A stretch of 58,653 bases of DNA from a bacterium (GTDB lineage Bacteria; Eisenbacteria; RBG-16-71-46): assembly GCA_043779265.1 (NCBI GenBank), contig JAYWEM010000159.1, forward strand, positions 1 through 58,653, in the 5' to 3' direction. The notes under the pieces are model-generated. The model ran no database searches. It had not been told where the DNA came from and saw only the letters and a list, made by a program, of their open reading frames with translations. Positions within the stretch are counted from its first letter, which is position 1. Every line of letters begins with the position of its first letter. Below, piece after piece: positions 1 through 58,653 of the stretch. Made by a program: the position numbers and the translations under genes.

Positions 1-2343
1 AGTCGCCACGATCTCGGGCGCGAGGCTTTCCTCGACGAAGTGCGGAAGTGGAAGGACGAATACGGTGGCCTGATCTTCCGTCAGGAGCGCCGCCTCGGCA
101 CGACGCCCGACTGGACGCGCGAACGTTTCACGCTCGACGAAGGTTACTCGCGGGCGGTGCTCCACTCCTTCAAGGCGCTCTACGATCAGGGCCTCGTCTA
201 TCGCGGCCGCTACATCGTCAACTGGTGCCCACGCTGTCGGACGGCGCTCTCGGACGAGGAAGTGGATCACAAGGAGAGTCAGGGCTCGTTGTGGCATATC
301 CGCTATCCGATCAAGGACACGGACAAGCACATCGTGGTCGCCACGACGCGTCCCGAGACGATGCTCGGCGACACCGCCGTCGCCGTGAGTCCCAAGGACA
401 CGCGCTACAAGAAGTGGCTGGGGCGTTCCGCCGTCCTGCCCTTGCTCCGTCGCGAAATCCCGATCGTCGCCGACACGATGGTGGATCCCAAGTTCGGAAC
501 CGGCGCCGTCAAGGTGACGCCGGCGCACGACCCCAACGACTTCCAGACCGGCAAGCGCCATGGCCTGCCCGAAATCGTCGTCATGGACGAGGCCGGTGTC
601 ATGAACGAGAACGCCGGCGACTTCCGCGGGCTCGATCGATTCGAAGCGCGCAAGCGCATCGTCGCGGCGCTGCAGGATGCCGGCTATCTCGAGAAGGTCG
701 AGCCGCACACGCACAGCGTGGGGCGCTGCTCGCGCTGCGATGCGGTGATCGAGCCCTACCTGAGCTGGCAGTGGTTCGTGAAGATGGCGCCGCTCGCCGC
801 ACAGGCGATCGAGGCGGCCAAGCGCGGCAAGGTGAAGATGTTCCCGGCCAAGTGGAAGAAGGTGTACCTCCACTGGCTCGAGAACATCCGCGATTGGTGC
901 ATCTCGCGGCAGCTGTGGTGGGGGCATCGGATCCCGGTGTGGTATCGAGGCGAGGAGATGGTGGTCTCGCTCGAGTGCCCGGAGGGGGAGGGCTGGACCC
1001 AGGACGAGGATGTGCTCGACACCTGGTTCAGTTCGTGGCTGTGGCCGTTCGCCACGCTCGGCTGGCCGGAGAAGACGGCGGACCTCGCTCGCTTCTACCC
1101 GAACAGTCTGATGGTCACGGGTAGCGACATCATCTTCTTCTGGGTCGCTCGCATGGTCATGGCCGGTTATCACTTCACCGGCGAGGCGCCGTTCTCGCAC
1201 GTCTACTTCACGAGCATCGTGCGTGATGCGCAGGGTCGGAAGATGTCGAAGTCGCTCGGCAACTCGCCGGACCCGCTCGCGATGATCGACCAGTACGGTG
1301 CGGACGCGGTGCGCTTCACGATGATCCAGACACCGACCGGCCAGGACCTGCTGTTCGAGGAGAAGCGACTCGAGTCGGGCAAGTTCTTCGCCAACAAGCT
1401 GTGGAACGCGACGAAGCTCGTCCAGATGCGATTGGGTGATGAGGACCTGTCCAAGGTGAGGGAGTCGCATCTCTCACTGTCACTCCCCGATCGCTGGATC
1501 CTGTCGCGACTGACCAACACCGTGAAGGACGTCACGCGCAATCTGAAGACGTATCGCTTCGCCGAAGCCGCGCAGACGGCCTATCACTTCGCCTGGAACG
1601 AATACTGCGATTGGTATCTGGAGATGGCCAAGCCGCGTTGGGCGCTCGCCGACAAGGGCGATGCGATCACGCCGGAGGAGCGCACGGAACTGCGCACGGT
1701 GCGCTGGGTGTCCTGGCATGTGCTGGATGGCATCCTCCGCCTGCTCCATCCGTTCATGCCCTACGTCACCGAGGAGTTGTGGCAGGCGCTCCCGCATGAG
1801 GGCGACACGCTCGCCCTGGCATCGTGGCCGCGCGCCCGCAAGGCGCGCGTCGACGCGGTGGCGGAGCGCGAGATCGAACTGCTGCAGCACTTCGTCGTGG
1901 CCATTCGCAATCTGCGTGCCGAGTCGAAGATCAATCCCGGCAAGTCGGTGCGTGTGATGATCCGCTGCGAGGCGGAGCAGCTCGAGCGGTTGAGCCGACT
2001 CGAGGCCTTCATGAAGTCGCTTGCCCGGATCGAGACGCTCGAGCTGACACGCGATGGCGCGCGGCCGGCAGTCGCGGCCTCTGCGGTGGTCGAAGGGGCC
2101 GAGGTGTTCCTGCCGCTGGAGGGGCTCATCGATCTCGACGACGAGCGGGCTCGTCTCTCACGCGAGGCCGAGAGGCTGCTCGGCGAACTCGAGGGCGTGA
2201 AGAAGAAGCTCCGCAACCAGGACTTCCTGGCCAAGGCCAAGCCCGAGATCGTCGGGCGCGAGAAGGAGCGTCTCGCCGAACTCGAGGGAGCATCGGCCAA
2301 GCTCAAGCGGGCGATGGAGAGCCTGAGTGTGAAGTCCGACTGA
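1..2343 (+). CDS. valS: Valine--tRNA ligase (5' end truncated by window)
   Basis: ATTRPETMLGD, GTGAVKVTPAHD, DWCISRQLWWGH, DVLDTWFSS and KMSKS motifs, plus C-terminal coiled-coil arm. The HIGH motif lies upstream of the window. Confidence 0.97.
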   Translation, partial: SRHDLGREAFLDEVRKWKDEYGGLIFRQERRLGTTPDWTRERFTLDEGYSRAVLHSFKALYDQGLVYRGRYIVNWCPRCRTALSDEEVDHKESQGSLWHIRYPIKDTDKHIVVATTRPETMLGDTAVAVSPKDTRYKKWLGRSAVLPLLRREIPIVADTMVDPKFGTGAVKVTPAHDPNDFQTGKRHGLPEIVVMDEAGVMNENAGDFRGLDRFEARKRIVAALQDAGYLEKVEPHTHSVGRCSRCDAVIEPYLSWQWFVKMAPLAAQAIEAAKRGKVKMFPAKWKKVYLHWLENIRDWCISRQLWWGHRIPVWYRGEEMVVSLECPEGEGWTQDEDVLDTWFSSWLWPFATLGWPEKTADLARFYPNSLMVTGSDIIFFWVARMVMAGYHFTGEAPFSHVYFTSIVRDAQGRKMSKSLGNSPDPLAMIDQYGADAVRFTMIQTPTGQDLLFEEKRLESGKFFANKLWNATKLVQMRLGDEDLSKVRESHLSLSLPDRWILSRLTNTVKDVTRNLKTYRFAEAAQTAYHFAWNEYCDWYLEMAKPRWALADKGDAITPEERTELRTVRWVSWHVLDGILRLLHPFMPYVTEELWQALPHEGDTLALASWPRARKARVDAVAEREIELLQHFVVAIRNLRAESKINPGKSVRVMIRCEAEQLERLSRLEAFMKSLARIETLELTRDGARPAVAASAVVEGAEVFLPLEGLIDLDDERARLSREAERLLGELEGVKKKLRNQDFLAKAKPEIVGREKERLAELEGASAKLKRAMESLSVKSD

Positions 2344-2356
2344 GCCCGAGCGCGGT

Positions 2357-3937
2357 TCAGCGGCTGGTCGAGGAGTCCGGGTCCGCCGGGTCGAGCCGCA
2401 GGTAGCGCTGACCGCGCACCGATCCACTCGCTGAGTCCCATCGCCGGGTTTCGACCAGGGTGCGGCCCTCGGACGCGACGTACTCAGCGCGCCGGGCGAC
2501 TTCGCGTCGCACCTCGCTGTTGGCACTGCGCACCAGTACCCAGACCTCGGTGTAGTGGGCGGAGACCTTGCGAGCCTCGGCCTCGAGTTCGTCGAGTTCG
2601 GCCGGAGTGAAAGCTGCGGCGAAGGGCTGATCCGGATGCCCGACCTCGTGGATCTCGACCGGGTGCGGATCGTGGCGCACGTAGTACGCGAACGGATCGG
2701 CATCGTAGGCGACGAGTGCGAGACTCTGCTGCGGCAGTGCGAGCGACTCCACATGCGCCACGGCTTCGCGCCAGGGCTCCTTCGTGTAGTCCGCTCGGTA
2801 GCGCGCGAGCCCGAGCAGGGAGGTTGCGAGGACGAGTCCACCCAGCGCCAGCCGCAGGGGCTTCACGCCGCGCAGTTCCGCCAGCGAGAGCGCCAGCAGG
2901 ACGGCGATGTAGGGCGTGGCGAACACGAAGTAGCGGGGAAGGAAGAGCGGCTTCTGGAACGAGACCGCGAACACCAGCACGATCGGCACGACCCATGCGG
3001 CCCACGCCACGCGCGACAGGTGCCCGCGCCCACCCTGCCGCAGCATCAGAGGCAGCGTGAAGAGGAGCAGGAGCATCGCGGGAAGGGCGACGAGCCCCCA
3101 GGCGATCGGCCTCGGCATCCACTGATCGAGGCCCGGGAGCGGCGATCCGGGGAGCGGCGTGACGATGGAGAGAGGCGTCACCAGCACGGCGCGCAGCACC
3201 TTGAACACGCCGAGCGCATCCGGTTCATCGATGTACCAATGGCTGCTGGCCAGTTGCGCCGAGACCTCGCGCGAGGCCCAGGCCCACGGCAGGTAGAGGA
3301 GCACCGCCGCGACGAGCGCCAGTACCCAGGGCCAGAGGCGGCGGCGATGGCGCGCCGAGGAGATCGCGATCAGCCCGTGGGCCGGCACCGCCAGGAGTGC
3401 GAGGCTCTGCGTCCACAGTCCGAGCGCCATCGCCGCCGCATACGCGGGCCAGGCGCGGTTGCGGTCCGAGGCGATGCCGCGGGCGAACAGGTAGGTGGCC
3501 CACACGCCGAACAGCGCCACCGTCATGTAGGTACGGGCTTCCTGCGCGTACATGATCTGGAACGGGGAGATGGCCACGAGCAGCGCGGCGAACGCGCTGG
3601 AGCCGCGCGGGAGTCCGAGGCGCGCGAGTCGGTAGGTGAGCCACACGAGGCCGAGTGAGGCGAGCATCGGCACGAGCCGGAGCATGGTCTCGCCGTCCCC
3701 TCGTGAGATGGCGGCCTTGGTGAGGAGGTAGTGCAGTGGCGGGCTCGCATCGCGATGGATGCAGCGCTGGATCAGCTCGGCGAACGGGAGAGAGGCCGCC
3801 GTCCAGGTGGACGCCTCGTCCGTCCACAGACTGCGCCGACCGAGGTCGATGCCGCGGGTGATCGTGGCCACCAGGAGCACCAGCGGGAATGCCCACTTGG
3901 GTCCATCGCTCCGGCTGGCGGGGATCCAGGCGCCCAT
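2357..3937 (-). CDS. Membrane glycosyltransferase, GT-C fold (PMT/ArnT-like)
   Basis: Multi-TM protein with SLWTDE first-loop acidic motif, PPLHY, SPFQIMYAQEARTY and PRYF. Confidence 0.8.
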   Translation of the reverse strand: MGAWIPASRSDGPKWAFPLVLLVATITRGIDLGRRSLWTDEASTWTAASLPFAELIQRCIHRDASPPLHYLLTKAAISRGDGETMLRLVPMLASLGLVWLTYRLARLGLPRGSSAFAALLVAISPFQIMYAQEARTYMTVALFGVWATYLFARGIASDRNRAWPAYAAAMALGLWTQSLALLAVPAHGLIAISSARHRRRLWPWVLALVAAVLLYLPWAWASREVSAQLASSHWYIDEPDALGVFKVLRAVLVTPLSIVTPLPGSPLPGLDQWMPRPIAWGLVALPAMLLLLFTLPLMLRQGGRGHLSRVAWAAWVVPIVLVFAVSFQKPLFLPRYFVFATPYIAVLLALSLAELRGVKPLRLALGGLVLATSLLGLARYRADYTKEPWREAVAHVESLALPQQSLALVAYDADPFAYYVRHDPHPVEIHEVGHPDQPFAAAFTPAELDELEAEARKVSAHYTEVWVLVRSANSEVRREVARRAEYVASEGRTLVETRRWDSASGSVRGQRYLRLDPADPDSSTSR

Positions 3938-5013
3938 CAGGAAGCCGCGAGCAGCGCGTCCAGGATGCGATGGGCCGCGCGCCCGTCCCCGTAGGGGTTG
4001 GCCCAGCCCCCGCGGCGCGTGTGCATCGCGCGCGCCGCTGCGACGATCCGTTCCGCATCAGCCCCGGCGAGTTGGTTCGCACCGGCCTCGACCGATTCGG
4101 GCCGCTCCGTGTTGTCCCGCAGTGTCACGCAGGGAACGCCGAGGGCACACGCCTCTTCCTGCAGTCCGCCCGAGTCCGACAGCGTGATCGCCGCCTGCGC
4201 ATGCAGCCCGAGGAAGTCGAGATAGGGCAGTGGCGGCAGCACACGCACTCCCGCTCCGAACTCGAGGCCCCGCTCGGCCATGACCTTGGTGGTTCGCGGG
4301 TGCAGGGCGCAGAGCACTTCGATGTTCAGCGCCTCGGCTGCACCGGAGAGTCCCGTGAGGATGCCCTCGAGCCGATCGGCGCGGTCGGTGTTCTCGGCCC
4401 GGTGGATGGTCGCGAGCGCGTAGCGGCGCGGCTCGACGCCGAAGCGAGCCGGCACGCCTCTCGCCTCCGCGCGCGGGCGCTGGTGCAGCAGCTCGTCCAC
4501 CACGGTGTTGCCGGTGACGAAGATGCGCTCGGCCGGCAGGCGCTCCTGCAGCAGGCGTTCGCGCGAGTGCTCGGTCGGCGCGTAGAGATGATCGGAGATT
4601 TGATCCGTGAGGATGCGATTGACCTCCTCGGGCATCGTGCGGTCGTCGCTTCGGAGTCCGGCCTCGACGTGACCGACGCGGATCCCGAGCTTGTGCGCGC
4701 ACAGGCCCGCGGCGAGCACGGAGTTGGTGTCGCCCTCGACCAGCACCCAATCGGGGCGGTCGCGTTCGTAGATCGGGATCAGCCCGCTGACGATCGCGCC
4801 GATCTGGTAGGCCTGCGTCCCCGATCCGACCGCGAGGTTCTCATGCGGGGTGGGGAGTCCGAGTTCCTCGAAGAAGACGCCATCCATCTCGTACGAGTAG
4901 TGCTGCCCCGTGTGTAGGAGTCGGAACGGGACGCTGCGCTCGGTGCAGGCGCGGACGAGCGGCGCCATCTTGATGATCTCGGGCCGCGTGCCGACGATGA
5001 TCGCGAGCGTCAC
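3937..5013 (-). CDS. wecB: UDP-N-acetylglucosamine 2-epimerase (non-hydrolysing)
   Basis: GTRPEIIKMAP, HTGQHY, GDT, HVEAGLRS, PEEVNR, SDSGGLQEEA, TERPE and NPYGDG. GTG start overlaps the upstream stop (GTGA). Confidence 0.95.
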   Translation of the reverse strand: MTLAIIVGTRPEIIKMAPLVRACTERSVPFRLLHTGQHYSYEMDGVFFEELGLPTPHENLAVGSGTQAYQIGAIVSGLIPIYERDRPDWVLVEGDTNSVLAAGLCAHKLGIRVGHVEAGLRSDDRTMPEEVNRILTDQISDHLYAPTEHSRERLLQERLPAERIFVTGNTVVDELLHQRPRAEARGVPARFGVEPRRYALATIHRAENTDRADRLEGILTGLSGAAEALNIEVLCALHPRTTKVMAERGLEFGAGVRVLPPLPYLDFLGLHAQAAITLSDSGGLQEEACALGVPCVTLRDNTERPESVEAGANQLAGADAERIVAAARAMHTRRGGWANPYGDGRAAHRILDALLAAS

Positions 5014-5822
5014 TTGCCGCCCTTTCGCGCCGCCGCGGCTTCGAGCGCGGCCACCTGGTGCGGACGGTAGCGCTGCATTCGTTCGATCCGCCGGCGCACG
5101 AGCAGCGTCAGCGTGCTGCGGATCGTCTGCATGACCTTCATCTTGCTCTGGCCGACGCGCCCGCCGTAATCGAGCACGAAGCCCAATTCGCGAACGCGGA
5201 CGCCCAGCGGTCCGAGTCGGAGGAGAAGATCCATCACCGCCTCGAACCCGCGTGCATTGCACAGCTGGTCGCCGTACACGGCGCGCGCACGCCGCAGGAT
5301 CGGGATGCGATAGGCGCGGAAGCAGCACGTGTAGTCCTTCACGCCCGGAATGGGATAGATCGTCGAGAACAGCACGCTGGCGACATCGCTCAGCGCACGG
5401 CGATAGCCGGGAACGCCATGGACCTCGGCGCCGCTGCGGTAGCGCGACGCGATGCTCAGATCGGCGCCTTCGCGGACCAGTCGGACGAGGTCGGGGATGA
5501 GCGCTGGCGGATGCGTGTTGTCGGCATCGAGTGTGACCAGGATATCGTCGTCCGCGGCCCGATCGAGCACCCAGTAGATGCCGGTGCGCAGCCCGGCCCC
5601 GAGCCCCATGTTCTTCTCGTGTGAGAGCACGGTGAGCGGGAGCGTGCCGCCGGATTCGAGCACTGCCGCGTTGGCCTCGTCGATCGTTCGGTCCGTCGAG
5701 CCATCGTCGACGAGAACCGCCATGTAGGGCTCGCCGTGTTCGCGGTAGGCCTGCCACAGCGCGAGCAGAGTCGGTCGGATGACCAACTCCTCGTTCCATG
5801 CCGGGAAGATGACCCAGATCAC
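5010..5822 (-). CDS. GT2 polyprenol-phosphate glycosyltransferase (DPM1/ArnC-like, no TM tail)
   Basis: IFPAWNE, VDDGSTD, NMGLG, LDADNTH, ASRY and DYTCCFRAY. GTG start overlaps the upstream stop. Confidence 0.85.
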   Translation of the reverse strand: MIWVIFPAWNEELVIRPTLLALWQAYREHGEPYMAVLVDDGSTDRTIDEANAAVLESGGTLPLTVLSHEKNMGLGAGLRTGIYWVLDRAADDDILVTLDADNTHPPALIPDLVRLVREGADLSIASRYRSGAEVHGVPGYRRALSDVASVLFSTIYPIPGVKDYTCCFRAYRIPILRRARAVYGDQLCNARGFEAVMDLLLRLGPLGVRVRELGFVLDYGGRVGQSKMKVMQTIRSTLTLLVRRRIERMQRYRPHQVAALEAAAARKGGK

Positions 5823-7135
5823 GGGACGGACTCCTGGCGGGTGAGGCCGAGGTCCGCGTGGATCTGCGGGAGCATCTCGTCGACCACGGCGCAACACGAG
5901 TTCCACGAGTTCACGCGCGGGTAGACCTGTGCCGTGCAGGCGAGGTACAGCCGACCCGGGATGACGCGCGTGGGGGGCATCTTCCTCGCGTAGCCGGTGG
6001 TCCAGATGGGTTCGACGAAGGGCGCGCGGAAGACGAAGGTCTCGCGCACGCTCGCCGCGACCTCCGGGAACAGCCGCTTCAGATCGGCCCCATGAATGGC
6101 GAGGATCTGCTCGTCGCTCATGCGGAACAGCGGAGTGTCGCGGTGCGTGTAGTTGACGAGATAGTTGACGTGCAGTCCCTGCGAGCGAGGCAGCGGCACG
6201 AGGTTGCTCATCTCGATGACGCCCTGTGCCGTCGCGCCGGAGTCCACCCACGGCATCCAGTAGTAGGACGTGAGCGGCTTCTCGGTCAGGAAGATGCTGC
6301 TGACGACACCCTGATAGTCGAGTTGGAGATCGCGCACGGCAGCGGGCACCGGCATCGCCTGCGTGAGCTTCTGGAACGCGACGAGCGGCAGCGTGCACAC
6401 CACCGAGTCGAATCGCGGCCGCGAGCCATCGGGCAGCGCCACCTGCACGCTGTCGCCTTCCATCGCGATCGATTCCACCCGCGTGTTCAAGTGGATCGTC
6501 GCGCCGCGCCGGCGCAGCTCGTTCGCGAATGCATCGATGAGCGAGCGATAGCCGCGCGCAAGACAGCCCTTGCGCTCGGGGCCGCTCGTCTTCTCGCGGT
6601 TCATGCGGCTCGACAACCAGAGTGCGGGCAGGGCGGCGTAGTGATCCCCGATCTTGGCGGAGAGCAGCGGCTTCCACAGCACCTCGAAGCAGCGGTCCCC
6701 GACGAGACCGCGCACCCACTCCTCAGCGGTGATGTCGTCGAGCTTGGGGCTGAGTCCCTGATGCCGTGCGCGAAGCCCGAGCAGCCCCATGCGCAGGCGC
6801 TCGAAGAGCGTGAGCGGCCCGAACGTGAGCAGGTCCTTGGGCGTGTTCATGGGCCAGATACGCTCCTGGTACATGAATCCCATCTGCGTCTCGCGCCAGA
6901 GCAGTTCCGAACCGAGCCCGAGTTCATGGATCCGCGGCAGCAGGGCGTGATCGTCCGGCAAGATGCAGTGGTAGAAGCGCTCGAGATGAGTGTCGCGCCA
7001 GGGGAACGTCGTCCCGAGCCCGCCCAGATCCCCATCGGCCTCGAAGAGCGTGACGCGCACGCCGGCGCCACTGAGCGCGAGTGCGGTGGCGAGACCGGTG
7101 ATGCCACCCCCCAGGACGGCGATGTGCTTGCTCAT
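5819..7135 (-). CDS. FAD-dependent oxidoreductase (amine oxidase/protoporphyrinogen oxidase-like family)
   Basis: N-terminal GGGITG Rossmann motif, EADGDLGGL and ERFYH. Substrate unknown. Confidence 0.8.
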   Translation of the reverse strand: MSKHIAVLGGGITGLATALALSGAGVRVTLFEADGDLGGLGTTFPWRDTHLERFYHCILPDDHALLPRIHELGLGSELLWRETQMGFMYQERIWPMNTPKDLLTFGPLTLFERLRMGLLGLRARHQGLSPKLDDITAEEWVRGLVGDRCFEVLWKPLLSAKIGDHYAALPALWLSSRMNREKTSGPERKGCLARGYRSLIDAFANELRRRGATIHLNTRVESIAMEGDSVQVALPDGSRPRFDSVVCTLPLVAFQKLTQAMPVPAAVRDLQLDYQGVVSSIFLTEKPLTSYYWMPWVDSGATAQGVIEMSNLVPLPRSQGLHVNYLVNYTHRDTPLFRMSDEQILAIHGADLKRLFPEVAASVRETFVFRAPFVEPIWTTGYARKMPPTRVIPGRLYLACTAQVYPRVNSWNSCCAVVDEMLPQIHADLGLTRQESVP

Positions 7136-7403
7136 GCGGGTGGGGCCTCGGCTGGGAGAGTGGAGACGCGCCGTTCACGAGAGGATCGCCAGCGGCTTCG
7201 TGGGTATCGGGTTATCGGCTCGCACACCCCGGGCATGAACCTTCTCGCGCGCGGGGACCAGTCGCGTGCATGGGCCCCGGGGGGACGGGCGCAGGGAGGT
7301 TAGGCCGGGCCTGTCAGGCTGTCCAACGAGAAGGGATGTATCATGTTGGCGCTTTCGCACGCCGATGACCCTTGGAATCGTCCTTGGGAGCCCTGGCCGC
7401 CGG

Positions 7404-8948
7404 ATGAATGAGAGAATCGAAACCTCCCCACGCCGAGCCCTTCTGATCGCAGCGCCGGTCTTCGCGCTCGCGCTGCTGCTCGCTTTCCTCCTCCGGATGC
7501 CCCACCTCCGGGGCCCGCTCGATGACCCGCACTCGTGGCGCCAGTGCGAGACGAGCGAGGTCACGCGGGGATTCGTGCGAGGTGGCATCGATCTGCTGGC
7601 TCCCCAGGTGAGTTGGCTCGGCGCCCACCGCACGCTGGTCTTCGAGTTCCCACTCCCGGAGGCGATGGCCGCGGCGATCGGCCGATCGGCCGGATTCGAT
7701 CCGCTCTGGGATCGTCTCGTGGCCCTCGGCTTCACCGTGATCGCGACGTTCTACCTGTTCCTGGCCACGCGCGAGATCGCGGGTCCCGATGTCGCGAGAG
7801 TCGCGACCGTACTGTTCGCTTTCGTACCGCTGCTCCAGTTCTATTCGCGCGCGGCCCATGTGGATCCGTGTGCGCTCGCCGGGGCGCATGGGCTCCTCTT
7901 TCACGCGCTGCGTGCCGCCCGCGGTGGGGGAGCGACGCACATGATCGCCGGAGCGGTGATGGGCTCCATGGCGGCGATGGTCAAGGGTCCGTACCTCGCT
8001 CCCGTGCTCGGCCCTCTGGTGTTCCTGCTCGCGCGAGGGGACTCGCGTGGCCGGTTGGCCGGCGCACTCCCGGTGGTGATCAGCGCCATCGTGTTCATCG
8101 CCTGGCGCCGTCAGGTGAGTGCCATCAACTCGCTCGCGCCCGATTGGAGTTGGCTGCCCGGGTACTACAAGGAGGTGGATCCCTGGTGGTGGTACGTCGG
8201 GGCCTGGGCGGACCGGTTCGATCCGGGGGCCTGGCGCACGCTGGCTCAGCGCCTGACGCTCGAGGTGGCGACCCCGCTGGGCGCGCTCGTCGGATTGATC
8301 GCCCTCGTGCGCCGTCCGCTGCCGGGCACGCCGCCCGGTGCGCGCGCGGCTCTGGTGTTCTGGCTGCTGGCGACGGCGGCCTACCTGCTGGTCTTCTTCC
8401 CACTCAACGTGCGGCACAACTACTATCAGTTACCATTCGCCGCGCCGGTCGCGGTGGCCATGGGTCTTGGGATCGTCGCCGTGGCGGGGGAATCGCAGGG
8501 GCGGCGACGCTGGCTGGCGAAGGCCCTGTGTCTCGCTGTGATCGCACTCGCCTGCGTGATGCCGGCGAGGCGGGGCTACTACCGGATCGATGAGGTGCGC
8601 GTGCGTGCAGGGGAGGTGCTCGACCGCTCGATTCCCCGAGGTGCACTGATCATCGCGGTCGACCGCGGCAGTGAGTTCACCGACCCGCGGCTGCTGCATC
8701 GCGCCGATCGCCACGGCTGGGCCGTGAAGCCCGAGGACATCACCGAGTCCCTGCTCGAGCGGCTGAGGGCGGAGGGTGCGACTCACATCGGCTGGGTCTC
8801 CGAACCGGGCTCGGATCGACTGATCCCGCCCGCTTTCCTCGCGTCCCGCGAATCGGTTCGCGAAGCGCTGTTCTCGCACGAGGCGGGGAAGCAGCGATTG
8901 CTGGCCGAAGTGCATGTCTTCACACTCGTGGCGTCGGAGCAGCCATGA
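7404..8948 (+). CDS. Membrane glycosyltransferase, GT-C fold (ArnT/PMT-like)
   Basis: HSWRQCET, EFPL, FYSRA, VKGPY and HNYYQLP in a multi-TM protein. Start uncertain (7266, 7365 or 7404). Confidence 0.75.
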   Translation: MNERIETSPRRALLIAAPVFALALLLAFLLRMPHLRGPLDDPHSWRQCETSEVTRGFVRGGIDLLAPQVSWLGAHRTLVFEFPLPEAMAAAIGRSAGFDPLWDRLVALGFTVIATFYLFLATREIAGPDVARVATVLFAFVPLLQFYSRAAHVDPCALAGAHGLLFHALRAARGGGATHMIAGAVMGSMAAMVKGPYLAPVLGPLVFLLARGDSRGRLAGALPVVISAIVFIAWRRQVSAINSLAPDWSWLPGYYKEVDPWWWYVGAWADRFDPGAWRTLAQRLTLEVATPLGALVGLIALVRRPLPGTPPGARAALVFWLLATAAYLLVFFPLNVRHNYYQLPFAAPVAVAMGLGIVAVAGESQGRRRWLAKALCLAVIALACVMPARRGYYRIDEVRVRAGEVLDRSIPRGALIIAVDRGSEFTDPRLLHRADRHGWAVKPEDITESLLERLRAEGATHIGWVSEPGSDRLIPPAFLASRESVREALFSHEAGKQRLLAEVHVFTLVASEQP

Positions 8949-10498
8949 GCCGATTCCTCTCGGCGATCCTCGTGGGTGCGCTGGCGCTGATGGGCGTGGG
9001 GACGTTCGTCGGTCTTGCGGTGCAGCGGATCCCCTATCCGCTCGAGATCGATTGCATCGAGGGTGTGATGATGGATCACATCACGCGACTCGCGAACGAT
9101 CAGCCCATCTTCGTGGAGCCGACCCTCCAGTTCATCCCGCTCGCCTACATGCCGGGTTTCGCCGCCGTGAGTTCACTCGTCACGCGCTTCTCCGCCGAGC
9201 CGGCGTTCTGGCAGCCTCGAATGGTCTCCTTCGTCGCATCCCTGCTGCTGATGCTGCTCATCGCGTTCATCGTTCGCCGTGAGACGGGACGATCCCTGTT
9301 CGCGCTGGGAGCTGCCGGGCTCTTCGCACTCGGTTTCGGGTTCACGGGCGCCTCCTACGATGTCGCGCGTCCCGACGCGCTCATGCTGTTGCTCGCGTTC
9401 TCCGGACTGGCCGCGCTCCGCCTGGAGCGGCGTCGCCGAGGAGCCGTGGCAGCGGGCGTTCTCCTGACGCTCGCGTTCTTCACCAAGCAACATGCGGCTC
9501 TCTTCATCCTCGGCGCGATCGGTCATCTGGCGATGCAGGATCGGCGTCGCCTGCCGGCGTTCGCGCTGACCGCTTTGCTCGGATGCGGTGGCGGCTACGC
9601 TCTGCTCAGTGCCTGGCTCGGCAGTTGGTTCGGCGTCTTCACATGGTCGATTCCGAAGGGCTGGTCGCAGTTCGAGCTCGGCCGTATCCAGCAGTACCTG
9701 GGAGACGGCTTGTTCGGGGCGATCGGGCCGCTCTCGGTGGCCGTGCTGCTGACACTCGGCTCGAAGCACCGCCCGTGGTCGGGGGCCCCGGGACTGTGGA
9801 GCTGGACGGCGTTCGCCGCGGTGGGCACGGGTCTCATGGCCACGCTGGATGCGAATGCCTATCGGCATCTGTTCACACCGACACTCGTCGCGTTCACGAT
9901 CGCAGGGCCGATCGCGCTGCACTCGCTCATCCGGGACCTCAGCGCTGGCGGGGAGGGGCGGCAGTCCCTCGCGGAACTCGCGGCGACGCTCGTTCTGGCC
10001 GCCTCTTTCATACCACTGCTCTATCCGACCCACATCCAGTTGCCGCACGCGCGCGCGCTCGAGGCCCATCATGAACTGGTGGCCCGGCTCGAAGTCATGA
10101 AGGGCGATGTGTTGATGCCCTACCACGGCTGGTATGCACAGCATTCGGGCCACGCGACATCGCTCCAGATCATCGCCCTCGACGACATCGAACGTTCGAA
10201 GGGCAATGAGATCCTCCGCCGCGATCCCGAGTTCCTGCGTCGCATGTTCCAGCCGCTCCGCTCCGGCCCGGGCCGGCCGATGATCCTGACCGATCGGCCG
10301 CTCGAGGAGAGCGGAGACCTCTGGGCTTCCATCGCCCCCGGCTACCGGCTGGTCGACTCGCTCGGGTGGATGCGCGTGGCTCTGACACCGATCACCGGCA
10401 ATCAATTCGGTCCCAATCTGATCTATGCCCCGTCGGAGGCGGTCAGCGACCCGGATTCGACCGCCATGAAGCTGCCACCGGGAGCGTCGAGTCGATGA
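8945..10498 (+). CDS. Membrane glycosyltransferase-like protein, GT-C fold
   Basis: PYPLEIDCIEG, YMPG, ARPDAL and FFTKQ in a multi-TM protein. ATGA-coupled to the upstream gene. Confidence 0.7.
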   Translation: MSRFLSAILVGALALMGVGTFVGLAVQRIPYPLEIDCIEGVMMDHITRLANDQPIFVEPTLQFIPLAYMPGFAAVSSLVTRFSAEPAFWQPRMVSFVASLLLMLLIAFIVRRETGRSLFALGAAGLFALGFGFTGASYDVARPDALMLLLAFSGLAALRLERRRRGAVAAGVLLTLAFFTKQHAALFILGAIGHLAMQDRRRLPAFALTALLGCGGGYALLSAWLGSWFGVFTWSIPKGWSQFELGRIQQYLGDGLFGAIGPLSVAVLLTLGSKHRPWSGAPGLWSWTAFAAVGTGLMATLDANAYRHLFTPTLVAFTIAGPIALHSLIRDLSAGGEGRQSLAELAATLVLAASFIPLLYPTHIQLPHARALEAHHELVARLEVMKGDVLMPYHGWYAQHSGHATSLQIIALDDIERSKGNEILRRDPEFLRRMFQPLRSGPGRPMILTDRPLEESGDLWASIAPGYRLVDSLGWMRVALTPITGNQFGPNLIYAPSEAVSDPDSTAMKLPPGASSR

Positions 10499-11382
10499 GC
10501 CGTCCGGTCGCTGTCGTCAGCGTCGATGTCGACCCGGTCGACCTCCACCTCGTCGGCTACGGCTTCCGCGGCTCGCCGCCCGATCCGCAGGTGATGGACG
10601 TGGCGCTCCCGCGTCTGCTCGACCTGCTCGCCCGACTCGGCTTGCCCACCACGTTGTTCGTGGTCGCGCGTGATGCCGCTTCGCACGCCGCGATGCTCCA
10701 GCGCGCTGTTCGCGACGGGCACGAGATCGCCAGTCACACGTGGTCGCATCCACTTCGGTTCGCCGGCCTGCCTGCAGCCGATCAGGAGCGCGAGCTTCGG
10801 GACTCGAAGGCGGCGCTCGAAGCGGCGTCCGGGCGCGAGGTGATCGGGTTCCGAGCACCGAACTTCGATATGAACGCCGAAGCGCTCGTGCGCCTCGTGA
10901 AGTGCGGCTATCACTACGATGCCTCCGGCTATCCGTCGCCGATGCTCATGCCGGCTCGGATGCTGCTCGCGCTCAAGAGCCGGTCGCCTCGCGAAGTGCT
11001 CTCGATGTCGCCCTGGCCATTCACCTGGCGACGCCTGCCCCATCGGTGGGAGCGGGGCGGCAAGTCCCTCACCGAGTATCCGGTGGCGGTGACGCCCGGG
11101 CTCCGGGTGCCCGTCTATCACACGCTCCGTCACTACACATCCGATGCTTCCTTCGAGCGCAGCATCGAAGGGTTCGCCAAGCGCGGCGAGTTGCTGTCCT
11201 ATGTCCTGCACGGCGTCGATGTCCTCGGGATGAGCGAGGACTCGGTCGACTCGCGACTCGCCCAGCATCCGGGGATGGAGCGCTCCCTCGAGCGCAAGCT
11301 CGCGACCCTCGAGCGCACTCTCGTGGCCCTCGCGACCCGCTTCGAGTTGAGGACCTACGCCTCGCTTCCCCCAGCCGCCTGA
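10495..11382 (+). CDS. Polysaccharide deacetylase family protein (NodB/CE4)
   Basis: SVDVD, HEIASHTWSH, GFRAP, YDAS and YVLH. ATGA overlap; no signal peptide. Confidence 0.85.
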   Translation: MSRPVAVVSVDVDPVDLHLVGYGFRGSPPDPQVMDVALPRLLDLLARLGLPTTLFVVARDAASHAAMLQRAVRDGHEIASHTWSHPLRFAGLPAADQERELRDSKAALEAASGREVIGFRAPNFDMNAEALVRLVKCGYHYDASGYPSPMLMPARMLLALKSRSPREVLSMSPWPFTWRRLPHRWERGGKSLTEYPVAVTPGLRVPVYHTLRHYTSDASFERSIEGFAKRGELLSYVLHGVDVLGMSEDSVDSRLAQHPGMERSLERKLATLERTLVALATRFELRTYASLPPAA

Positions 11383-11458
11383 GTCGGTGCGGGAATACTC
11401 GGGGCTCCGTGGCGTAGACTGCGCCAGATCCCCCTCTCGAGCCCTCACGGAGGAACGC

Positions 11459-12823
11459 ATGTCCCGACGCTCGCCCCGCCTCGTTCGATTCGCCGCCTTC
11501 GCCGGAATCTCCATCCTCGCATGGGCCGCTCCGGTTCTCGCCGCAGGCCCCTCTGTGACCATCTACTCGCGCGATCTCGGGTTCGTGCGCGAGGCGAAGA
11601 AGCTCGTGCTGTCGGCGGCGCGCGACACCGTGCGGATCGAGGAGGTCTCGAACCGGCTCGACTTCCCGTCCGTGCGGCTCGCCCCTGAAGCCGGTCGCGT
11701 GACGCGGCTCGCCTACCGCTGGGACACCTCCAGCGGGGATCAGTTGCTCGATCGTTCGATCGGACTGCGTATCCGTGCGGTCTCGCGCGGTGACCGCGTC
11801 GCCGAGGGCGTGCTGCTGGCGGCGGACGGTGCCTGGGTCGTACTTCGCGCCGATGATGGTGCCGTGCTCAGCGTCTCTCGCGCGACGCTCGAGGAGGTGC
11901 GGCTCGCGAAGCCGCCCTCGGCCATCGCGCTCAAGCCGGCGATCGAGGCGGTGATCGAGGGCGCGCGATCGGGGAGCCTGAAAGCGGAACTGAGCTATCT
12001 GACGGGCGGACTGTCCTGGACCGCCGAGCACACGCTCGTGCGCACCGGTGAGACCACGGGCCGCTGGGCCACGCACGTGCAGATCGAGAACACGACGGGC
12101 CGCGACTATGTCGGGGCCGCGGTGAAGCTCGTGGCAGGCGAACCGTCGAGGACGCAAGCTGGGCACTCGCCGAAGGTCGAGATGATGACGATGGGCCGCG
12201 CCGAGGCGATGACCTCGGGCGAATCCGACATGTCCGAGCAGAGCTTCGGCGACTACCATCTCTATACGTTGGCCGGCCAGGTCACGTTGCGCGATCGCGA
12301 GACCCAGAGTCTCACGATGTATGACGCGCGCGACGTGGCGCTCAAGCCGCGCTACCTGTACCGCAACGGCGACTCGAGAGGCGTGCTCTCCCGACTGGAT
12401 CTCGTGAATGGCGCCAAGGGCGGGCCGGGTGCGGCGCTGCCGGCGGGGCGGGTTCGGAGTTTCGCTCCCGACGGCGATGGCGAGCTTCAGTTCACCGGCG
12501 AGTCGCGCCTCGGTCACAAGGCCGTCGACGAGAAGTTCGAGGTCGAGATCGGCTATGCGTTCGACCTCGCCGCCGAGCGGCGTGACACCGCGAGCCGACG
12601 CATCAGTGACCGCGAACGCGAGTACTCGGTCCGCATCGAGATCCGCAACCGGAAGTCGAGCGCGGCGCGGATCACGATCGAGGAGCCGGCCAACGGTGAG
12701 TGGGAGCTCGTGACCTCGTCGCATCCCGGCCGCCGTGAGGATGGTCAGAAGGTCGTGTTCGAGTTGGACGTCGCCGCCGGGAAGTCCGCGACGCTCACGT
12801 ACACGGCGAGGCAGCGCTGGTGA
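11459..12823 (+). CDS. Exported DUF4139-domain protein
   Basis: Signal peptide, then VTIYSRDLGFVRE, LSYLTGGLSW, LVAGE, DYHLYTL and LPAGRVR. GGAGG RBS. Confidence 0.8.
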   Translation: MSRRSPRLVRFAAFAGISILAWAAPVLAAGPSVTIYSRDLGFVREAKKLVLSAARDTVRIEEVSNRLDFPSVRLAPEAGRVTRLAYRWDTSSGDQLLDRSIGLRIRAVSRGDRVAEGVLLAADGAWVVLRADDGAVLSVSRATLEEVRLAKPPSAIALKPAIEAVIEGARSGSLKAELSYLTGGLSWTAEHTLVRTGETTGRWATHVQIENTTGRDYVGAAVKLVAGEPSRTQAGHSPKVEMMTMGRAEAMTSGESDMSEQSFGDYHLYTLAGQVTLRDRETQSLTMYDARDVALKPRYLYRNGDSRGVLSRLDLVNGAKGGPGAALPAGRVRSFAPDGDGELQFTGESRLGHKAVDEKFEVEIGYAFDLAAERRDTASRRISDREREYSVRIEIRNRKSSAARITIEEPANGEWELVTSSHPGRREDGQKVVFELDVAAGKSATLTYTARQRW

Positions 12824-12842
12824 GCGCTGGACTCGGGAAGGG

Positions 12843-15071
12843 CTAGGCCGCCCGTTTCGCCCGCGGCCACATCGTGATGAAGCGCGGTTGCCGCCGCAGG
12901 ACGTCGAAATCCGCCATGCGCTCGATCTCGGGATCGGCGAACCCCAGCGCGACCGACCGGGAGAGCTCGCGGAAGGCGGCATCCTGGTCGCCGCGCGCAG
13001 CGTGATAGCGCGCGAGGATCGAGCGTCCCCAAGCGGTCTCGACCTCGCGCTCGGCGTTCCGGGCGGCGCGTGCCGCCTCGGACGCGCGGCCCTGCTTCAA
13101 TACCGTGAGGGCCGTGAGAGCCTGCGTGTCCATGCTGTGTGCCAGGCGGTGAGCGACGCGGATCTCGCTCTCCGCCTTCGACCATTGCTCGAGGCGTGCA
13201 TGGGCATGAGCCACCGTGATGTGCGTCTGTGCGTTCCCCGGCGCGATCTCGGCCGCGCGCCGGGCGACGCTGAGTCCCTCACGCTCCTCGCCGAACGTGC
13301 CGAGGGCATCGGCGAGCATCACGAGTGACGCCGTGTTCGTCCCGTCGAGTGCCATGGCCTGGCGAAGGTCCCGCAACGCATCGACGCCGCGGCCGAGGTC
13401 ACGTTGGGCCTGTCCACGGAAGGCGAGCACCATCGCGCGTCCCGAGGTCCCGAGCGCCGGATTCGCCAGTACGCCTGAGAAGATCGTGACCGCGACCTCC
13501 AGCTGCCCGTCGCGCGACATCATCAACGCGCGGAGTGCCTCATCCCATGGGTTGCGCGGGTCGATCTCACTGAGCGCGTCGAGGGCCGAGAGGAGTGCTG
13601 CACGAGCCGGCGAATCGAGCGGCCCGAGCGCCCAGTTCCGGCTCAATCGTGAATATGCCATGAGGACGTGTGCATCGATCGAACGCGGGTGGTGCGTCAG
13701 GAACGTGCCCGCAGCCTCGAACTGCGGGTCGATGTCACCGCGTCGCGCCGTCTCGAGAGCGTTGAGGGCGAAGCGATCTTCGGCCAGGAGCGAGTCCCCG
13801 AGTCCGTGCAGGAACCACTCGTAGCGAAACGTGGCGGGCGCGCCGAGTGCGCGCCCGAGTTCGCTCGCGGCTTGGGCAACAGCGCGCGGCAGCAGGTCAT
13901 CCTCCAGGAGTCGCGCGTCGGCCCACAGAATGCGCCGACTCCTGCTTTCGAACAGCGTCAGCTGCGAGTGCACGTGATCGTCACGTCGCTGGAGGTTCAC
14001 GAGCAGCACCCGTCCCGCTCGGCGTGCCCTGGCGGACTCGGCGATCGTCACAAGATCCTTGCCATGAACCTGACGGCCGAGCGGCGTCCGCACCAAACGG
14101 ATCGTACTGCGTTCGGAGAGATGAGCACTCACGGCACTGGCGAATGCCTCGGAGAGGGCGCTGGGGTCCTGCTGGGCGCAGACGACTGCAACGGTCATCG
14201 GGTCGAGCGCTGGGCGGACGGGCCACCAGTCGAATCGCCAGGCCACGGCGAACATGGCCACGGCGAAGGCGGCGGCGGCGGCGGTGCCACGGAGCATCGG
14301 CCTGCGGCGGTCTGCGGCCTCGAGCGCCCCGAGCAGGCCGAGCAGCGCGTGCGCGGATTCGGGTCGATCCTCGATCCGCGCAGCCAGACACCTCGTCACG
14401 ATCGGGCCGAGCGAGGGCGGGAGACGGGAGGCGATCGCCTCGAGTTGCTCGGGAGCGAGCGGGATCCCGGGGCGGCGGGCGACACGCGAGCCGGTCGCAC
14501 TCTCGGCGAGAACGAGCGCGAGCGAGTAGAGATCGGAGCGACCATCCGTGGCGTCGCCTCGAGCCTGCTCGGGGCTCTGATAGAGGCTGCTGCTCGCTCC
14601 CACCACGAACGGCGACCCTTGGAGTCGTGCGACGCCGAAGTCCGTCAGCTTCACGGTCCCATCCTGCGCGATCAGGATGTTGTCGGGTTTCAGATCGCGG
14701 TGGAGGACGCCGCGCGCATGCGCATGCGCGAGGGCCGAGAGCAGCGCATGCGCCAGGCCGGTCACGGCTTCGGTGGGTAGGGGGCCCCCGGCGAGGACGC
14801 GCTCGAGCGTTTCGCCATCGACGTACTCGAGCACGAGGAACGTCTCGCCCTCGGTGCACTCGACGGCGTGGACGCCGGCGATGTTGGGGTGCGAGAGCTG
14901 GGCGAGGATCCGCGCTTCGCGCTCGACGGATGCCGCGTCGCGGTCGATCGACACGAGCACCTTGAGGACGACGTCGCGGTGGAGGCGCTCGTCGTGAGCG
15001 AGGAACGTCTCGCTGCTCATGCCGCGGCCCAGCGCCTGCCGGATCCGGTAATGCAGCATTTTGTTCGGCAC
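12843..15071 (-). CDS. Hanks-type Ser/Thr protein kinase with one TM segment and C-terminal TPR repeats
   Basis: VVLK, HPNI, HRDLKPDN, DFG, SPEQ and SDLYSL; hydrophobic stretch AAAAAFAVAMFAVAW; TPR-like helices. GTG start at 15071 follows GGGGGA (alternative ATG at 15059). Confidence 0.88.
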   Translation of the reverse strand: MPNKMLHYRIRQALGRGMSSETFLAHDERLHRDVVLKVLVSIDRDAASVEREARILAQLSHPNIAGVHAVECTEGETFLVLEYVDGETLERVLAGGPLPTEAVTGLAHALLSALAHAHARGVLHRDLKPDNILIAQDGTVKLTDFGVARLQGSPFVVGASSSLYQSPEQARGDATDGRSDLYSLALVLAESATGSRVARRPGIPLAPEQLEAIASRLPPSLGPIVTRCLAARIEDRPESAHALLGLLGALEAADRRRPMLRGTAAAAAFAVAMFAVAWRFDWWPVRPALDPMTVAVVCAQQDPSALSEAFASAVSAHLSERSTIRLVRTPLGRQVHGKDLVTIAESARARRAGRVLLVNLQRRDDHVHSQLTLFESRSRRILWADARLLEDDLLPRAVAQAASELGRALGAPATFRYEWFLHGLGDSLLAEDRFALNALETARRGDIDPQFEAAGTFLTHHPRSIDAHVLMAYSRLSRNWALGPLDSPARAALLSALDALSEIDPRNPWDEALRALMMSRDGQLEVAVTIFSGVLANPALGTSGRAMVLAFRGQAQRDLGRGVDALRDLRQAMALDGTNTASLVMLADALGTFGEEREGLSVARRAAEIAPGNAQTHITVAHAHARLEQWSKAESEIRVAHRLAHSMDTQALTALTVLKQGRASEAARAARNAEREVETAWGRSILARYHAARGDQDAAFRELSRSVALGFADPEIERMADFDVLRRQPRFITMWPRAKRAA

Positions 15072-15208
15072 GGCGTATCCCCCAGTCGAACTCCACGAGG
15101 CATTCGTGGGGGGGAGTCCACATGTTGGAGCATGCGCCGGGTGCGGTTCAAGCTGAACTTGCCGCGATGCTCGCCCCACCGGGCATGCTCGGGTAGCATC
15201 CACTCCCC

Positions 15209-17317
15209 ATGGCCTTCCGTCTGCATTCACCGTTCCCGCCCGATGGCGACCAGCCACAGGCCATCGCCGAACTCACGGCGGGTCTGCGGGCCGGCGAGCG
15301 CCACCAGACGCTGCTCGGGGTCACGGGCTCCGGCAAGACGTTCAGTGTCGCCAATGTGATCGCGGAATACGGTCGCCCGACGCTCGTCATCTCGCACAAC
15401 AAGACGCTGGCGGCGCAGCTCTACGGGGAGTTCCTGCAGTTCTTCCCAGAGAACGGCGTCGGTTTCTTCATCAGTTACTACGATTACTATCAGCCTGAGG
15501 CGTACGTCCCCGCGACGAACACGTACATCGCCAAGGACGCGAACATCAACGACGACATCGACCGGCTCCGCCTGCAGGCGACCTCGATGCTGCTCGAGCG
15601 TGAGGATGTGATCATCGTCGCCAGCGTCTCGTGCATCTACGGCCTCGGTACGCCCGAGGACTGGAAGGGCATGAAGATCGATCTGCGCTCGGGAAGTCCG
15701 CTGCGGCGCAAGGAGCTCCTCGAGCGACTGGTGGCGATCCAATACGTGCGCAACGACCTCGATCTCGCCCGCGGCCAATTCCGTGTGCGCGGCGACGTCG
15801 TCGAGGTGCGGCCGGCTTACGAGGACTTCCATGTCCGAATCGAGCTCGAGGACGAAGTCGTCACCCGGCTGAGCACGGTCGATCGGGTCACTGGCCGCAT
15901 GGGCCGGGTGATGGACAGGCTCGCGCTGTATCCCGCCAAGCACTTCGTGACGCCGGCCTCACGGATGCGCGAGTCGTTGGGCGGCATCCGCAGCGAATTG
16001 CGGGAGCAACTGTCGCTTTTCCGCAACGACGGCAAGCTGCTCGAAGCCCAGCGCCTCGGGCAGCGGACCGAGTTCGATCTCGAGTTGATGGCGGCGCACG
16101 GGACGTGTCCCGGCATCGAGAACTACTCGCGGCACATCTCCGGGCGCGCTCCGGGTGAGCGGCCCGGTTGCCTGCTCGACTACTTCCCGCGCAAACCCGA
16201 TGGGAGCGCGGACTTCCTGCTGGTCGTCGACGAGTCCCACGTCACCGTGCCGCAGGTCGGCGCGATGTACGAAGGGGACCGCTCACGCAAGCAGACGCTC
16301 ATCGACTTCGGATTCCGACTCCCGAGCGCGCTCGACAACAGGCCGCTCAAGGCCGGCGAGTTCGAGCAGATCACCGGCCCCACCATCTACATCTCGGCGA
16401 CACCGGGGGAGTACGAGCTGCGCAAGTCCCAGGGCGTGTTCGTCGAACAGGTGATCCGCCCCACCGGCCTCATCGATCCCGAGGTGGCGATCAAACCGAT
16501 CGAGGGCCAGGTCGATGACCTGCTCGCAGAGGTGCGCCTGCGGGTCGCCGCCGAGGAACGTGTGCTGGTGACGACGCTCACGAAGCGCATGGCCGAGGAT
16601 CTCACCGACTACCTCACCGAGATGGGCGTCCGCGTCCGCTACCTGCACAGTGACATCGATGCGCTCGAGCGCGTCGAGATCCTGCGCGGACTTCGTCTCG
16701 CCGAGTTCGACGTGCTCGTCGGCATCAACCTGCTGCGCGAGGGCCTCGATCTGCCCGAGGTCTCGCTCGTCGCCATCCTCGATGCGGACAAAGAAGGCTT
16801 CCTGCGGAGCGAGCGGAGTCTGATCCAGACGGCCGGGCGTGCCGCGCGCAATGCGAATGGACGGGTGATCTTCTACGCGGACAGGATCACGGACTCGATG
16901 CGCCGCGCTCTGAGTGAGATGGAGCGTCGTCGCGAGAAGCAGTCGGCCTACAACCTCGAGCACGGCATCGTGCCGCGCACGGTGACGAAGAGTGCGAGCG
17001 AGATCCTGCGTTCGACATCCGTGGCTGATGCGATCGGTCGCGCCGAGCGGGACTCGGCCATCCCGGAGAGTCTGCTGGCGGATGGGCCCGAGTCGCTCGC
17101 GGCCCGGCTCGAGGCCGAGATGCTCGAGGCCGCGAGATCGCTCGAGTTCGAGCGCGCAGCCAGTCTCCGCGACCGACTCGATGAAGTCCGCTTCGCCCTC
17201 GCCTCGGGCGCCGCTCCCGCGGATGCCGTGGCCGCAGGCCTCGAGTCCGCAGGACGACGCGGGCGCACGTCACGCGAGCCACGCAACATCAAGCGCCGAT
17301 TCGGCAAGGACCGCTGA
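15209..17317 (+). CDS. uvrB: Excinuclease ABC subunit B
   Basis: [62 protein letters not shown] and C-terminal UVR domain. Confidence 0.98.
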
Positions 17318-17319
17318 TC

Positions 17320-18207
17320 ATGCTCGAGAGTTTCCTGCCTCTGGTGAAGTTCGCACTGTCCGAGGACGTCGGTACCGGCGACGTCACGACACTCAACACG
17401 GTGCCCGCCGGAGTGGGTGCGCGCGCCGTGATCATGGCCAAGGCGCCGGGCGTGATCTCGGGCGGTGAGATCGCCGAGATGACGTTCCGTGCGGTCGACC
17501 CGCAGCTGAAGCTGAAGCGATTGGTGCCGGATGGGCAGACGGTCGAGGCGGGCACGTCATTGCTCCAGGTCAGCGGCCCCGCGGCGGGGATCATGACCGC
17601 CGAACGGACCGCACTGAACTTCATGATGCGCATGTCCGGAGTCGCCACGCTGACCCGGCGCTATGTCGACGCCATCGCCGGAACCGATGCGGCCATCCTC
17701 GACACGCGCAAGACGACGCCGGGCCTGCGCTTCCTCGAGAAGTACGCGGTGCAGTGCGGCGGCGGGCAGAACCATCGGCTGGCGCTGTGGGACATGTACT
17801 TGGTGAAGGACAATCACATCCGCGCCGCGCGCGGCCTGACCGCCTGCATCGACAACATCCAACGCACGCGCCGGGATCTCCTGCTCGAGGTCGAGGTGGA
17901 GTCCATGGATCAGCTGGCCGAGGCGCTGCGCCCCGAGGTCGACCGCATCCTGATCGACAATCAGTCGGTCGATGCGGTCCGACGCGCGGTCGAGGAGGTC
18001 GATCGCTGGTTCCGTGCCCATCCGCCGGATCATCCGCGTGCGCGCGCTGGGGCGAGGCGCTGGCCGGAGGTCGAGGTCTCTGGCGGCATCAACCTCACAA
18101 CCGCGCGCACCTATGCCGAGACGGGTGTCGACTACCTGTCGGTGGGAGCGCTGACGCACTCGGCTCCCGCGCTCGATCTGAGCCTCGAGATCGAGGAGGT
18201 CGGTTGA
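17320..18207 (+). CDS. nadC: Quinolinate phosphoribosyltransferase
   Basis: EDVGTGDVT, AERTALN, DTRKTTPGLR, KDNH, EVEV, SGG and SVGALTHS. Confidence 0.96.
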   Translation: MLESFLPLVKFALSEDVGTGDVTTLNTVPAGVGARAVIMAKAPGVISGGEIAEMTFRAVDPQLKLKRLVPDGQTVEAGTSLLQVSGPAAGIMTAERTALNFMMRMSGVATLTRRYVDAIAGTDAAILDTRKTTPGLRFLEKYAVQCGGGQNHRLALWDMYLVKDNHIRAARGLTACIDNIQRTRRDLLLEVEVESMDQLAEALRPEVDRILIDNQSVDAVRRAVEEVDRWFRAHPPDHPRARAGARRWPEVEVSGGINLTTARTYAETGVDYLSVGALTHSAPALDLSLEIEEVG

Positions 18208-19013
18208 GCGTCGGATTCGACCGTGCCCGTTTCGCCGCGGCGCTGACGACGCGTCAGCTCGGTCGGACGCTGCTCGTGCGCGAGTCGGCGGTCTCGACCA
18301 ATGACGAGGCGTGGGATGCGTGGGGAGCCGGGCTGGGCGACGGGGTCACCGTGATCGCGGATGTCCAGAGTGGCGGCCGTGGCCGCGCGGGCCGCAGTTG
18401 GACGCACGCGCCGGGTCTGGGGTTGGCCATGAGCGTCGCGCTCCATCTCGGCTGTGATGTGCGCCAGGCGGGCATCCTGCCGCTCGCCGTGGGACTCGCC
18501 ATCGCGAGAGCCTGTGAGCGCCTCGGAGTGTCGGCGCGGCTCAAGTGGCCGAACGATGTACTCGTCTCCGGGCGCAAGATCGCGGGCGTGCTGTGCGAGA
18601 TGCGCCGCGACCCGCGAGGCGGGGAGGTCGTGGTGATCGGGATCGGCTTCGATGTGCGCCACCGCCGTGAGGACTTCCCGCCGGAACTGCGCGAGATCGC
18701 CACGTCCCTCGCGATCGAGGGAACGGATGTCACGCTCGAGGTCGCGGCCGCGACGATCCTCGCGGCGCTCGAACCGTTGTGGGCCGAGGTCCAGGAGGGC
18801 GACCGGGCTGCGGTGCTGGCTGCTTGGAGTGAGGCCGCGGCGTTCTGGGGCGAACCCGTCACGGTGAGAACTCCGGCCGGGGAGACGACCGGCGTGGCGC
18901 AGCGACTCGATGCGGACGGCGCGCTGGTGCTGCGCATGGACAGCGGGGTGGAGACCACCATCGTCGCCGGCGACCTCGAGACCGGTTCACGGCACGAAGC
19001 GAGCGGATCATGA
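18204..19013 (+). CDS. birA: Biotin--[acetyl-CoA-carboxylase] ligase (no N-terminal HTH)
   Basis: STND, QSGGRGRAGRSW, LKWPNDV and KIAGVLCE. TTG start overlaps the nadC stop. Confidence 0.92.
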   Translation: MSVGFDRARFAAALTTRQLGRTLLVRESAVSTNDEAWDAWGAGLGDGVTVIADVQSGGRGRAGRSWTHAPGLGLAMSVALHLGCDVRQAGILPLAVGLAIARACERLGVSARLKWPNDVLVSGRKIAGVLCEMRRDPRGGEVVVIGIGFDVRHRREDFPPELREIATSLAIEGTDVTLEVAAATILAALEPLWAEVQEGDRAAVLAAWSEAAAFWGEPVTVRTPAGETTGVAQRLDADGALVLRMDSGVETTIVAGDLETGSRHEASGS

Positions 19014-19849
19014 CGAGCCCGCATCTGCCTCCTGATGATCCGAGACGTCATCGCGAGTTCCGACGCGATGACGTCCATGTGGATCCCCGTCAGCGAGACG
19101 AGATGCCGTTCATGGATCATCTGGTGGAGTTGCGCAGCGTCCTGCTGCACTGCGTGATCGCCGTCCTCATCGGCGGGATCGCGGGGTGGTGGCTGGCGCC
19201 GATCGTGCTCTCCGACCTCATCGCGCGTACGGTCCAGCAAGCTTCCGTGCTCTCGCCGCTCGAGGCCTTCAACGAGCGTTTCAAGATGGCGCTCGTCATC
19301 GGGCTGTTCATGTCGCTGCCCATCCTCCTGTGGCGGGCGTGGACGTTCGTGGTCCCCGGGCTGCTGAAGGGCGAGCGTCGGCTGGTTCCCCTGCTGGTCG
19401 TCCTGTCGTTCGCCTTGTTCGGCACCGGTGCCGCGGCGGCCTACCTCTACATCATCCCGCTCGCGCTCCACGTGCTCGACCAATTCATGCTCCCCGGCAT
19501 GGTCGAGCAGATCCGACTGAGTTCGTTGCTCGATTTCGTGTACAACCTGTGTATCGCGAGCGGCACGCTCATGCAGTTGCCACTCGTCACGATGCTGCTC
19601 ACGTTCCTCGGCATCGTGACGCCGCTTTTCCTGCTGCAGCAGTGGCGAGTGGCGGTGGTGATCATCTTCATCGTCACTGCGGTGATCACGCCGGGTGACA
19701 TCGTGACGGCACAACTCATCATGGGCGGGCCGATGGTGGCGCTCTACTTCATCAGTGTCGGCCTGTCATTCCTTGTGGCTCGTCGACGTGCACGTTCGGA
19801 GGCCGAGATCCTCGGCCCTTCCGAGGAGGATTTGGGTGGCGACTCGTAA
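19010..19849 (+). CDS. tatC: Twin-arginine translocase subunit TatC
   Basis: MPFMDHLVELR, SPLEAF, FVVPGL, QLP and AVITPGD; about six TM segments. Confidence 0.93.
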   Translation: MTSPHLPPDDPRRHREFRRDDVHVDPRQRDEMPFMDHLVELRSVLLHCVIAVLIGGIAGWWLAPIVLSDLIARTVQQASVLSPLEAFNERFKMALVIGLFMSLPILLWRAWTFVVPGLLKGERRLVPLLVVLSFALFGTGAAAAYLYIIPLALHVLDQFMLPGMVEQIRLSSLLDFVYNLCIASGTLMQLPLVTMLLTFLGIVTPLFLLQQWRVAVVIIFIVTAVITPGDIVTAQLIMGGPMVALYFISVGLSFLVARRRARSEAEILGPSEEDLGGDS

Positions 19850-20624
19850 GGCAGCAGGAGCGCTCGCGTCGCGTGCCCTCATCGCAGTGGATGTCGGCAA
19901 CAGCGAGACGGTGATCGGCCGCTTCCGTGGCACGACGCTGCAGGACTACTGGCGGGTCACCAGCGGCCGCGTCACCGCCGATGAACTGACGCTGACGCTC
20001 ACCCAACTGCTCGGCAGCACGCGCGTTCGCGGCGCCGGTGGCGTCGTGTGCTCGGTCGTGCCCGGACTCACCGCCGCCTGGGGCGAGGCGCTCCGTCGGG
20101 TGACGGGCTCCGCGCCGATCGAGGTCGGCTCGAACACGAGCGTGCTTCCGCTTCAGGTTCCCGATCCGGCCTCGGTCGGTGCGGACCGCATCGCCAACGC
20201 CGTCGGCGCGATCGCGCGCCATGGCACGCCCGCGATCGTCGTGGATCTCGGAACCGCCACCACCTTCGATTGCGTCAGCAAGGCCGGAGCGTATGTCGGC
20301 GGCGCGATCGCCCCGGGCGTCATCACGTCCTCCGAGGAACTGTTCCGCCGTGCGGCCCGGCTCGCGCGCGTCGAGTTCCGCCGTCCGGAGCGCGCGCTCG
20401 GTCGTACGACCGAGGAGTGCCTGCGCGTCGGCGTCCTGTGGGGCTATGCCGGTCTCGTGGATGGTCTGGTTCGCCGGCTCACGCGTGAGCTCGGCGGCAA
20501 GCCGCACGTGATCGCGACCGGCGGGCTGGCACACGTGCTGGCCCCGGAGTGCGAGACCATCACCGCCGTGGATGCCGAGCTGACGCTGCACGGCATGCGT
20601 TTGCTCTGGGAGGAGTGCCGATGA
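19836..20624 (+). CDS. coaX: Type III pantothenate kinase
   Basis: DVGNS, SVVP, GADR, VDLGTATTFD, GGAIAPG and ATGG. GAGGAGG RBS before the GTG. Confidence 0.93.
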   Translation: MATRKAAGALASRALIAVDVGNSETVIGRFRGTTLQDYWRVTSGRVTADELTLTLTQLLGSTRVRGAGGVVCSVVPGLTAAWGEALRRVTGSAPIEVGSNTSVLPLQVPDPASVGADRIANAVGAIARHGTPAIVVDLGTATTFDCVSKAGAYVGGAIAPGVITSSEELFRRAARLARVEFRRPERALGRTTEECLRVGVLWGYAGLVDGLVRRLTRELGGKPHVIATGGLAHVLAPECETITAVDAELTLHGMRLLWEECR

Positions 20625-22447
20625 TCGCGCGTGCCTGCGGCGCTGCTGCACTGTTGTTCCTGCTTCCCGGATGGGCCGAAGCGGCGCCGACGAAGCCACC
20701 GCGATGGCTCGGCGCCGACTCGCTCGCGGCGCGCGCACTCGTCCGCCAGCTCGCCGATCCCGCCTTCGAGGGCCGTGGCATCGGCACCGCTGGGATCGAT
20801 CGCGCCGCCGAGGCGATCGCAGAACGTTTCAAGCGGGCAGGACTCCGCCCCGGCGGTGAGGGCGGCACGTGGTATCAGCCCGTCGAGGTCACGACCGGCG
20901 TCCAGGTGCGCCAGCCGACCTTCGTCGAGGTGAAGGACGCCCGCTGGGAAGCGGGAGCCTCGATGCAACCGGTCGGCTTCTCGACCAACGGCACTGTGAA
21001 ACGTCGCGTCATCTTCGTCGGACACGGCGTCACGGCGCCGGGATTCGAGTGGGACGATTACGCTGGCGTCGATGTGCACGATGCGCTCGTGCTGGTGATC
21101 GCCCAGGAGCCGGGGGAGATGGAGCCGACGAGCCGGTTCGATGGCACGTTCAATACGGCGCACGCCGAACTGCGCACCAAGGCGATCAATGCGCGCGAAC
21201 ACGGCGCGCTCGGGATGCTCGTGGTGCACGGTCCGAAGTGGCACTCAGGCGAGCCGCTGAGGGCCCCGGCCCGTGACGGCAGCGGCTACATGACGAGCGG
21301 TCTGCTGGCCGCCTCTATCTCGGAGGAAGTGGCCGACGCGCTCATGCGTGGCGCAGGCACGACGCTCGCCGAGGCGCAGGAGATGATCGAGTCGCAGAAG
21401 CGCCCCCACTCGTTGGTGCTGCCGGATTCCGCGACGCTCACCGTCGCACTCGAACGGACGAGGGCGACGACCAACAATGTGATCGGTCTGCTGCCCGGGT
21501 CCGACACGACGCGCACGCTGGTTCTCGGGGCGCACTACGATCACCTCGGCTTCGGCGGCAGTTCGTCGCTGTCGCCCGACTCGCACGAGCCTCACGTGGG
21601 AGCGGACGACAATGCGTCGGGCACGACCGCCCTGGTGCTGGCTGCCGAACGCATGGCCGCGAGGAAGGGCAAGCCCCGCGCAGCGACGATCGCCTTCGCG
21701 GCGTTCACCGCCGAGGAGATCGGCCTCGTGGGCTCGTCGCGATTCGCGGACGATCCACCGCGGCCCTTCGCGACGATCGAGGCGATGATCAACATGGACA
21801 TGGTGGGACGACTGCGCGAGGACAAGCTGTCGGTGATGGGCCTCGGCACGTCACCCGCATGGCGAGGCATGCTCGAGGGATCGAATCGCGCGCTCGCGAG
21901 CGGTGGCTTCACGCTGCGGACGAGCGACGACGGCTACGGGCCGTCCGATCACAGTTCCTTCTACAAGAAGAATCTCCCCGTGCTGATGCTCTTCACCGGC
22001 GCACACGAGGACTACCATCGGCCGACGGACACGTGGGAGAAGGTGCACGCGGCCGGCGTCGCGCGGATCTCGCGGCTCGCCGAGGCCCTGCTCGACTCGC
22101 TCGCCGCCCGGCCTCGCATCGCCTTCACCAAGGCGAAGGCCGACACGGCGAGCATGGGGCGGATCGCCGGTGGCGGCGGCTACGGCTCCTATCTGGGCAC
22201 CATCCCGGACTACATGCAGACTGAGGGCGGCGTTCTGCTCTCGGGCGTTCGCGCCGGCAGCCCCGCCGATCAAGGCGGCCTGCGCGGGGGCGACACGCTC
22301 GTCGGATTCGACGGGATCCGAGTGGACAACATCTACGACTACACGTTCGCGCTCCGCTCCCGAAAGCCCGGGCAGTCGGTGCGTGTGAACATCAAGCGGG
22401 GAGGCGAGTCGCTCGAACTCGCCGTCACCCTGGGGAGAAGACCGTGA
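20621..22447 (+). CDS. Exported M28 family metallopeptidase with PA and PDZ domains
   Basis: Signal peptide; GAHYDHLG, GADDNASG, AEEIGLVGS, NMDMVGR, SDH and YH; C-terminal YLGTIPD...GSPA PDZ. Confidence 0.9.
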   Translation: MIARACGAAALLFLLPGWAEAAPTKPPRWLGADSLAARALVRQLADPAFEGRGIGTAGIDRAAEAIAERFKRAGLRPGGEGGTWYQPVEVTTGVQVRQPTFVEVKDARWEAGASMQPVGFSTNGTVKRRVIFVGHGVTAPGFEWDDYAGVDVHDALVLVIAQEPGEMEPTSRFDGTFNTAHAELRTKAINAREHGALGMLVVHGPKWHSGEPLRAPARDGSGYMTSGLLAASISEEVADALMRGAGTTLAEAQEMIESQKRPHSLVLPDSATLTVALERTRATTNNVIGLLPGSDTTRTLVLGAHYDHLGFGGSSSLSPDSHEPHVGADDNASGTTALVLAAERMAARKGKPRAATIAFAAFTAEEIGLVGSSRFADDPPRPFATIEAMINMDMVGRLREDKLSVMGLGTSPAWRGMLEGSNRALASGGFTLRTSDDGYGPSDHSSFYKKNLPVLMLFTGAHEDYHRPTDTWEKVHAAGVARISRLAEALLDSLAARPRIAFTKAKADTASMGRIAGGGGYGSYLGTIPDYMQTEGGVLLSGVRAGSPADQGGLRGGDTLVGFDGIRVDNIYDYTFALRSRKPGQSVRVNIKRGGESLELAVTLGRRP

Positions 22448-23529
22448 AGGGACGCACGTTCGGAACGCTCGCGATCGCGATCATCCTCGGCGCCGGAGTC
22501 CTCGGTGGGGCCAAGCGGCCCGCCTCGCCCGTGCCCCCGACGGCGAAGCAGGCGAGCCACCTGATCCGCGAGGGCGAGTCGCACTTCGCCGAGCTGCACC
22601 AACTCACGTTCGGTGGGCAGAACGCCGAGGCCTACTGGAGTCGCGATGGCCGCAGCCTGGTGTTCCAGGCCAGGACCGGTGCCCAGGAGTGCGACCAGCA
22701 GTACGTGATGGATCTTCACACCGGCAAGGTCACGCTCGTCTCGACCGGTGAAGGGCGCACCACCTGTGGCTATTTCATCGATGGGGATCGCCGTGTCGTG
22801 TTCGCCTCGACCCACGAAGCAGGCGCGGCGTGTCCTCCCGAGCCCGATCGCTCCCAGGGCTATGTCTGGCCGGTCTACCCGAGCTATGACATCTACACGG
22901 CCAAGCGCGACGGCAGAGACCTGCGCAAACTGGTGGATCACCCGGGCTACGATGCCGAGGCGACTGTGTCGCGCGACGGACAGTGGGTGCTGTTCACCAG
23001 CGCCCGCGACGGCGACATCGATCTGTATCGCATGCGCACCGATGGCTCGCAGTTGAAGCGCCTGACGACCGGCATCGGCTACGACGGTGGCGCCTTCTTC
23101 TCGCACGACGGCGCGAAGATCGTGTGGCGCACGCACCGCACCGACGACAGCACGGCCAATGCCACGTTCCAGCGTCTTCTGGCTCAGGGCCTGGTGCGAC
23201 CCTCCCAGATGGACATCTGGGTGGCCGACGCCGACGGAGGCAATGCGCGCCAGATCACGTTCAAGACGGGCGCGAGCTTCGCGCCCTACTTCACGCCCGA
23301 TGACCAGTCGATCCTCTACTCGTCGAACTGGCAGAATCCGCGCGGCCGCAACTTCGACCTGTTCCTCGTGCCGGTGGCGGGCGGAGAGCCGACGCGGGTG
23401 ACGTTCGATCCGGACTTCGACGGGTTCCCGATGTTCAGCCCGGATGGTCGCTGGTTGGTGTTCGGCTCGAACCGCGGGGGGAGCGTCGGCGGCGAGACGA
23501 ACCTGTTCCTCGCGAGGTGGAAGCCCTGA
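22444..23529 (+). CDS. Exported TolB-like/PD40 beta-propeller protein
   Basis: Signal peptide and repeated PD40-type units (AYWSRDG, FFSHDG, PYFTPD, PMFSPDG). GTGA-coupled to the peptidase. Confidence 0.85.
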   Translation: MKGRTFGTLAIAIILGAGVLGGAKRPASPVPPTAKQASHLIREGESHFAELHQLTFGGQNAEAYWSRDGRSLVFQARTGAQECDQQYVMDLHTGKVTLVSTGEGRTTCGYFIDGDRRVVFASTHEAGAACPPEPDRSQGYVWPVYPSYDIYTAKRDGRDLRKLVDHPGYDAEATVSRDGQWVLFTSARDGDIDLYRMRTDGSQLKRLTTGIGYDGGAFFSHDGAKIVWRTHRTDDSTANATFQRLLAQGLVRPSQMDIWVADADGGNARQITFKTGASFAPYFTPDDQSILYSSNWQNPRGRNFDLFLVPVAGGEPTRVTFDPDFDGFPMFSPDGRWLVFGSNRGGSVGGETNLFLARWKP

Positions 23530-23658
23530 GCGAGAGGGCACGGCGGGCGCGCCGCGTGGCGTGTTCTCGACGCGCCCGGGAAGCGCTCACCTCCGCCTCG
23601 GAATGAGCCGATATCGGGAGTAGCCCGGCTCGACGCCGAGCAGGAGGGACTCCCGATC

Positions 23659-25245
23659 ATGGGCAAGCTCGTCCGATTCGATGATGCCGCCCGTCACGCG
23701 CTGTGGCGTGGCGTGGACCAACTCGCGAGCGCGGTGCGCGTGACGCTGGGTCCTCGCGGCCGCAGCGTCGTGCTCGGACGACGTGCGGGCGTGCCCACGA
23801 TCACGCGTGACGGGATCGCGGTTGCGACCGAGGTCGAGCTGGCCGACCCCTTCGAGAACCTCGGTGTGCAGATGCTGCGCGAGGCGGCGCTTCGAACTGG
23901 CCAGCAGGCGGGCGACGGCACCACGACGAGCACGGTGCTCGCGCACCGCATCATCGGCGAGGGCATGATGGCCTTGGCACGCGGCGAGCGCCCGCCGGTC
24001 GTGCAGCGAGGCCTCGAGCGTGCCTTCGCCTCGTTCAATCGCCATCTCGCCGAGCGCGCGAGGCCGGTGCGCGAGCGCCGCGAGCTGTTGCGCGTCGCTG
24101 TGCTCGCCGCGGGCGATCACGCGCTGGGCGAACGAGTGGCCGAGGCCTTCGAGCGCGTCGGGCACCATGGCGTCCTGACGGTGGAGGACGGCCATCGCCC
24201 GGAGACCGTGCTCGAGGTCGTGGAGGGCGTGCGGTTCGAGGGAGGCTATGCCTCGCCCTACTTCGTGACCGATGCGGAGGAGATGGAGTGTTCGCTCGAT
24301 CACCCGCTCGTGTTGCTGGCCGACGCGAGGCTGAGCTCGGCGCGCGAGATCGTTCCGGCCCTCGAGCTGGCGGCGCGCCAATCGAGGCCGCTCGTGGTGA
24401 TCGCCGAGTCGGTCGACGGGGAGGCGCTCGCCGCACTGGTCGTGAACCGCCTTCGCGGACGTGCGGCATCGGTCGCCGTCCAGATGAGCGGCACGCCCTC
24501 GAGGCGGCGTGAGTGCCTGGATGATCTGGCGCTATTGACGGGCGGCTCGCTGATCGCGGCCGACCTCGGCCGCGACGCGTCGCGGCTCCAGAGCGAATGG
24601 CTCGGCCGCGCGCGGCACATCACGGTCGGAACCGAGCACGCGACACTGCGTCAGGGAGGCGGGCGCAGTCAGGAACTCGCGGCCGCGGTCGACGCGACGC
24701 GGCACATGCTGGAGTCGGCGCGAAGTGAACCCGAGCGCGAGGCGCTGCGTGCGAGACTCGGTCGACTGGCGGGTGGCATCGCCGTGCTCGAGGCGGGGGC
24801 GCCGACCGAGGTCGAGCGGCACGCCGTCCGTTCGCGGCTCGAGGACTCGATCTCCGCAACGCGTGCCGCGCTCGAGGAGGGAGTGGTGCCCGGTGGCGGC
24901 ACGACACTGCTGCGTCTGGCCGACGTGATGCGGCACGAGGCCGTGCCCGAACGCGAGCGATCGGGTCGCGAACTGCTTCTACGCGCGCTCGAGGAACCCA
25001 TTCGCACGATCGTCGGCAATGCCGGTGTCGAGGCCGGAACGGTCGTCGCGGAGGTGCGTCGTCGTCCGGTGGGTCAGGGCTTCAATGCGATGACGATGAC
25101 CTACGGCGATCTGCGTGCTGATGGCGTGCTCGACCCGGTCCGCGTCGTGAGGAGCGCTCTCGCCAACGCTGTCAGCGTCGGCGGCCTCGTCCTGTCGACC
25201 GATGCACTCGTGGTGGACGACGGCGACAACCCCAGGGCGGCTTGA
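23659..25245 (+). CDS. groEL: Divergent chaperonin GroEL (Cpn60) paralog
   Basis: TLGPRGR, GDGTTT, YASPYF, EDSISATRAALEEG, GGG and DPVRV. No groES nearby and no GGM tail. Confidence 0.88.
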   Translation: MGKLVRFDDAARHALWRGVDQLASAVRVTLGPRGRSVVLGRRAGVPTITRDGIAVATEVELADPFENLGVQMLREAALRTGQQAGDGTTTSTVLAHRIIGEGMMALARGERPPVVQRGLERAFASFNRHLAERARPVRERRELLRVAVLAAGDHALGERVAEAFERVGHHGVLTVEDGHRPETVLEVVEGVRFEGGYASPYFVTDAEEMECSLDHPLVLLADARLSSAREIVPALELAARQSRPLVVIAESVDGEALAALVVNRLRGRAASVAVQMSGTPSRRRECLDDLALLTGGSLIAADLGRDASRLQSEWLGRARHITVGTEHATLRQGGGRSQELAAAVDATRHMLESARSEPEREALRARLGRLAGGIAVLEAGAPTEVERHAVRSRLEDSISATRAALEEGVVPGGGTTLLRLADVMRHEAVPERERSGRELLLRALEEPIRTIVGNAGVEAGTVVAEVRRRPVGQGFNAMTMTYGDLRADGVLDPVRVVRSALANAVSVGGLVLSTDALVVDDGDNPRAA

Positions 25246-25301
25246 GGCTCAGCTTCAGGCTGTGCCTGTGAGTCGTTGCCCCGCAGTGCGATGCGTGAGT
25301 C

Positions 25302-25715
25302 CTATTTCGGGCCCGTCGGCGCTCCCGGATGCCGAGGCATCTCGCAGGACACCGGCCTCCCGCCGAGCCGGCGGCGGATGGCGGCGATGATCCGGTAGCC
25401 GAGGCCGGCGAAAGGTCGGATCGGCGCGAAGCGAAGCAGCCCAGCCGCCCAGCTCCAATCGGGCAGCCGCGCGCACATGGCGGCGATGGCATCGATGCCG
25501 CCGACCAGCCCGTCCGTCTCCGACCACGCGCGGATCTCGCGCGGCGCGGTCTCATCGCGCGGACCCAGCCGCGCGATGCCCTCGGGCGAGCCGCTCGGCA
25601 CTGCGGTCAGTCGGTGCGCCCGATCCCTCGCGAGTGCCCACGCCACCGAGCGCTGGCAGAAGCCGCAGTCGCCATCGAAGTAGACCGTGAGCGGTCCAGC
25701 GTCGCGTGCGGTCAT
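25302..25715 (-). CDS. DCC-family thiol-disulfide oxidoreductase (DUF393)
   Basis: YFDGDCGFC (DxxCxxC) and C-terminal YRIIAAIR. Confidence 0.85.
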   Translation of the reverse strand: MTARDAGPLTVYFDGDCGFCQRSVAWALARDRAHRLTAVPSGSPEGIARLGPRDETAPREIRAWSETDGLVGGIDAIAAMCARLPDWSWAAGLLRFAPIRPFAGLGYRIIAAIRRRLGGRPVSCEMPRHPGAPTGPK

Positions 25716-26524
25716 GGTCGTCCCAGCGCGCGTGGCATCTCGAATCGGCGCGTCACGATCACGGCGCGGCCATCGCCGAGTGTGACCGGTGCGTCGGCGT
25801 CAAGCGCATCGAGCTTGATCACGGCGAGCATCGCGTGCGCGTCCTCGCTCGATGCGACGCTCGTCACCACGCCGATACGGGCATCCCCGGCTCTCAGCAC
25901 ATCGCCCGGAGCGGGAGCGGTGCCCTGCACCCGTGCATGCACCAGTGCGCGGCGCACGCTCTCGTACGTGACGAGGCGCTGCAGCGCTTCCTGTCCGATG
26001 AAGCAACCCTTGTTCAGGTGCACCTCGCTGCCCAATCCCACTTCGAACGGATTGAACGCCTCGATGATCTCGGAGCCGTGTGCGGCGATGCCGTGCTCGA
26101 TTCGCTCGCGCTCGCTCATGCGAGGCGCGCCGCGCACGAGCGCCGTGCCGTCGCCGGTCGAGACGCGCAGTGGCCCGCGATCATCGAACGAGGCGCCGAC
26201 TGCGTTCGCATCGAGCATGCGGCCCGGTGCCAGTTCGGCCGAGCGGTCCTCGATCACGATGTCCTCGCGGAACACATGCCGATCGACGAACGCGGCCAGC
26301 GCAGGCGCCTCGGCGCAGTCGCGCAGCAACCAGACGGCGGCATCCGGCGCCAGGGCGACCACGGCGCGATGGAGAAGTCGGCCGCGGAAGTCGCAGAAAA
26401 GTGTCGCGCGCGCTTCGCCCGGTGCGAGTCCCTCGAGCGCCTGGCTCGAGATGCGATGGAGCACGGCGATCGTGTCGGCACCGCTCAGTCGCAGCGCGGT
26501 CCCATGCGGGTTCGAGGAGGTCAT
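25712..26524 (-). CDS. ygfZ: YgfZ/GcvT-family folate-binding protein
   Basis: KGCFIGQE signature, LRLSGAD and RIEHG. Confidence 0.85.
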   Translation of the reverse strand: MTSSNPHGTALRLSGADTIAVLHRISSQALEGLAPGEARATLFCDFRGRLLHRAVVALAPDAAVWLLRDCAEAPALAAFVDRHVFREDIVIEDRSAELAPGRMLDANAVGASFDDRGPLRVSTGDGTALVRGAPRMSERERIEHGIAAHGSEIIEAFNPFEVGLGSEVHLNKGCFIGQEALQRLVTYESVRRALVHARVQGTAPAPGDVLRAGDARIGVVTSVASSEDAHAMLAVIKLDALDADAPVTLGDGRAVIVTRRFEMPRALGRP

Positions 26525-26682
26525 GGCCTCAGGGTAGGGGGGGCGAGGTCGCGGGGCCAGCGAGGCGATGGTGCGTCGGGAGATCGCGCCCCGGGATGCT
26601 CGCCGGATGCCCCGCCGCCTCCCTTGCCCTGCCCGCTCACGGCGGCTAGCGTCGCCGATCCACCCGAAGGAAGGAGCCCCCC

Positions 26683-27762
26683 ATGCCCCCGGTCGTCATG
26701 ACCGCCGATGCGCTGGCTGAACTGACGGCGCAGCTGGTCGACATCCCGAGCGTCACCGGCAACGAGCAGGCGATCGCGGATTGGATCGCCAACCGACTGA
26801 GCGCCCGAGGCACGGGCGACGTGCTCCGCAGTGGCCTCTCGGTCGTGTGGCGCGGGCCGCGCCTCGGCAAGCCGCTCGTCGTTCTGGTCGGCCACACCGA
26901 CACCGTGCCGCCGCAGGGCAACGTCGGGGCGCGCCGAGACGGCGATCGGCTGTACGGCATCGGCACGACCGACATGAAGGCGGGTGACGCGGTGATGCTC
27001 GCGCTCGTCGAGTCGCTCGATCCGAGCGCTCTGCGCTTCGATCTCGCGTGCGTGTTCTACGACGCCGAGGAAGGGCCTGCGGCGAACAATGGACTCGGCC
27101 GCGTGCTGGCCGAGATGCCGTGGCTGACCGAGGCGAGTCTGGCGATCGTGCTCGAGCCGACCGACCTGCGCATCGAGATGGGCTGCAATGGCATCGTCAA
27201 CGCCGAGGTCCGTGTGCCGGGAGTGGCGGGTCACGCGGCGCGGCCGTGGACGGGTGACAACGCGGTCGCCAAGGGCGCCGCCTGGCTCGCCGAAATCACC
27301 CAGGTCGGCTGGGAGGAGCGGCAGGTGCAGGGCATCGCCTATCGAGAGACGCTCCAGGTCACGACCGTGAAGGCGGGTGTTGCGCGCAACGTGATCCCGG
27401 CCGAGATGGTGGTGAACCTCAATCACCGATTCACGCCCGACCGCACGAGCGAGGAGGCGATCGCCCGCCTGCGTGCGCGTGTCCCCGAGGGTTTCGAGTT
27501 CCATGTCGTCGACTCGGCGCCGCCCGGGAAGGTCTGCCTGGACCATCCCGATGTCGCCGCGTTCATCCGCCGCTTCGGACTCGAGGTCGCGGGCAAGCAG
27601 GGGTGGACCGATGTCGCGCGCTTCACCAGCTTCGGCGTCCCGGCGTTCAACTACGGCCCCGGCCTCGCCGAGTTGTGCCATCGCACCGACGAGCATCTGC
27701 CGGTCGATAACCTGGCTGTGGTGTTCGGCAACCTCGCCGAGTTCCTGACGAGCGAGGGCTGA
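26683..27762 (+). CDS. dapE: Succinyl-diaminopimelate desuccinylase
   Basis: GHTDTVP, DMKAG, EEG, LEP, GHAARPW, GWTDV and H-x-x-DEH; operon context with dapC and dapD. Confidence 0.9.
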   Translation: MPPVVMTADALAELTAQLVDIPSVTGNEQAIADWIANRLSARGTGDVLRSGLSVVWRGPRLGKPLVVLVGHTDTVPPQGNVGARRDGDRLYGIGTTDMKAGDAVMLALVESLDPSALRFDLACVFYDAEEGPAANNGLGRVLAEMPWLTEASLAIVLEPTDLRIEMGCNGIVNAEVRVPGVAGHAARPWTGDNAVAKGAAWLAEITQVGWEERQVQGIAYRETLQVTTVKAGVARNVIPAEMVVNLNHRFTPDRTSEEAIARLRARVPEGFEFHVVDSAPPGKVCLDHPDVAAFIRRFGLEVAGKQGWTDVARFTSFGVPAFNYGPGLAELCHRTDEHLPVDNLAVVFGNLAEFLTSEG

Positions 27763-28944
27763 GTGGACGCCTCCTCGGCTCCACGCGCCAAGGCCGGCCC
27801 GATCCATCCGCTGCTGCGCTCGAGCGCGGAGTACCCGTTCGTGAAGCTGCAGAATCGCCGCGTCGCACTCGCGCCGGCGGGGCTGCCGATCATCGACTTC
27901 GGCATGGGTGATCCGCGCGGCGAGACGCCCGCGTTCATCCGGGACACGTTGCGCGCCTCGTTGCCCGCGGTCTCGAGCTACCCGGCCACCGTCGGCAAGC
28001 CCGAACTGCGTGAGGCGTGCGCCCGTTGGGTGCAGCGTCGATTCGGCGTCAGCGTCGATCCCGATCGCCATGTGCTCCCGGCCAACGGCACCAAGGAGGC
28101 CGTGTTCCTGCTGGCGTTCGCGGCGAGCGACCCGGCTGGTGGCCGCGACACGGTGGTCATCCCCAGTCCCGCGTATCCGGTGTACGAGAGTGGCGCGCGC
28201 TATGCGGGCTGCACGCCCCATCTGGTGCCGCTGCGGAGCGAGGACGGCTGGCGCTTCGATCCGGCGCGCGTTCCCGCTGAGGTGTGGTCGCGCACCGCGC
28301 TGCTGTGGTTGAACTCGCCGCACAATCCGACCGGGGCCGTGACCTCCCGCGAGGAGGGCGCTCGCATCGCCTCGTTCGCGCGTGAGCATGGCTTCTGGGT
28401 CGTGAGCGACGAGGCCTACTCCGACCTGTGGTACGAGAGCGGCCCGCCTCCGAGCCTGCTCGAACATGGGCTCGACAACGTGGTCGCGATGTTCACGCTG
28501 TCCAAGCGCAGCGCGATGACCGGCTATCGCAGCGGCTTCATGGTGGGCGACGAGCGCTTGATCGATGCGCTGCGCCGCTTCCGCCCGAACGCCGGCGTGG
28601 CGACGCCCGACTTCGTGCAGGACGCCGCCATCGCCGCCTGGAACGACGATGCCCACACCGCCGAACAGCGCCGCGGCTACGGCGAGAAGCGCGAGTTGTT
28701 CCGCGAACTGTTCGCCCGGCGCGGCTGGCGCGTGGAGGCGAGCGAGGCCACGTTCTACCTGTGGATGGCGGCCCCGAACGGAGACGATGTCGCGTTCGTC
28801 GAGTCGCTGCTGCGGCTCGGCATCGTGACGACGCCCGGTTCCTACCTGGGTGCCGGGGGCGAGGGATTCGTGCGCTGGGCACTGGTGCCCACGACCGAGC
28901 AGTGCCGTGCGGCGATCGCGCGCATCGAGGAGGCGGGCCTGTGA
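27763..28944 (+). CDS. dapC: Succinyl-diaminopimelate aminotransferase (class I/II PLP enzyme)
   Basis: [21 protein letters not shown] and [14 protein letters not shown]; lies between dapE and dapD. Confidence 0.87.
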
Positions 28945-29789
28945 GCATCGTGAACGAGTACCCCGTGACGAGGTGGAGCGAGACCATCGACAAGGGCTGG
29001 TCCGGCGCGTTGCCGCTCGAGGACGCCTCACTGCGAGGCGCCGTCGAAGGCGCGCTCGCCGCGCTCGACGCCGGACATCTGCGCGTCGCGACGCCGCCCG
29101 AGAAGTCGGGCGGCAGTTGGACCACGCATGCCTGGCTCAAGCAGGCGATTCTGCTCTACTTCCGCATGCGCGTGAGCGAGCCCGTGCACGCGGGCGATCT
29201 CGAGTTCTTCGACAAGGTGCCCATGAAGCGCGGGCTCGAGGCGAGCGGTGTGCGCGTGGTGCCGCCCGGCGTGGCGCGCTACGGCAGCCATCTCGAGAAG
29301 GGCTGCATCCTGATGCCGGGCTACGTGAACATCGGCGCGTATGTCGGCGAGGGCACCATGGTGGACACGTGGGCCACGGTCGGCAGCTGCGCCCAGATCG
29401 GCAAGCGCGTGCACCTCTCGGGCGGTGTCGGCATCGGCGGCGTGCTCGAGCCGCCGCAGGCCTCTCCCGTGATCATCGAGGACGATGCCTTCATCGGCTC
29501 GCGCTGCGTCGTGGTCGAGGGGGTGCATGTCGGTGAGGGCGCCGTGCTCGGCGCGGGCGTCGTGCTCACGTCTTCCACGGTCATCCTCGATGTGCGCGGC
29601 AGCGCACCTGTCGAATCGCGCGGCGCGGTGCCGCCGCGCGCGGTCGTCATCCCGGGCACCCGGCCCAAGCGATTCCCGGCCGGCGAGTTCGGTGTGCCCT
29701 GCGCGCTCATCATCGGTGAGCGCAGTGCATCGACCGATCGCAAGACGACGCTCAACGAGGCCCTGAGGGAGTTCGGCGTCGCGGTGTGA
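28941..29789 (+). CDS. dapD: Tetrahydrodipicolinate N-succinyltransferase
   Basis: [40 protein letters not shown] and GGVLEP. Confidence 0.96.
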
Positions 29790-29794
29790 GACGG

Positions 29795-29824
29795 ATGGGC
29801 CGCTGCGCGCGTCGGGCGGCCCGT
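29795..29824. terminator. Possible hairpin between convergent dapD and DUF1028 genes
   Basis: ATGGGCCGC ... GCGGCCCGT, 9-bp stem with one G-U pair. No U-tract. Confidence 0.35.
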
Positions 29825-29829
29825 GACGA

Positions 29830-30915
29830 TCAGCGCCCGCCAGCCTCGAATCGCGCGAGCTGGGCCTTGAGGTAGGGATTGGCCGGATCGAGCGTGAACG
29901 CTCGCCGCCCGACTTCGATCGCCCGCTTCGCATTCCCCATCCGGAAATGCACCTCGGCCAGCGTGTCGAGGATGTCGGTGCTCTTGGGCTCGATCGCCGA
30001 GGCGCGCTCGGCCGCCTTCAGCGCATCGGCGAGGTGGATGTCGTTCACTGCGCACGACCATGCCAATCCATTGAGCAGACCAGCGTCACGATCGCCGCGC
30101 TCGAGCACGTCGACCAGCGTCTCGTGCACGCGGCTGCGCTCGAGCTTCGCCAGGTCGGCGCGGCCTGCGGCGTCGAATTCAGCGGCCATCGCCAGGTGCG
30201 CGCCGGTGCCATGGAAGCCCTGATGGATGCGCCACAGCCGGCGCAGCTCGGCGATCGGCGTGCGATGGTCCTCGACGCGCAGGTCGACATAGCGCTCGCG
30301 GTACTCGGGGCGGCGCTCGCTCGGGCGCACCACGAGCAGGGCGGCCGATTGCTGGCCGCGCTTGTCGCCGCCGGCGGCTTGCGCCGCTTCGAGCGCGGTG
30401 ATCAATCGGCCGCCCAAGTCGCCTCGGCTCTCGCGGAACGCCTTGGCCATCGCGGTCACCACCTCGGGGCCGGTGAGGATGTTGCCCTGACAGACGAAGT
30501 GCACGCCTGATTCGCCGCCTGCCCACGAGTTGCACTTGGCGCCGGTCCAGGTCGCCGCGCGTCCTTTGGCATCCACGAGCGCGAACTGCCGCGTGTCCCA
30601 CGACGAGTCATTCGCGGCGAACGCACGCAGGACCTCGTCGGGTGATGCGCCGCTCTCCAGCATCGCCAGCGCGCGCGGTCCGTAGCTCGCCTGCACGTTG
30701 GCCTGGGTCGCCACGGCGCCAACGCCGGCGCGCGCCCACGGCACGACGAGCCCGACGCTGAAGTACTTGGACTCGACCGCGACGCCGAGCTCCTGCGTCA
30801 GGCTGTCATAGGCGACGATCGAGAACGTGGCGGGTTGGTGGCTGGCGCGAGCGGGGGAGGCGAGCGACGCGGTGAGACCCACGTACATCAGCAGCGCGAG
30901 TGACAGGCGGATCAT
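29830..30915 (-). CDS. Exported DUF1028 (Ntn-hydrolase-like) protein with C-terminal TPR
   Basis: Signal peptide, then TFSIVA, GAVATQ, QGNIL, AGGDKRG, SAAL and DLRVEDH; TPR segment LNGLAW...LDTLAEV. Confidence 0.85.
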   Translation of the reverse strand: MIRLSLALLMYVGLTASLASPARASHQPATFSIVAYDSLTQELGVAVESKYFSVGLVVPWARAGVGAVATQANVQASYGPRALAMLESGASPDEVLRAFAANDSSWDTRQFALVDAKGRAATWTGAKCNSWAGGESGVHFVCQGNILTGPEVVTAMAKAFRESRGDLGGRLITALEAAQAAGGDKRGQQSAALLVVRPSERRPEYRERYVDLRVEDHRTPIAELRRLWRIHQGFHGTGAHLAMAAEFDAAGRADLAKLERSRVHETLVDVLERGDRDAGLLNGLAWSCAVNDIHLADALKAAERASAIEPKSTDILDTLAEVHFRMGNAKRAIEVGRRAFTLDPANPYLKAQLARFEAGGR

Positions 30916-30960
30916 GACGACCTCCTCGAGTGGAGCGGGCAGTCTACTCCCCGAACCCGG

Positions 30961-31509
30961 CTAGCCCAGTGGACGTTCCCAAGGCTCTTGCGCCACATAG
31001 CCGCAGCGCCGGAAGGCGGCGATCATCGGGTGGTTGTCGATGTCGGTGTCGCTGAGGATGCGCCACACGCCGACCTGTTCGAGGAGCTCCGTCGAGCGGA
31101 TGAGCAAGTCGACGATGTGCCCCTGGCCGCGATGGCCGGGCAGCACGCCGATGTAGAAGAGCGTGCTCTCTTGGAGGCCTCCACGGGCACTGCCGGTGAA
31201 CACGGTGGGGAGCAGGAACCCGACGAGATCCCCGGCCGCATCGTGTGCGTACTGCCACCAGCCGGGCGCGTGGTGGAAGCCGCGATCGGCCATGGCGAGG
31301 AAGTTCGCTGCCGCCGCCTCGGCGCCGTCTCTCGCGACCTCCCGTCGGTCGCAGGCATCGAGCGAGTCGGCCATCACGGCGGCGGTCGCGCGCCGCAGCC
31401 AGTCCGCGTCATCGATCGGCGCGTACGAGAGCCGACCCGATTCGGCCGGGATCGGGGTCCCCGGTTCCCAGATGAAGGGGAGCTTGAGGTAGTGGCCTTG
31501 CGCGGGCAG
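30961..31509 (-). CDS. GNAT acetyltransferase (start uncertain: CTG 31509 or GTG 31377)
   Basis: YIGVLPGHRGQG acetyl-CoA motif and TDIDNHPM...FRRCGY. Confidence 0.75.
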   Translation of the reverse strand: MPAQGHYLKLPFIWEPGTPIPAESGRLSYAPIDDADWLRRATAAVMADSLDACDRREVARDGAEAAAANFLAMADRGFHHAPGWWQYAHDAAGDLVGFLLPTVFTGSARGGLQESTLFYIGVLPGHRGQGHIVDLLIRSTELLEQVGVWRILSDTDIDNHPMIAAFRRCGYVAQEPWERPLG

Positions 31510-31523
31510 GGCGGCCCTCGGCG

Positions 31524-32756
31524 CTAGCGTTCTTCGACGCCCGGCCGCCCATGCGGGTTGCCGCGCAGTTCGAGCACGCTCGAGAGGAAACCGGCGGCGC
31601 TCAACTGCACGCCGACGATCATCGCCGTCACGCTCGGCACGAGCAGGCGCATCATGCTCGAAACGTCGAGGTCCCCGAACGAGCGCTGCGCCCAGATCAT
31701 GGCGGAGGAAGCGACGCCGACCAGGCCGAGCAGCACCATGAGGCCGCCGACGATGACCGCGCGCTCGAGCGACTTGGCCCGCATGAACCGATCGAAGCGG
31801 GCACTGCTCGGGAGCACGCCCTGCGTGGTGGCGTGCTGGTAGGCGAGCAGGAACATGAGCACGGTCTGGCTGCCGACGATCACCATGGCGCTGGCCATCA
31901 GCAGCGAGTGCACGTCGAGTCGCACGCCGAGGATCACGATCGGGTGGAGCGCGAGCGAGATCATGAGCGCCAGCCCGAGCAGCAGCACGGCCATCCCCGG
32001 GTAGAGGAACAGCCAGCGCGGGCTGTAGAGCAACATGAACCGCAGCTGGCGCCAGCCATCGTGGAAGGTGCGCAGGTGCGGCTTCCGACTGCGGCCATCG
32101 GGCCGCAGGATCGTGGGCACCTCGGTGATCCGAAGGCGCTTGAGGCTGGCCTTGGCCACCATCTCGATCGCGAACTCCATGCCCATCGAGCTCAGGTCGA
32201 GCCCGAGGATCGCCTCGCGGCGGCAGCCGCGGATGCCGCAGTTCACGTCGCCGATCGGAGCGCCGAAGAACGTGCGACCGAGCATCGTCATCATGGGGTT
32301 GCCCGGGAAGCGGTGCAGTGGCGGCATGGCGCCGGGCAGGATGCCCCCCTTGAATCGATTACCCATCACCAGGTCGTGTCCCTCGCGCAGCTTCTCGAGG
32401 AACCGCGGCAGGCTCGCGACGTCGTAGCTGCCATCGGAGTCGGCGATCACCACGTACTTGCCGCGCGCCGCTCGCAGCCCCGCCGTGAGCCCCGTGCCGT
32501 AGCCGCGTCGAGGCACATCGGGGAAGTAGTCGACGACATGGATGACGCGGGCGCCGGCCGCTCGGGCCAGCTCGGGCGAGCCATCGGAACTGCCATTGTC
32601 GGCGACGAGCACCTCACCTTCGAGGCCGTGCTCGGCGAACTGGCGCTTCACTTCCTCGATGCAGCCGACGACCGTCTCCGCCTCATTGAGGCAGGGGAAC
32701 AGGAAGGTCAGCTCGAGGTCGGAGGCCTGCGTGGGGGGGATGGGTGCATGGGACAT
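31524..32756 (-). CDS. GT2 polyprenol-phosphate glycosyltransferase with C-terminal TM domain
   Basis: PCLNE, ADNGSSD, RGYG, DSDGSY, GNRF, GMEFA.EM and HLRTFHDGWR; four C-terminal TM segments. Confidence 0.88.
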   Translation of the reverse strand: MSHAPIPPTQASDLELTFLFPCLNEAETVVGCIEEVKRQFAEHGLEGEVLVADNGSSDGSPELARAAGARVIHVVDYFPDVPRRGYGTGLTAGLRAARGKYVVIADSDGSYDVASLPRFLEKLREGHDLVMGNRFKGGILPGAMPPLHRFPGNPMMTMLGRTFFGAPIGDVNCGIRGCRREAILGLDLSSMGMEFAIEMVAKASLKRLRITEVPTILRPDGRSRKPHLRTFHDGWRQLRFMLLYSPRWLFLYPGMAVLLLGLALMISLALHPIVILGVRLDVHSLLMASAMVIVGSQTVLMFLLAYQHATTQGVLPSSARFDRFMRAKSLERAVIVGGLMVLLGLVGVASSAMIWAQRSFGDLDVSSMMRLLVPSVTAMIVGVQLSAAGFLSSVLELRGNPHGRPGVEER

Positions 32757-32910
32757 GCGCCATCATCTTGGCGGCTGGCTCGAATGAGCGTCAAGGCGTG
32801 CATCCTGCACGATTCCGGGCGGTGCTTCAGGACGCAGCGCGATGCGCCGATTCCATCGTGACTCCGGTTGCAGGTAGAATCGTCGCCGGTCTTGTCCCCA
32901 TGGAGAGCGT

Positions 32911-33681
32911 ATGAAGACGGTGATCCTCGCCGGTGGCCTCGGCACGCGGTTCGCAGAAGAGACGGACATCCTGCCCAAGCCGATGATCGAGATCGGCGGC
33001 CGGCCGATGCTCTGGCACATCATGCAGATCTATGCGCACCACGGACATCGTGAGTTCCTGGTGGCGCTGGGTTACCGCGGCGACGTCATCAAGCGCTACT
33101 TCCTCGACTACGCGCGCCTCGAGAGCGACTTCAAGGTCGACCTCGCCAAGGGCGAGGTGGTCGAGTACGCGGGCAAGCGCGACGACTTCTCGATCCACTT
33201 GATCGAGACCGGCCCCAACACCATGACCGGTGGCCGACTGATGCGACTGGCGCCGCAGCTGCGCGACGGCACGTTCATGATGACCTACGGCGACGGCGTC
33301 TCGAACGTCGATATCGCCAAGCTCCTCGAATTCCACAAGCGCCACGGCAAGCTCGCGACGCTGACCGCGGTCCGTCCGCCCGCACGATTCGGCCGGCTCG
33401 AGTTCGACGGCGATGCCATCGCGCGCTTCGACGAAAAGCCGCAGTTGGGTGAAGGTTGGATCAACGGCGGCTTCTTCGTGTTGGAGCCGGGCGTGTTCGA
33501 CTACCTGGGCGGTGACGAGACCGTGTGGGAGCGCGAGCCGCTCGAGCGTCTCGCCGCTGACATTCAGCTGATGGCCTATCGCTGTGAGGGGTTCTGGCAG
33601 TGCATGGACACGCTGCGCGATAAGCGCACGCTCAACCAGTTGTGGACCGACGGGGTCGCGCCATGGGCGTTGTGGAAATGA
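32911..33681 (+). CDS. rfbF: Glucose-1-phosphate cytidylyltransferase
   Basis: ILAGGLGTR, PKPM, TMTGGRL, TYGDG, INGGFFV and FWQCMDTLRDK. Confidence 0.95.
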   Translation: MKTVILAGGLGTRFAEETDILPKPMIEIGGRPMLWHIMQIYAHHGHREFLVALGYRGDVIKRYFLDYARLESDFKVDLAKGEVVEYAGKRDDFSIHLIETGPNTMTGGRLMRLAPQLRDGTFMMTYGDGVSNVDIAKLLEFHKRHGKLATLTAVRPPARFGRLEFDGDAIARFDEKPQLGEGWINGGFFVLEPGVFDYLGGDETVWEREPLERLAADIQLMAYRCEGFWQCMDTLRDKRTLNQLWTDGVAPWALWK

Positions 33682-34661
33682 ACGACAAGGGGTTCTGGTC
33701 GGGGCGCACGGTGCTGGTGACCGGAGCCACCGGGTTGATCGGTTCGTGGCTCGTGAAGGAGCTGCGAGTGCGCGGAGCGCGCGTCGTGGCCTTCGTGCTC
33801 GACCAGGATCCGCACTCGGAGTTCATCCGCAGCGGGGACATCGCGCACTGTCATGTGATCAACGGCGACCTCGCCGACTTCCATGCGATCGAGCGTGCGG
33901 TGAACCTGCACGACGTGGACACCGTGTTCCATCTGGGAGCGCAGACGCTGGTCGAAGTGGCGCACCGCTATCCGCTCGCCACGTTCGAGGCCAATATCCG
34001 CGGCACGTACAACCTGATGGAGGTCTGCCGCATCCATCAGAAGCTGGTCGGCCGCGTCGTCGTCGCCTCGAGCGACAAAGCTTACGGCAGCAAGCCCGAC
34101 CTGCCTTATCGCGAGGACATGTCGCTCGCCGGTCAGCACCCGTACGAGGTCTCCAAGACCTGCACGGATCTGATCGCCCAGACCTATGGCATCACTTACG
34201 GACTGCCCGTCACCATCGCTCGATTTGGCAACGTCTACGGTGGCGGCGACCTCAATTGGAGTCGCATCGTGCCCGAGACGATCCGCGCCGTGATGCGCGG
34301 TGAGCGCCCGGTGCTCCGCAGCGACGGCACGTTCATCCGCGACTATGTGTATGTGAAGGACGTCGCGCGCGCCTATCTCCGCATGGCCGAGTGCATGCAC
34401 CAGCCCGACGTGCGTGGCGAGGCGTTCAACTTCAGCGGCGAGAAGCCGACGTCGGTGCTCGACATCGTGCACGCGATCCGGCGCCTGATGGGACGCGAGG
34501 ACATCGAGCCGGACATCCGCAACACGGCCCGTGGCGAGATCAAGGACCAGTACCTCTCGGCGGCGAAGGCCCGCGAGCGGCTCGGCTGGACGCCCGAGTA
34601 CAGCCTCGAGGACGGGCTCCGCGAGACGATCGACTGGTACCGCGAGTACCTCGGTTCCTGA
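33678..34661 (+). CDS. NAD-dependent nucleotide-sugar dehydratase (CDP-glucose 4,6-dehydratase-like)
   Basis: TGATGLIGSW, ASSDKAY, PYEVSK and NVYGGGDLN. ATGA-coupled to rfbF. Confidence 0.85.
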   Translation: MNDKGFWSGRTVLVTGATGLIGSWLVKELRVRGARVVAFVLDQDPHSEFIRSGDIAHCHVINGDLADFHAIERAVNLHDVDTVFHLGAQTLVEVAHRYPLATFEANIRGTYNLMEVCRIHQKLVGRVVVASSDKAYGSKPDLPYREDMSLAGQHPYEVSKTCTDLIAQTYGITYGLPVTIARFGNVYGGGDLNWSRIVPETIRAVMRGERPVLRSDGTFIRDYVYVKDVARAYLRMAECMHQPDVRGEAFNFSGEKPTSVLDIVHAIRRLMGREDIEPDIRNTARGEIKDQYLSAAKARERLGWTPEYSLEDGLRETIDWYREYLGS

Positions 34662-34665
34662 GCCG

Positions 34666-35643
34666 ATGAGCGACCGCGCCTCCCTTGCCGGCATGGACGT
34701 GCTCGTCACCGGCGGCGCCGGATTCGTCGGATCGCATCTCGTGCTCCGACTGCTCGAGGCGCAGGCGCAGGTTCGCGTCGTGGTGCAGCCGGGCGCACCG
34801 CTCGGCGCACTCGAACGCCACATGGGCCGCGTGCAGGTGGCCGAGGCCGATCTGACCGAGCCGGAGTCGGTGGCCCGGGCGCTTCACGCCGATCGAGCCG
34901 CCATCGTGTTCCATCTCGCCGCGTGGACCGCGGGACGCAGCCGCGTCGCCGACCCGGAGGCCTGGCGCACGAGCTTCCGTGTCAACCTCGAGGGCACGAT
35001 GAACCTGCTCACCGCGATGGTGGCCCGAGGCGGCACGCTGCCTCGCGTCGTCCGCACCGGTGGCATGGAGGAGTACGGCGACGGGCCGGTTCCCTTCCGC
35101 GAGGATCAGCGCGAACGCGCGGTCTCTCCCTACTCGGCCAGCCAGGCGGCGGCGACGCAGGCCTCGCATGCGTTCGCCTCGCACGCCTCACTGCCGCTCG
35201 TGACGCTGAGGCCCTCGCTCATCTACGGGCCGGGGCAGGATCGCAGCTTCTTCCTGCCGTCCCTGATCCAATCGTGCCTCGAGGGTCGCGACTTCGCGAT
35301 GACCTCCGGCGAGCAGACGGTCGACTTCGTGTACGTCGACGATGTGGTCGAGGCGCTGATCCGGGCCTCCCTCGCCGAAGGGGCCGCCGGGGAGATCCTC
35401 AACGCCGGCAGCGGCCGTGAGATCGCCGTGGGCACGCTCGCCGAGTTGGTCGTGCATCGGACGGGCACCAGCGCCCGGCTCCAGCGCGGCGCCCGCGCCG
35501 AGCGAGCGGGGGAGTCGCCGCGGCGGTTCATGGACGTGGCCAAGGCGCAGCGTTTGCTCGATTGGCGTGCCTCGACGAGCCTCGAGGATGGACTCGACCA
35601 GACGATCGAGAGCCATCGCCTGGGTCACCCACCATCGGCTTGA
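34666..35643 (+). CDS. Extended SDR epimerase/reductase with YxxxQ in place of YxxxK
   Basis: TGGAGFVG, HLAA, PYSASQ, YGPGQ and DFVYVDD. Confidence 0.82.
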   Translation: MSDRASLAGMDVLVTGGAGFVGSHLVLRLLEAQAQVRVVVQPGAPLGALERHMGRVQVAEADLTEPESVARALHADRAAIVFHLAAWTAGRSRVADPEAWRTSFRVNLEGTMNLLTAMVARGGTLPRVVRTGGMEEYGDGPVPFREDQRERAVSPYSASQAAATQASHAFASHASLPLVTLRPSLIYGPGQDRSFFLPSLIQSCLEGRDFAMTSGEQTVDFVYVDDVVEALIRASLAEGAAGEILNAGSGREIAVGTLAELVVHRTGTSARLQRGARAERAGESPRRFMDVAKAQRLLDWRASTSLEDGLDQTIESHRLGHPPSA

Positions 35644-35647
35644 GTGA

Positions 35648-37147
<1,500 letters not shown>

Positions 37148-37162
37148 CCGACCGTCCTTCGC

Positions 37163-37191
37163 TTGACCCTCTCGGCAGCCCTCTCTACGCT
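37163..37191 (+). promoter_or_regulatory. Putative sigma70 promoter of the folB operon
   Basis: TTGACC-N17-TACGCT, ending about 60 nt upstream of the folB start. Confidence 0.55.
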
Positions 37192-37251
37192 TCATCGGCG
37201 GTTCTCCCGACGTCTCAATTCCGGCAACCCAACCCGTTCGGAGTCAACATC

Positions 37252-37611
37252 TTGGCGACCATCCGCCTCATGGGCCTCTCGGTCTTCGGACACCACGGTG
37301 CCCGCCCCTATGAGAAGGAGGCGGGTCAGCGGCTCGAGGTCGACCTCGAGTTGGAGCCGATGAGCGAGGACTCCGAGACGAGCGATCGCCTCGCGGACAC
37401 GATCGACTACGATCGCCTCTACGAACTGGTGCGCGAGGTCGTCGAGGGGCAGAGCTTCCACCTGCTCGAGAAGCTGGCGCGAGTCACCGCCGACTCGATC
37501 CTCGAGCGATTCGCCATCCGGCGTGCGACGGTGCACATCTCCAAGCAGAACCTGGGCTGGACCACGGGCGGTCGCGCCATCATCACGGTCACGCGCGAGC
37601 GTGCGGCATGA
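37252..37611 (+). CDS. folB: Dihydroneopterin aldolase
   Basis: FGHHG...EKEAGQ, DTIDY and LLEKLA. TTG start after GGAG. Confidence 0.9.
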   Translation: MATIRLMGLSVFGHHGARPYEKEAGQRLEVDLELEPMSEDSETSDRLADTIDYDRLYELVREVVEGQSFHLLEKLARVTADSILERFAIRRATVHISKQNLGWTTGGRAIITVTRERAA

Positions 37612-38102
37612 GGGCGTTCATCGGACTCGGCAGCAATCTCGGCGAGCGCGAGACCACTGTGCGCGAGGCGCTCGAGCAGATCTCGCAGCTCACGGACACC
37701 ACGCTCGTTCGCGTCTCGTCGCTCTACGACAGCGAGGCGATGGGGCCCGAGGAGCAGCCGGACTTCGTGAACGCCGTCGCCCAGGTCGAGACCGGCCTCA
37801 GCGCGCGCCAGTTGCTGTGGAACCTACTGCTCATCGAGAAGCGCCTCGGGCGTGCTCGGTCGCAGAAGTGGGGACCGCGCACCATCGACCTCGATCTCCT
37901 GCTCTTCGGCGACCAGGTGATCGACGATGATGACTTGAGCGTTCCGCATCCCGAGATCACGCGCCGCTCGTTCGTCCTGGCGCCGCTCGCCGAGCTCGAG
38001 CCGGGGCTGATCCATCCGCTCACCGGGCAGAGCGTCACGGTCCATCTCTCGCAATTGCACACGCGCCCGCCGGTGCGCCGCCCGACGCGGCTCTGGAACT
38101 GA
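37608..38102 (+). CDS. folK: HPPK (2-amino-4-hydroxy-6-hydroxymethyldihydropteridine diphosphokinase)
   Basis: IGLGSNLG, FVNAV, GPRTIDLDLL and PHP. Confidence 0.96.
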   Translation: MRAFIGLGSNLGERETTVREALEQISQLTDTTLVRVSSLYDSEAMGPEEQPDFVNAVAQVETGLSARQLLWNLLLIEKRLGRARSQKWGPRTIDLDLLLFGDQVIDDDDLSVPHPEITRRSFVLAPLAELEPGLIHPLTGQSVTVHLSQLHTRPPVRRPTRLWN

Positions 38103-38160
38103 CCCTCATGCTACTCGCCCGCGGCAGGATGTCGCGAGCCTTCGCACGGATCAGCGTGCG

Positions 38161-38811
38161 ATGAGCGAGAATCGGTACATCGTCATCGAGGGTGTGATCG
38201 GTGCGGGTAAGACCAGCCTGTCCCGCATGCTGAGTGAGCGGCTGTCGGCCCAGCTGGTTCTGGAGGAGGTCGAGGAGAACCCGTTCCTCAAGGACTTCTA
38301 CCGCGACCGTGTCCGCTACGCGTTCCAGACGCAGATGCACTTCCTGTTCAGCCGGTACCAGCAGCAGCGCGGCCTTCGACAGACCGACCTGTTCAGCGAG
38401 AAGATGGTCTCGGACTATCTGTTCCAGAAGGACCGCATCTTCGCCAGCCTGAACCTGGTCGATCGCGAACTGCTCCTGTACGAGCGGCTGGTCGCCTGGC
38501 TCGAGCTGGATGTGGTGAAGCCGGACATCGTCGTCTACTTGCAGGCGCATTCCGACACGCTGATGTCGCGCATCACCAAGCGCAACCGGTCGTTCGAGAA
38601 GGATATGGATCGCGGCTACATCCAACGACTGAGCGAAGCCTACGACCATCACTTCTTCCACTACACCGACACGCCGTTGCTGGTCGTGAACACAGATCAC
38701 ATCGATTTCGTGCATGAACCCGAGGATTTTGCCGACCTCGAGAAGCGGATCCTGTCGCACCGGCAGGGCACCGTGTACTACACCCCGATCGAGAAGGGGC
38801 GTCCGTCATGA
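38161..38811 (+). CDS. Deoxynucleoside kinase
   Basis: IEGVIGAGKT P-loop, NPFL..FY, FLFSR and RNRSFE. Confidence 0.92.
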   Translation: MSENRYIVIEGVIGAGKTSLSRMLSERLSAQLVLEEVEENPFLKDFYRDRVRYAFQTQMHFLFSRYQQQRGLRQTDLFSEKMVSDYLFQKDRIFASLNLVDRELLLYERLVAWLELDVVKPDIVVYLQAHSDTLMSRITKRNRSFEKDMDRGYIQRLSEAYDHHFFHYTDTPLLVVNTDHIDFVHEPEDFADLEKRILSHRQGTVYYTPIEKGRPS

Positions 38812-39638
38812 GCGAGAAGAAGGTGGTGGCGAGCGAATCGCGTCCGAGACGCACCGCTCCGTCGTTCGTGGATCAGAAGCGCCGCACCGAGGTGATCACC
38901 ATGGTGACCGCCTACGATCATCCGACGGCGCGGCTGGCCGACGAGGCCGGCATCGACGCGATCCTCGTTGGGGACAGCGTCGGAACAGTCATGCTCGGCT
39001 ACGACAGCACGCTGCCCGTGACGATGGAGGACATGCTCCACCACGTCCGCGCCGTCGTGCGCGCGAAGCCGCGGGCGCTGGTGATCGGCGACATGCCGTT
39101 CATGTCGTACCAGGTCTCGGATGACCAGGCGGTCGAGAACGCCGGCCGGTTGGTGCAGGAGGGCGGCGCCGACGCGGTGAAGCTCGAGGGTGGTGAGCGC
39201 GTGGTCGCAGCGGTGCGACGCATCGTGGCCGCGGGCATCCCGGTGATGGGGCATCTCGGTCTGACGCCCCAGTCGGTGCTCGCCTTCGGCGGCTACAAGG
39301 TCCAAGCGAGAGGCGAGGCGGGACAGGAGCAGCTGCTACGTGAGGCGCGATCGCTGCAAGATGCTGGGTGCTTCTCGCTCGTGCTCGAGGGGATCCCGGC
39401 CAAGCTCGGAGCGCAGGTGTCGCGTGAGCTGACGATCCCCACCATCGGGATCGGCGCGGGGGTCCAGTGCGACGGCCAGGTGCTGGTGCTGCATGACCTG
39501 CTCGGCCTCTACCACGGTCATCAGCCGCGCTTCGTTCGTCGTTACGCCGAGGTCGGCGACCAGATCCGCGAGGCGATCTCCCGTTTCGTCGATGACGTCC
39601 GCGCCCGCCGCTTCCCGTCGGAAGGGGAGAGCTACTAA
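38808..39638 (+). CDS. panB: 3-methyl-2-oxobutanoate hydroxymethyltransferase
   Basis: TAYD, LVGDS, DMPF, KLEGG, GHLGLTPQ, IGIGAG and DGQVLV. Confidence 0.97.
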   Translation: MSEKKVVASESRPRRTAPSFVDQKRRTEVITMVTAYDHPTARLADEAGIDAILVGDSVGTVMLGYDSTLPVTMEDMLHHVRAVVRAKPRALVIGDMPFMSYQVSDDQAVENAGRLVQEGGADAVKLEGGERVVAAVRRIVAAGIPVMGHLGLTPQSVLAFGGYKVQARGEAGQEQLLREARSLQDAGCFSLVLEGIPAKLGAQVSRELTIPTIGIGAGVQCDGQVLVLHDLLGLYHGHQPRFVRRYAEVGDQIREAISRFVDDVRARRFPSEGESY

Positions 39639-40498
39639 TGCCGCCTCGACTCGCGCGCGTGCGCGAGGTCGAGGACCTGCGGCGCGTGCTGGCGCGTTGG
39701 CGGCGCAAGGGCGAACGCGTGGCGTTCGTGCCGACCATGGGCGCGTTGCACGAGGGGCATCGCTCGCTGATGCGGCAGGCACGCCGGAGTGCCCCACGTG
39801 TGGTCGTGAGCATCTTCGTCAATCCGCTCCAGTTCGGCCCGAGCGAGGACCTCGCCAAGTACCCGCGTCCAGGCGCGCGCGATCGCCGCCTGCTCGGTGA
39901 GGAGCAGATCGATCTGCTGTGGGAGCCGCGGCTCGAGGATGTCTACCCGCCCGGCGATCGCACTCGCGTGCAGGTCACGGGCCTCTCGGAGATGCTCGAG
40001 GGCGCCTCGCGGCCCGGGCACTTCGTCGGCGTCACCACGGTCGTGTTGCGGCTGCTCTCGGCCGTCCAGCCGGACATCTTGTGGCTGGGGCAGAAGGACG
40101 CCCAGCAGGCGCTCATCCTCGAGCGCATGTGCGCCGATCTGCTGCTGCCCGTGAAGATCCGCCGTGGCGCCACCGTGCGCGCGAGCGACGGCCTCGCCCT
40201 CTCGAGTCGAAACGCCTTTCTCGACCCACGCCAGCGTCAGCAGGCGGTCGCGCTGTCGCAGGGGCTCGCATCGGCGAGGGCGATGCTGACCGCCGGTGAA
40301 CGGTCCGCTGCGCGTGTGCTTAGCGCGGTCCGTGAGGAACTGACCTGCTACCCGCTTGTGCGGCCCGACTACGTGGCGCTCGTGGATGCCGCCACGCTCG
40401 AGCCCGTGCGCACGGTGCGCGGCCGCGTGTTGCTGGCGATCGCCGCGCGCGTGGGCAGGACCCGCCTGATCGACAACTTCGAATGGAGCCCTCGATGA
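39638..40498 (+). CDS. panC: Pantoate--beta-alanine ligase
   Basis: PTMGALHEGH, SIFVNPLQF, RPGHF, GQKDAQQ, DGLALSSRN and RLIDN. Confidence 0.97.
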   Translation: MPPRLARVREVEDLRRVLARWRRKGERVAFVPTMGALHEGHRSLMRQARRSAPRVVVSIFVNPLQFGPSEDLAKYPRPGARDRRLLGEEQIDLLWEPRLEDVYPPGDRTRVQVTGLSEMLEGASRPGHFVGVTTVVLRLLSAVQPDILWLGQKDAQQALILERMCADLLLPVKIRRGATVRASDGLALSSRNAFLDPRQRQQAVALSQGLASARAMLTAGERSAARVLSAVREELTCYPLVRPDYVALVDAATLEPVRTVRGRVLLAIAARVGRTRLIDNFEWSPR

Positions 40499-41271
40499 CC
40501 CGCCACCGCCATCCCGAAGTCGCCGCGCTCGTGCTCGCCGCCGGCGTGGGCAAGCGTATGCAGTCGGATCTCGCCAAGGTCCTGCACGAGATGGCCGGCC
40601 GATCGCTGCTGGCGCATGTCGTCGAGACGCTCGATCTGCTGGGCGTCGGCCGCCAGATCATCGTCATCGGGCATCAGCGCGAACGCGTGCGCGAGGCGTT
40701 CGCGCATCGCGACGATCTCGAGTGGGCGGTTCAGGCCGAGCAGAGGGGCACGGGGCACGCCTGCATGATGGCCGACAACGCCCTCGCCGAGTTCGCCGGC
40801 ACCCTGCTGGTCGTGTGCGGCGACACGCCGCTGCTGACCGCGACGACGCTGCATCAGCTGCTCGAGACGCATGCGGCCTCCTGGGCCTCCGTCACGGTGC
40901 TCAGCATGCGCCTGCCCGATCCCACGGGGTATGGCCGCATCGTCCGGGCCGCCGATGGCGTGGGGATCGAGCGCATCGTCGAGGAGAAGGACACGAACGT
41001 GGACCAGAAGGCGATCGACGAGGTGAACTCGGGCATCTACGCGTTCCACTATCCGGCGCTCGTCTCGGTGCTCGGCCGACTGACGTCGAACAACTCGCAG
41101 GGGGAGTACTACCTGACCGACACGGTCTCGCTGATGCAGGCGCAGGGTCTGAAGGCGGCGGTGCAGTGCGCCGAGGATCATCGCGAGTTGCTCGGGATCA
41201 ACACGCCCGACCAACTCGCGGAGGCCGAGGTCGCATGGCGCGCGCTGGAACTGCGCGGGGGCCACGCATGA
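40495..41271 (+). CDS. GlmU-type GlcNAc-1-P uridyltransferase, N-terminal domain only
   Basis: LAAGVGKRM, KVLH, QRGTGHA, GDTP, YGRIVR, IVEEKD, EYYLTD and GIN. Ends before the hexapeptide acetyltransferase domain. Confidence 0.88.
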   Translation: MTRHRHPEVAALVLAAGVGKRMQSDLAKVLHEMAGRSLLAHVVETLDLLGVGRQIIVIGHQRERVREAFAHRDDLEWAVQAEQRGTGHACMMADNALAEFAGTLLVVCGDTPLLTATTLHQLLETHAASWASVTVLSMRLPDPTGYGRIVRAADGVGIERIVEEKDTNVDQKAIDEVNSGIYAFHYPALVSVLGRLTSNNSQGEYYLTDTVSLMQAQGLKAAVQCAEDHRELLGINTPDQLAEAEVAWRALELRGGHA

Positions 41272-41870
41272 GCGCCGCTCGTCCGCGCAAGCCGGCCACG
41301 CGCCGCAAAGTCGCTTCCAGGCCGCAAGGTGCGGCATCGACTGGTGCAGCTCGCCTGTGGGCACCCTGGCGGATGGACTGGATCTCCAAGGTGGATGCGT
41401 CCGAGGGCTGCCTGTTCTGCCGCGTGGCCTCGGCACGCGCCGATCGCCGTGACCTCGTCCTCGTGCGGCGGCCGCATGCGATGCTGATGCTGAATCGCTA
41501 CCCGTACACGAGTGCGCATCTCATGGTGGCCGTCCGGCGGCATGCCGCCCAGTTCCGTGATCTGACCCCCGAGGAGCGTCTGCAGGTCCTGGAACTCACC
41601 TCGCTCGCGGAGGGCGCGCTCGAGGCGGAGTACGCGCCGCACGGACTCAACTACGGCCTCAACGTCGGGCGCATCGCCGGCGCCGGATTCCCGGGACACC
41701 TGCACCTCCATCTGGTGCCGCGCTGGAATGGCGACACGAACTTCATGACGACGGTGGCCGAGACGCGCGTGCTGCCCGAGTCGCTGACGGCAACGTGGAC
41801 CCGGCTCCGCCGCGCTCTGCCTGCCCTCGAGAGCGCTCCGTCCCGCTCACGCAGGCCGCGTGGCGCGTAA
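41268..41870 (+). CDS. HIT-family nucleotide hydrolase/phosphorylase
   Basis: LWAPWR, CLFC, NRYPY, GLNVG..AGAG and HLHLHLVPRW.GD.NF. Confidence 0.9.
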   Translation: MSAARPRKPATRRKVASRPQGAASTGAARLWAPWRMDWISKVDASEGCLFCRVASARADRRDLVLVRRPHAMLMLNRYPYTSAHLMVAVRRHAAQFRDLTPEERLQVLELTSLAEGALEAEYAPHGLNYGLNVGRIAGAGFPGHLHLHLVPRWNGDTNFMTTVAETRVLPESLTATWTRLRRALPALESAPSRSRRPRGA

Positions 41871-42288
41871 GCGCAAGGGTATCGGGCCGGCGCAGGTCGC
41901 CATGGGGCTGCTCGCCGCCTTGGTGCTCGCGCTTTTCGGGTCGTGGTTGTGGGCGCGCTTCGGTCCGCGCGGGATCCCGCAGCGCAAGCAAGCCGAGCAC
42001 GTCGTGCGCGTCCAGGTGCTGAATGGCTCGGGCGAGTCCGGGATCGGGCTCCGGGTCGCCGCCTGGCTTCGCGATGGCGGCTTCCAGGTGACCGAGGTGC
42101 GCAATGCCGACCGTCAGGACTATTTCGCCTCGATGGTCGTGGCCCGCCGGGGTGACCTTTCCCTCGCGCACGAAGTGGCGCATTATCTTGGGGGTCCGCC
42201 GGTCATCCGCCAGGAGTGGGGTGACGAGTTGGCGGACGTCACGGTCGTGATCGGAAGCGACCGCAGTCGGCTGCAGCTCGCACCCTGA
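41860..42288 (+). CDS. Membrane-anchored LytR C-terminal-domain protein
   Basis: N-terminal TM, VQVLNGSG..G.G, NAD and DVTVVIGSD. Confidence 0.85.
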   Translation: MARKRKGIGPAQVAMGLLAALVLALFGSWLWARFGPRGIPQRKQAEHVVRVQVLNGSGESGIGLRVAAWLRDGGFQVTEVRNADRQDYFASMVVARRGDLSLAHEVAHYLGGPPVIRQEWGDELADVTVVIGSDRSRLQLAP

Positions 42289-42312
42289 GCCGCGGCGCAT
42301 CGGGAGGCAGAC

Positions 42313-42519
42313 GTGTTCGGTATGGGTGGGAACGAGATCTTCATCGTGCTGGCGATCGTGCTGCTGCTGTTCGGCCCGACGCAGATCCCCAAGATGGCGC
42401 GCGGCCTGGGACAGGCGATGCGCGAATTCCGCCGCGCCCATCGCGAAGTGCGCGACGAAGTGACGCGTGAGGACGACGAGACTCCCAAGTCGCCGGACTC
42501 GGGCAAGCCCGGTTCCTGA
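42313..42519 (+). CDS. tatA: Twin-arginine translocase TatA/TatE subunit
   Basis: MFGMG..E, LLLFGP, P.MARGLG and REF. GGGAGG RBS. Confidence 0.92.
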   Translation: MFGMGGNEIFIVLAIVLLLFGPTQIPKMARGLGQAMREFRRAHREVRDEVTREDDETPKSPDSGKPGS

Positions 42520-42541
42520 TCGCCAGAGCGCGCTTCGTAGA

Positions 42542-42582
42542 GCGACGGCCCGGCTCCTCGTGAAGAGGTGCCGGGCCGTCGT
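42542..42582. terminator. Probable bidirectional terminator hairpin between tatA and ppiD
   Basis: GCGACGGCCCGGC-T-CCTC GTGAA GAGG-T-GCCGGGCCGTCGT, lying between convergent stops. Confidence 0.7.
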
Positions 42583-42609
42583 CGTTCCGGTCCCGAGTGA
42601 GCCGATCGG

Positions 42610-44445
42610 CTAGTTGCGCTGATCCTCGATCTTCGCGTCCGCACGCAGGCGCGTGAAGAAGCCCTGGAAGAAGTTCTGCTGGCGGCGCTGAAGCAGGTCG
42701 GTGGTGATCTGCCCCTTCACCGTGCCATCGAGCAGAGAGTCCGAAGCCACCTCGACCGCATCGAGACGGGCGAAGAACCAGCCGCTCGGCGTGCGGATCG
42801 GGCCGAGCAACTGGCCCGGCTTGGCCGCGAACAGGGCGCCCTGCACCTCGGGTGAGGCGGCGAGGCGCTGATCGGGCTGCTGGCGCGTCATGGTGACCGG
42901 GGAGACCGCGAGTGCCTCGGCTTCGGCCACGGCCTCGAGGGACATCCCGGACTTGAGGGCCTCGGTGATCCGGTCCGCACGCGACTTGCTCAACTCGAGG
43001 CGAGCCTCGACGTCGGCGATCTGCTTGATCTGCTCAGCCACGTCCTTGCGGGCGGGGGACTGGCCGGCGGCGTACTGATGCGTGATCTGCAGGACGTGGA
43101 ACTCGTCGCTGCCGATGAACACCGCGCTCACGTCGTCCTCGTCGTGCGCGGTGGCCCACTCGGACGCGTCCGGCGCCTGGAACAGACTCTGCGGCGGATT
43201 CTGGTCGTTGAAGAAGCCCGTCTTCGTTGTGGTCAGGGCCTTCTCCGTGGCGGCCTTGGCGAGGCCACCCTCGCCGAGACTGGCGGCGCGGTCGCGAATC
43301 GTCTTGGCCGCCTTGTACTGCTCGCGCAGCGACTCATCGGCGATACGGATCTTGACCGTGAGCTGCGCGATCTTGACCGCGCGCGGGAAGGGAGGATTCA
43401 ACGCCAGTGAGTCCGTGGCGGGATCGAGGATCCGGACGACGAACACCTGGCCGCCTTCGCGGTAGGGCGGGATCACGTCGCCGGGTCGGCGCGCATCCAC
43501 CATCTGACCGAGTACGCCCAACTCGCTCGGGCTGAACCACCGATCGATCACGCCGCCGCGATCCGCGTTCGGTCCCTCGGAGTGGTCGCGCGCGAGCTGG
43601 TCGAACGGCTCGCCGCTCTTCCAGCGCTCGTGATACGAGGCCGCCATCTCCATCGCAACGCGGACGTCGTCCTCGGAGTAGGTGCGCGGGATGCTCAGCA
43701 CTTCGGCCTGTGTGCGAGCGCCCGAGACGAGACGGTCCTTGTATTTCTCATAGATGCGCTGGAGCGTCGCGTCGTCGCCCTTGCTGCGGCCGGTGTCAGC
43801 CGGCGGGACGTGCAGCACGCTGGCCGAGAAGCGATCGTAGCGATCGTGGAACGACCGCTTCAGCTCGGGCTCCGAGAGCTTGATCGAGGACAGCAGGCGC
43901 TCCTGCAGCTTGTTGATGGGCAGGATCTCTCTGCGCATGCGCGCTTCGTAGGGCGCCCAGTTCATCGCGGGATCCGCAAGCAACTGCTGGTAGCGCTGGA
44001 AGTCGAACTGCCCGTCCTTGCTGAACTCCGGGGCGGCCTGCACTTCGGGCGGCGGGATGCGGCGCACTCCGTCCAGCACCTCGTTGTCGGTGACGCGGAT
44101 GCCCGCGAGCTTGGACTGGGTCACGAACAGGCGCTGTGTGACGAGGTTGCGCCACGCTTGCTGCTCGACGGCCTTGAGATCGCGGTCGATCGGATCGGTG
44201 TTGAAGCGCTGGCGGTACTGCAGCCGCGCCTCGCCGACGGCGCGCTGGTACTCCGCCATCTTGATCGTCTCGCCGTTGACGATGCCGGCTGTTCCCTCCG
44301 CACCGGTCTGGTTCCCCGAGAGCGGGTCGCCGCCGACGGCTCCGATGAAATTGAAGCCGATGACGAACGTGAATGTCGTGACGATGATGAGCACCCACCA
44401 GATGACGGTCTTGCGACGACCACCGCCACGAAGATTTTCGAGCAT
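42610..44445 (-). CDS. PpiD/SurA-like membrane-anchored periplasmic chaperone (parvulin PPIase)
   Basis: MLENLR plus TM, VNGETI, GQFD..RY, FDQLARDHSE...RGG, GPIRT..GW and AKIED. Confidence 0.85.
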   Translation of the reverse strand: MLENLRGGGRRKTVIWWVLIIVTTFTFVIGFNFIGAVGGDPLSGNQTGAEGTAGIVNGETIKMAEYQRAVGEARLQYRQRFNTDPIDRDLKAVEQQAWRNLVTQRLFVTQSKLAGIRVTDNEVLDGVRRIPPPEVQAAPEFSKDGQFDFQRYQQLLADPAMNWAPYEARMRREILPINKLQERLLSSIKLSEPELKRSFHDRYDRFSASVLHVPPADTGRSKGDDATLQRIYEKYKDRLVSGARTQAEVLSIPRTYSEDDVRVAMEMAASYHERWKSGEPFDQLARDHSEGPNADRGGVIDRWFSPSELGVLGQMVDARRPGDVIPPYREGGQVFVVRILDPATDSLALNPPFPRAVKIAQLTVKIRIADESLREQYKAAKTIRDRAASLGEGGLAKAATEKALTTTKTGFFNDQNPPQSLFQAPDASEWATAHDEDDVSAVFIGSDEFHVLQITHQYAAGQSPARKDVAEQIKQIADVEARLELSKSRADRITEALKSGMSLEAVAEAEALAVSPVTMTRQQPDQRLAASPEVQGALFAAKPGQLLGPIRTPSGWFFARLDAVEVASDSLLDGTVKGQITTDLLQRRQQNFFQGFFTRLRADAKIEDQRN

Positions 44446-44686
44446 CGGGACTCCCAGTAGCGGATCGGATCCGGAGAGGACAGGTCGGGTAGACGGAGAC
44501 GAGCCGGGGAGTCTACCAGTGCGCCCGCGTGCCGGCCAACCTTCGGATACCGGACGAGGCGGCGGGCGGCCGGCATGCTGGAAGGCGTGGAAGTCGTTGC
44601 GGCTGTGTGCTAATCATGACGACAGGGCGCGCCACGGAATCCTGGCGAGCCGCCCCTGATCCGCGCCATCCGCGAGGGAACGCTCC

Positions 44687-45787
44687 GTGCGCACAGACGT
44701 CGTCCAACGCCCCTCAGAACCCGAGACGCCCGAACGGCCCGCCCCGGGCCCGGCGCTCGTCCTCGATGCGCTCGAGGAGGGGGTCATCGCCTTCGATCGC
44801 GAGCGTCGCGTCGCTTACGCCAATCGGCGGATAGAGGAGTTGATGAGCGTCGAGCCGGGCGCACTGCACGGGCTGCCGGGGAATCGCGTGTTCCCGGGCG
44901 CCGAGGCGCGCTGGCTGCGCGGCACGATCCGTGAAACGCGCGAGTTCCGCATCGAGACCGAAGGGCGAGACCTGACCTTGCGCGCCGAGTCGTTGCCGAT
45001 CCGCGACGAGGAAGGTGAAGTCGTGGGCTCGGTCGTACTGGCGGACGCCATCTCCGAGACCGAGGATGGCGAGTTCCAGAAGAAGATCGACCGCCTCGTC
45101 TCGCTCGGCGAGCTCTCGGCCTACGTCGCCCACGAGATCCGCAATCCGCTCACCGGCATCCGCACGACCGTCCAGTTCGTCGCCTCGCGCTTCAAGCCGC
45201 GCGATCCGCGCCGCGAGGACCTCGACGATGTGCTGCAGGAGCTGGACCGCATCGAGCAGATCATCACCGGACTCCTTCTGTTCGCGCGGCCGCCCCAGGC
45301 CAAGCCGCAGCTGTGCGGGCTCCACCCGGTGCTCGAACGCACGCTCGACCTGCTGGGGCCCCAGTGCGAGGACGCCCAGGTCACCGTCACGCGCGAGTTC
45401 GCCGAGGAGCTGCCGCTGGTCTACGCCGACCCCGACCTCATGCAGCAGGTGTTCCTCAACCTCTGCCTCAACGCCATCCAGGCGATGCCCGAGGGCGGCG
45501 CGCTCACGATCACGACCGGCGTGCGCCGCTATCGGACGCGCCGCTCGCTCGTCGACGTCTCGATCCGCGACAGCGGGCTCGGCATCCCGCGCGACCTGAT
45601 GGAGAAGATCTTCGACCCGTTCTTCACGACACGTTCGATGGGCACGGGTCTCGGGCTGCCGATCTCCTCGCAGATCCTCCGCGATTCGGGTGGAGTCATC
45701 ACCGCCAAGAACAACTCGGGGGGCGGGGCCACGCTGCGCGTGTCGCTGCCGATGCCGGCCGAATCCTCGAGCCGGTCCGAGGAGTGA
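44687..45787 (+). CDS. Cytoplasmic PAS-domain sensor histidine kinase (NtrB-like)
   Basis: PAS start LDALEEGVIAFD...YAN, H-box AHEIRNPL, QVFLNL..NA, DSGLGI, FDPFFTT and GTGLGL. No TM segment. Confidence 0.92.
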   Translation: MRTDVVQRPSEPETPERPAPGPALVLDALEEGVIAFDRERRVAYANRRIEELMSVEPGALHGLPGNRVFPGAEARWLRGTIRETREFRIETEGRDLTLRAESLPIRDEEGEVVGSVVLADAISETEDGEFQKKIDRLVSLGELSAYVAHEIRNPLTGIRTTVQFVASRFKPRDPRREDLDDVLQELDRIEQIITGLLLFARPPQAKPQLCGLHPVLERTLDLLGPQCEDAQVTVTREFAEELPLVYADPDLMQQVFLNLCLNAIQAMPEGGALTITTGVRRYRTRRSLVDVSIRDSGLGIPRDLMEKIFDPFFTTRSMGTGLGLPISSQILRDSGGVITAKNNSGGGATLRVSLPMPAESSSRSEE

Positions 45788-47184
45788 GCGTGAAGACCAC
45801 GGTCCTCGTCGTCGACGACGAGCTGCTCATCCGCAAGTCGCTCGGGAAAGTGCTGCGCGCACGCGGCTACACGGTCGATCTCGCCTCCAATGGCCGAGAA
45901 GGACTCGAGAAGGTCCGCGAACTCAGGCCCCAGGTCATGATCCTCGACATGCGCCTGCCGGACACCGATGGCCTCTCGGTCCTTCAGCAGGCTCGAGCCC
46001 TCGATCCGCTCCTGCAGGTCATCATCATCACGGCCTATGGCGACGTTCAGACCGCGGTCGACGCCATGAAGCATGGAGCCTGCGACTTCGTCCGCAAGCC
46101 CTACGAGCTCGAGGACATCGCGCTCGCCGTCGAGTCGGCCCAGCGGCATTTCAAGCAGGCGAATGAGCTCGACCTCTACCGGCGGCGTGCCTGGCAGCAC
46201 GACACGGGGGAGGAGATCATCGGGAGGTCCGAGCCCATGCAGGAGGTCCGGCGCCTCATCGACAAGGTCGTGAGGAGCAAAGCGACCTCGGTGCTGATCA
46301 CAGGTGAGTCGGGAACCGGCAAGGAACTGGTCGCTCGCGCCATCCATTACCGCAGCGATCGGGCCCAGGCGCCGCTGATGGAGGTGAACTGCTCCTCGTT
46401 CCAGGAGAGCCTGCTCGAGAACGAGCTGTTCGGTCACGAGAAGGGCGCGTTCACGGACGCGACCGACACCAAGAAGGGGCTGGTGGAGCTGTGCGACGGT
46501 GGCACGCTGTTCCTCGACGAGGTCGCGGACATGCCCCTGCCGACGCAGGCCAAGCTGTTGCGGTTCATCGATCACCGCAATTTCAAGCGAGTTGGCGGCG
46601 CGCATGACATCAGCGTCGACATCCGCATCGTCGCGGCCACGAACAAGCACGTCGAGGAGGAGGTCCGCTCGGGGCGTTTCCGCGGCGACCTGTTCTTCCG
46701 CCTGAAGGTCGTGGGCATCGAGCTGCCGGCACTTCGCGAACGCGGCGAGGACGTGTTGTCGATCGCCCGGCACTTCGTCGAGGAGTTCGCGCACAAGTTC
46801 CAGAAGGACTTCGCCGACATCTCGCCCGAGGCCGAGCGATTGATGCTCGACTACAGTTGGCCGGGCAACGTGCGTGAGCTGAGGAATTTGATCGAGCGCG
46901 TCGTGCTGCTCGAGGAGGGCGATGTGATCGAGCCCGACCTCCTGCCACCCGAACTGCTCGGCCGCCGAGGCCAGCCCGCACTCCTGGGGGTGTCACCCAT
47001 GCGCGACGCGCTCACGCTGCCGACGCTCGCGCAGATCGAGGCGGACCACATCAGCGAAGTGCTGCGACGCACCGCGGGGAATAAATCGCGCGCAGCGCGC
47101 ATCCTCGGCATCTCGAGGCAGGGACTCATCGAGAAGGTGCGACGCATGCGCATCGAAGAGGCGGAAGAACGTCCAGTCTCTTGA
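45784..47184 (+). CDS. Sigma54-dependent response regulator (REC, AAA+, Fis-type HTH)
   Basis: [46 protein letters not shown] and [18 protein letters not shown]-coupled (alternative GTG at 45790). Confidence 0.95.
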
Positions 47185-47276
47185 CAGTGTCCATGAAACA
47201 GACACTGAGTCGCATCATGTTCGCGTGCAATGACTTGCGATGAGGCGAGCGCGTAAGAGTCCAGTTAATGGACACT
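47171..47276. promoter_or_regulatory. Three GTCCA-N7-GACA dyad sites (candidate enhancer/UAS)
   Basis: GTCCAGTCTCTTGACA (47171-47186), GTCCATGAAACAGACA (47189-47204) and GTCCAGTTAATGGACA (47259-47274), each followed by GT or CT. Confidence 0.65.
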
Positions 47277-47397
47277 TAGCTCGGGTCGAACAAGTCGATC
47301 ACGGACAGTTGAGAGCCCGGTGCGAACCCATCGCATCGGGCTCTTCTCGTTGTGCGACAAGAGGTTGAGTGGTTCGTAGTCGCGCCGCTCACTCGAG

Positions 47398-47413
47398 TGG
47401 CACGGTCCGTGCA
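47398..47413 (+). promoter_or_regulatory. Sigma54 (-24/-12) promoter
   Basis: TGGCACGGTCCGTGCA versus consensus TGGCACG-N4-TTGCW: exact GG-N10-GC spacing and one mismatch. Confidence 0.8.
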
Positions 47414-47503
47414 CGTATAGGTCTGCGAGGCGCGAAGCGCGCGCCGATGAATTTGGATCTTTGCTGAGGCACTACGTCCAGCTTGGAGGAGGTGATCTCT
47501 ACC

Positions 47504-47572
47504 ATGGCTGCCAAGAAGAAGGCTGCGAAGAAGAAGGTCACGAAGAAGAAGGCCGCGAAGAAGAAGAAGTAA
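47504..47572 (+). CDS. 22-aa lysine-rich micropeptide MAAKKKAAKKKVTKKKAAKKKK (histone H1-tail-like)
   Basis: ATG...TAA preceded by GGAGGAGGTGATC, which carries an 11-nt match to the canonical anti-SD. Own sigma54 promoter upstream and hairpin downstream. Too short for the ORF track. Confidence 0.85.
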   Translation: MAAKKKAAKKKVTKKKAAKKKK

Positions 47573-47597
47573 CCGGTTCTCTGGACCTGGCACGTCC

Positions 47598-47641
47598 TGA
47601 AGGGCGGGTCGGCTCACGCCGGCTCGCCCTTCATCCATTTT
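47598..47641 (+). terminator. Terminator-like hairpin after the micropeptide
   Basis: TGAAGGGCGGGTCGGC-TCAC-GCCGGCTCGCCCTTCA (16 bp, two G-U pairs) followed by TCCATTTT. Confidence 0.65.
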
Positions 47642-47827
47642 CGATTCACGAAGTCTGCGTTCCGATCGAGGGGAATCGCGCTCATGGATCGAGCTGCGAC
47701 CTTCGGTCCTGCGCGGCGACCCGCGCACGGAGGCCCGGGTCGCCCGCGCTCTTGCCGATGCCGACGCGCGGCGCGAGGATGCCGAGGACCCGCATCCCCC
47801 AGTTCCCACCCGCATCCTCGAGCGCCC

Positions 47828-50605
47828 GTGTCCCCTGATCCCCAGCCTGTCATCCGCATCCGTGGCGCCCGCCAGCACAACCTTCGTGGCTTCGACGTCG
47901 ACATCCCGCGGGGCGGCCTCACGGTGATCACGGGTGTCTCGGGCAGTGGCAAGTCCTCGCTGGCGTTCGACACGCTCTACGCTGAGGGCCAGCGCCGCTA
48001 CGTCGAGTCGGTGTCGACCTACGCCAAGCAGTTCCTCGATCGCCTGCCGCGCCCCGACGTGGACTCGATCACCGGCCTGACCCCGGCCGTGAGCATCCAA
48101 CAGGTGGCGCCGACTCGCAGCGCGCGCTCGACCGTGGGCACGTCGACCGAAGTGCATGACCATCTGCGACTTCTGTTCGCCCGGCTGGGCGTGGTGCACT
48201 GCACCGGCTGCGGGGAGGCCATTCGCGTCGATTCACCCGCGTCGATCGCCGCCGAAGCGATCGCGTGGGAGCCGGGGGCACGCGTGACCGTGCTGGCCCC
48301 GCTGGCGCTCTCGCCCCGCTTCACCTGGGAGCAGCAGGCGGAGCATCTGATGAGTGCGGGCTTTACGCGCATCTGGCTGCAGGGGGAGCCGGTGGCACTC
48401 GAGCCGCTCCCCAAGCTCAAGCGCGGCACCTCGAGCGTGGATCTCGTCGCGGATCGATTCCGCTGGGAGAGCGACGAGGGCACGCGGCTCGCGGAGGCCT
48501 GCGAGCAGGCCTTCCGACGGGGCGATGGCCGACTGCTGCTCGTCGTGGGGGATGGGGCCGAGCCGTCGGCGCGCAGTGAGCGCTGGGCGTGCAACGCCTG
48601 CGGCGTGCCCGCCATGAGACCCGAACCGGCCCTGTTCTCATTCAACAGTCCGCTCGGCGTGTGCCCGGAGTGCCGAGGGTTCGGTGACGTGCTGACGTTC
48701 ACCTTGGACCTCATCGTCCCCGATCGGTCCAAGTCGCTCGAAGCCGGCGCGCTCGATCCGTGGGCGCGCACGTGGCGCAAGACCATGTGGCCGAAACTCC
48801 AGGCCTTCGCCGACGAGCATGGGATCGACGTGCACGCACCGTGGTCACGGCTGAGCGAGGAGCATCGTGGCTGGCTGCTCTCGGGACACGAGAAGTTCCG
48901 CGGCGTGATGGGGTTCCTCGAGCGGCTTCAGAAGAAGAGCTACAAGGCGGGCAATCGCTTCATCATCAAGCGCTACCAGAGTCCCAGGCGCTGCAGTGGC
49001 TGTGGCGGCGCACGCCTGCGGCCCGAGGCGCTCTCGGTGAGACTCGGCAGCCGCACGATCAGCGAGGTCACGGCGATGCCCGTGCGATATGCGCTCGCGT
49101 TCTTCGAGGGGCTCACGCTCGACGATCGCCAGCGCGCGATCGCCGCCACGCCGCTCGGCGAAGTGTGTTCGCGCCTGCGATTCCTGCAGCGGGTCGACCT
49201 CGGCTATCTGACCCTGGATCGCCCGATGCGGACGCTGTCCGGAGGCGAGGCGCAACGCATCGAACTCGCGAACGCACTGGGCGCCGATCTGGCCGACACG
49301 CTCTACGTGCTCGATGAGCCGACGGTGGGGTTGCACCCGAGGGACACCGACACGCTGCTCGGCATCCTGCGTGAGTTGGCGTCGCGCGGGAACACGCTCG
49401 TCGTGGTGGAGCACGAGCCGTTGGTGATCCGAGCGGCGACGCACCTGATCGACCTCGGTCCGGGTGCGGGTCGCATGGGAGGCGAGTTGCTGTACGCCGG
49501 GCCCGCGGCCGCGCTGGCCCAGGTGAAGGGCTCGGTGACCGGCGACTATCTGACGGGCCGACGCGAGGTGAGCCGCGAGCGGCGCGAGGGCGAGCCCGAG
49601 GGATTCGTGACCGTGGAGGGGGCGACCCACCACAACCTGCAGAATGTGACGGCGCGCTTCCCACTCGGCCGCATGACGGCGGTGACCGGCGTCTCGGGCT
49701 CGGGCAAGTCGAGCCTCGTCGAGGATGTGCTCGTGCGAGTGGCGCTGCGCCACTTCGAGGGCCGCGAGGATGAGCCGGTCGGCGCCCACCGCGCCGTCCA
49801 CGGGCTCGAAGCGCTGAAGCGCGTGGTGCTGGTCGACCAGTCGCCGATCGGCCGCACTCCGAGGAGCTGCCCGGTCACCTACATGGGTGCCTACGCCGCG
49901 CTTCGCGAGGCGTTCGCCCGGCAGCCGGCCGCGATGGCGCGCGGGCTCAAGGACGGGGCGTTCTCGTTCAACACCGAGGGTGGCCGCTGTGAACACTGCC
50001 AGGGCGCGGGCTGGGTGAGCGTCGAGATGTACTTCCTCGCCGACCTCAGCGTTCCGTGCGAGGTGTGCATGGGCTCTCGCTTCCGCCCCGAGGTGCTCGA
50101 GGTGCGCTACCGCGGCAAGGACATTCGCGACGTGCTCGCGATGTCGGTGGACGAGGCGTTCGAGCACTTCGCCCAGGAGCCCCGATTCACGCGCGCGCTC
50201 CACGTGCTGCGCCGCGTCGGCTTGGGCTACCTGCACCTCGGGCAGCCCGCGAATCAGTTGTCGGGCGGTGAGGCGCAGCGACTGAAGGTGGCGCGCGAGT
50301 TGGGTGAGCGCAGCGGCGGCCCCGCGCTCTACGTGTTGGACGAGCCCACCGTCGGCTTGCACTGGGCCGATGTGCAGCGGCTTCTCGAAGTGCTCGATGA
50401 TCTGGTGCGGCGCGGGGATACCGTCGTGCTGGTGGAGCACAATCTCGATGTCATCCGCAATTGCGACTGGTTGGTGGATCTGGGCCCCGAGGGTGGCGAA
50501 GGGGGAGGCCGACTGTTGGCCGAGGGTCCGCCCGAGACGATCGCCGCCTGCGAGCCCTCACAAACCGGTCGTTACCTGAGGTCGGCAGCCGGCGTGAAGC
50601 GATGA
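47828..50605 (+). CDS. uvrA: Excinuclease ABC subunit A (possibly a second paralog)
   Basis: GARQHNL, two GVSGSGKSS Walker A motifs, EGQRRYVES, FSFNS, CxxC zinc fingers, LSGGEAQR twice and LDEPT twice. GTG start. Confidence 0.95.
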   Translation: MSPDPQPVIRIRGARQHNLRGFDVDIPRGGLTVITGVSGSGKSSLAFDTLYAEGQRRYVESVSTYAKQFLDRLPRPDVDSITGLTPAVSIQQVAPTRSARSTVGTSTEVHDHLRLLFARLGVVHCTGCGEAIRVDSPASIAAEAIAWEPGARVTVLAPLALSPRFTWEQQAEHLMSAGFTRIWLQGEPVALEPLPKLKRGTSSVDLVADRFRWESDEGTRLAEACEQAFRRGDGRLLLVVGDGAEPSARSERWACNACGVPAMRPEPALFSFNSPLGVCPECRGFGDVLTFTLDLIVPDRSKSLEAGALDPWARTWRKTMWPKLQAFADEHGIDVHAPWSRLSEEHRGWLLSGHEKFRGVMGFLERLQKKSYKAGNRFIIKRYQSPRRCSGCGGARLRPEALSVRLGSRTISEVTAMPVRYALAFFEGLTLDDRQRAIAATPLGEVCSRLRFLQRVDLGYLTLDRPMRTLSGGEAQRIELANALGADLADTLYVLDEPTVGLHPRDTDTLLGILRELASRGNTLVVVEHEPLVIRAATHLIDLGPGAGRMGGELLYAGPAAALAQVKGSVTGDYLTGRREVSRERREGEPEGFVTVEGATHHNLQNVTARFPLGRMTAVTGVSGSGKSSLVEDVLVRVALRHFEGREDEPVGAHRAVHGLEALKRVVLVDQSPIGRTPRSCPVTYMGAYAALREAFARQPAAMARGLKDGAFSFNTEGGRCEHCQGAGWVSVEMYFLADLSVPCEVCMGSRFRPEVLEVRYRGKDIRDVLAMSVDEAFEHFAQEPRFTRALHVLRRVGLGYLHLGQPANQLSGGEAQRLKVARELGERSGGPALYVLDEPTVGLHWADVQRLLEVLDDLVRRGDTVVLVEHNLDVIRNCDWLVDLGPEGGEGGGRLLAEGPPETIAACEPSQTGRYLRSAAGVKR

Positions 50606-50684
50606 AACCCGGGCGTCCGCCACGCAGGCAGGCCCCGGAAACTGGAACGAATGCGGTCCGCGGTGGACCCGGAAGGAGAGCCCC

Positions 50685-50918
50685 ATGGCCACACGAGTGA
50701 AGCGCCGCAAGCGGGACATCGAGCGCGATTACCCCACGGCGCGGTTCGTCGCCAAGTTGAGACGCCTCGCGGACTGTCTCGAGAAGGGGAGTCGTTTCAG
50801 CATCCAGGTGGCGGGCGAGCGCATCGTCGTGCCGGCCGATGCGGTCATCAGCATCGAACACGAGCGAGGCGCCTCTCAGGAGGAACTCGAGTTCCAGCTG
50901 CGGTGGAAGCCGGCCTGA
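50685..50918 (+). CDS. Amphi-Trp domain small protein
   Basis: AKLRRLAD amphipathic helix, IEHER and ELEFQLRW C-terminal Trp. AAGGAG RBS. Confidence 0.8.
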   Translation: MATRVKRRKRDIERDYPTARFVAKLRRLADCLEKGSRFSIQVAGERIVVPADAVISIEHERGASQEELEFQLRWKPA

Positions 50919-51005
50919 GGAGGGCGGCAGGCGAAGGGCGGCAACGGCGCGCCCCTGAAACACCCCCCTCGCACCGCGCCATGCGACCGGATAGCCTGCG
51001 ACTTC

Positions 51006-51515
51006 ATGTCCCCCATCATCCGAACCCTCACAGCGCCCGACGCCGACGCATTTCGCGATCTGCGCCTGCGCGGGCTGCGCGAGGATCCCACTGCGTTCGC
51101 GGCGAGCTTCGACGAGGAGGGGGCGATTCCCGAGGGGCTCTTCGCCGAGCGGTTGGCGCCGAGCAGGGATCGACTGGTGCTCGGGGCGTTCGAGGGTGAC
51201 ACGCTGGTCGGAACGCTCGCGGTGATCCGGGAGTCCAAGCGCAAGCTGGCGCACAAGGCGTTCATCGTCGGCGTGTACGTGGCACCCGAGGCGCGCCAGC
51301 GCGGCGCTGCCCGCGCCATGATGGACGAGGCCATGCGGCACGCGTTCGAACGCATGGGCGTGCGGCAGATCAACCTCGCGGTCAATGCCGCGAACCCCGC
51401 CGCGATCGCGCTCTACACGGAGTGCGGATTCGAGCAGTTCGGGCTCGAGCGCGTCTGCATGCTGGTGGACGGCGCTCCCGTGGACGAGATTTACATGGTG
51501 TGCTTCCGCCGCTGA
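51006..51515 (+). CDS. GNAT acetyltransferase
   Basis: LRLRGL...P.AF, VYVAPEARQRG and N.AAIALY...GF. Confidence 0.88.
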   Translation: MSPIIRTLTAPDADAFRDLRLRGLREDPTAFAASFDEEGAIPEGLFAERLAPSRDRLVLGAFEGDTLVGTLAVIRESKRKLAHKAFIVGVYVAPEARQRGAARAMMDEAMRHAFERMGVRQINLAVNAANPAAIALYTECGFEQFGLERVCMLVDGAPVDEIYMVCFRR

Positions 51516-52433
51516 TCAGCGAGTCGCGGGTGCACTCGCCAGCGCATCCGGCAGCGCACGGTCGCTCACGGTCACGCCGACCTCGGTCGCGCCCAGCACG
51601 GTGTCCTCCACGACCACGCCGCGCAGCAGTTCGAGCGGCACCAGTTCGAAGAGCACGTTGCGCGGACGGACGCCCTTCGGGGCGGCCTCCCAGATCGCAT
51701 CGGGCGACTGCTCCGCGATCGCGAGGGCCTTGGTGCCGGCGGGGATGAATCGTCGCCTCGTGGCCAGCGCCCAACACGGCACCGAGTGCTCGCGTGCGGC
51801 GAGCGCACAGACGTAACTGCCGATCTTGTTGAGCACGCCCAGCTCGGTGACGGCATCGGCGCCGATCCACACCGCCTGCGCCTGCAGCAGCAGCATCGGC
51901 AGCGCGGCATCCGCGACCAGCCAGGATTCGATCCCCTCGGCTGCGAGCGATGCGGCGAACGCGCGGCCTTCGAGGCCGGGGCGGCTCTCGGCGACCAACG
52001 CGCGCGGCTTGCGGCCCGCCCGCTTCAGCTCGAGCAGCGCCTGGCGGACCAGGGAGGAATCCGACAGCGTCGCGATCCACGGCGAGTCTCCCGTCACGAG
52101 CTGCGTCGCCACGCGCGCCGTCGCCTCGTGCGAAGCTGCGAGGTCGAGGCGTTCGGCCGCCGTGCTGGCCGCCAGCTCACGCCGTGTATCGGCGGGGCTG
52201 TCGCCGCGCGACAGGCTCGACTCCGCCATGACGAGCGCACGAGCGGCGAGTTGATGGACGAGCGCCATCGTGGGCTGCGCGCTCTGGGCCTCGCGCAGCC
52301 AGGCGAGCAGGGCATGGCAGAGCGCCGGAGTCGTGGTCGAGCGATCCTCGCCGGCCCATCGCTCGAGCGAGTCGAGGAACGCGGCCGCGTTCTCGCTGGA
52401 GTCCGGGTGCCGATGGTCGGACAAGGTGCCCAC
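51516..52433 (-). CDS. eIF2B alpha/beta/delta (IF-2B) family protein
   Basis: QPTMA, TLSDSSLV, ESRPGLEG, D.A, IGADAV, NKIGS and RNVLFE. Confidence 0.82.
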   Translation of the reverse strand: MGTLSDHRHPDSSENAAAFLDSLERWAGEDRSTTTPALCHALLAWLREAQSAQPTMALVHQLAARALVMAESSLSRGDSPADTRRELAASTAAERLDLAASHEATARVATQLVTGDSPWIATLSDSSLVRQALLELKRAGRKPRALVAESRPGLEGRAFAASLAAEGIESWLVADAALPMLLLQAQAVWIGADAVTELGVLNKIGSYVCALAAREHSVPCWALATRRRFIPAGTKALAIAEQSPDAIWEAAPKGVRPRNVLFELVPLELLRGVVVEDTVLGATEVGVTVSDRALPDALASAPATR

Positions 52434-52434
52434 G

Positions 52435-53187
52435 CTACTTCTGGAACAACTGCTTCAGCCACACGATCGTGGTCTGACGCCCGAGTTCGCCGAAGGCCTC
52501 GGTGAGCGGGATCTCCTTGGGGCACACCTCGACGCAGTTCTGGGCATTGCCGCAGTCCACGAGGCCGCCGCGACCCATGATGGCCTCGAGGCGCTCCTTC
52601 GCGTTCATCTGACCGGTCGGATGAGCGTTGAACAACCGCACCTGCGCCAGTGGCGCCGGCCCGATGAAGTCGCTCTGGTCGTTGTACTGCGGGCACACCT
52701 CCATGCAGCAGCCGCAGGTCATGCAGCGCGAGAACGCGTAGCTGATCTCCTGCTGCTCGTTCGACTGCTTGGGGCCGACGCCCAGATCGTACGTGCCATC
52801 GATCGGCACCCATGCCTTGACGCGCTTCAGGGCATCGAACATCGGCGTGCGATCCACCTGGAGGTCGCGGACGACCGGGAACTTGGTGAGCGGAGCCAGC
52901 GTGATGACGTCGTCGGCGATCGGATCGATCAGGGCGGTGCACGACTGCCGGGGCTTGCCGTTCACCAGCATCGTGCACGAGCCGCACACTTCCTCGAGGC
53001 AGGACGACTCCCAGTTCACCGGTGTCGTCTTCTGGCCCTGGCGCGTGACCGGCTTCTTGCGGATCTCCATCAGGCAGGAGATCACGTTCATGTTGGGCTG
53101 ATAGGGGAGCGAGAACTCCTCCCAGCGATTCGACGCCGTGGGCGTGTCCTGACGCAGGATGCGCAGCTCGATGGTCGATCGGGCCAA
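52435..53187 (-). CDS. sdhB: Succinate dehydrogenase iron-sulfur subunit (Bacillus type)
   Basis: CLEEVCGSC, CMTCGCCMEVCP and CGNAQNCVEVCPK. TTG start after GGAGG. Confidence 0.95.
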   Translation of the reverse strand: MARSTIELRILRQDTPTASNRWEEFSLPYQPNMNVISCLMEIRKKPVTRQGQKTTPVNWESSCLEEVCGSCTMLVNGKPRQSCTALIDPIADDVITLAPLTKFPVVRDLQVDRTPMFDALKRVKAWVPIDGTYDLGVGPKQSNEQQEISYAFSRCMTCGCCMEVCPQYNDQSDFIGPAPLAQVRLFNAHPTGQMNAKERLEAIMGRGGLVDCGNAQNCVEVCPKEIPLTEAFGELGRQTTIVWLKQLFQK

Positions 53188-53197
53188 GGCGGGCCTC

Positions 53198-55012
53198 CTA
53201 GTCGTACTTGCGTTCGACGGGCGCGTAGAGCGAGACGTCGACGGGGTCGTAGTGGAATCGCGGGCCGTCCGGGCTGTACTCGGCGACGGTGGTCTTGAGC
53301 CAGTTGGCGTCATCGCGCTTGGGGAAGGCGGGCTTGTAGTGCGCGCCGCGGCTCTCGTCACGCGCCAGCGCCCCCAACGTCACGACGCGCGCCAGATGGA
53401 GCATGTTCCACAGCTGGTTCAAGAAGGAGAGCGGCGCATTGGCCCACTTGCCGTGATCGAGCACGCTCGCACGAGACCAGCGATCCATCAGCTCGAGGAT
53501 CTTGGCGTCGGTGGCGCGCAGTTTGTCGTTCTCGCGGACGATGGTGACGTTCGACAGCATCGTGCGACCGAGTTCGTCGTGCAGCTGGTAGGGATTCTCC
53601 TCGCCGTCGCGCTGCGACAGCGCCTCGAAGTGCTGCGTCCACTTGCGCTCGGCCGCCTCGAACACGGAACTGGGCGCCTCGCCCGCGGCCTTCGCCTGAT
53701 TCTCGGCGTACACCACCGCGGCGGGGCCGGCGATCTGACCGGCGTAGATGCACGAGAGGAGCGAGTTGGCGCCGAGGCGATTGGCACCGTGGTACTGGTA
53801 GTCCACCTCGCCGATGGCGTAGAGCCCGGGCACGTTGCTCATCTGATTGCGCGGGCTGCCCAGGTCGAGGAACCCATCGGCCGTGCGCTCGTAGTCCACC
53901 CACAACCCGCCCATCGAGTAGTGGACGGCCGGGTAGATCTTCATCGGAGTGTCGCGCGGATCATCGCCCGTGAACTTCTCGTAGATCTCGAGGATGCCGC
54001 CGAGCTTCTTGTCGAGCGTCTCGCGATCGACGTGGGTCAGGTCGAGATAGACGCTCATCTCGCCACCGATGCCGAGACCCATGTTGACCACGATGTCGTG
54101 GATCTCGCGGCTCGCGACATCACGCGGCACGAGGTTCTGGTACTTGGGATAGCGCTCCTCGAGGAAGTAGAAGCGCTCACCTTCGGGGATCTGTGCCGGG
54201 CCGCGGGCATCGCCCTTCTGGCGCGGCACCCAGACGCGACCGCCCTCGCCTCGCGCCGACTCGCTCATCAGGCGCAGCTTGTCAGCGCCCGGGATGGCCG
54301 TCGGGTGGATCTGGATGAACTCGCCGTTGCCGTAGTGCACTCCGTCCATGTAAGCGGCGGCGGCCGCGGATCCCGAGTTGATGATCGAGTTGGTGCTCTT
54401 GCCGAACAGCAGCCCCGGTCCGCCGGTGGCGAGCATCACCGCATCGGCGGCGAACGCCTTGGGCTTCATGGAGCGTTGCTCGAGCGCGACCAGGCCGACA
54501 CAGCGGCCGTCATCCTCCTTCACCAATCCGACGAACTCGTGGCTCTCGAACTTGCGCACGAGTCCAGAGGCCTCGTGGCGACGCACCTGTTCGTCGAGCG
54601 CGTAGAGCAACTGCTGGCCCGTGGTGGCGCCCGAGAACGCGGTGCGGTGGTGGAGCGTTCCGCCGAAGCGGCGGAAGTCGAGCAGCCCCTCGGCGGTGCG
54701 GTTGAACGGCACCCCCATGCGATCGAGCAGGTAGATGATCCCGGGTGCCGCGTAGCACATGCCCTTGACCGGGGCCTGGTTCGCGAGGAAGTCGCCGCCG
54801 CGGCAGGTGTCGGTGAAGTGGATGTGGGGGCTGTCGTTCTCGCCCTTCACATTCACCGCGCCGTTGATGCCGCCCTGCGCGCACACCGAGTGCGACCGCT
54901 TGACCGGCACGATCGAGAACAGGTCCACGGCCACACCCGCCTCGGCCACCTTGATGGCGGCCATCAGTCCGGCGAGTCCGCCGCCGACGATCGCGATGCG
55001 AGGCGCCGCCAT
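53198..55012 (-). CDS. sdhA: Succinate dehydrogenase flavoprotein subunit
   Basis: GGGLAG, RSHSVCAQGGIN, QIHPT, SESARGEGG, HYSMGGL, HGANRLGANSL and ESRGAH. Confidence 0.96.
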   Translation of the reverse strand: MAAPRIAIVGGGLAGLMAAIKVAEAGVAVDLFSIVPVKRSHSVCAQGGINGAVNVKGENDSPHIHFTDTCRGGDFLANQAPVKGMCYAAPGIIYLLDRMGVPFNRTAEGLLDFRRFGGTLHHRTAFSGATTGQQLLYALDEQVRRHEASGLVRKFESHEFVGLVKEDDGRCVGLVALEQRSMKPKAFAADAVMLATGGPGLLFGKSTNSIINSGSAAAAAYMDGVHYGNGEFIQIHPTAIPGADKLRLMSESARGEGGRVWVPRQKGDARGPAQIPEGERFYFLEERYPKYQNLVPRDVASREIHDIVVNMGLGIGGEMSVYLDLTHVDRETLDKKLGGILEIYEKFTGDDPRDTPMKIYPAVHYSMGGLWVDYERTADGFLDLGSPRNQMSNVPGLYAIGEVDYQYHGANRLGANSLLSCIYAGQIAGPAAVVYAENQAKAAGEAPSSVFEAAERKWTQHFEALSQRDGEENPYQLHDELGRTMLSNVTIVRENDKLRATDAKILELMDRWSRASVLDHGKWANAPLSFLNQLWNMLHLARVVTLGALARDESRGAHYKPAFPKRDDANWLKTTVAEYSPDGPRFHYDPVDVSLYAPVERKYD

Positions 55013-55704
55013 CAGTGCTGCCCTCCCTGGTAGACCACTTCCTGGTGCGGCTTGCTGTGCGGCTTCTGCATGAAGTCCAGACGCAGTCCGCGGAAGCCGA
55101 GGATCGACAGGAGCCCGATGATCGACACCGCGACGCCCACCGCGAGGCCGATGCGCGCGGCGACATCCTGGGCGCGGCGCCCGGTCGCGAGGCCCCAGTG
55201 GATCGAGAATCCGAACAGGCCGTTGCCGAGGTGGAAGCCGGTGGCGATCACGCCGACCACATAGAAGGCGAACACGCCCGGGTGGGCGAAGTGCTCGCTC
55301 ATGAACTGGTAGGCGCTCGCCGAGTTCAGGTAGTCCTGCGAGAAGCGCGTGGACCACGTGTGGTAGGCGATGAAGGCGAACAGCAGGATGCCGGAGGCCC
55401 GCTGGGCCACGTAGTTCCAGTTCTTCGGGTAACCGAAGTGCGCCAGGTTCGGCTTGCTCGTGCCCGCGATCAGCATGCCGAGAACGGCATGGAACAGGAT
55501 CGGCACCCAGATGGTGCCGGCCTCGATCAGCAGGATGAACGGGATGCTGGCCAGCTCCTGCGCCGCCTTGTCGAAGTGGGCGGGGCCCTGCAGCGACTTG
55601 GCGTTGGTGAAGAAGTGGACCAGGACGAAGCCCCCGATCGGGAGCACACCGCTCAGCGAGTGGAGCCGCTTGAGCGTGAAGTAGGTGCGGTCATCGACCT
55701 TCAT
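55012..55704 (-). CDS. sdhC: Succinate dehydrogenase cytochrome b558 subunit (five TM, Bacillus type)
   Basis: RLHSLSG..PIG, heme-ligand His residues, QRASG and HLGNGL...WG. Start 55704 (alternative GTG at 55716). Confidence 0.92.
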   Translation of the reverse strand: MKVDDRTYFTLKRLHSLSGVLPIGGFVLVHFFTNAKSLQGPAHFDKAAQELASIPFILLIEAGTIWVPILFHAVLGMLIAGTSKPNLAHFGYPKNWNYVAQRASGILLFAFIAYHTWSTRFSQDYLNSASAYQFMSEHFAHPGVFAFYVVGVIATGFHLGNGLFGFSIHWGLATGRRAQDVAARIGLAVGVAVSIIGLLSILGFRGLRLDFMQKPHSKPHQEVVYQGGQH

Positions 55705-55892
55705 GGCGACGGACACTCCTCACGGGGGGTATGCACGAGACTGAACCGGCGGACCATAGCGCAGCGCGCAGAAGGCCTCCAACCGGATTCTGGCACAAGG
55801 GGTTAGCCGTTTTCGCGTGTTTTGGCAGTCCATGGTCCGCATGTTACCGTGCCCGGCTGTCCCTCCATCCCGGATGGTGAGGTCCTTCATCC

Positions 55893-58556
55893 ATGACCAT
55901 TTCGCTCACCGAATCGATCCAGCACCAGCTCCTGCCACGCGTCTCCAAGCCCAATCGATATCTGGGCCACGCGCTCGGCGGTGCTCCCAAGCCGCTTGCG
56001 GCGGCTTCGGTGCGCGTCCTGATGGCCTTCCCGGACGCCTACGAGATCGGACTGAGCAACCTCGGGATCAAGATCCTCCACCACATCCTGAATCAGCGCG
56101 CGGACGCCGCCTGCGAGTTGGCGTTCGCTCCGTGGCCGGATGCCGAGAAGGAGATGCGGCGGCTCGCGATCCCGCTGTTCTCCAATGACTCGCACAGCGC
56201 GGCCTCCGAGTTCGACGTGATCGGGTTCTCGCTGCAGTACGAGCTGCAGTACACCAACGTGCTCAACATGCTCGACCTGGCGGGACTGCCGCTGCGGACG
56301 GTCAAGCGCGACGCGAAGCATCCGCTCATCATCGCCGGGGGAGCGCAGGCGTTCAGCCCCGAGCCGATGGCGGAGTTCATCGACGCGTTCGTGATCGGCG
56401 ACGGCGAGGAGGTCATCCACGCGGTGGTCGACCTCGCGCGCGATGCCAGAGCGGGGCAGTGGCCGCGGAGTCGCCTGCTGCGCCGACTCGCGCATGTCCC
56501 CGGCGTCTATGTGCCGAGCGGCTACACGACCGAGGTCAGCCGCGAGGGCTGGCAGCTGCCGAAGGCGCGGCCGGGCTATCCCGATCGCGTGTTCTCGACG
56601 TACGTGAAGGCGCTCGAGAAGTCGTACTACCCGCCGATGCCCTTGCTGCCGGTGGGCGAGATCACACATGACCGGCTCTCGGTCGAGGTGATGCGCGGCT
56701 GCACGCGCGGTTGCCGCTTCTGCCAGGCCGGGATGATCAATCGACCGGTGCGCGAGAAGCCGGCGCAGCAGGTGGTCGAGGAGGTGCTGGCGGGACTTCA
56801 GGGGACGGGGCTCGAGGAGGTGTCGCTCATCTCGCTCTCGACCACCGACCACACGCAGATCGTGGAGCAGGTCAACGCCCTGACCGACATGCTGTGCCCG
56901 ACGCGCGTCCAGCTGTCGCTCCCCTCGACGCGGCCCGACAACGTGCCGATCGACGTGGCGCAGCGCATGGCATCGCAGCGCAAGGGCAACATCACGCTGG
57001 CGCCCGAAGCGGGCAGCCAGCGCATGCGCGACGTGATCAACAAGAACCATACCGAGGAGGAGCTGTTGGCCTCGGTGCGGACGGCCGCCAAGAGCGGCTA
57101 CACGGGCGCCAAGCTCTACTTCATGTGCGGCCTGCCGGGTGAGAACGACGATGACATCCGCGCCATCCTCGACCTGGCGACGCGGGCGTGGGGTGTGGCG
57201 CGCGAAGTCGGCGCGCGCAACTTCAAGATCACCGTCAGCGTGTCGCCGCACATTCCCAAGCCGCACACGCCGTTCGCGTGGGCGGAGCAGGTGTCGACCG
57301 CGGAACTCAACCGCAAGCTCGGCGTGCTGCGTGTGGCGGCACGGGGCAAGCCCGTGACGCTCAAGTACCGCGACGCCGAGACCAGCCTGCTCGAGGGTGT
57401 GTTCACCCGCGGTGACCGCCGCCTCGGCTCGGTCATCGAGGACGCCTACCTTCGCGGATGCCGGTTCGATGCCTGGACCGAGCACCTGCGCTACGCCACT
57501 TGGCTCGACGTCTTCGCCGCCCACGGCATCGACCCCGAGCGATATCTGATCGAGCGCGATACGCAGCTCGACCAGCCGTGGGATGTGGTCCAGTCCCCGG
57601 TGACGCGCAAGTTCCTGATCCGCGAGAAGCTGCGAGCGGATCAGGCGGGTATCACCGACGACTGCCGCCTCGAGGACAAGTGCTTCGCGTGCGGCGTCGT
57701 CGACTGCAACCAGCGACCGTGGGTCAAGACGCCCCACGCGCCGCTCGACATCGATCAGGCAATGGCCTCGCTGCCGGCGCCCGTGTTCGGACGCCGCGCT
57801 CGTCGCGGCCCGTCCGCGACCGCGGGCGGCGTGGCCACCAGCACGCGGTTCCGGATCCAGTTCGAGAAGGGGAGCGCGCTTCGCTTCGTCTCGCACTTGG
57901 ATCTGATGCGGACCTGGGAACGGGCATTGCGCCGTTCCGGGCTGCCGCTCGCATTCACCCAGGGGCATCACCCGCACTTGAAGATGTCGTTCGGGCCGCC
58001 GTTGCCACTGGGATTCCGTTCGCGGGCCGAAGTGTTCGATCTGGAATTCCTGCGGCCGCCGGGTATCGACCTCCGTGAGAGGCTCGACGCCGTGGCACCG
58101 GAGGGACTGCAGGTCCTCGACTTCCGGCCCATCCTCTACAAGACCCCGTCACTCATGAGCCAGCTCGAGGGCGCGACGTATCGCGTCCGGTTCCCCCGTA
58201 CGTTCCTCGCGGAACGCGGATTGGAACCCGAGCAGCTGCGGAGCGACCTGCACGAGCGTGTCCGGGGGCTGTTGGCCCGGGACGTCGTGCTGGTGCGCCG
58301 TGTGAGTGAGGATCAGGTACGCGAGTTCGATGCACGGCCCTCCATCGTGAGTGCCCGTGTTCACGACGCAGAAGGCGCCCCGGAGTTGGAGCTGGTGGTG
58401 CGGTTCACCGTACGCGCTCAGGCCCGCCCCGATGACCTTCTCGCCGTGTTGTTCCCCGAGTCGGATCCCCGCACCGTCGATATCGAACGGACGGAGCTGT
58501 GGATCATGCACGGGGAGGAGCGGGTCGACCCGCTCACGGCACTGACACCTCGGTAG
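55893..58556 (+). CDS. TIGR03960-type radical SAM protein fused to a TIGR03936/DUF2344-type radical SAM-linked domain
   Basis: KPNRY, FPDAYEIGLSNLG, SLQYEL.YTN, CTRGCRFC, APEAGSQRMR..INK and PKPHTPF; C-terminal FVSHLD...RALRR.GLP...G..PH. Confidence 0.9.
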   Translation: MTISLTESIQHQLLPRVSKPNRYLGHALGGAPKPLAAASVRVLMAFPDAYEIGLSNLGIKILHHILNQRADAACELAFAPWPDAEKEMRRLAIPLFSNDSHSAASEFDVIGFSLQYELQYTNVLNMLDLAGLPLRTVKRDAKHPLIIAGGAQAFSPEPMAEFIDAFVIGDGEEVIHAVVDLARDARAGQWPRSRLLRRLAHVPGVYVPSGYTTEVSREGWQLPKARPGYPDRVFSTYVKALEKSYYPPMPLLPVGEITHDRLSVEVMRGCTRGCRFCQAGMINRPVREKPAQQVVEEVLAGLQGTGLEEVSLISLSTTDHTQIVEQVNALTDMLCPTRVQLSLPSTRPDNVPIDVAQRMASQRKGNITLAPEAGSQRMRDVINKNHTEEELLASVRTAAKSGYTGAKLYFMCGLPGENDDDIRAILDLATRAWGVAREVGARNFKITVSVSPHIPKPHTPFAWAEQVSTAELNRKLGVLRVAARGKPVTLKYRDAETSLLEGVFTRGDRRLGSVIEDAYLRGCRFDAWTEHLRYATWLDVFAAHGIDPERYLIERDTQLDQPWDVVQSPVTRKFLIREKLRADQAGITDDCRLEDKCFACGVVDCNQRPWVKTPHAPLDIDQAMASLPAPVFGRRARRGPSATAGGVATSTRFRIQFEKGSALRFVSHLDLMRTWERALRRSGLPLAFTQGHHPHLKMSFGPPLPLGFRSRAEVFDLEFLRPPGIDLRERLDAVAPEGLQVLDFRPILYKTPSLMSQLEGATYRVRFPRTFLAERGLEPEQLRSDLHERVRGLLARDVVLVRRVSEDQVREFDARPSIVSARVHDAEGAPELELVVRFTVRAQARPDDLLAVLFPESDPRTVDIERTELWIMHGEERVDPLTALTPR

Positions 58557-58588
58557 CCCCGGAACTCGCGCGTCCGAAAGGGACGCCC

Positions 58589-58653
58589 GTGAAGCAGCGC
58601 ATCATCATCAATGCGGACTCGTTCGAGACCCGCATCGCCATCCTCGAGAACGA
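58589..58653 (+). CDS. Rne/Rng family ribonuclease, N-terminus (truncated by window)
   Basis: MKQRIIINADSFETRIAILEN matches the RNase E/G N-terminal pattern IIIN...ETRIA. Confidence 0.75.
   Translation, partial: MKQRIIINADSFETRIAILEN

Follow-up and report, generated by a model that had tools for sequence, protein, structure and literature searches.

A putative sigma54-controlled module of Eisenbacteria: a short transcript with a Lys/Ala-repeat peptide and a 3' motif complementary to lexA mRNA

The question raised by this locus is what a cytoplasmic two-component system produces when its sigma54 promoter leads into a reading frame of only 22 codons. The stretch analysed, hereafter the window, comprises 58,653 nucleotides. 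A preliminary description had read it as a PAS histidine kinase without membrane helices and a REC-AAA-HTH activator, followed by three dyad sites, a sigma54 promoter, a very strong ribosome-binding site, a Lys-rich ORF as output and a terminator-like hairpin. All these elements were recovered, and the interpretation as a whole was partly supported.

Kinase, activator and target promoter

The kinase gene (44687-45787; all genes and transcript features of the module lie on the plus strand) matched PAS_4, HisKA and HATPase_c in profile searches. Since the maximum hydropathy over 19 residues was only 1.06, the protein is predicted to have no transmembrane helix. The kinase core was strongly conserved, and the PAS part showed no conserved cofactor residues. 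An orthologue was found in 190 of the 206 phylum genomes; cluster representatives of equal length scored 420-509 bits, exceeding every multi-domain kinase. None was found beyond the phylum, where the search covered two other phyla (61 genomes from each) and five single genomes.

The adjoining gene (45790-47184) encodes REC, Sigma54_activat and HTH_8 domains. Its recognition helix was conserved among orthologues, and most of them carried a GAFTDA or GAYTDA loop. GAFTDA, the form present in the window, is counted as an activation-competent variant in PMC4641369. The arrangement of REC, an AAA+ domain with a GAFTGA-type loop and HTH is that of the NtrC family, as is the presence in the genome of both rpoN (contig C155), as anticipated, and a -24/-12 promoter preceded by dyad sites. 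No NCBIfam model reached its cut-off for either protein (AtoS 276 of 646, AtoC 453 of 714), and assignment to the named equivalogs AtoSC, NtrBC or ZraSR was rejected on the curated cut-offs. The genome holds 16 strong activator-domain matches, so that the cognacy of this pair rests on adjacency, co-conservation and co-movement.

Three GTCCA-N7-GACA enhancer sites were located at 47171-47186, overlapping the activator stop codon, 47189-47204 and 47259-47274. The pattern has 21 matches genome-wide, and these three lie within 104 bp. When the genome was scanned with a matrix built from 32 orthologous regions, window included, they formed the only three-site cluster and also contained the top single score. 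Five other high-scoring places were inspected and all fell within ORFs, and the scan gave no further activator target outside ORFs. A CAA-N4-TTG sequence at 47358-47367, which we take to be an IHF consensus, may represent an IHF site; its position is partly conserved, and three HU/IHF genes are encoded in the genome. The sigma54 promoter, GG-N10-GC, occupies 47398-47413, and transcription is expected to start near 47424. Of 68 orthologous regions, 63 had a promoter with a score of 10 or more out of 13 ahead of the first output gene, compared with 2.1% of 2453 genome leaders.

The transcript and its distribution in the phylum

The 5' leader (47424-47486) is hairpin-rich in most of the window's family and stands at the place of a receiver gene in other families. 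It is followed by an extended Shine-Dalgarno sequence, AGGAGGTGATC (47487-47497), which over 11 nt matches the 3' end of the 16S rRNA from two genomes of this family. Ribosomal RNA was not assembled in the window's own genome. The reading frame (47504-47572) encodes 22 residues, 13 of them Lys. The label "polylysine" originally given to this peptide was incorrect, as it consists of Lys/Ala pentamer repeats. Among orthologues, start and stop codons interchange, lengths vary by whole codons, Ala codons change silently and, within the Lys blocks, Lys is replaced only by Arg. This pattern indicates that the small ORF is under coding selection. The terminator-like element (47598-47640) forms a hairpin of 16 pairs at 47598-47633 with an imperfect U tail; its structure is conserved and its sequence variable.

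Of 71 orthologous regions that were informative, 68 had a Lys-rich ORF behind the activator; among 53 control loci there was none. In the remaining three regions the module was displaced intact: the activator is now followed by an inserted IS or kinase gene, and the block of enhancers, promoter, ORF and 3' motif has shifted as one. Comparative evidence thus places the module throughout the phylum, and the expectation that promoter and ORF would be conserved downstream of orthologues was confirmed.

The proposal that the peptide is the output of the system required revision. The Lys ORF is conserved, but across the 17 remaining families a gene for a single-domain receiver comes first behind the promoter, and the Lys protein second (46 of 48 regions directly, two displaced). 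The stand-alone receiver keeps all catalytic residues, and its helix 1 resembles that of the activator. No orthologue was found elsewhere in the window's genome, where the best match reached 84 bits against approximately 180-190 for members. This comparison indicates that the ancestral output was not the peptide alone. Nor is the peptide the only conserved part of the present transcript, which carries the 3' motif described below.

The downstream gene varies with the lineage, being uvrA-like in 38 of 65 regions and an S-adenosylmethionine decarboxylase gene (speD) in 11, one of which is the query; the decarboxylase was not found in the window's assembly. Viral contigs gave no match, and a metagenome scan yielded at least two true orthologues among the 79 loci listed. 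All ten peptide family members looked up were absent from a collection of 15 billion proteins, in which the receiver of one of these loci was present; gene catalogues thus seem to miss the Lys protein. A search of the ESM Atlas returned only low-complexity look-alikes with low recognition, and no description of the module was found in the open-licence literature searched.

A 3' motif complementary to SOS leaders

A 15-nt motif behind the stop codon (47583-47597) was present without mismatch in 84 of 88 genomes of the family and followed Lys-Lys-stop in 127 of 206 phylum genomes; the reversed control gave none. Its complement is found at the 5' end of the lexA mRNA (G000:C36:11089-11103, minus strand) and, in part, in two other SOS leaders, on contigs C99 and C139. 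Among 2538 leaders lexA ranked first (15-mer, -33.9 kcal/mol; next, -26.2). When intramolecular folding was included, the gain for lexA was -16.1 kcal/mol, which 5 of 120 other candidates equalled or bettered. In the window's genome, 3 of 10 LexA-box strand matches (seven loci) carried a pairing site, compared with a background of 1.6%.

Within the window's family, 19 of 23 genomes had an own-genome pair of motif and lexA that ranked within the top 1% of background, 32 of 41 lexA 5' ends paired over 11 nt with seven fitting poorly, and 63 of 88 genomes had both a LexA box and a pairing site; as the genomes are related, such counts are not independent. Substitutions at the lexA site comprised 18 A>G and 9 C>T, so that 27 of 30 were G-U compatible and three breaking, with no G>A or T>C. 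Part of this site is additionally constrained by its own hairpin. Family f2 carries a compensatory variant, GCGC replacing GCAC on both sides, and one f14 genome uses a different 12-bp helix at the top of background. Bulged forms within the coding region occur where site and motif change together. Outside these, the signal was partial in f18 (15 of 29 in the top 5%; in a separate count, 9 of 14 own pairs outside the top 5% and none reaching 1%) and in f3 (four of six own pairs outside the top 5%). Twelve further genomes (f5-f7, f11, f12, f14-f17) gave one clear pairing, one borderline and otherwise none. A covarying complement in trans was therefore found in the window's family, f2 and one f14 genome, in part in f3 and f18, and not in the other families tested. 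The pairing has been lost in several lineages although the motif is unchanged.

Several other roles for the motif were rejected. For pairing with 23S or 16S rRNA there was no sign of covariation, and complementarity did not exceed 7-8 nt in four operons; a 23S pattern had no match. A second sigma54 promoter lacks the -12 GC on inspection, and the LexA operator is TGCAC-N4-GTGCA, with recA devoid of the motif. A structured hairpin was weak (four pairs, one wobble change, no two-sided change), and f2 and L201 retain the core of the motif in the absence of the 5' arm. Feedback on the kinase/activator mRNA found no conserved site. The transcript matched no Rfam family at gathering score, and no PF17209 (Hfq) match was obtained in the window's 92%-complete genome.

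The sites could instead be DNA targets of one protein, or the motif an RNA stability element matching by chance, which would leave the peptide as the only output. In several LexA promoters the site has a constant position immediately behind the -10 element, in operator-like fashion, and the invariance of the motif where lexA pairing is lost also fits. The G-U compatible substitutions argue against this reading. So does the finding that in f2, f14 and some of f18 the site has shifted and altered its sequence in step with the motif, the LexA box being unchanged; moreover, a DNA operator situated in a 3' UTR, ahead of a terminator, would have no evident promoter to govern. We consider this explanation unlikely.

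Pairing in the opposite direction is rather improbable. Here the SOS-induced 5' ends (lexA, dinB operon) would bind and destroy the peptide mRNA, so that damage stops packing and frees the chromosome for repair. Several SOS transcripts do bear the complement at their extreme 5' end and could form a damage-induced antisense pool. However, the pairing site overlaps the ribosome-binding site in C99 and C139 and covers the first codons of the leaderless lexA in f18, which are classic target positions. In addition, the regulator is usually the invariant side and its targets the variable one, and here the peptide transcript is invariant and the SOS leaders vary. Regulation of SOS leaders by the transcript is thus the reading retained below.

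The Lys-rich family and the proposed pathway

The Lys protein family ranges from 13 to 227 aa, mostly under 50, with 49% K, 21% A, 9% T, 8% R and almost no acidic residues. Basic residues recur with a period of five (autocorrelation 0.60 in long members and 0.49 in short ones), and the longest orthologues bear their own C-terminal tails. The 22-mer did not match the Hc2 profiles PF07382, NF038052 and NF038053; long orthologues remained below threshold (best 35.9 of 40 bits for Pfam, 30.3 of 80 for NCBIfam), and these scores involve low-complexity matches, which are weak evidence. The family does display the consecutive Lys-rich pentamers and length polymorphism of Hc2. The peptide has no histone fold, and PF00808 was not found in any of five genomes searched. 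Based on the pentamer repeats of the long orthologues and their sub-threshold Hc2 matches, the 22-mer appears to be a miniaturised H1-like protein. The original H1-like assignment thus stands by resemblance of the long orthologues, with all scores under the HC2 cut-off.

Lys/Ala/Thr/Val/Arg pentamers are likewise described for Hc2 (HctB), Bordetella BpH1 and Burkholderia H1-like proteins (PMC2848022, which also reports the Hc2 repeats). Large in-frame length variation and scarce acidic residues are common to these proteins and the Lys family, which has about three basic residues per pentamer versus two in Hc2-type proteins. The proposed analogy to chlamydial Hc1/Hc2 holds for the repeats and is otherwise loose: PMC7482065 and PMC12282069 give hctB as sigma28-transcribed and without a sigma54 promoter, in contrast to the direct, conserved sigma54 promoter here. 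Basic proteins that are repetitive or very small are also described from Pseudomonas (AlgP) and Coxiella (Hq1, ScvA), with links to the nucleoid, to granules or to a condensed dormant form (PMC9239181, PMC12196073); unlike them, the Lys peptide has neither a globular N-terminal domain nor a Pro-rich KPAA repeat. From its composition, the peptide may bind DNA and condense the nucleoid. A role in dormancy is conceivable; to our knowledge, no developmental form has been described for Eisenbacteria.

Its partner could also be RNA, ribosomes or polyphosphate, or the peptide could stand in for a polyamine, which would be compatible with the RNA arm. RNA binding is stronger for Hc2 than for Hc1, and Hc2 is a repressor of translation (PMC2848022); the H1-like AlgP organises polyphosphate granules (PMC9239181), and the neighbouring speD genes point to polyamines. 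Nevertheless, Ppk1 occurred in only two of five genomes and was not found in the window's, and the decarboxylase, absent from this assembly, is located behind the terminator elsewhere. A partner other than chromosomal DNA is quite improbable. A lysine-sensing leader peptide and attenuator of the uvrA-like or speD gene, suggested by the tandem of short Lys-rich ORF, small hairpin and terminator and by the frequency of the uvrA-like neighbour, is very improbable given the tailed orthologues of up to 227 aa, an alternative pairing of only 4 bp against a 12-16 bp terminator on inspection, and the differing next genes.

Built on the observed anatomy, conservation, coding signature, complementarity and covariation, the mechanism we propose, at about even chances, is a sigma54-driven dual-function RNA combining a polycation with an SOS-targeting antisense, linking switch, packing and repair retuning. 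An intracellular signal would switch on the cytoplasmic kinase, which would phosphorylate the adjoining activator; this would bind the three enhancers and open the promoter. The transcript of roughly 215 nt would have two tasks. From its very strong ribosome-binding site, large amounts of the Lys/Ala polycation would be made, which would bind nucleic acid non-specifically like H1/Hc2 tails and most likely compact or shield DNA. Its 3' segment, ahead of the terminator, would pair in trans with the initial 11-15 nt of the lexA message and, in two other transcripts under LexA control, with the ribosome-binding region; one of these two comprises a small gene plus dinB. Such pairing would most likely lower translation or stability of the SOS targets, repression being slightly favoured as the sign of the effect. 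As peptide and lexA-matching tail share one RNA, a single signal may pack DNA and at the same time retune its repair, and the cell would thereby couple the two. In other families the co-transcribed receiver, lost in the window's family, probably serves as a sink for phosphate from the kinase and terminates the pulse.

FlrBC of Vibrio, FleSR of Pseudomonas, NtrBC, AtoSC and CtcBC of Chlamydia likewise pair a PAS-HisKA-HATPase kinase without membrane helices with a REC-AAA+ activator of sigma54 promoters (PMC7064773 and PMC12095286). Unlike in those systems, the only target found here is a very short RNA, which in its ancestral form included a receiver gene. In Staphylococcus aureus, PMC8745188 describes transcription of sbrB, a gene for a small basic Lys-containing peptide (SbpB), by an alternative stress sigma factor, and its RNA is also antisense to lexA. 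That antisense is cis-encoded read-through from a strain-specific terminator mispair, whereas the match here is in trans, 11-15 nt long, family-conserved with compensatory changes, and includes other SOS leaders; the likeness implies no homology. A literature search on RNA regulation of lexA retrieved only this type of case, cis-antisense.

Dual-function or 3'-UTR-derived regulatory RNAs include SgrS/SgrT, RNAIII, SR1 and CpxQ, in which a short transcript, an ORF and a conserved pairing seed before the terminator are found as here. The present module differs from them in its sigma54/two-component control, its H1-like product, its SOS targets and the lack of a detected Hfq.

If correct, this would be a direct circuit from sigma54 to an H1-like protein (the Chlamydia case being indirect), together with an RNA that is encoded in trans, covaries with lexA and regulates it, tying nucleoid packing to SOS control within one transcript. 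The circuit is fully specified by enhancers, promoter, peptide, seed, targets and LexA box, and could be rebuilt in E. coli. The natural length series of 13-227 aa makes the minimal size of a linker-histone-like protein testable. More tentatively, at somewhat below even chances, the phylum as a whole would possess a dedicated sigma54 pathway in which one RNA serves as the source of a minimal linker-histone-like polycation and as an Hfq-free trans regulator of SOS genes (lexA and the operon of an error-prone polymerase), providing damage-independent packing and a reset of repair, possibly on entry into an undescribed dormant state.

Conservation and surroundings of the module

The elements named in the preliminary description were all present in the window: the kinase (44687-45787), the activator (45790-47184), three enhancers, the sigma54 promoter (47398-47413), the ORF for a 22-aa Lys-rich peptide (47504-47572) and a terminator hairpin. 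The kinase, described there as TM-less, was without any hydrophobic helix, and rpoN, whose absence would count against such a switch, is encoded in the assembly, together with 16 strong matches to sigma54-activator domains. No conserved cofactor residue was found in the PAS domain of the kinase; for this reason, and for want of a hydrophobic helix, its signal is not readable from sequence. In a profile comparison none of the named equivalog models fitted the kinase/activator pair, and the nearest named loci of the activator belong to Candidatus Eisenbacteria (73-87% identity). A divergent SurA/PpiD-like chaperone gene (42610-44445, minus strand) lies upstream of the kinase, as in 41 of 50 loci, several others being truncated.

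A kinase orthologue was detected in 190 of the 206 phylum genomes. From 77 orthologous regions, one per genome, six that ended too early were dropped. The activator was followed by a Lys-rich ORF in 68 of the remaining 71, compared with none of 53 non-Eisenbacteria NtrC-type loci (58 examined; those with at least 1000 nt downstream were counted). In 63 of the 68 regions the first output gene has upstream of it a sigma54 promoter matching at least 10 of 13 consensus positions; such a match occurs in 2.1% of the leaders in the window's genome. Promoter and ORF are conserved downstream of orthologues; their absence there would have counted against the switch described earlier. The other three regions have an insertion sequence or the gene of a Ser/Thr kinase behind the activator, with enhancers, promoter, ORF and 3' motif intact farther downstream; since they were displaced together, they form one promoter cassette. 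Throughout the window's family the three enhancers were retained with fixed spacing, and a genome scan gave no second intergenic enhancer cluster among the places inspected.

Of 65 regions, 38 have a uvrA-like gene 3' of the terminator and 11 have speD, neighbours compatible with a DNA-care setting but no proof of it. In the window this usual neighbour is a second uvrA-like gene (47684-50605), with 47% identity over the compared part to the copy on contig C180; no LexA box was seen ahead of it. At L112, a locus of the same genus, the downstream uvrA (about 3150-3684) is 52% identical to that of the window, the kinase 94% and the activator 87%; it seems to change over to the canonical uvrA type, by recombination or misassembly. 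An S-adenosylmethionine decarboxylase gene lies between terminator and uvrA in eleven related loci (L131:916-1362, minus strand; L117, L122, L126, L129, L132, L136, L141, L142, L144 and L116), preceded in some by a conserved non-coding stretch with no Rfam match; 3' remnants persist in loci without the gene. A succinate dehydrogenase-like operon (52435-55716, minus strand; inspection) and a TIGR03960/TIGR03936 radical SAM fusion (55893-58556, plus strand; profile match) are ordinary.

The Lys-rich protein and the stand-alone receiver

Across the phylum the Lys protein ranges from 13 to 227 aa, and its basic residues recur with a period of 5. Start and stop codons interchange, length differences are multiples of a codon and the variation at Ala codons is silent, which argues that the ORF is translated under selection. 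AAG is used for all 283 Lys codons in the window's family; five genes of the window use it for 88 of 93. The H1-like character proposed earlier agrees with the period-5 repeats and with weak matches of the long proteins to the Pfam HC2 and NCBIfam H1-like models; all of these fell below cut-off, and the 22-mer had no profile match. The pentamers carry about three basic residues, compared with two in those of Hc2 (PMC2848022). The peptide is predicted to act like an H1 tail, yet by profile it is not an Hc2 member. AlgP supports a rival reading in which polyphosphate is the partner of the polycation (PMC9239181). Nucleic acid binding is predicted as the likely activity.

Several long forms (L152, L153, L169, L157, L160, L170, L173, L174 and L147) have a short C-terminal tail, hydrophobic and containing Pro (e.g. 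LPSIF-x-M), which is absent from short forms and is possibly a binding or degradation tag. Elsewhere in the window's genome (G000), long Lys/Ala/Pro-rich H1-like stretches occur in other proteins (C71 near 5250 and C24 near 738, both minus strand), and a Lys/Arg-rich 31-aa ORF directly behind an HU/IHF gene (C195:14993) looks similar to the small basic bS22-type ribosomal proteins.

In all the other 17 families the first gene of the promoter encodes a stand-alone receiver of 120-140 aa with intact catalytic residues, directly in 46 of 48 regions. It was present in none of 23 regions of the window's family, and the rest of the window's genome yielded no orthologue; because both sister families of the order retain it, loss is the simplest reading. 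The likeness of its helix 1 to that of the activator suggests that it may serve as a phosphate sink. Leaders after the loss (L113-L136; window 47424-47486) hold long hairpins, three at most and variable in sequence, of which the window's lineage retains the first only.

The 3' motif and SOS transcripts

Beside the peptide, the module has a putative second, RNA-level output that the preliminary description had missed, a 3' motif complementary to lexA. An unaltered copy of the motif, GGACCTGGCACGTCC (47583-47597), was present in 84 of the 88 genomes of the family and in 8 of 10 from family f3. Counting family variants, 127 of 206 genomes have the motif behind a Lys-Lys-stop, and the reversed control gave 0. 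One unpublished genome is among those counted for f3 and for the phylum, and no claim depends on it alone. Its reverse complement lies directly past the -10 element of lexA, which ranked first among 2538 crudely called leaders of the window's genome for pairing. Own-genome pairs fell in the top 1% of background in 19 of 23 cases in the family, 2 of 6 in f3, 1 of 2 in f2 and 0 of 14 in f18, and in the top 5% in 2 of 2 (f2) and 5 of 14 (f18); related genomes in the motif and lexA counts are not independent. A LexA box followed by the complementary site was found in 63 of 88 family genomes. Across 34 leaders, 30 deviations from perfect pairing were counted; 27 of them still allow G-U pairing, and transitions in the opposite direction are absent (7 more, poorly fitting leaders were left out). 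Motif and lexA site changed together in f2, one f14 genome pairs through a different 12-bp helix, and in about half of f18 the initial codons of an apparently leaderless lexA take part in the pairing. Against pairing, most of the distant families showed none, an accessibility-aware estimate did not single out lexA as the target, and Hfq was not found in the window's genome, whose assembly is 92% complete. The f18 lexA (L311-L339) appears to have no leader, with some 25 additional N-terminal residues, basic and rich in Pro, ahead of the DNA-binding domain.

The complement also stands at the 5' end of two LexA-box transcripts in the window's genome, those of a small gene followed by dinB (contig C99) and of another small gene (C139); in both it overlaps the ribosome-binding site. 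Two family genomes from groups with poorly fitting lexA carry it in such a LexA-box transcript; of 20 additional regions in relatives with a candidate LexA box, only about 3 had it at the 5' end. The candidate LexA operator, TGCAC-N4-GTGCA, is placed between -35 and -10 in the promoters of lexA, of recA and of the small-gene/dinB operon (candidates at G000:C36:11114-11127, C69:14617, C99:2808 and C139:3231) and is conserved in the window's family, f2, f3, f14 and f18. Pairing of the motif with SOS transcripts is predicted with fairly good confidence, slightly below that for nucleic acid binding by the peptide.

Known systems and proposed mechanism

Dual-function RNAs are a known comparison class for a transcript with both peptide and seed. 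Cytoplasmic PAS kinases paired with sigma54 activators have been described (PMC7064773, PMC12095286). Chlamydia hctB goes up with CtcC activity, yet it is without a sigma54 promoter and is sigma28-bound (PMC7482065, PMC12282069). The nearest functional analogue is S. aureus sbrB, which couples a small basic peptide with a cis-encoded antisense to lexA (PMC8745188); Hq1 and ScvA offer a further comparison for the peptide (PMC12196073). Open-access main texts gave no description of the module under Eisenbacteria with sigma54 or histone, the peptide repeat, small Lys proteins with sigma54, or sRNAs on lexA mRNA. The module is real and phylum-wide, with parts of known kinds in an undescribed arrangement, and its architecture is assigned with high confidence.

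A signal would act through kinase and activator on the sigma54 promoter, yielding one short RNA with two products. The first would be a polycation made in abundance, which would bind DNA and probably compact it, and the second a seed pairing with SOS mRNAs. In the window's family the lexA site lies 37 nt upstream of the start codon and pairing would open a 5' hairpin, so stabilisation of lexA mRNA is possible. Because targets lie on ribosome-binding sites and initial codons, repression is the favoured direction; less LexA would then raise the SOS genes, while the dinB operon would be kept down. The overall explanation, in which switch, polycation and SOS-pairing seed act together, is given an even chance.

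Follow-up and report, generated by a model that had tools for sequence, protein, structure and literature searches.

A lysine-rich micropeptide gene behind a predicted sigma-54 promoter in Candidatus Eisenbacteria, compared with H1- and Hc2-like polycations

The C-terminal tail of linker histone H1 and the tail-only H1 of protists are Lys/Ala-rich, acid-free, disordered polycations; they are eukaryotic, far longer than the peptide described here and act on nucleosome linkers, and the likeness to them is compositional. Chlamydial Hc2 (HctB) condenses DNA, binds RNA and occurs in forms of 165-237 aa that differ by basic pentamers with the frame kept, and the same source describes Bordetella BpH1 and the H1-like proteins of Burkholderiales as Lys-rich pentamer repeats of variable length (available text of PMC2848022). 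Pseudomonas AlgP bears a Lys/Ala repeat tail of H1-like composition (available text of PMC9239181) and differs from the present peptide in that it is a larger protein with KPAA repeats in a 154-aa tail and is tied to polyphosphate granules. The locus examined here shares with Hc2 a make-up of basic pentamers in series, with A, V, T and P as padding, in acid-free peptides, and the variation of length by repeat number, here from 13 to 227 aa with the frame kept; the two part at the promoter, which is a sigma-28 late promoter for Hc2 and a conserved sigma-54-type promoter here. The regulatory genes resemble AtoS/AtoC, ZraS/ZraR, NtrB/NtrC and chlamydial CtcB/CtcC, which likewise consist of a kinase and a receiver-AAA+-HTH activator with an adjoining -24/-12 promoter and upstream palindromes. 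Nevertheless, the Eisenbacteria pair falls under the equivalog cut-offs of all of these (AtoS 276 of 646 bits, AtoC 453 of 714 bits) and, unlike AtoS/AtoC-type systems, the sole target found for it is a lone receiver together with an H1-like gene. No published account of these peptides or of the module was found in the literature covered, which lies mostly outside subscription journals, and small-protein catalogues may list some of them; what is new here is a predicted phylum-wide switch joined to a series of 13-227 aa at one locus.

The locus lies in a stretch of 58,653 nt (the window; contig JAYWEM010000159.1, assembly GCA_043779265.1) from a genome of 3.43 Mb and 68% GC whose assembly is 92% complete. 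The initial annotation had proposed a Lys-rich ORF of 22 codons, and this description is borne out by the sequence: MAAKKKAAKKKVTKKKAAKKKK, read from the window on the + strand between the ATG at 47504 and the end of the TAA at 47572, is laid out as M-AAKKK-AAKKK-VTKKK-AAKKK-K, with 13 Lys among its 22 residues arranged in xxKKK pentads and no acidic residue. The peptide has a mass of 2,442 Da (2,311 Da without Met) and a charge of about +12.5, and its Lys fraction of 0.59 is the highest among the short ORFs of the genome, the runner-up reaching 0.35. All 13 Lys codons are AAG, an exclusiveness that has no weight by itself because AAG is the genome default: its share of the Lys codons is 94.3% over 1,142 background ORFs, which gives P=0.47 for 13 of 13. 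The Ala codons are GCT GCC, GCT GCG and GCC GCG. A GCT share of 25% of Ala codons, compared with 7% over the genome as a whole, hints at high expression. Upstream, the Shine-Dalgarno (SD) sequence AGGAGGTGATC (47487..47497, + strand) is separated from the ATG by a 6 nt spacer. It had been put forward as the strongest ribosome-binding site noticed in the window, and a scan of the 3.43-Mb genome widens that claim, in that it is the sole 11-nt match to the canonical anti-SD ahead of any ATG, with 10 nt matched at four ATGs and 9 nt at 30. The anti-SD complement used was the canonical 12-mer; a primer search of the assembly found no 16S gene. The 22-mer gave no match in Pfam, NCBIfam or PDB, and MAAKKKAAKKKVTKKKAAKKKK is absent as an exact match from a collection of 15 billion proteins.

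That MAAKKKAAKKKVTKKKAAKKKK is a coding ORF is very probable, judging from comparison with relatives in three sets of loci, none of which was selected on the ORF start; the figures are counts and carry no statistics because the genomes are kin and not independent. First, among 60 loci with an exact copy of the 15-mer that follows the gene (loci too close to a contig end being left out), 57 have an intact ORF running from SD and start through a Lys-rich stretch to the stop just 5' of it, and the remaining three are unrelated contexts in the distant families f14 and f15. Second, 120 metagenome loci were chosen by the last three Lys codons, the stop and the 15-mer; seven lie too close to a contig end, and 111 of the 113 alleles judged are intact, two of these with a TTG start. 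The script passed 110 of the 113, including one that is frameshifted near the start, and the broken allele L531 lacks its start region. The 80 contigs listed from this metagenome scan all exceed 1 kb and so are not of transcript size. Third, 21 regions were picked by their kinase, a set that leaves out families f16 (15 genomes) and f18 (2 genomes). Four of them stop at a contig edge before the ORF position, and each of the 17 that reach far enough holds a K/R-rich ORF of 25-227 aa at the syntenic position, three being cut by contig ends and one (L417) appearing frameshifted inside its repeats. The claim that the ORF is coding is thus well supported, given that SD, start, frame and stop are all conserved among relatives and that frame-breaking indels, when sought in close relatives, left just 2 of 113 alleles broken.

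The variation between alleles points the same way. In 17 distinct 22-aa alleles, 1, 5 and 8 of 21 columns vary at codon positions 1, 2 and 3 respectively, 12 of the 13 Lys columns are invariant and the spacers interchange A, G, V and T, and the alternative + frames are open in just 9 and 18 of 81 loci. Selection on the protein had at first been argued from the changing Ala codons of the single copy; that argument is weak taken from one sequence, and it is the comparative data that show such selection. A GGTGA core stands 5-9 nt ahead of the start in 98 of 98 loci, a figure built into the selection pattern. It could be supposed that a non-coding slippage repeat looks like an ORF by chance, given its low complexity and the default use of AAG, and this reading is already largely refuted, with hardly any probability left to it: SD, start and stop are conserved in frame over the phylum, and 116 of the 120 loci listed from a cross-phylum search (below) are in frame even though the search pattern allowed any frame.

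Directly upstream, on the + strand, lie a histidine kinase with PAS, HisKA and HATPase_c domains (44687..45787; Pfam) and an NtrC/AtoC-type sigma-54 enhancer-binding response regulator with receiver, AAA+ and HTH_8 domains (45790..47184; Pfam/NCBIfam). The kinase is without a transmembrane segment (maximum 19-aa hydropathy 1.06), and the activator, whose AAA+ domain scores 222.6 bits, has GAFTDA instead of GAFTGA in its contact loop. Three enhancer sites, to which no strand is assigned, are predicted: site 1 (47170..47186; PWM score 18.8) is the genome's best single site, is conserved in relatives and is a TGTCMA-N5-TKGACA palindrome overlapping the activator stop codon, and it is followed by site 2 (47188..47204; 9.5) and site 3 (47258..47274; 14.7). 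These are followed by the sigma-54-type -24/-12 box TGGCACGGTCCGTGCA (47398..47413, + strand), the position of which is conserved in relatives, with a predicted transcription start near 47424; palindromic activator sites are thus present at about 80-250 bp upstream of the promoter. The box taken alone is not significant, being matched in 25 of 100 shuffles. The enhancer PWM was trained on 176 sites from 77 relatives with the genus of this genome left out, and the total for the three sites of this promoter is 43.0; over all 425 sigma-54-like sites scored the median is 4.1 with an sd of 5.5, and the next-best site reaches 20.8. At held-out loci the pre-promoter region outscores every control window in 14 of 15 cases.

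A strict sigma-54 box stands upstream at a distance of 80-200 nt in 88 of 109 metagenome alleles, and among 85 phylum loci the strict pattern is present in 60 and fails in 25, while inspection by eye of 23 regions shows a -24 box with relaxed -12 variants in every one. The genome contains rpoN and 16 full sigma-54 activators, and because of this number the pairing of the sites with the adjacent activator rests on position and co-conservation; the GAFTDA loop of that activator is a further point against it. Taken together, the predicted sites suggest with good probability that the ORF is controlled from a sigma-54 promoter by the adjacent kinase-activator pair. Apart from this promoter, no strong enhancer target was found in the genome, of which the assembly covers 92%. 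The second-best enhancer-like palindrome (17.8) lies near a contig end (C118:441-457) and marks a possible second target. The peptide had been described as free-standing, a description that calls for correction: its ORF closes a predicted sigma-54 two-component module and, in most other families, would be co-transcribed with a receiver gene.

Within Candidatus Eisenbacteria the module runs in the order kinase, NtrC-type activator, three palindromes, sigma-54 box, lone receiver (where present) and Lys-rich ORF, after which come the conserved GGCACGTCC element, a strong hairpin and usually uvrA; it also occurs on three further records titled Candidatus Eisenbacteria (L283, L291 and L309). A kinase match (E<=1e-55) is present in 191 of 206 genomes of the phylum, including 116 of the 121 good ones, and nearly always as a single copy, and the peptide ORF is itself single-copy in most genomes. 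Loci picked by sequence pattern number 98, of which 96 are closed and one (L056) is probably a paralog, and their ORFs are 13-120 aa long. No acidic residue occurs among the 2,709 residues of the 96 ORFs, a figure that is circular since the loci were chosen for Lys content; gene order in this set is not circular. An activator end or lone receiver lies upstream in 80 of the 85 pattern-picked loci with enough upstream DNA, and uvrA lies downstream in 69 of 85. When the kinase-picked loci are taken in, orthologs at the one syntenic position range from 13 to 227 aa, with some starts uncertain, and the short forms contain 980 Lys to 7 Arg and no invariant non-Lys residue.

In families other than f1, to which the present genome belongs, a lone receiver gene stands between the promoter and the ORF. 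A search of three f1 genomes, this one included, gave no ortholog of this gene, which by this comparison appears lost in f1. Neither of the two 3' patterns is matched in three f1 genomes of 66%, 96% and 54% completeness, and in the 96%-complete one the kinase contig ends before the ORF position. Four genomes of family f13 have a peptide of 17-18 aa before uvrA and give no match to the kinase query. In the window, uvrA occupies 47684..50605 on the + strand, with homology beginning at residue 56-57 of its ORF, and this usual neighbour is probably outside the unit. Further H1-like ORFs or tails at non-syntenic positions were seen in several Eisenbacteria genomes (L046, L037, L060 and L067 among the loci).

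As to function, the explanation favoured, and held with somewhat better than even confidence, is that the peptide is a sigma-54-switched, minimal, unfolded polycation of the H1/Hc2 kind that neutralises and condenses DNA and RNA. The long orthologs of the kinase-picked loci consist of pentamer repeats such as KKKVA, KKKTA and RKKAT, and Pfam HC2 is the best family for seven of eight of them, with E values from 1e-7 to 0.18 that all lie below the cut-off. The best Hc2 scores are 32.7 of 40 bits (PF07382) and 17.6 of 135 bits (NF038052), neither reaching the cut-off. The eighth, L418, has no Pfam match, and of five other long forms three have none and two have insignificant HC2 matches only. BpH1-like NF038053 is the top NCBIfam match for most long orthologs and is matched by seven of the eight, at best with 30.3 bits against a cut-off of 80; BpH1-like proteins are 182-206 aa long, and the 22-mer itself gives no NF038053 match. 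The H1/Hc2-like character first suggested from the composition of the 22-mer is now well supported, since the locus also encodes long orthologs that consist of basic pentamers and match HC2 under the cut-off. The 22-mer thus likely works like Hc2 without being a member of the family by score. Low-complexity basic repeats can match HC2 from composition alone, and shared composition cannot prove descent from Hc2-type proteins. When homologs of a 96-aa ortholog were sought, most of the proteins obtained had a SWIB domain and a basic tail; the peptides searched had no match in PDB, and the neighbours in the ESM Atlas carry no family name, the nearest named clusters being HC2 at 20-23% of members, a weak figure.

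Small basic ribosomal proteins (bS22, bL37, bTHX and eL41) are Arg-rich and of fixed length. In size and charge the peptide is like them, it is encoded once in most genomes, and it could therefore be a ribosome- or RNA-directed factor, such as an accessory ribosomal protein or a translation silencer, and not a nucleoid protein. Hc2 itself offers a precedent for such a role, binding RNA more strongly than Hc1 and repressing translation (available text of PMC2848022). Nevertheless, this is unlikely for several reasons: the forms at one locus span 13-227 aa, without an invariant non-Lys residue and with Arg almost absent from the short forms, and the fixed length, Arg-rich motif and family or PDB match of small ribosomal proteins are all missing; the genome has a separate basic ORF of 31 aa (C195:14993) that we take to resemble bS22; and a dedicated sigma-54 switch would be unexpected for a core ribosomal part. 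That ORF sits just behind an HU/IHF gene (C195:14666-14929).

Sigma-54 control is compatible with a starvation response, which would also suit a peptide that mainly binds polyphosphate or another stored polyanion. AlgP provides the model for this, its KPAA repeat tail localising to polyphosphate granules and spacing them (available text of PMC9239181). A search of the genome, 92% complete, found no PPK1 (PF02503), and this role is considered improbable.

The H1/Hc2-like reading does not account for the near-invariant element behind the stop codon. The predicted RNA is about 210 nt long. It opens with a leader hairpin (GGCGCG/CGCGCC; 47429..47445, + strand) found by sequence folding, which most of the family extends into a longer, covarying stem whose loop is UCGG. 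This stem closes on CTCGGG in 21 of 29 longer f1 leaders, and at eight positions 16-20 of 21 leaders are paired, with several pair types. Beyond this first stem, hardly any consensus emerged when a MAFFT alignment was folded with RNAalifold, and folding z-scores of the leaders are modest (median -1.05; 8 of 29 below -2; -0.2 in this genome); only the first stem of the leader has support. Behind the ORF lies the conserved element GGACCTGGCACGTCC (47583..47597, + strand; core GGC[AG]CGTCC), and behind this a hairpin of 16 bp (47598..47633, + strand) predicted to be a terminator or 3' end protector. The exact 15-mer is present in 84 of 88 f1 genomes and 8 of 10 f3 genomes, and the 9-nt core follows the KK-stop in 83 of 88 f1, 8 of 10 f3, 3 of 3 f2 and 37 of 41 f11 genomes, the f3 tallies taking in one row from G038, the source of the 27-aa allele L052, on which no conclusion rests. 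Among the pattern-picked loci the element accompanies 74 of 81 short forms as against 0 of 15 long forms, a link that is weakened by two kinase-picked long forms that carry it.

Several readings of the element were tried and rejected. Folded into a hairpin it would be weak (-4.2 kcal/mol), with one-sided change only and a 5' arm that can break; as a second sigma-54 promoter it lacks the -12 GC; as an SOS-type box for uvrA it would have to explain a single exact copy in the genome and its retention without uvrA; and against an antisense ORF from its GTG speaks the distance to the stop, which ranges from 6 to 16 nt. Its loop is presumably complementary to the 515 region of 16S rRNA, a pairing that leaves the invariant TCC unexplained. 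Rfam 15 gave nothing at gathering score in positions 47100-47900 of the window, where the matches were sub-threshold only, and at 40 related loci one unrelated tRNA and nothing else.

It is conceivable that the RNA has a dual or regulatory function, exerted by the GGCACGUCC element that precedes the terminal hairpin, and that the ORF is translated mainly in order to protect or present this element. The conservation of the 15-mer and the core over four families and two long forms, the retention of the element in all four short-form loci where uvrA is not the neighbour, the covarying leader stem and the lack of an Rfam match at gathering score all fit such an RNA. The genome, however, shows no outstanding complementary target (33 complements to 11-mers, against a shuffle median of 34), the element is missing behind all 15 pattern-picked long forms, and the peptide composition is kept over a 17-fold change in length, which selection on RNA would not require, and is kept in other phyla despite the choice between AAA and AAG. 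An RNA function as the main role is accordingly judged quite unlikely. Many Lys codons before a terminator-like hairpin might also recall a leader that senses lysine and attenuates the downstream gene, and in one planctomycete (L279:69-140) a Lys-rich ORF lies directly 5' of a PLP-dependent decarboxylase that could be LysA, possibly as a true lysine leader. In the phylum, though, the usual downstream gene is uvrA and no operon for lysine biosynthesis or transport; in other phyla no lysine pathway recurs in 126 flanking frames scanned and many neighbours are on the opposite strand; a leader of 227 aa is no attenuator, and no conserved antiterminator was seen. The attenuator reading thus has very little probability.

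The H1/Hc2-like polycation would come into play as follows. The soluble PAS kinase would sense an internal signal and phosphorylate the activator, which would bind the three palindromes and fire the sigma-54 promoter, and the hairpin-capped RNA, with the strongest SD of the genome, would then yield much peptide. The peptide would bind phosphate backbones without sequence specificity and compact or quiet the nucleoid, a 13-16-mer presumably binding DNA more weakly than Hc2 does. Where the co-transcribed lone receiver is present, it may drain phosphate from the kinase and limit the pulse. A broader proposal is offered tentatively, with the balance somewhat against it: the Eisenbacteria switch would mainly flood the cell with an H1-like polycation, as an inducible switch for nucleoid compaction or dormancy, and the forms of 13-27 residues would be the smallest of a hidden class of chromatin peptides, spread over many bacterial phyla and archaea of the DPANN type, that escapes gene callers as well as tryptic proteomics. 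The predicted tryptic pieces of the peptides are only 1-4 residues long, in agreement with the original remark that trypsin would destroy the peptide, and lists of bacterial nucleoid proteins would miss it because they are built on annotation and tryptic proteomics. An exact look-up in the 15-billion-protein collection found 0 of 15 sequences, including forms of 91-227 aa (among them the 96-227-aa orthologs L416, L418, L424, L419, L237, L238 and L236). This suggests that H1-like repeats are discarded by gene callers or filters even when they are far longer than the usual size limit; the choice of start is another possible cause. The natural series at one locus allows one to ask what minimum length of H1-like tail condenses DNA, and with a kinase, an activator and a promoter of its own the unit lends itself to tests of its regulation in E. 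coli.

Similar peptides were sought beyond the phylum in 185,579 genomes with a pattern that requires GAGG and an ATG, then a Lys-rich start, a gap of any content and a KKK-stop, and about 1,800 stretches are estimated by extrapolation from 5 of 64 parts. Among the 120 matches listed, the in-frame ORFs are of 14-24 aa and 101 of the 120 ORFs have no upstream in-frame ATG; the titles include Acidobacteriota, Alphaproteobacteria, Planctomycetota, Nitrospirota, Bdellovibrionota, Binatia, Chloroflexota, Gemmatimonadales, Methylomirabilota, Woesearchaeota and others, some of which may reflect misbinning. Their 982 pattern-free positions are 55% K, 29% A, 9% T, 0.2% R and 0.4% D. The ratio of AAA to AAG is 153:130 in the 25 listed ORFs below 45% GC and 170:918 in the 95 above, and given that Lys codons track genome GC, this points to selection on the protein. 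Homology and convergence are inseparable here because the neighbours differ by lineage. The look-alike L296 of Bradyrhizobium diazoefficiens places the class in a cultured, genetically tractable organism; 18 of 151 genomes of its family match, and a reversed-pattern control gave 0. A search of the supplements of PMC4842269 (Bradyrhizobium) found the peptide motifs in two unrelated proteins and nowhere else, and the BjsR1-10 probes in the available text of PMC5082802 showed no CTT repeat by eye; the gene may yet coincide with a described sRNA. Among the sequencing runs listed for L296 none is an RNA run that contains it, and contigs spanning the gene in four runs of guessed type are no evidence of transcription. 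At L296:1433-1534, two extra contigs in one run diverge 5' of the ORF, which suggests paralogs or a second strain.

Some further observations concern particular loci. Binatia-type loci (L277, L292, L302, L347, L358, L368 and L387) have a TTGACA-type promoter, and the leader segments GGGAGGG and CGCCTGAG have their complements, CCCTCC and CTCAGGCG, past the stop in crossed order, so that a pseudoknot enclosing the ORF may form. At L277, L292 and L347 a sigma-54 activator gene lies upstream of the Lys-rich ORF. Three Dormiibacterota-like loci titled Eisenbacteria or archaea (L286, L312 and L362) are likely misbinned contigs. Phage matches to the first pattern were considered as free peptides and set aside, being mostly C-terminal tails of longer basic ORFs: the 120 matches listed on viral contigs (L100-L219) are mostly Lys/Ala/Met-rich C-terminal tails of short basic phage ORFs, the tails often overlap the next start, and a few are free-standing (L117, L111 and L216). 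With the SD included in the pattern, many poly-Lys phage ORFs of 15-24 aa were seen (43 loci, L555-L597). Tandem micropeptide genes, in two or three copies each with its own SD, occur at L306:1501-1797, L381, L278 and L295, and L295 has an apparent second start directly behind the first ORF.
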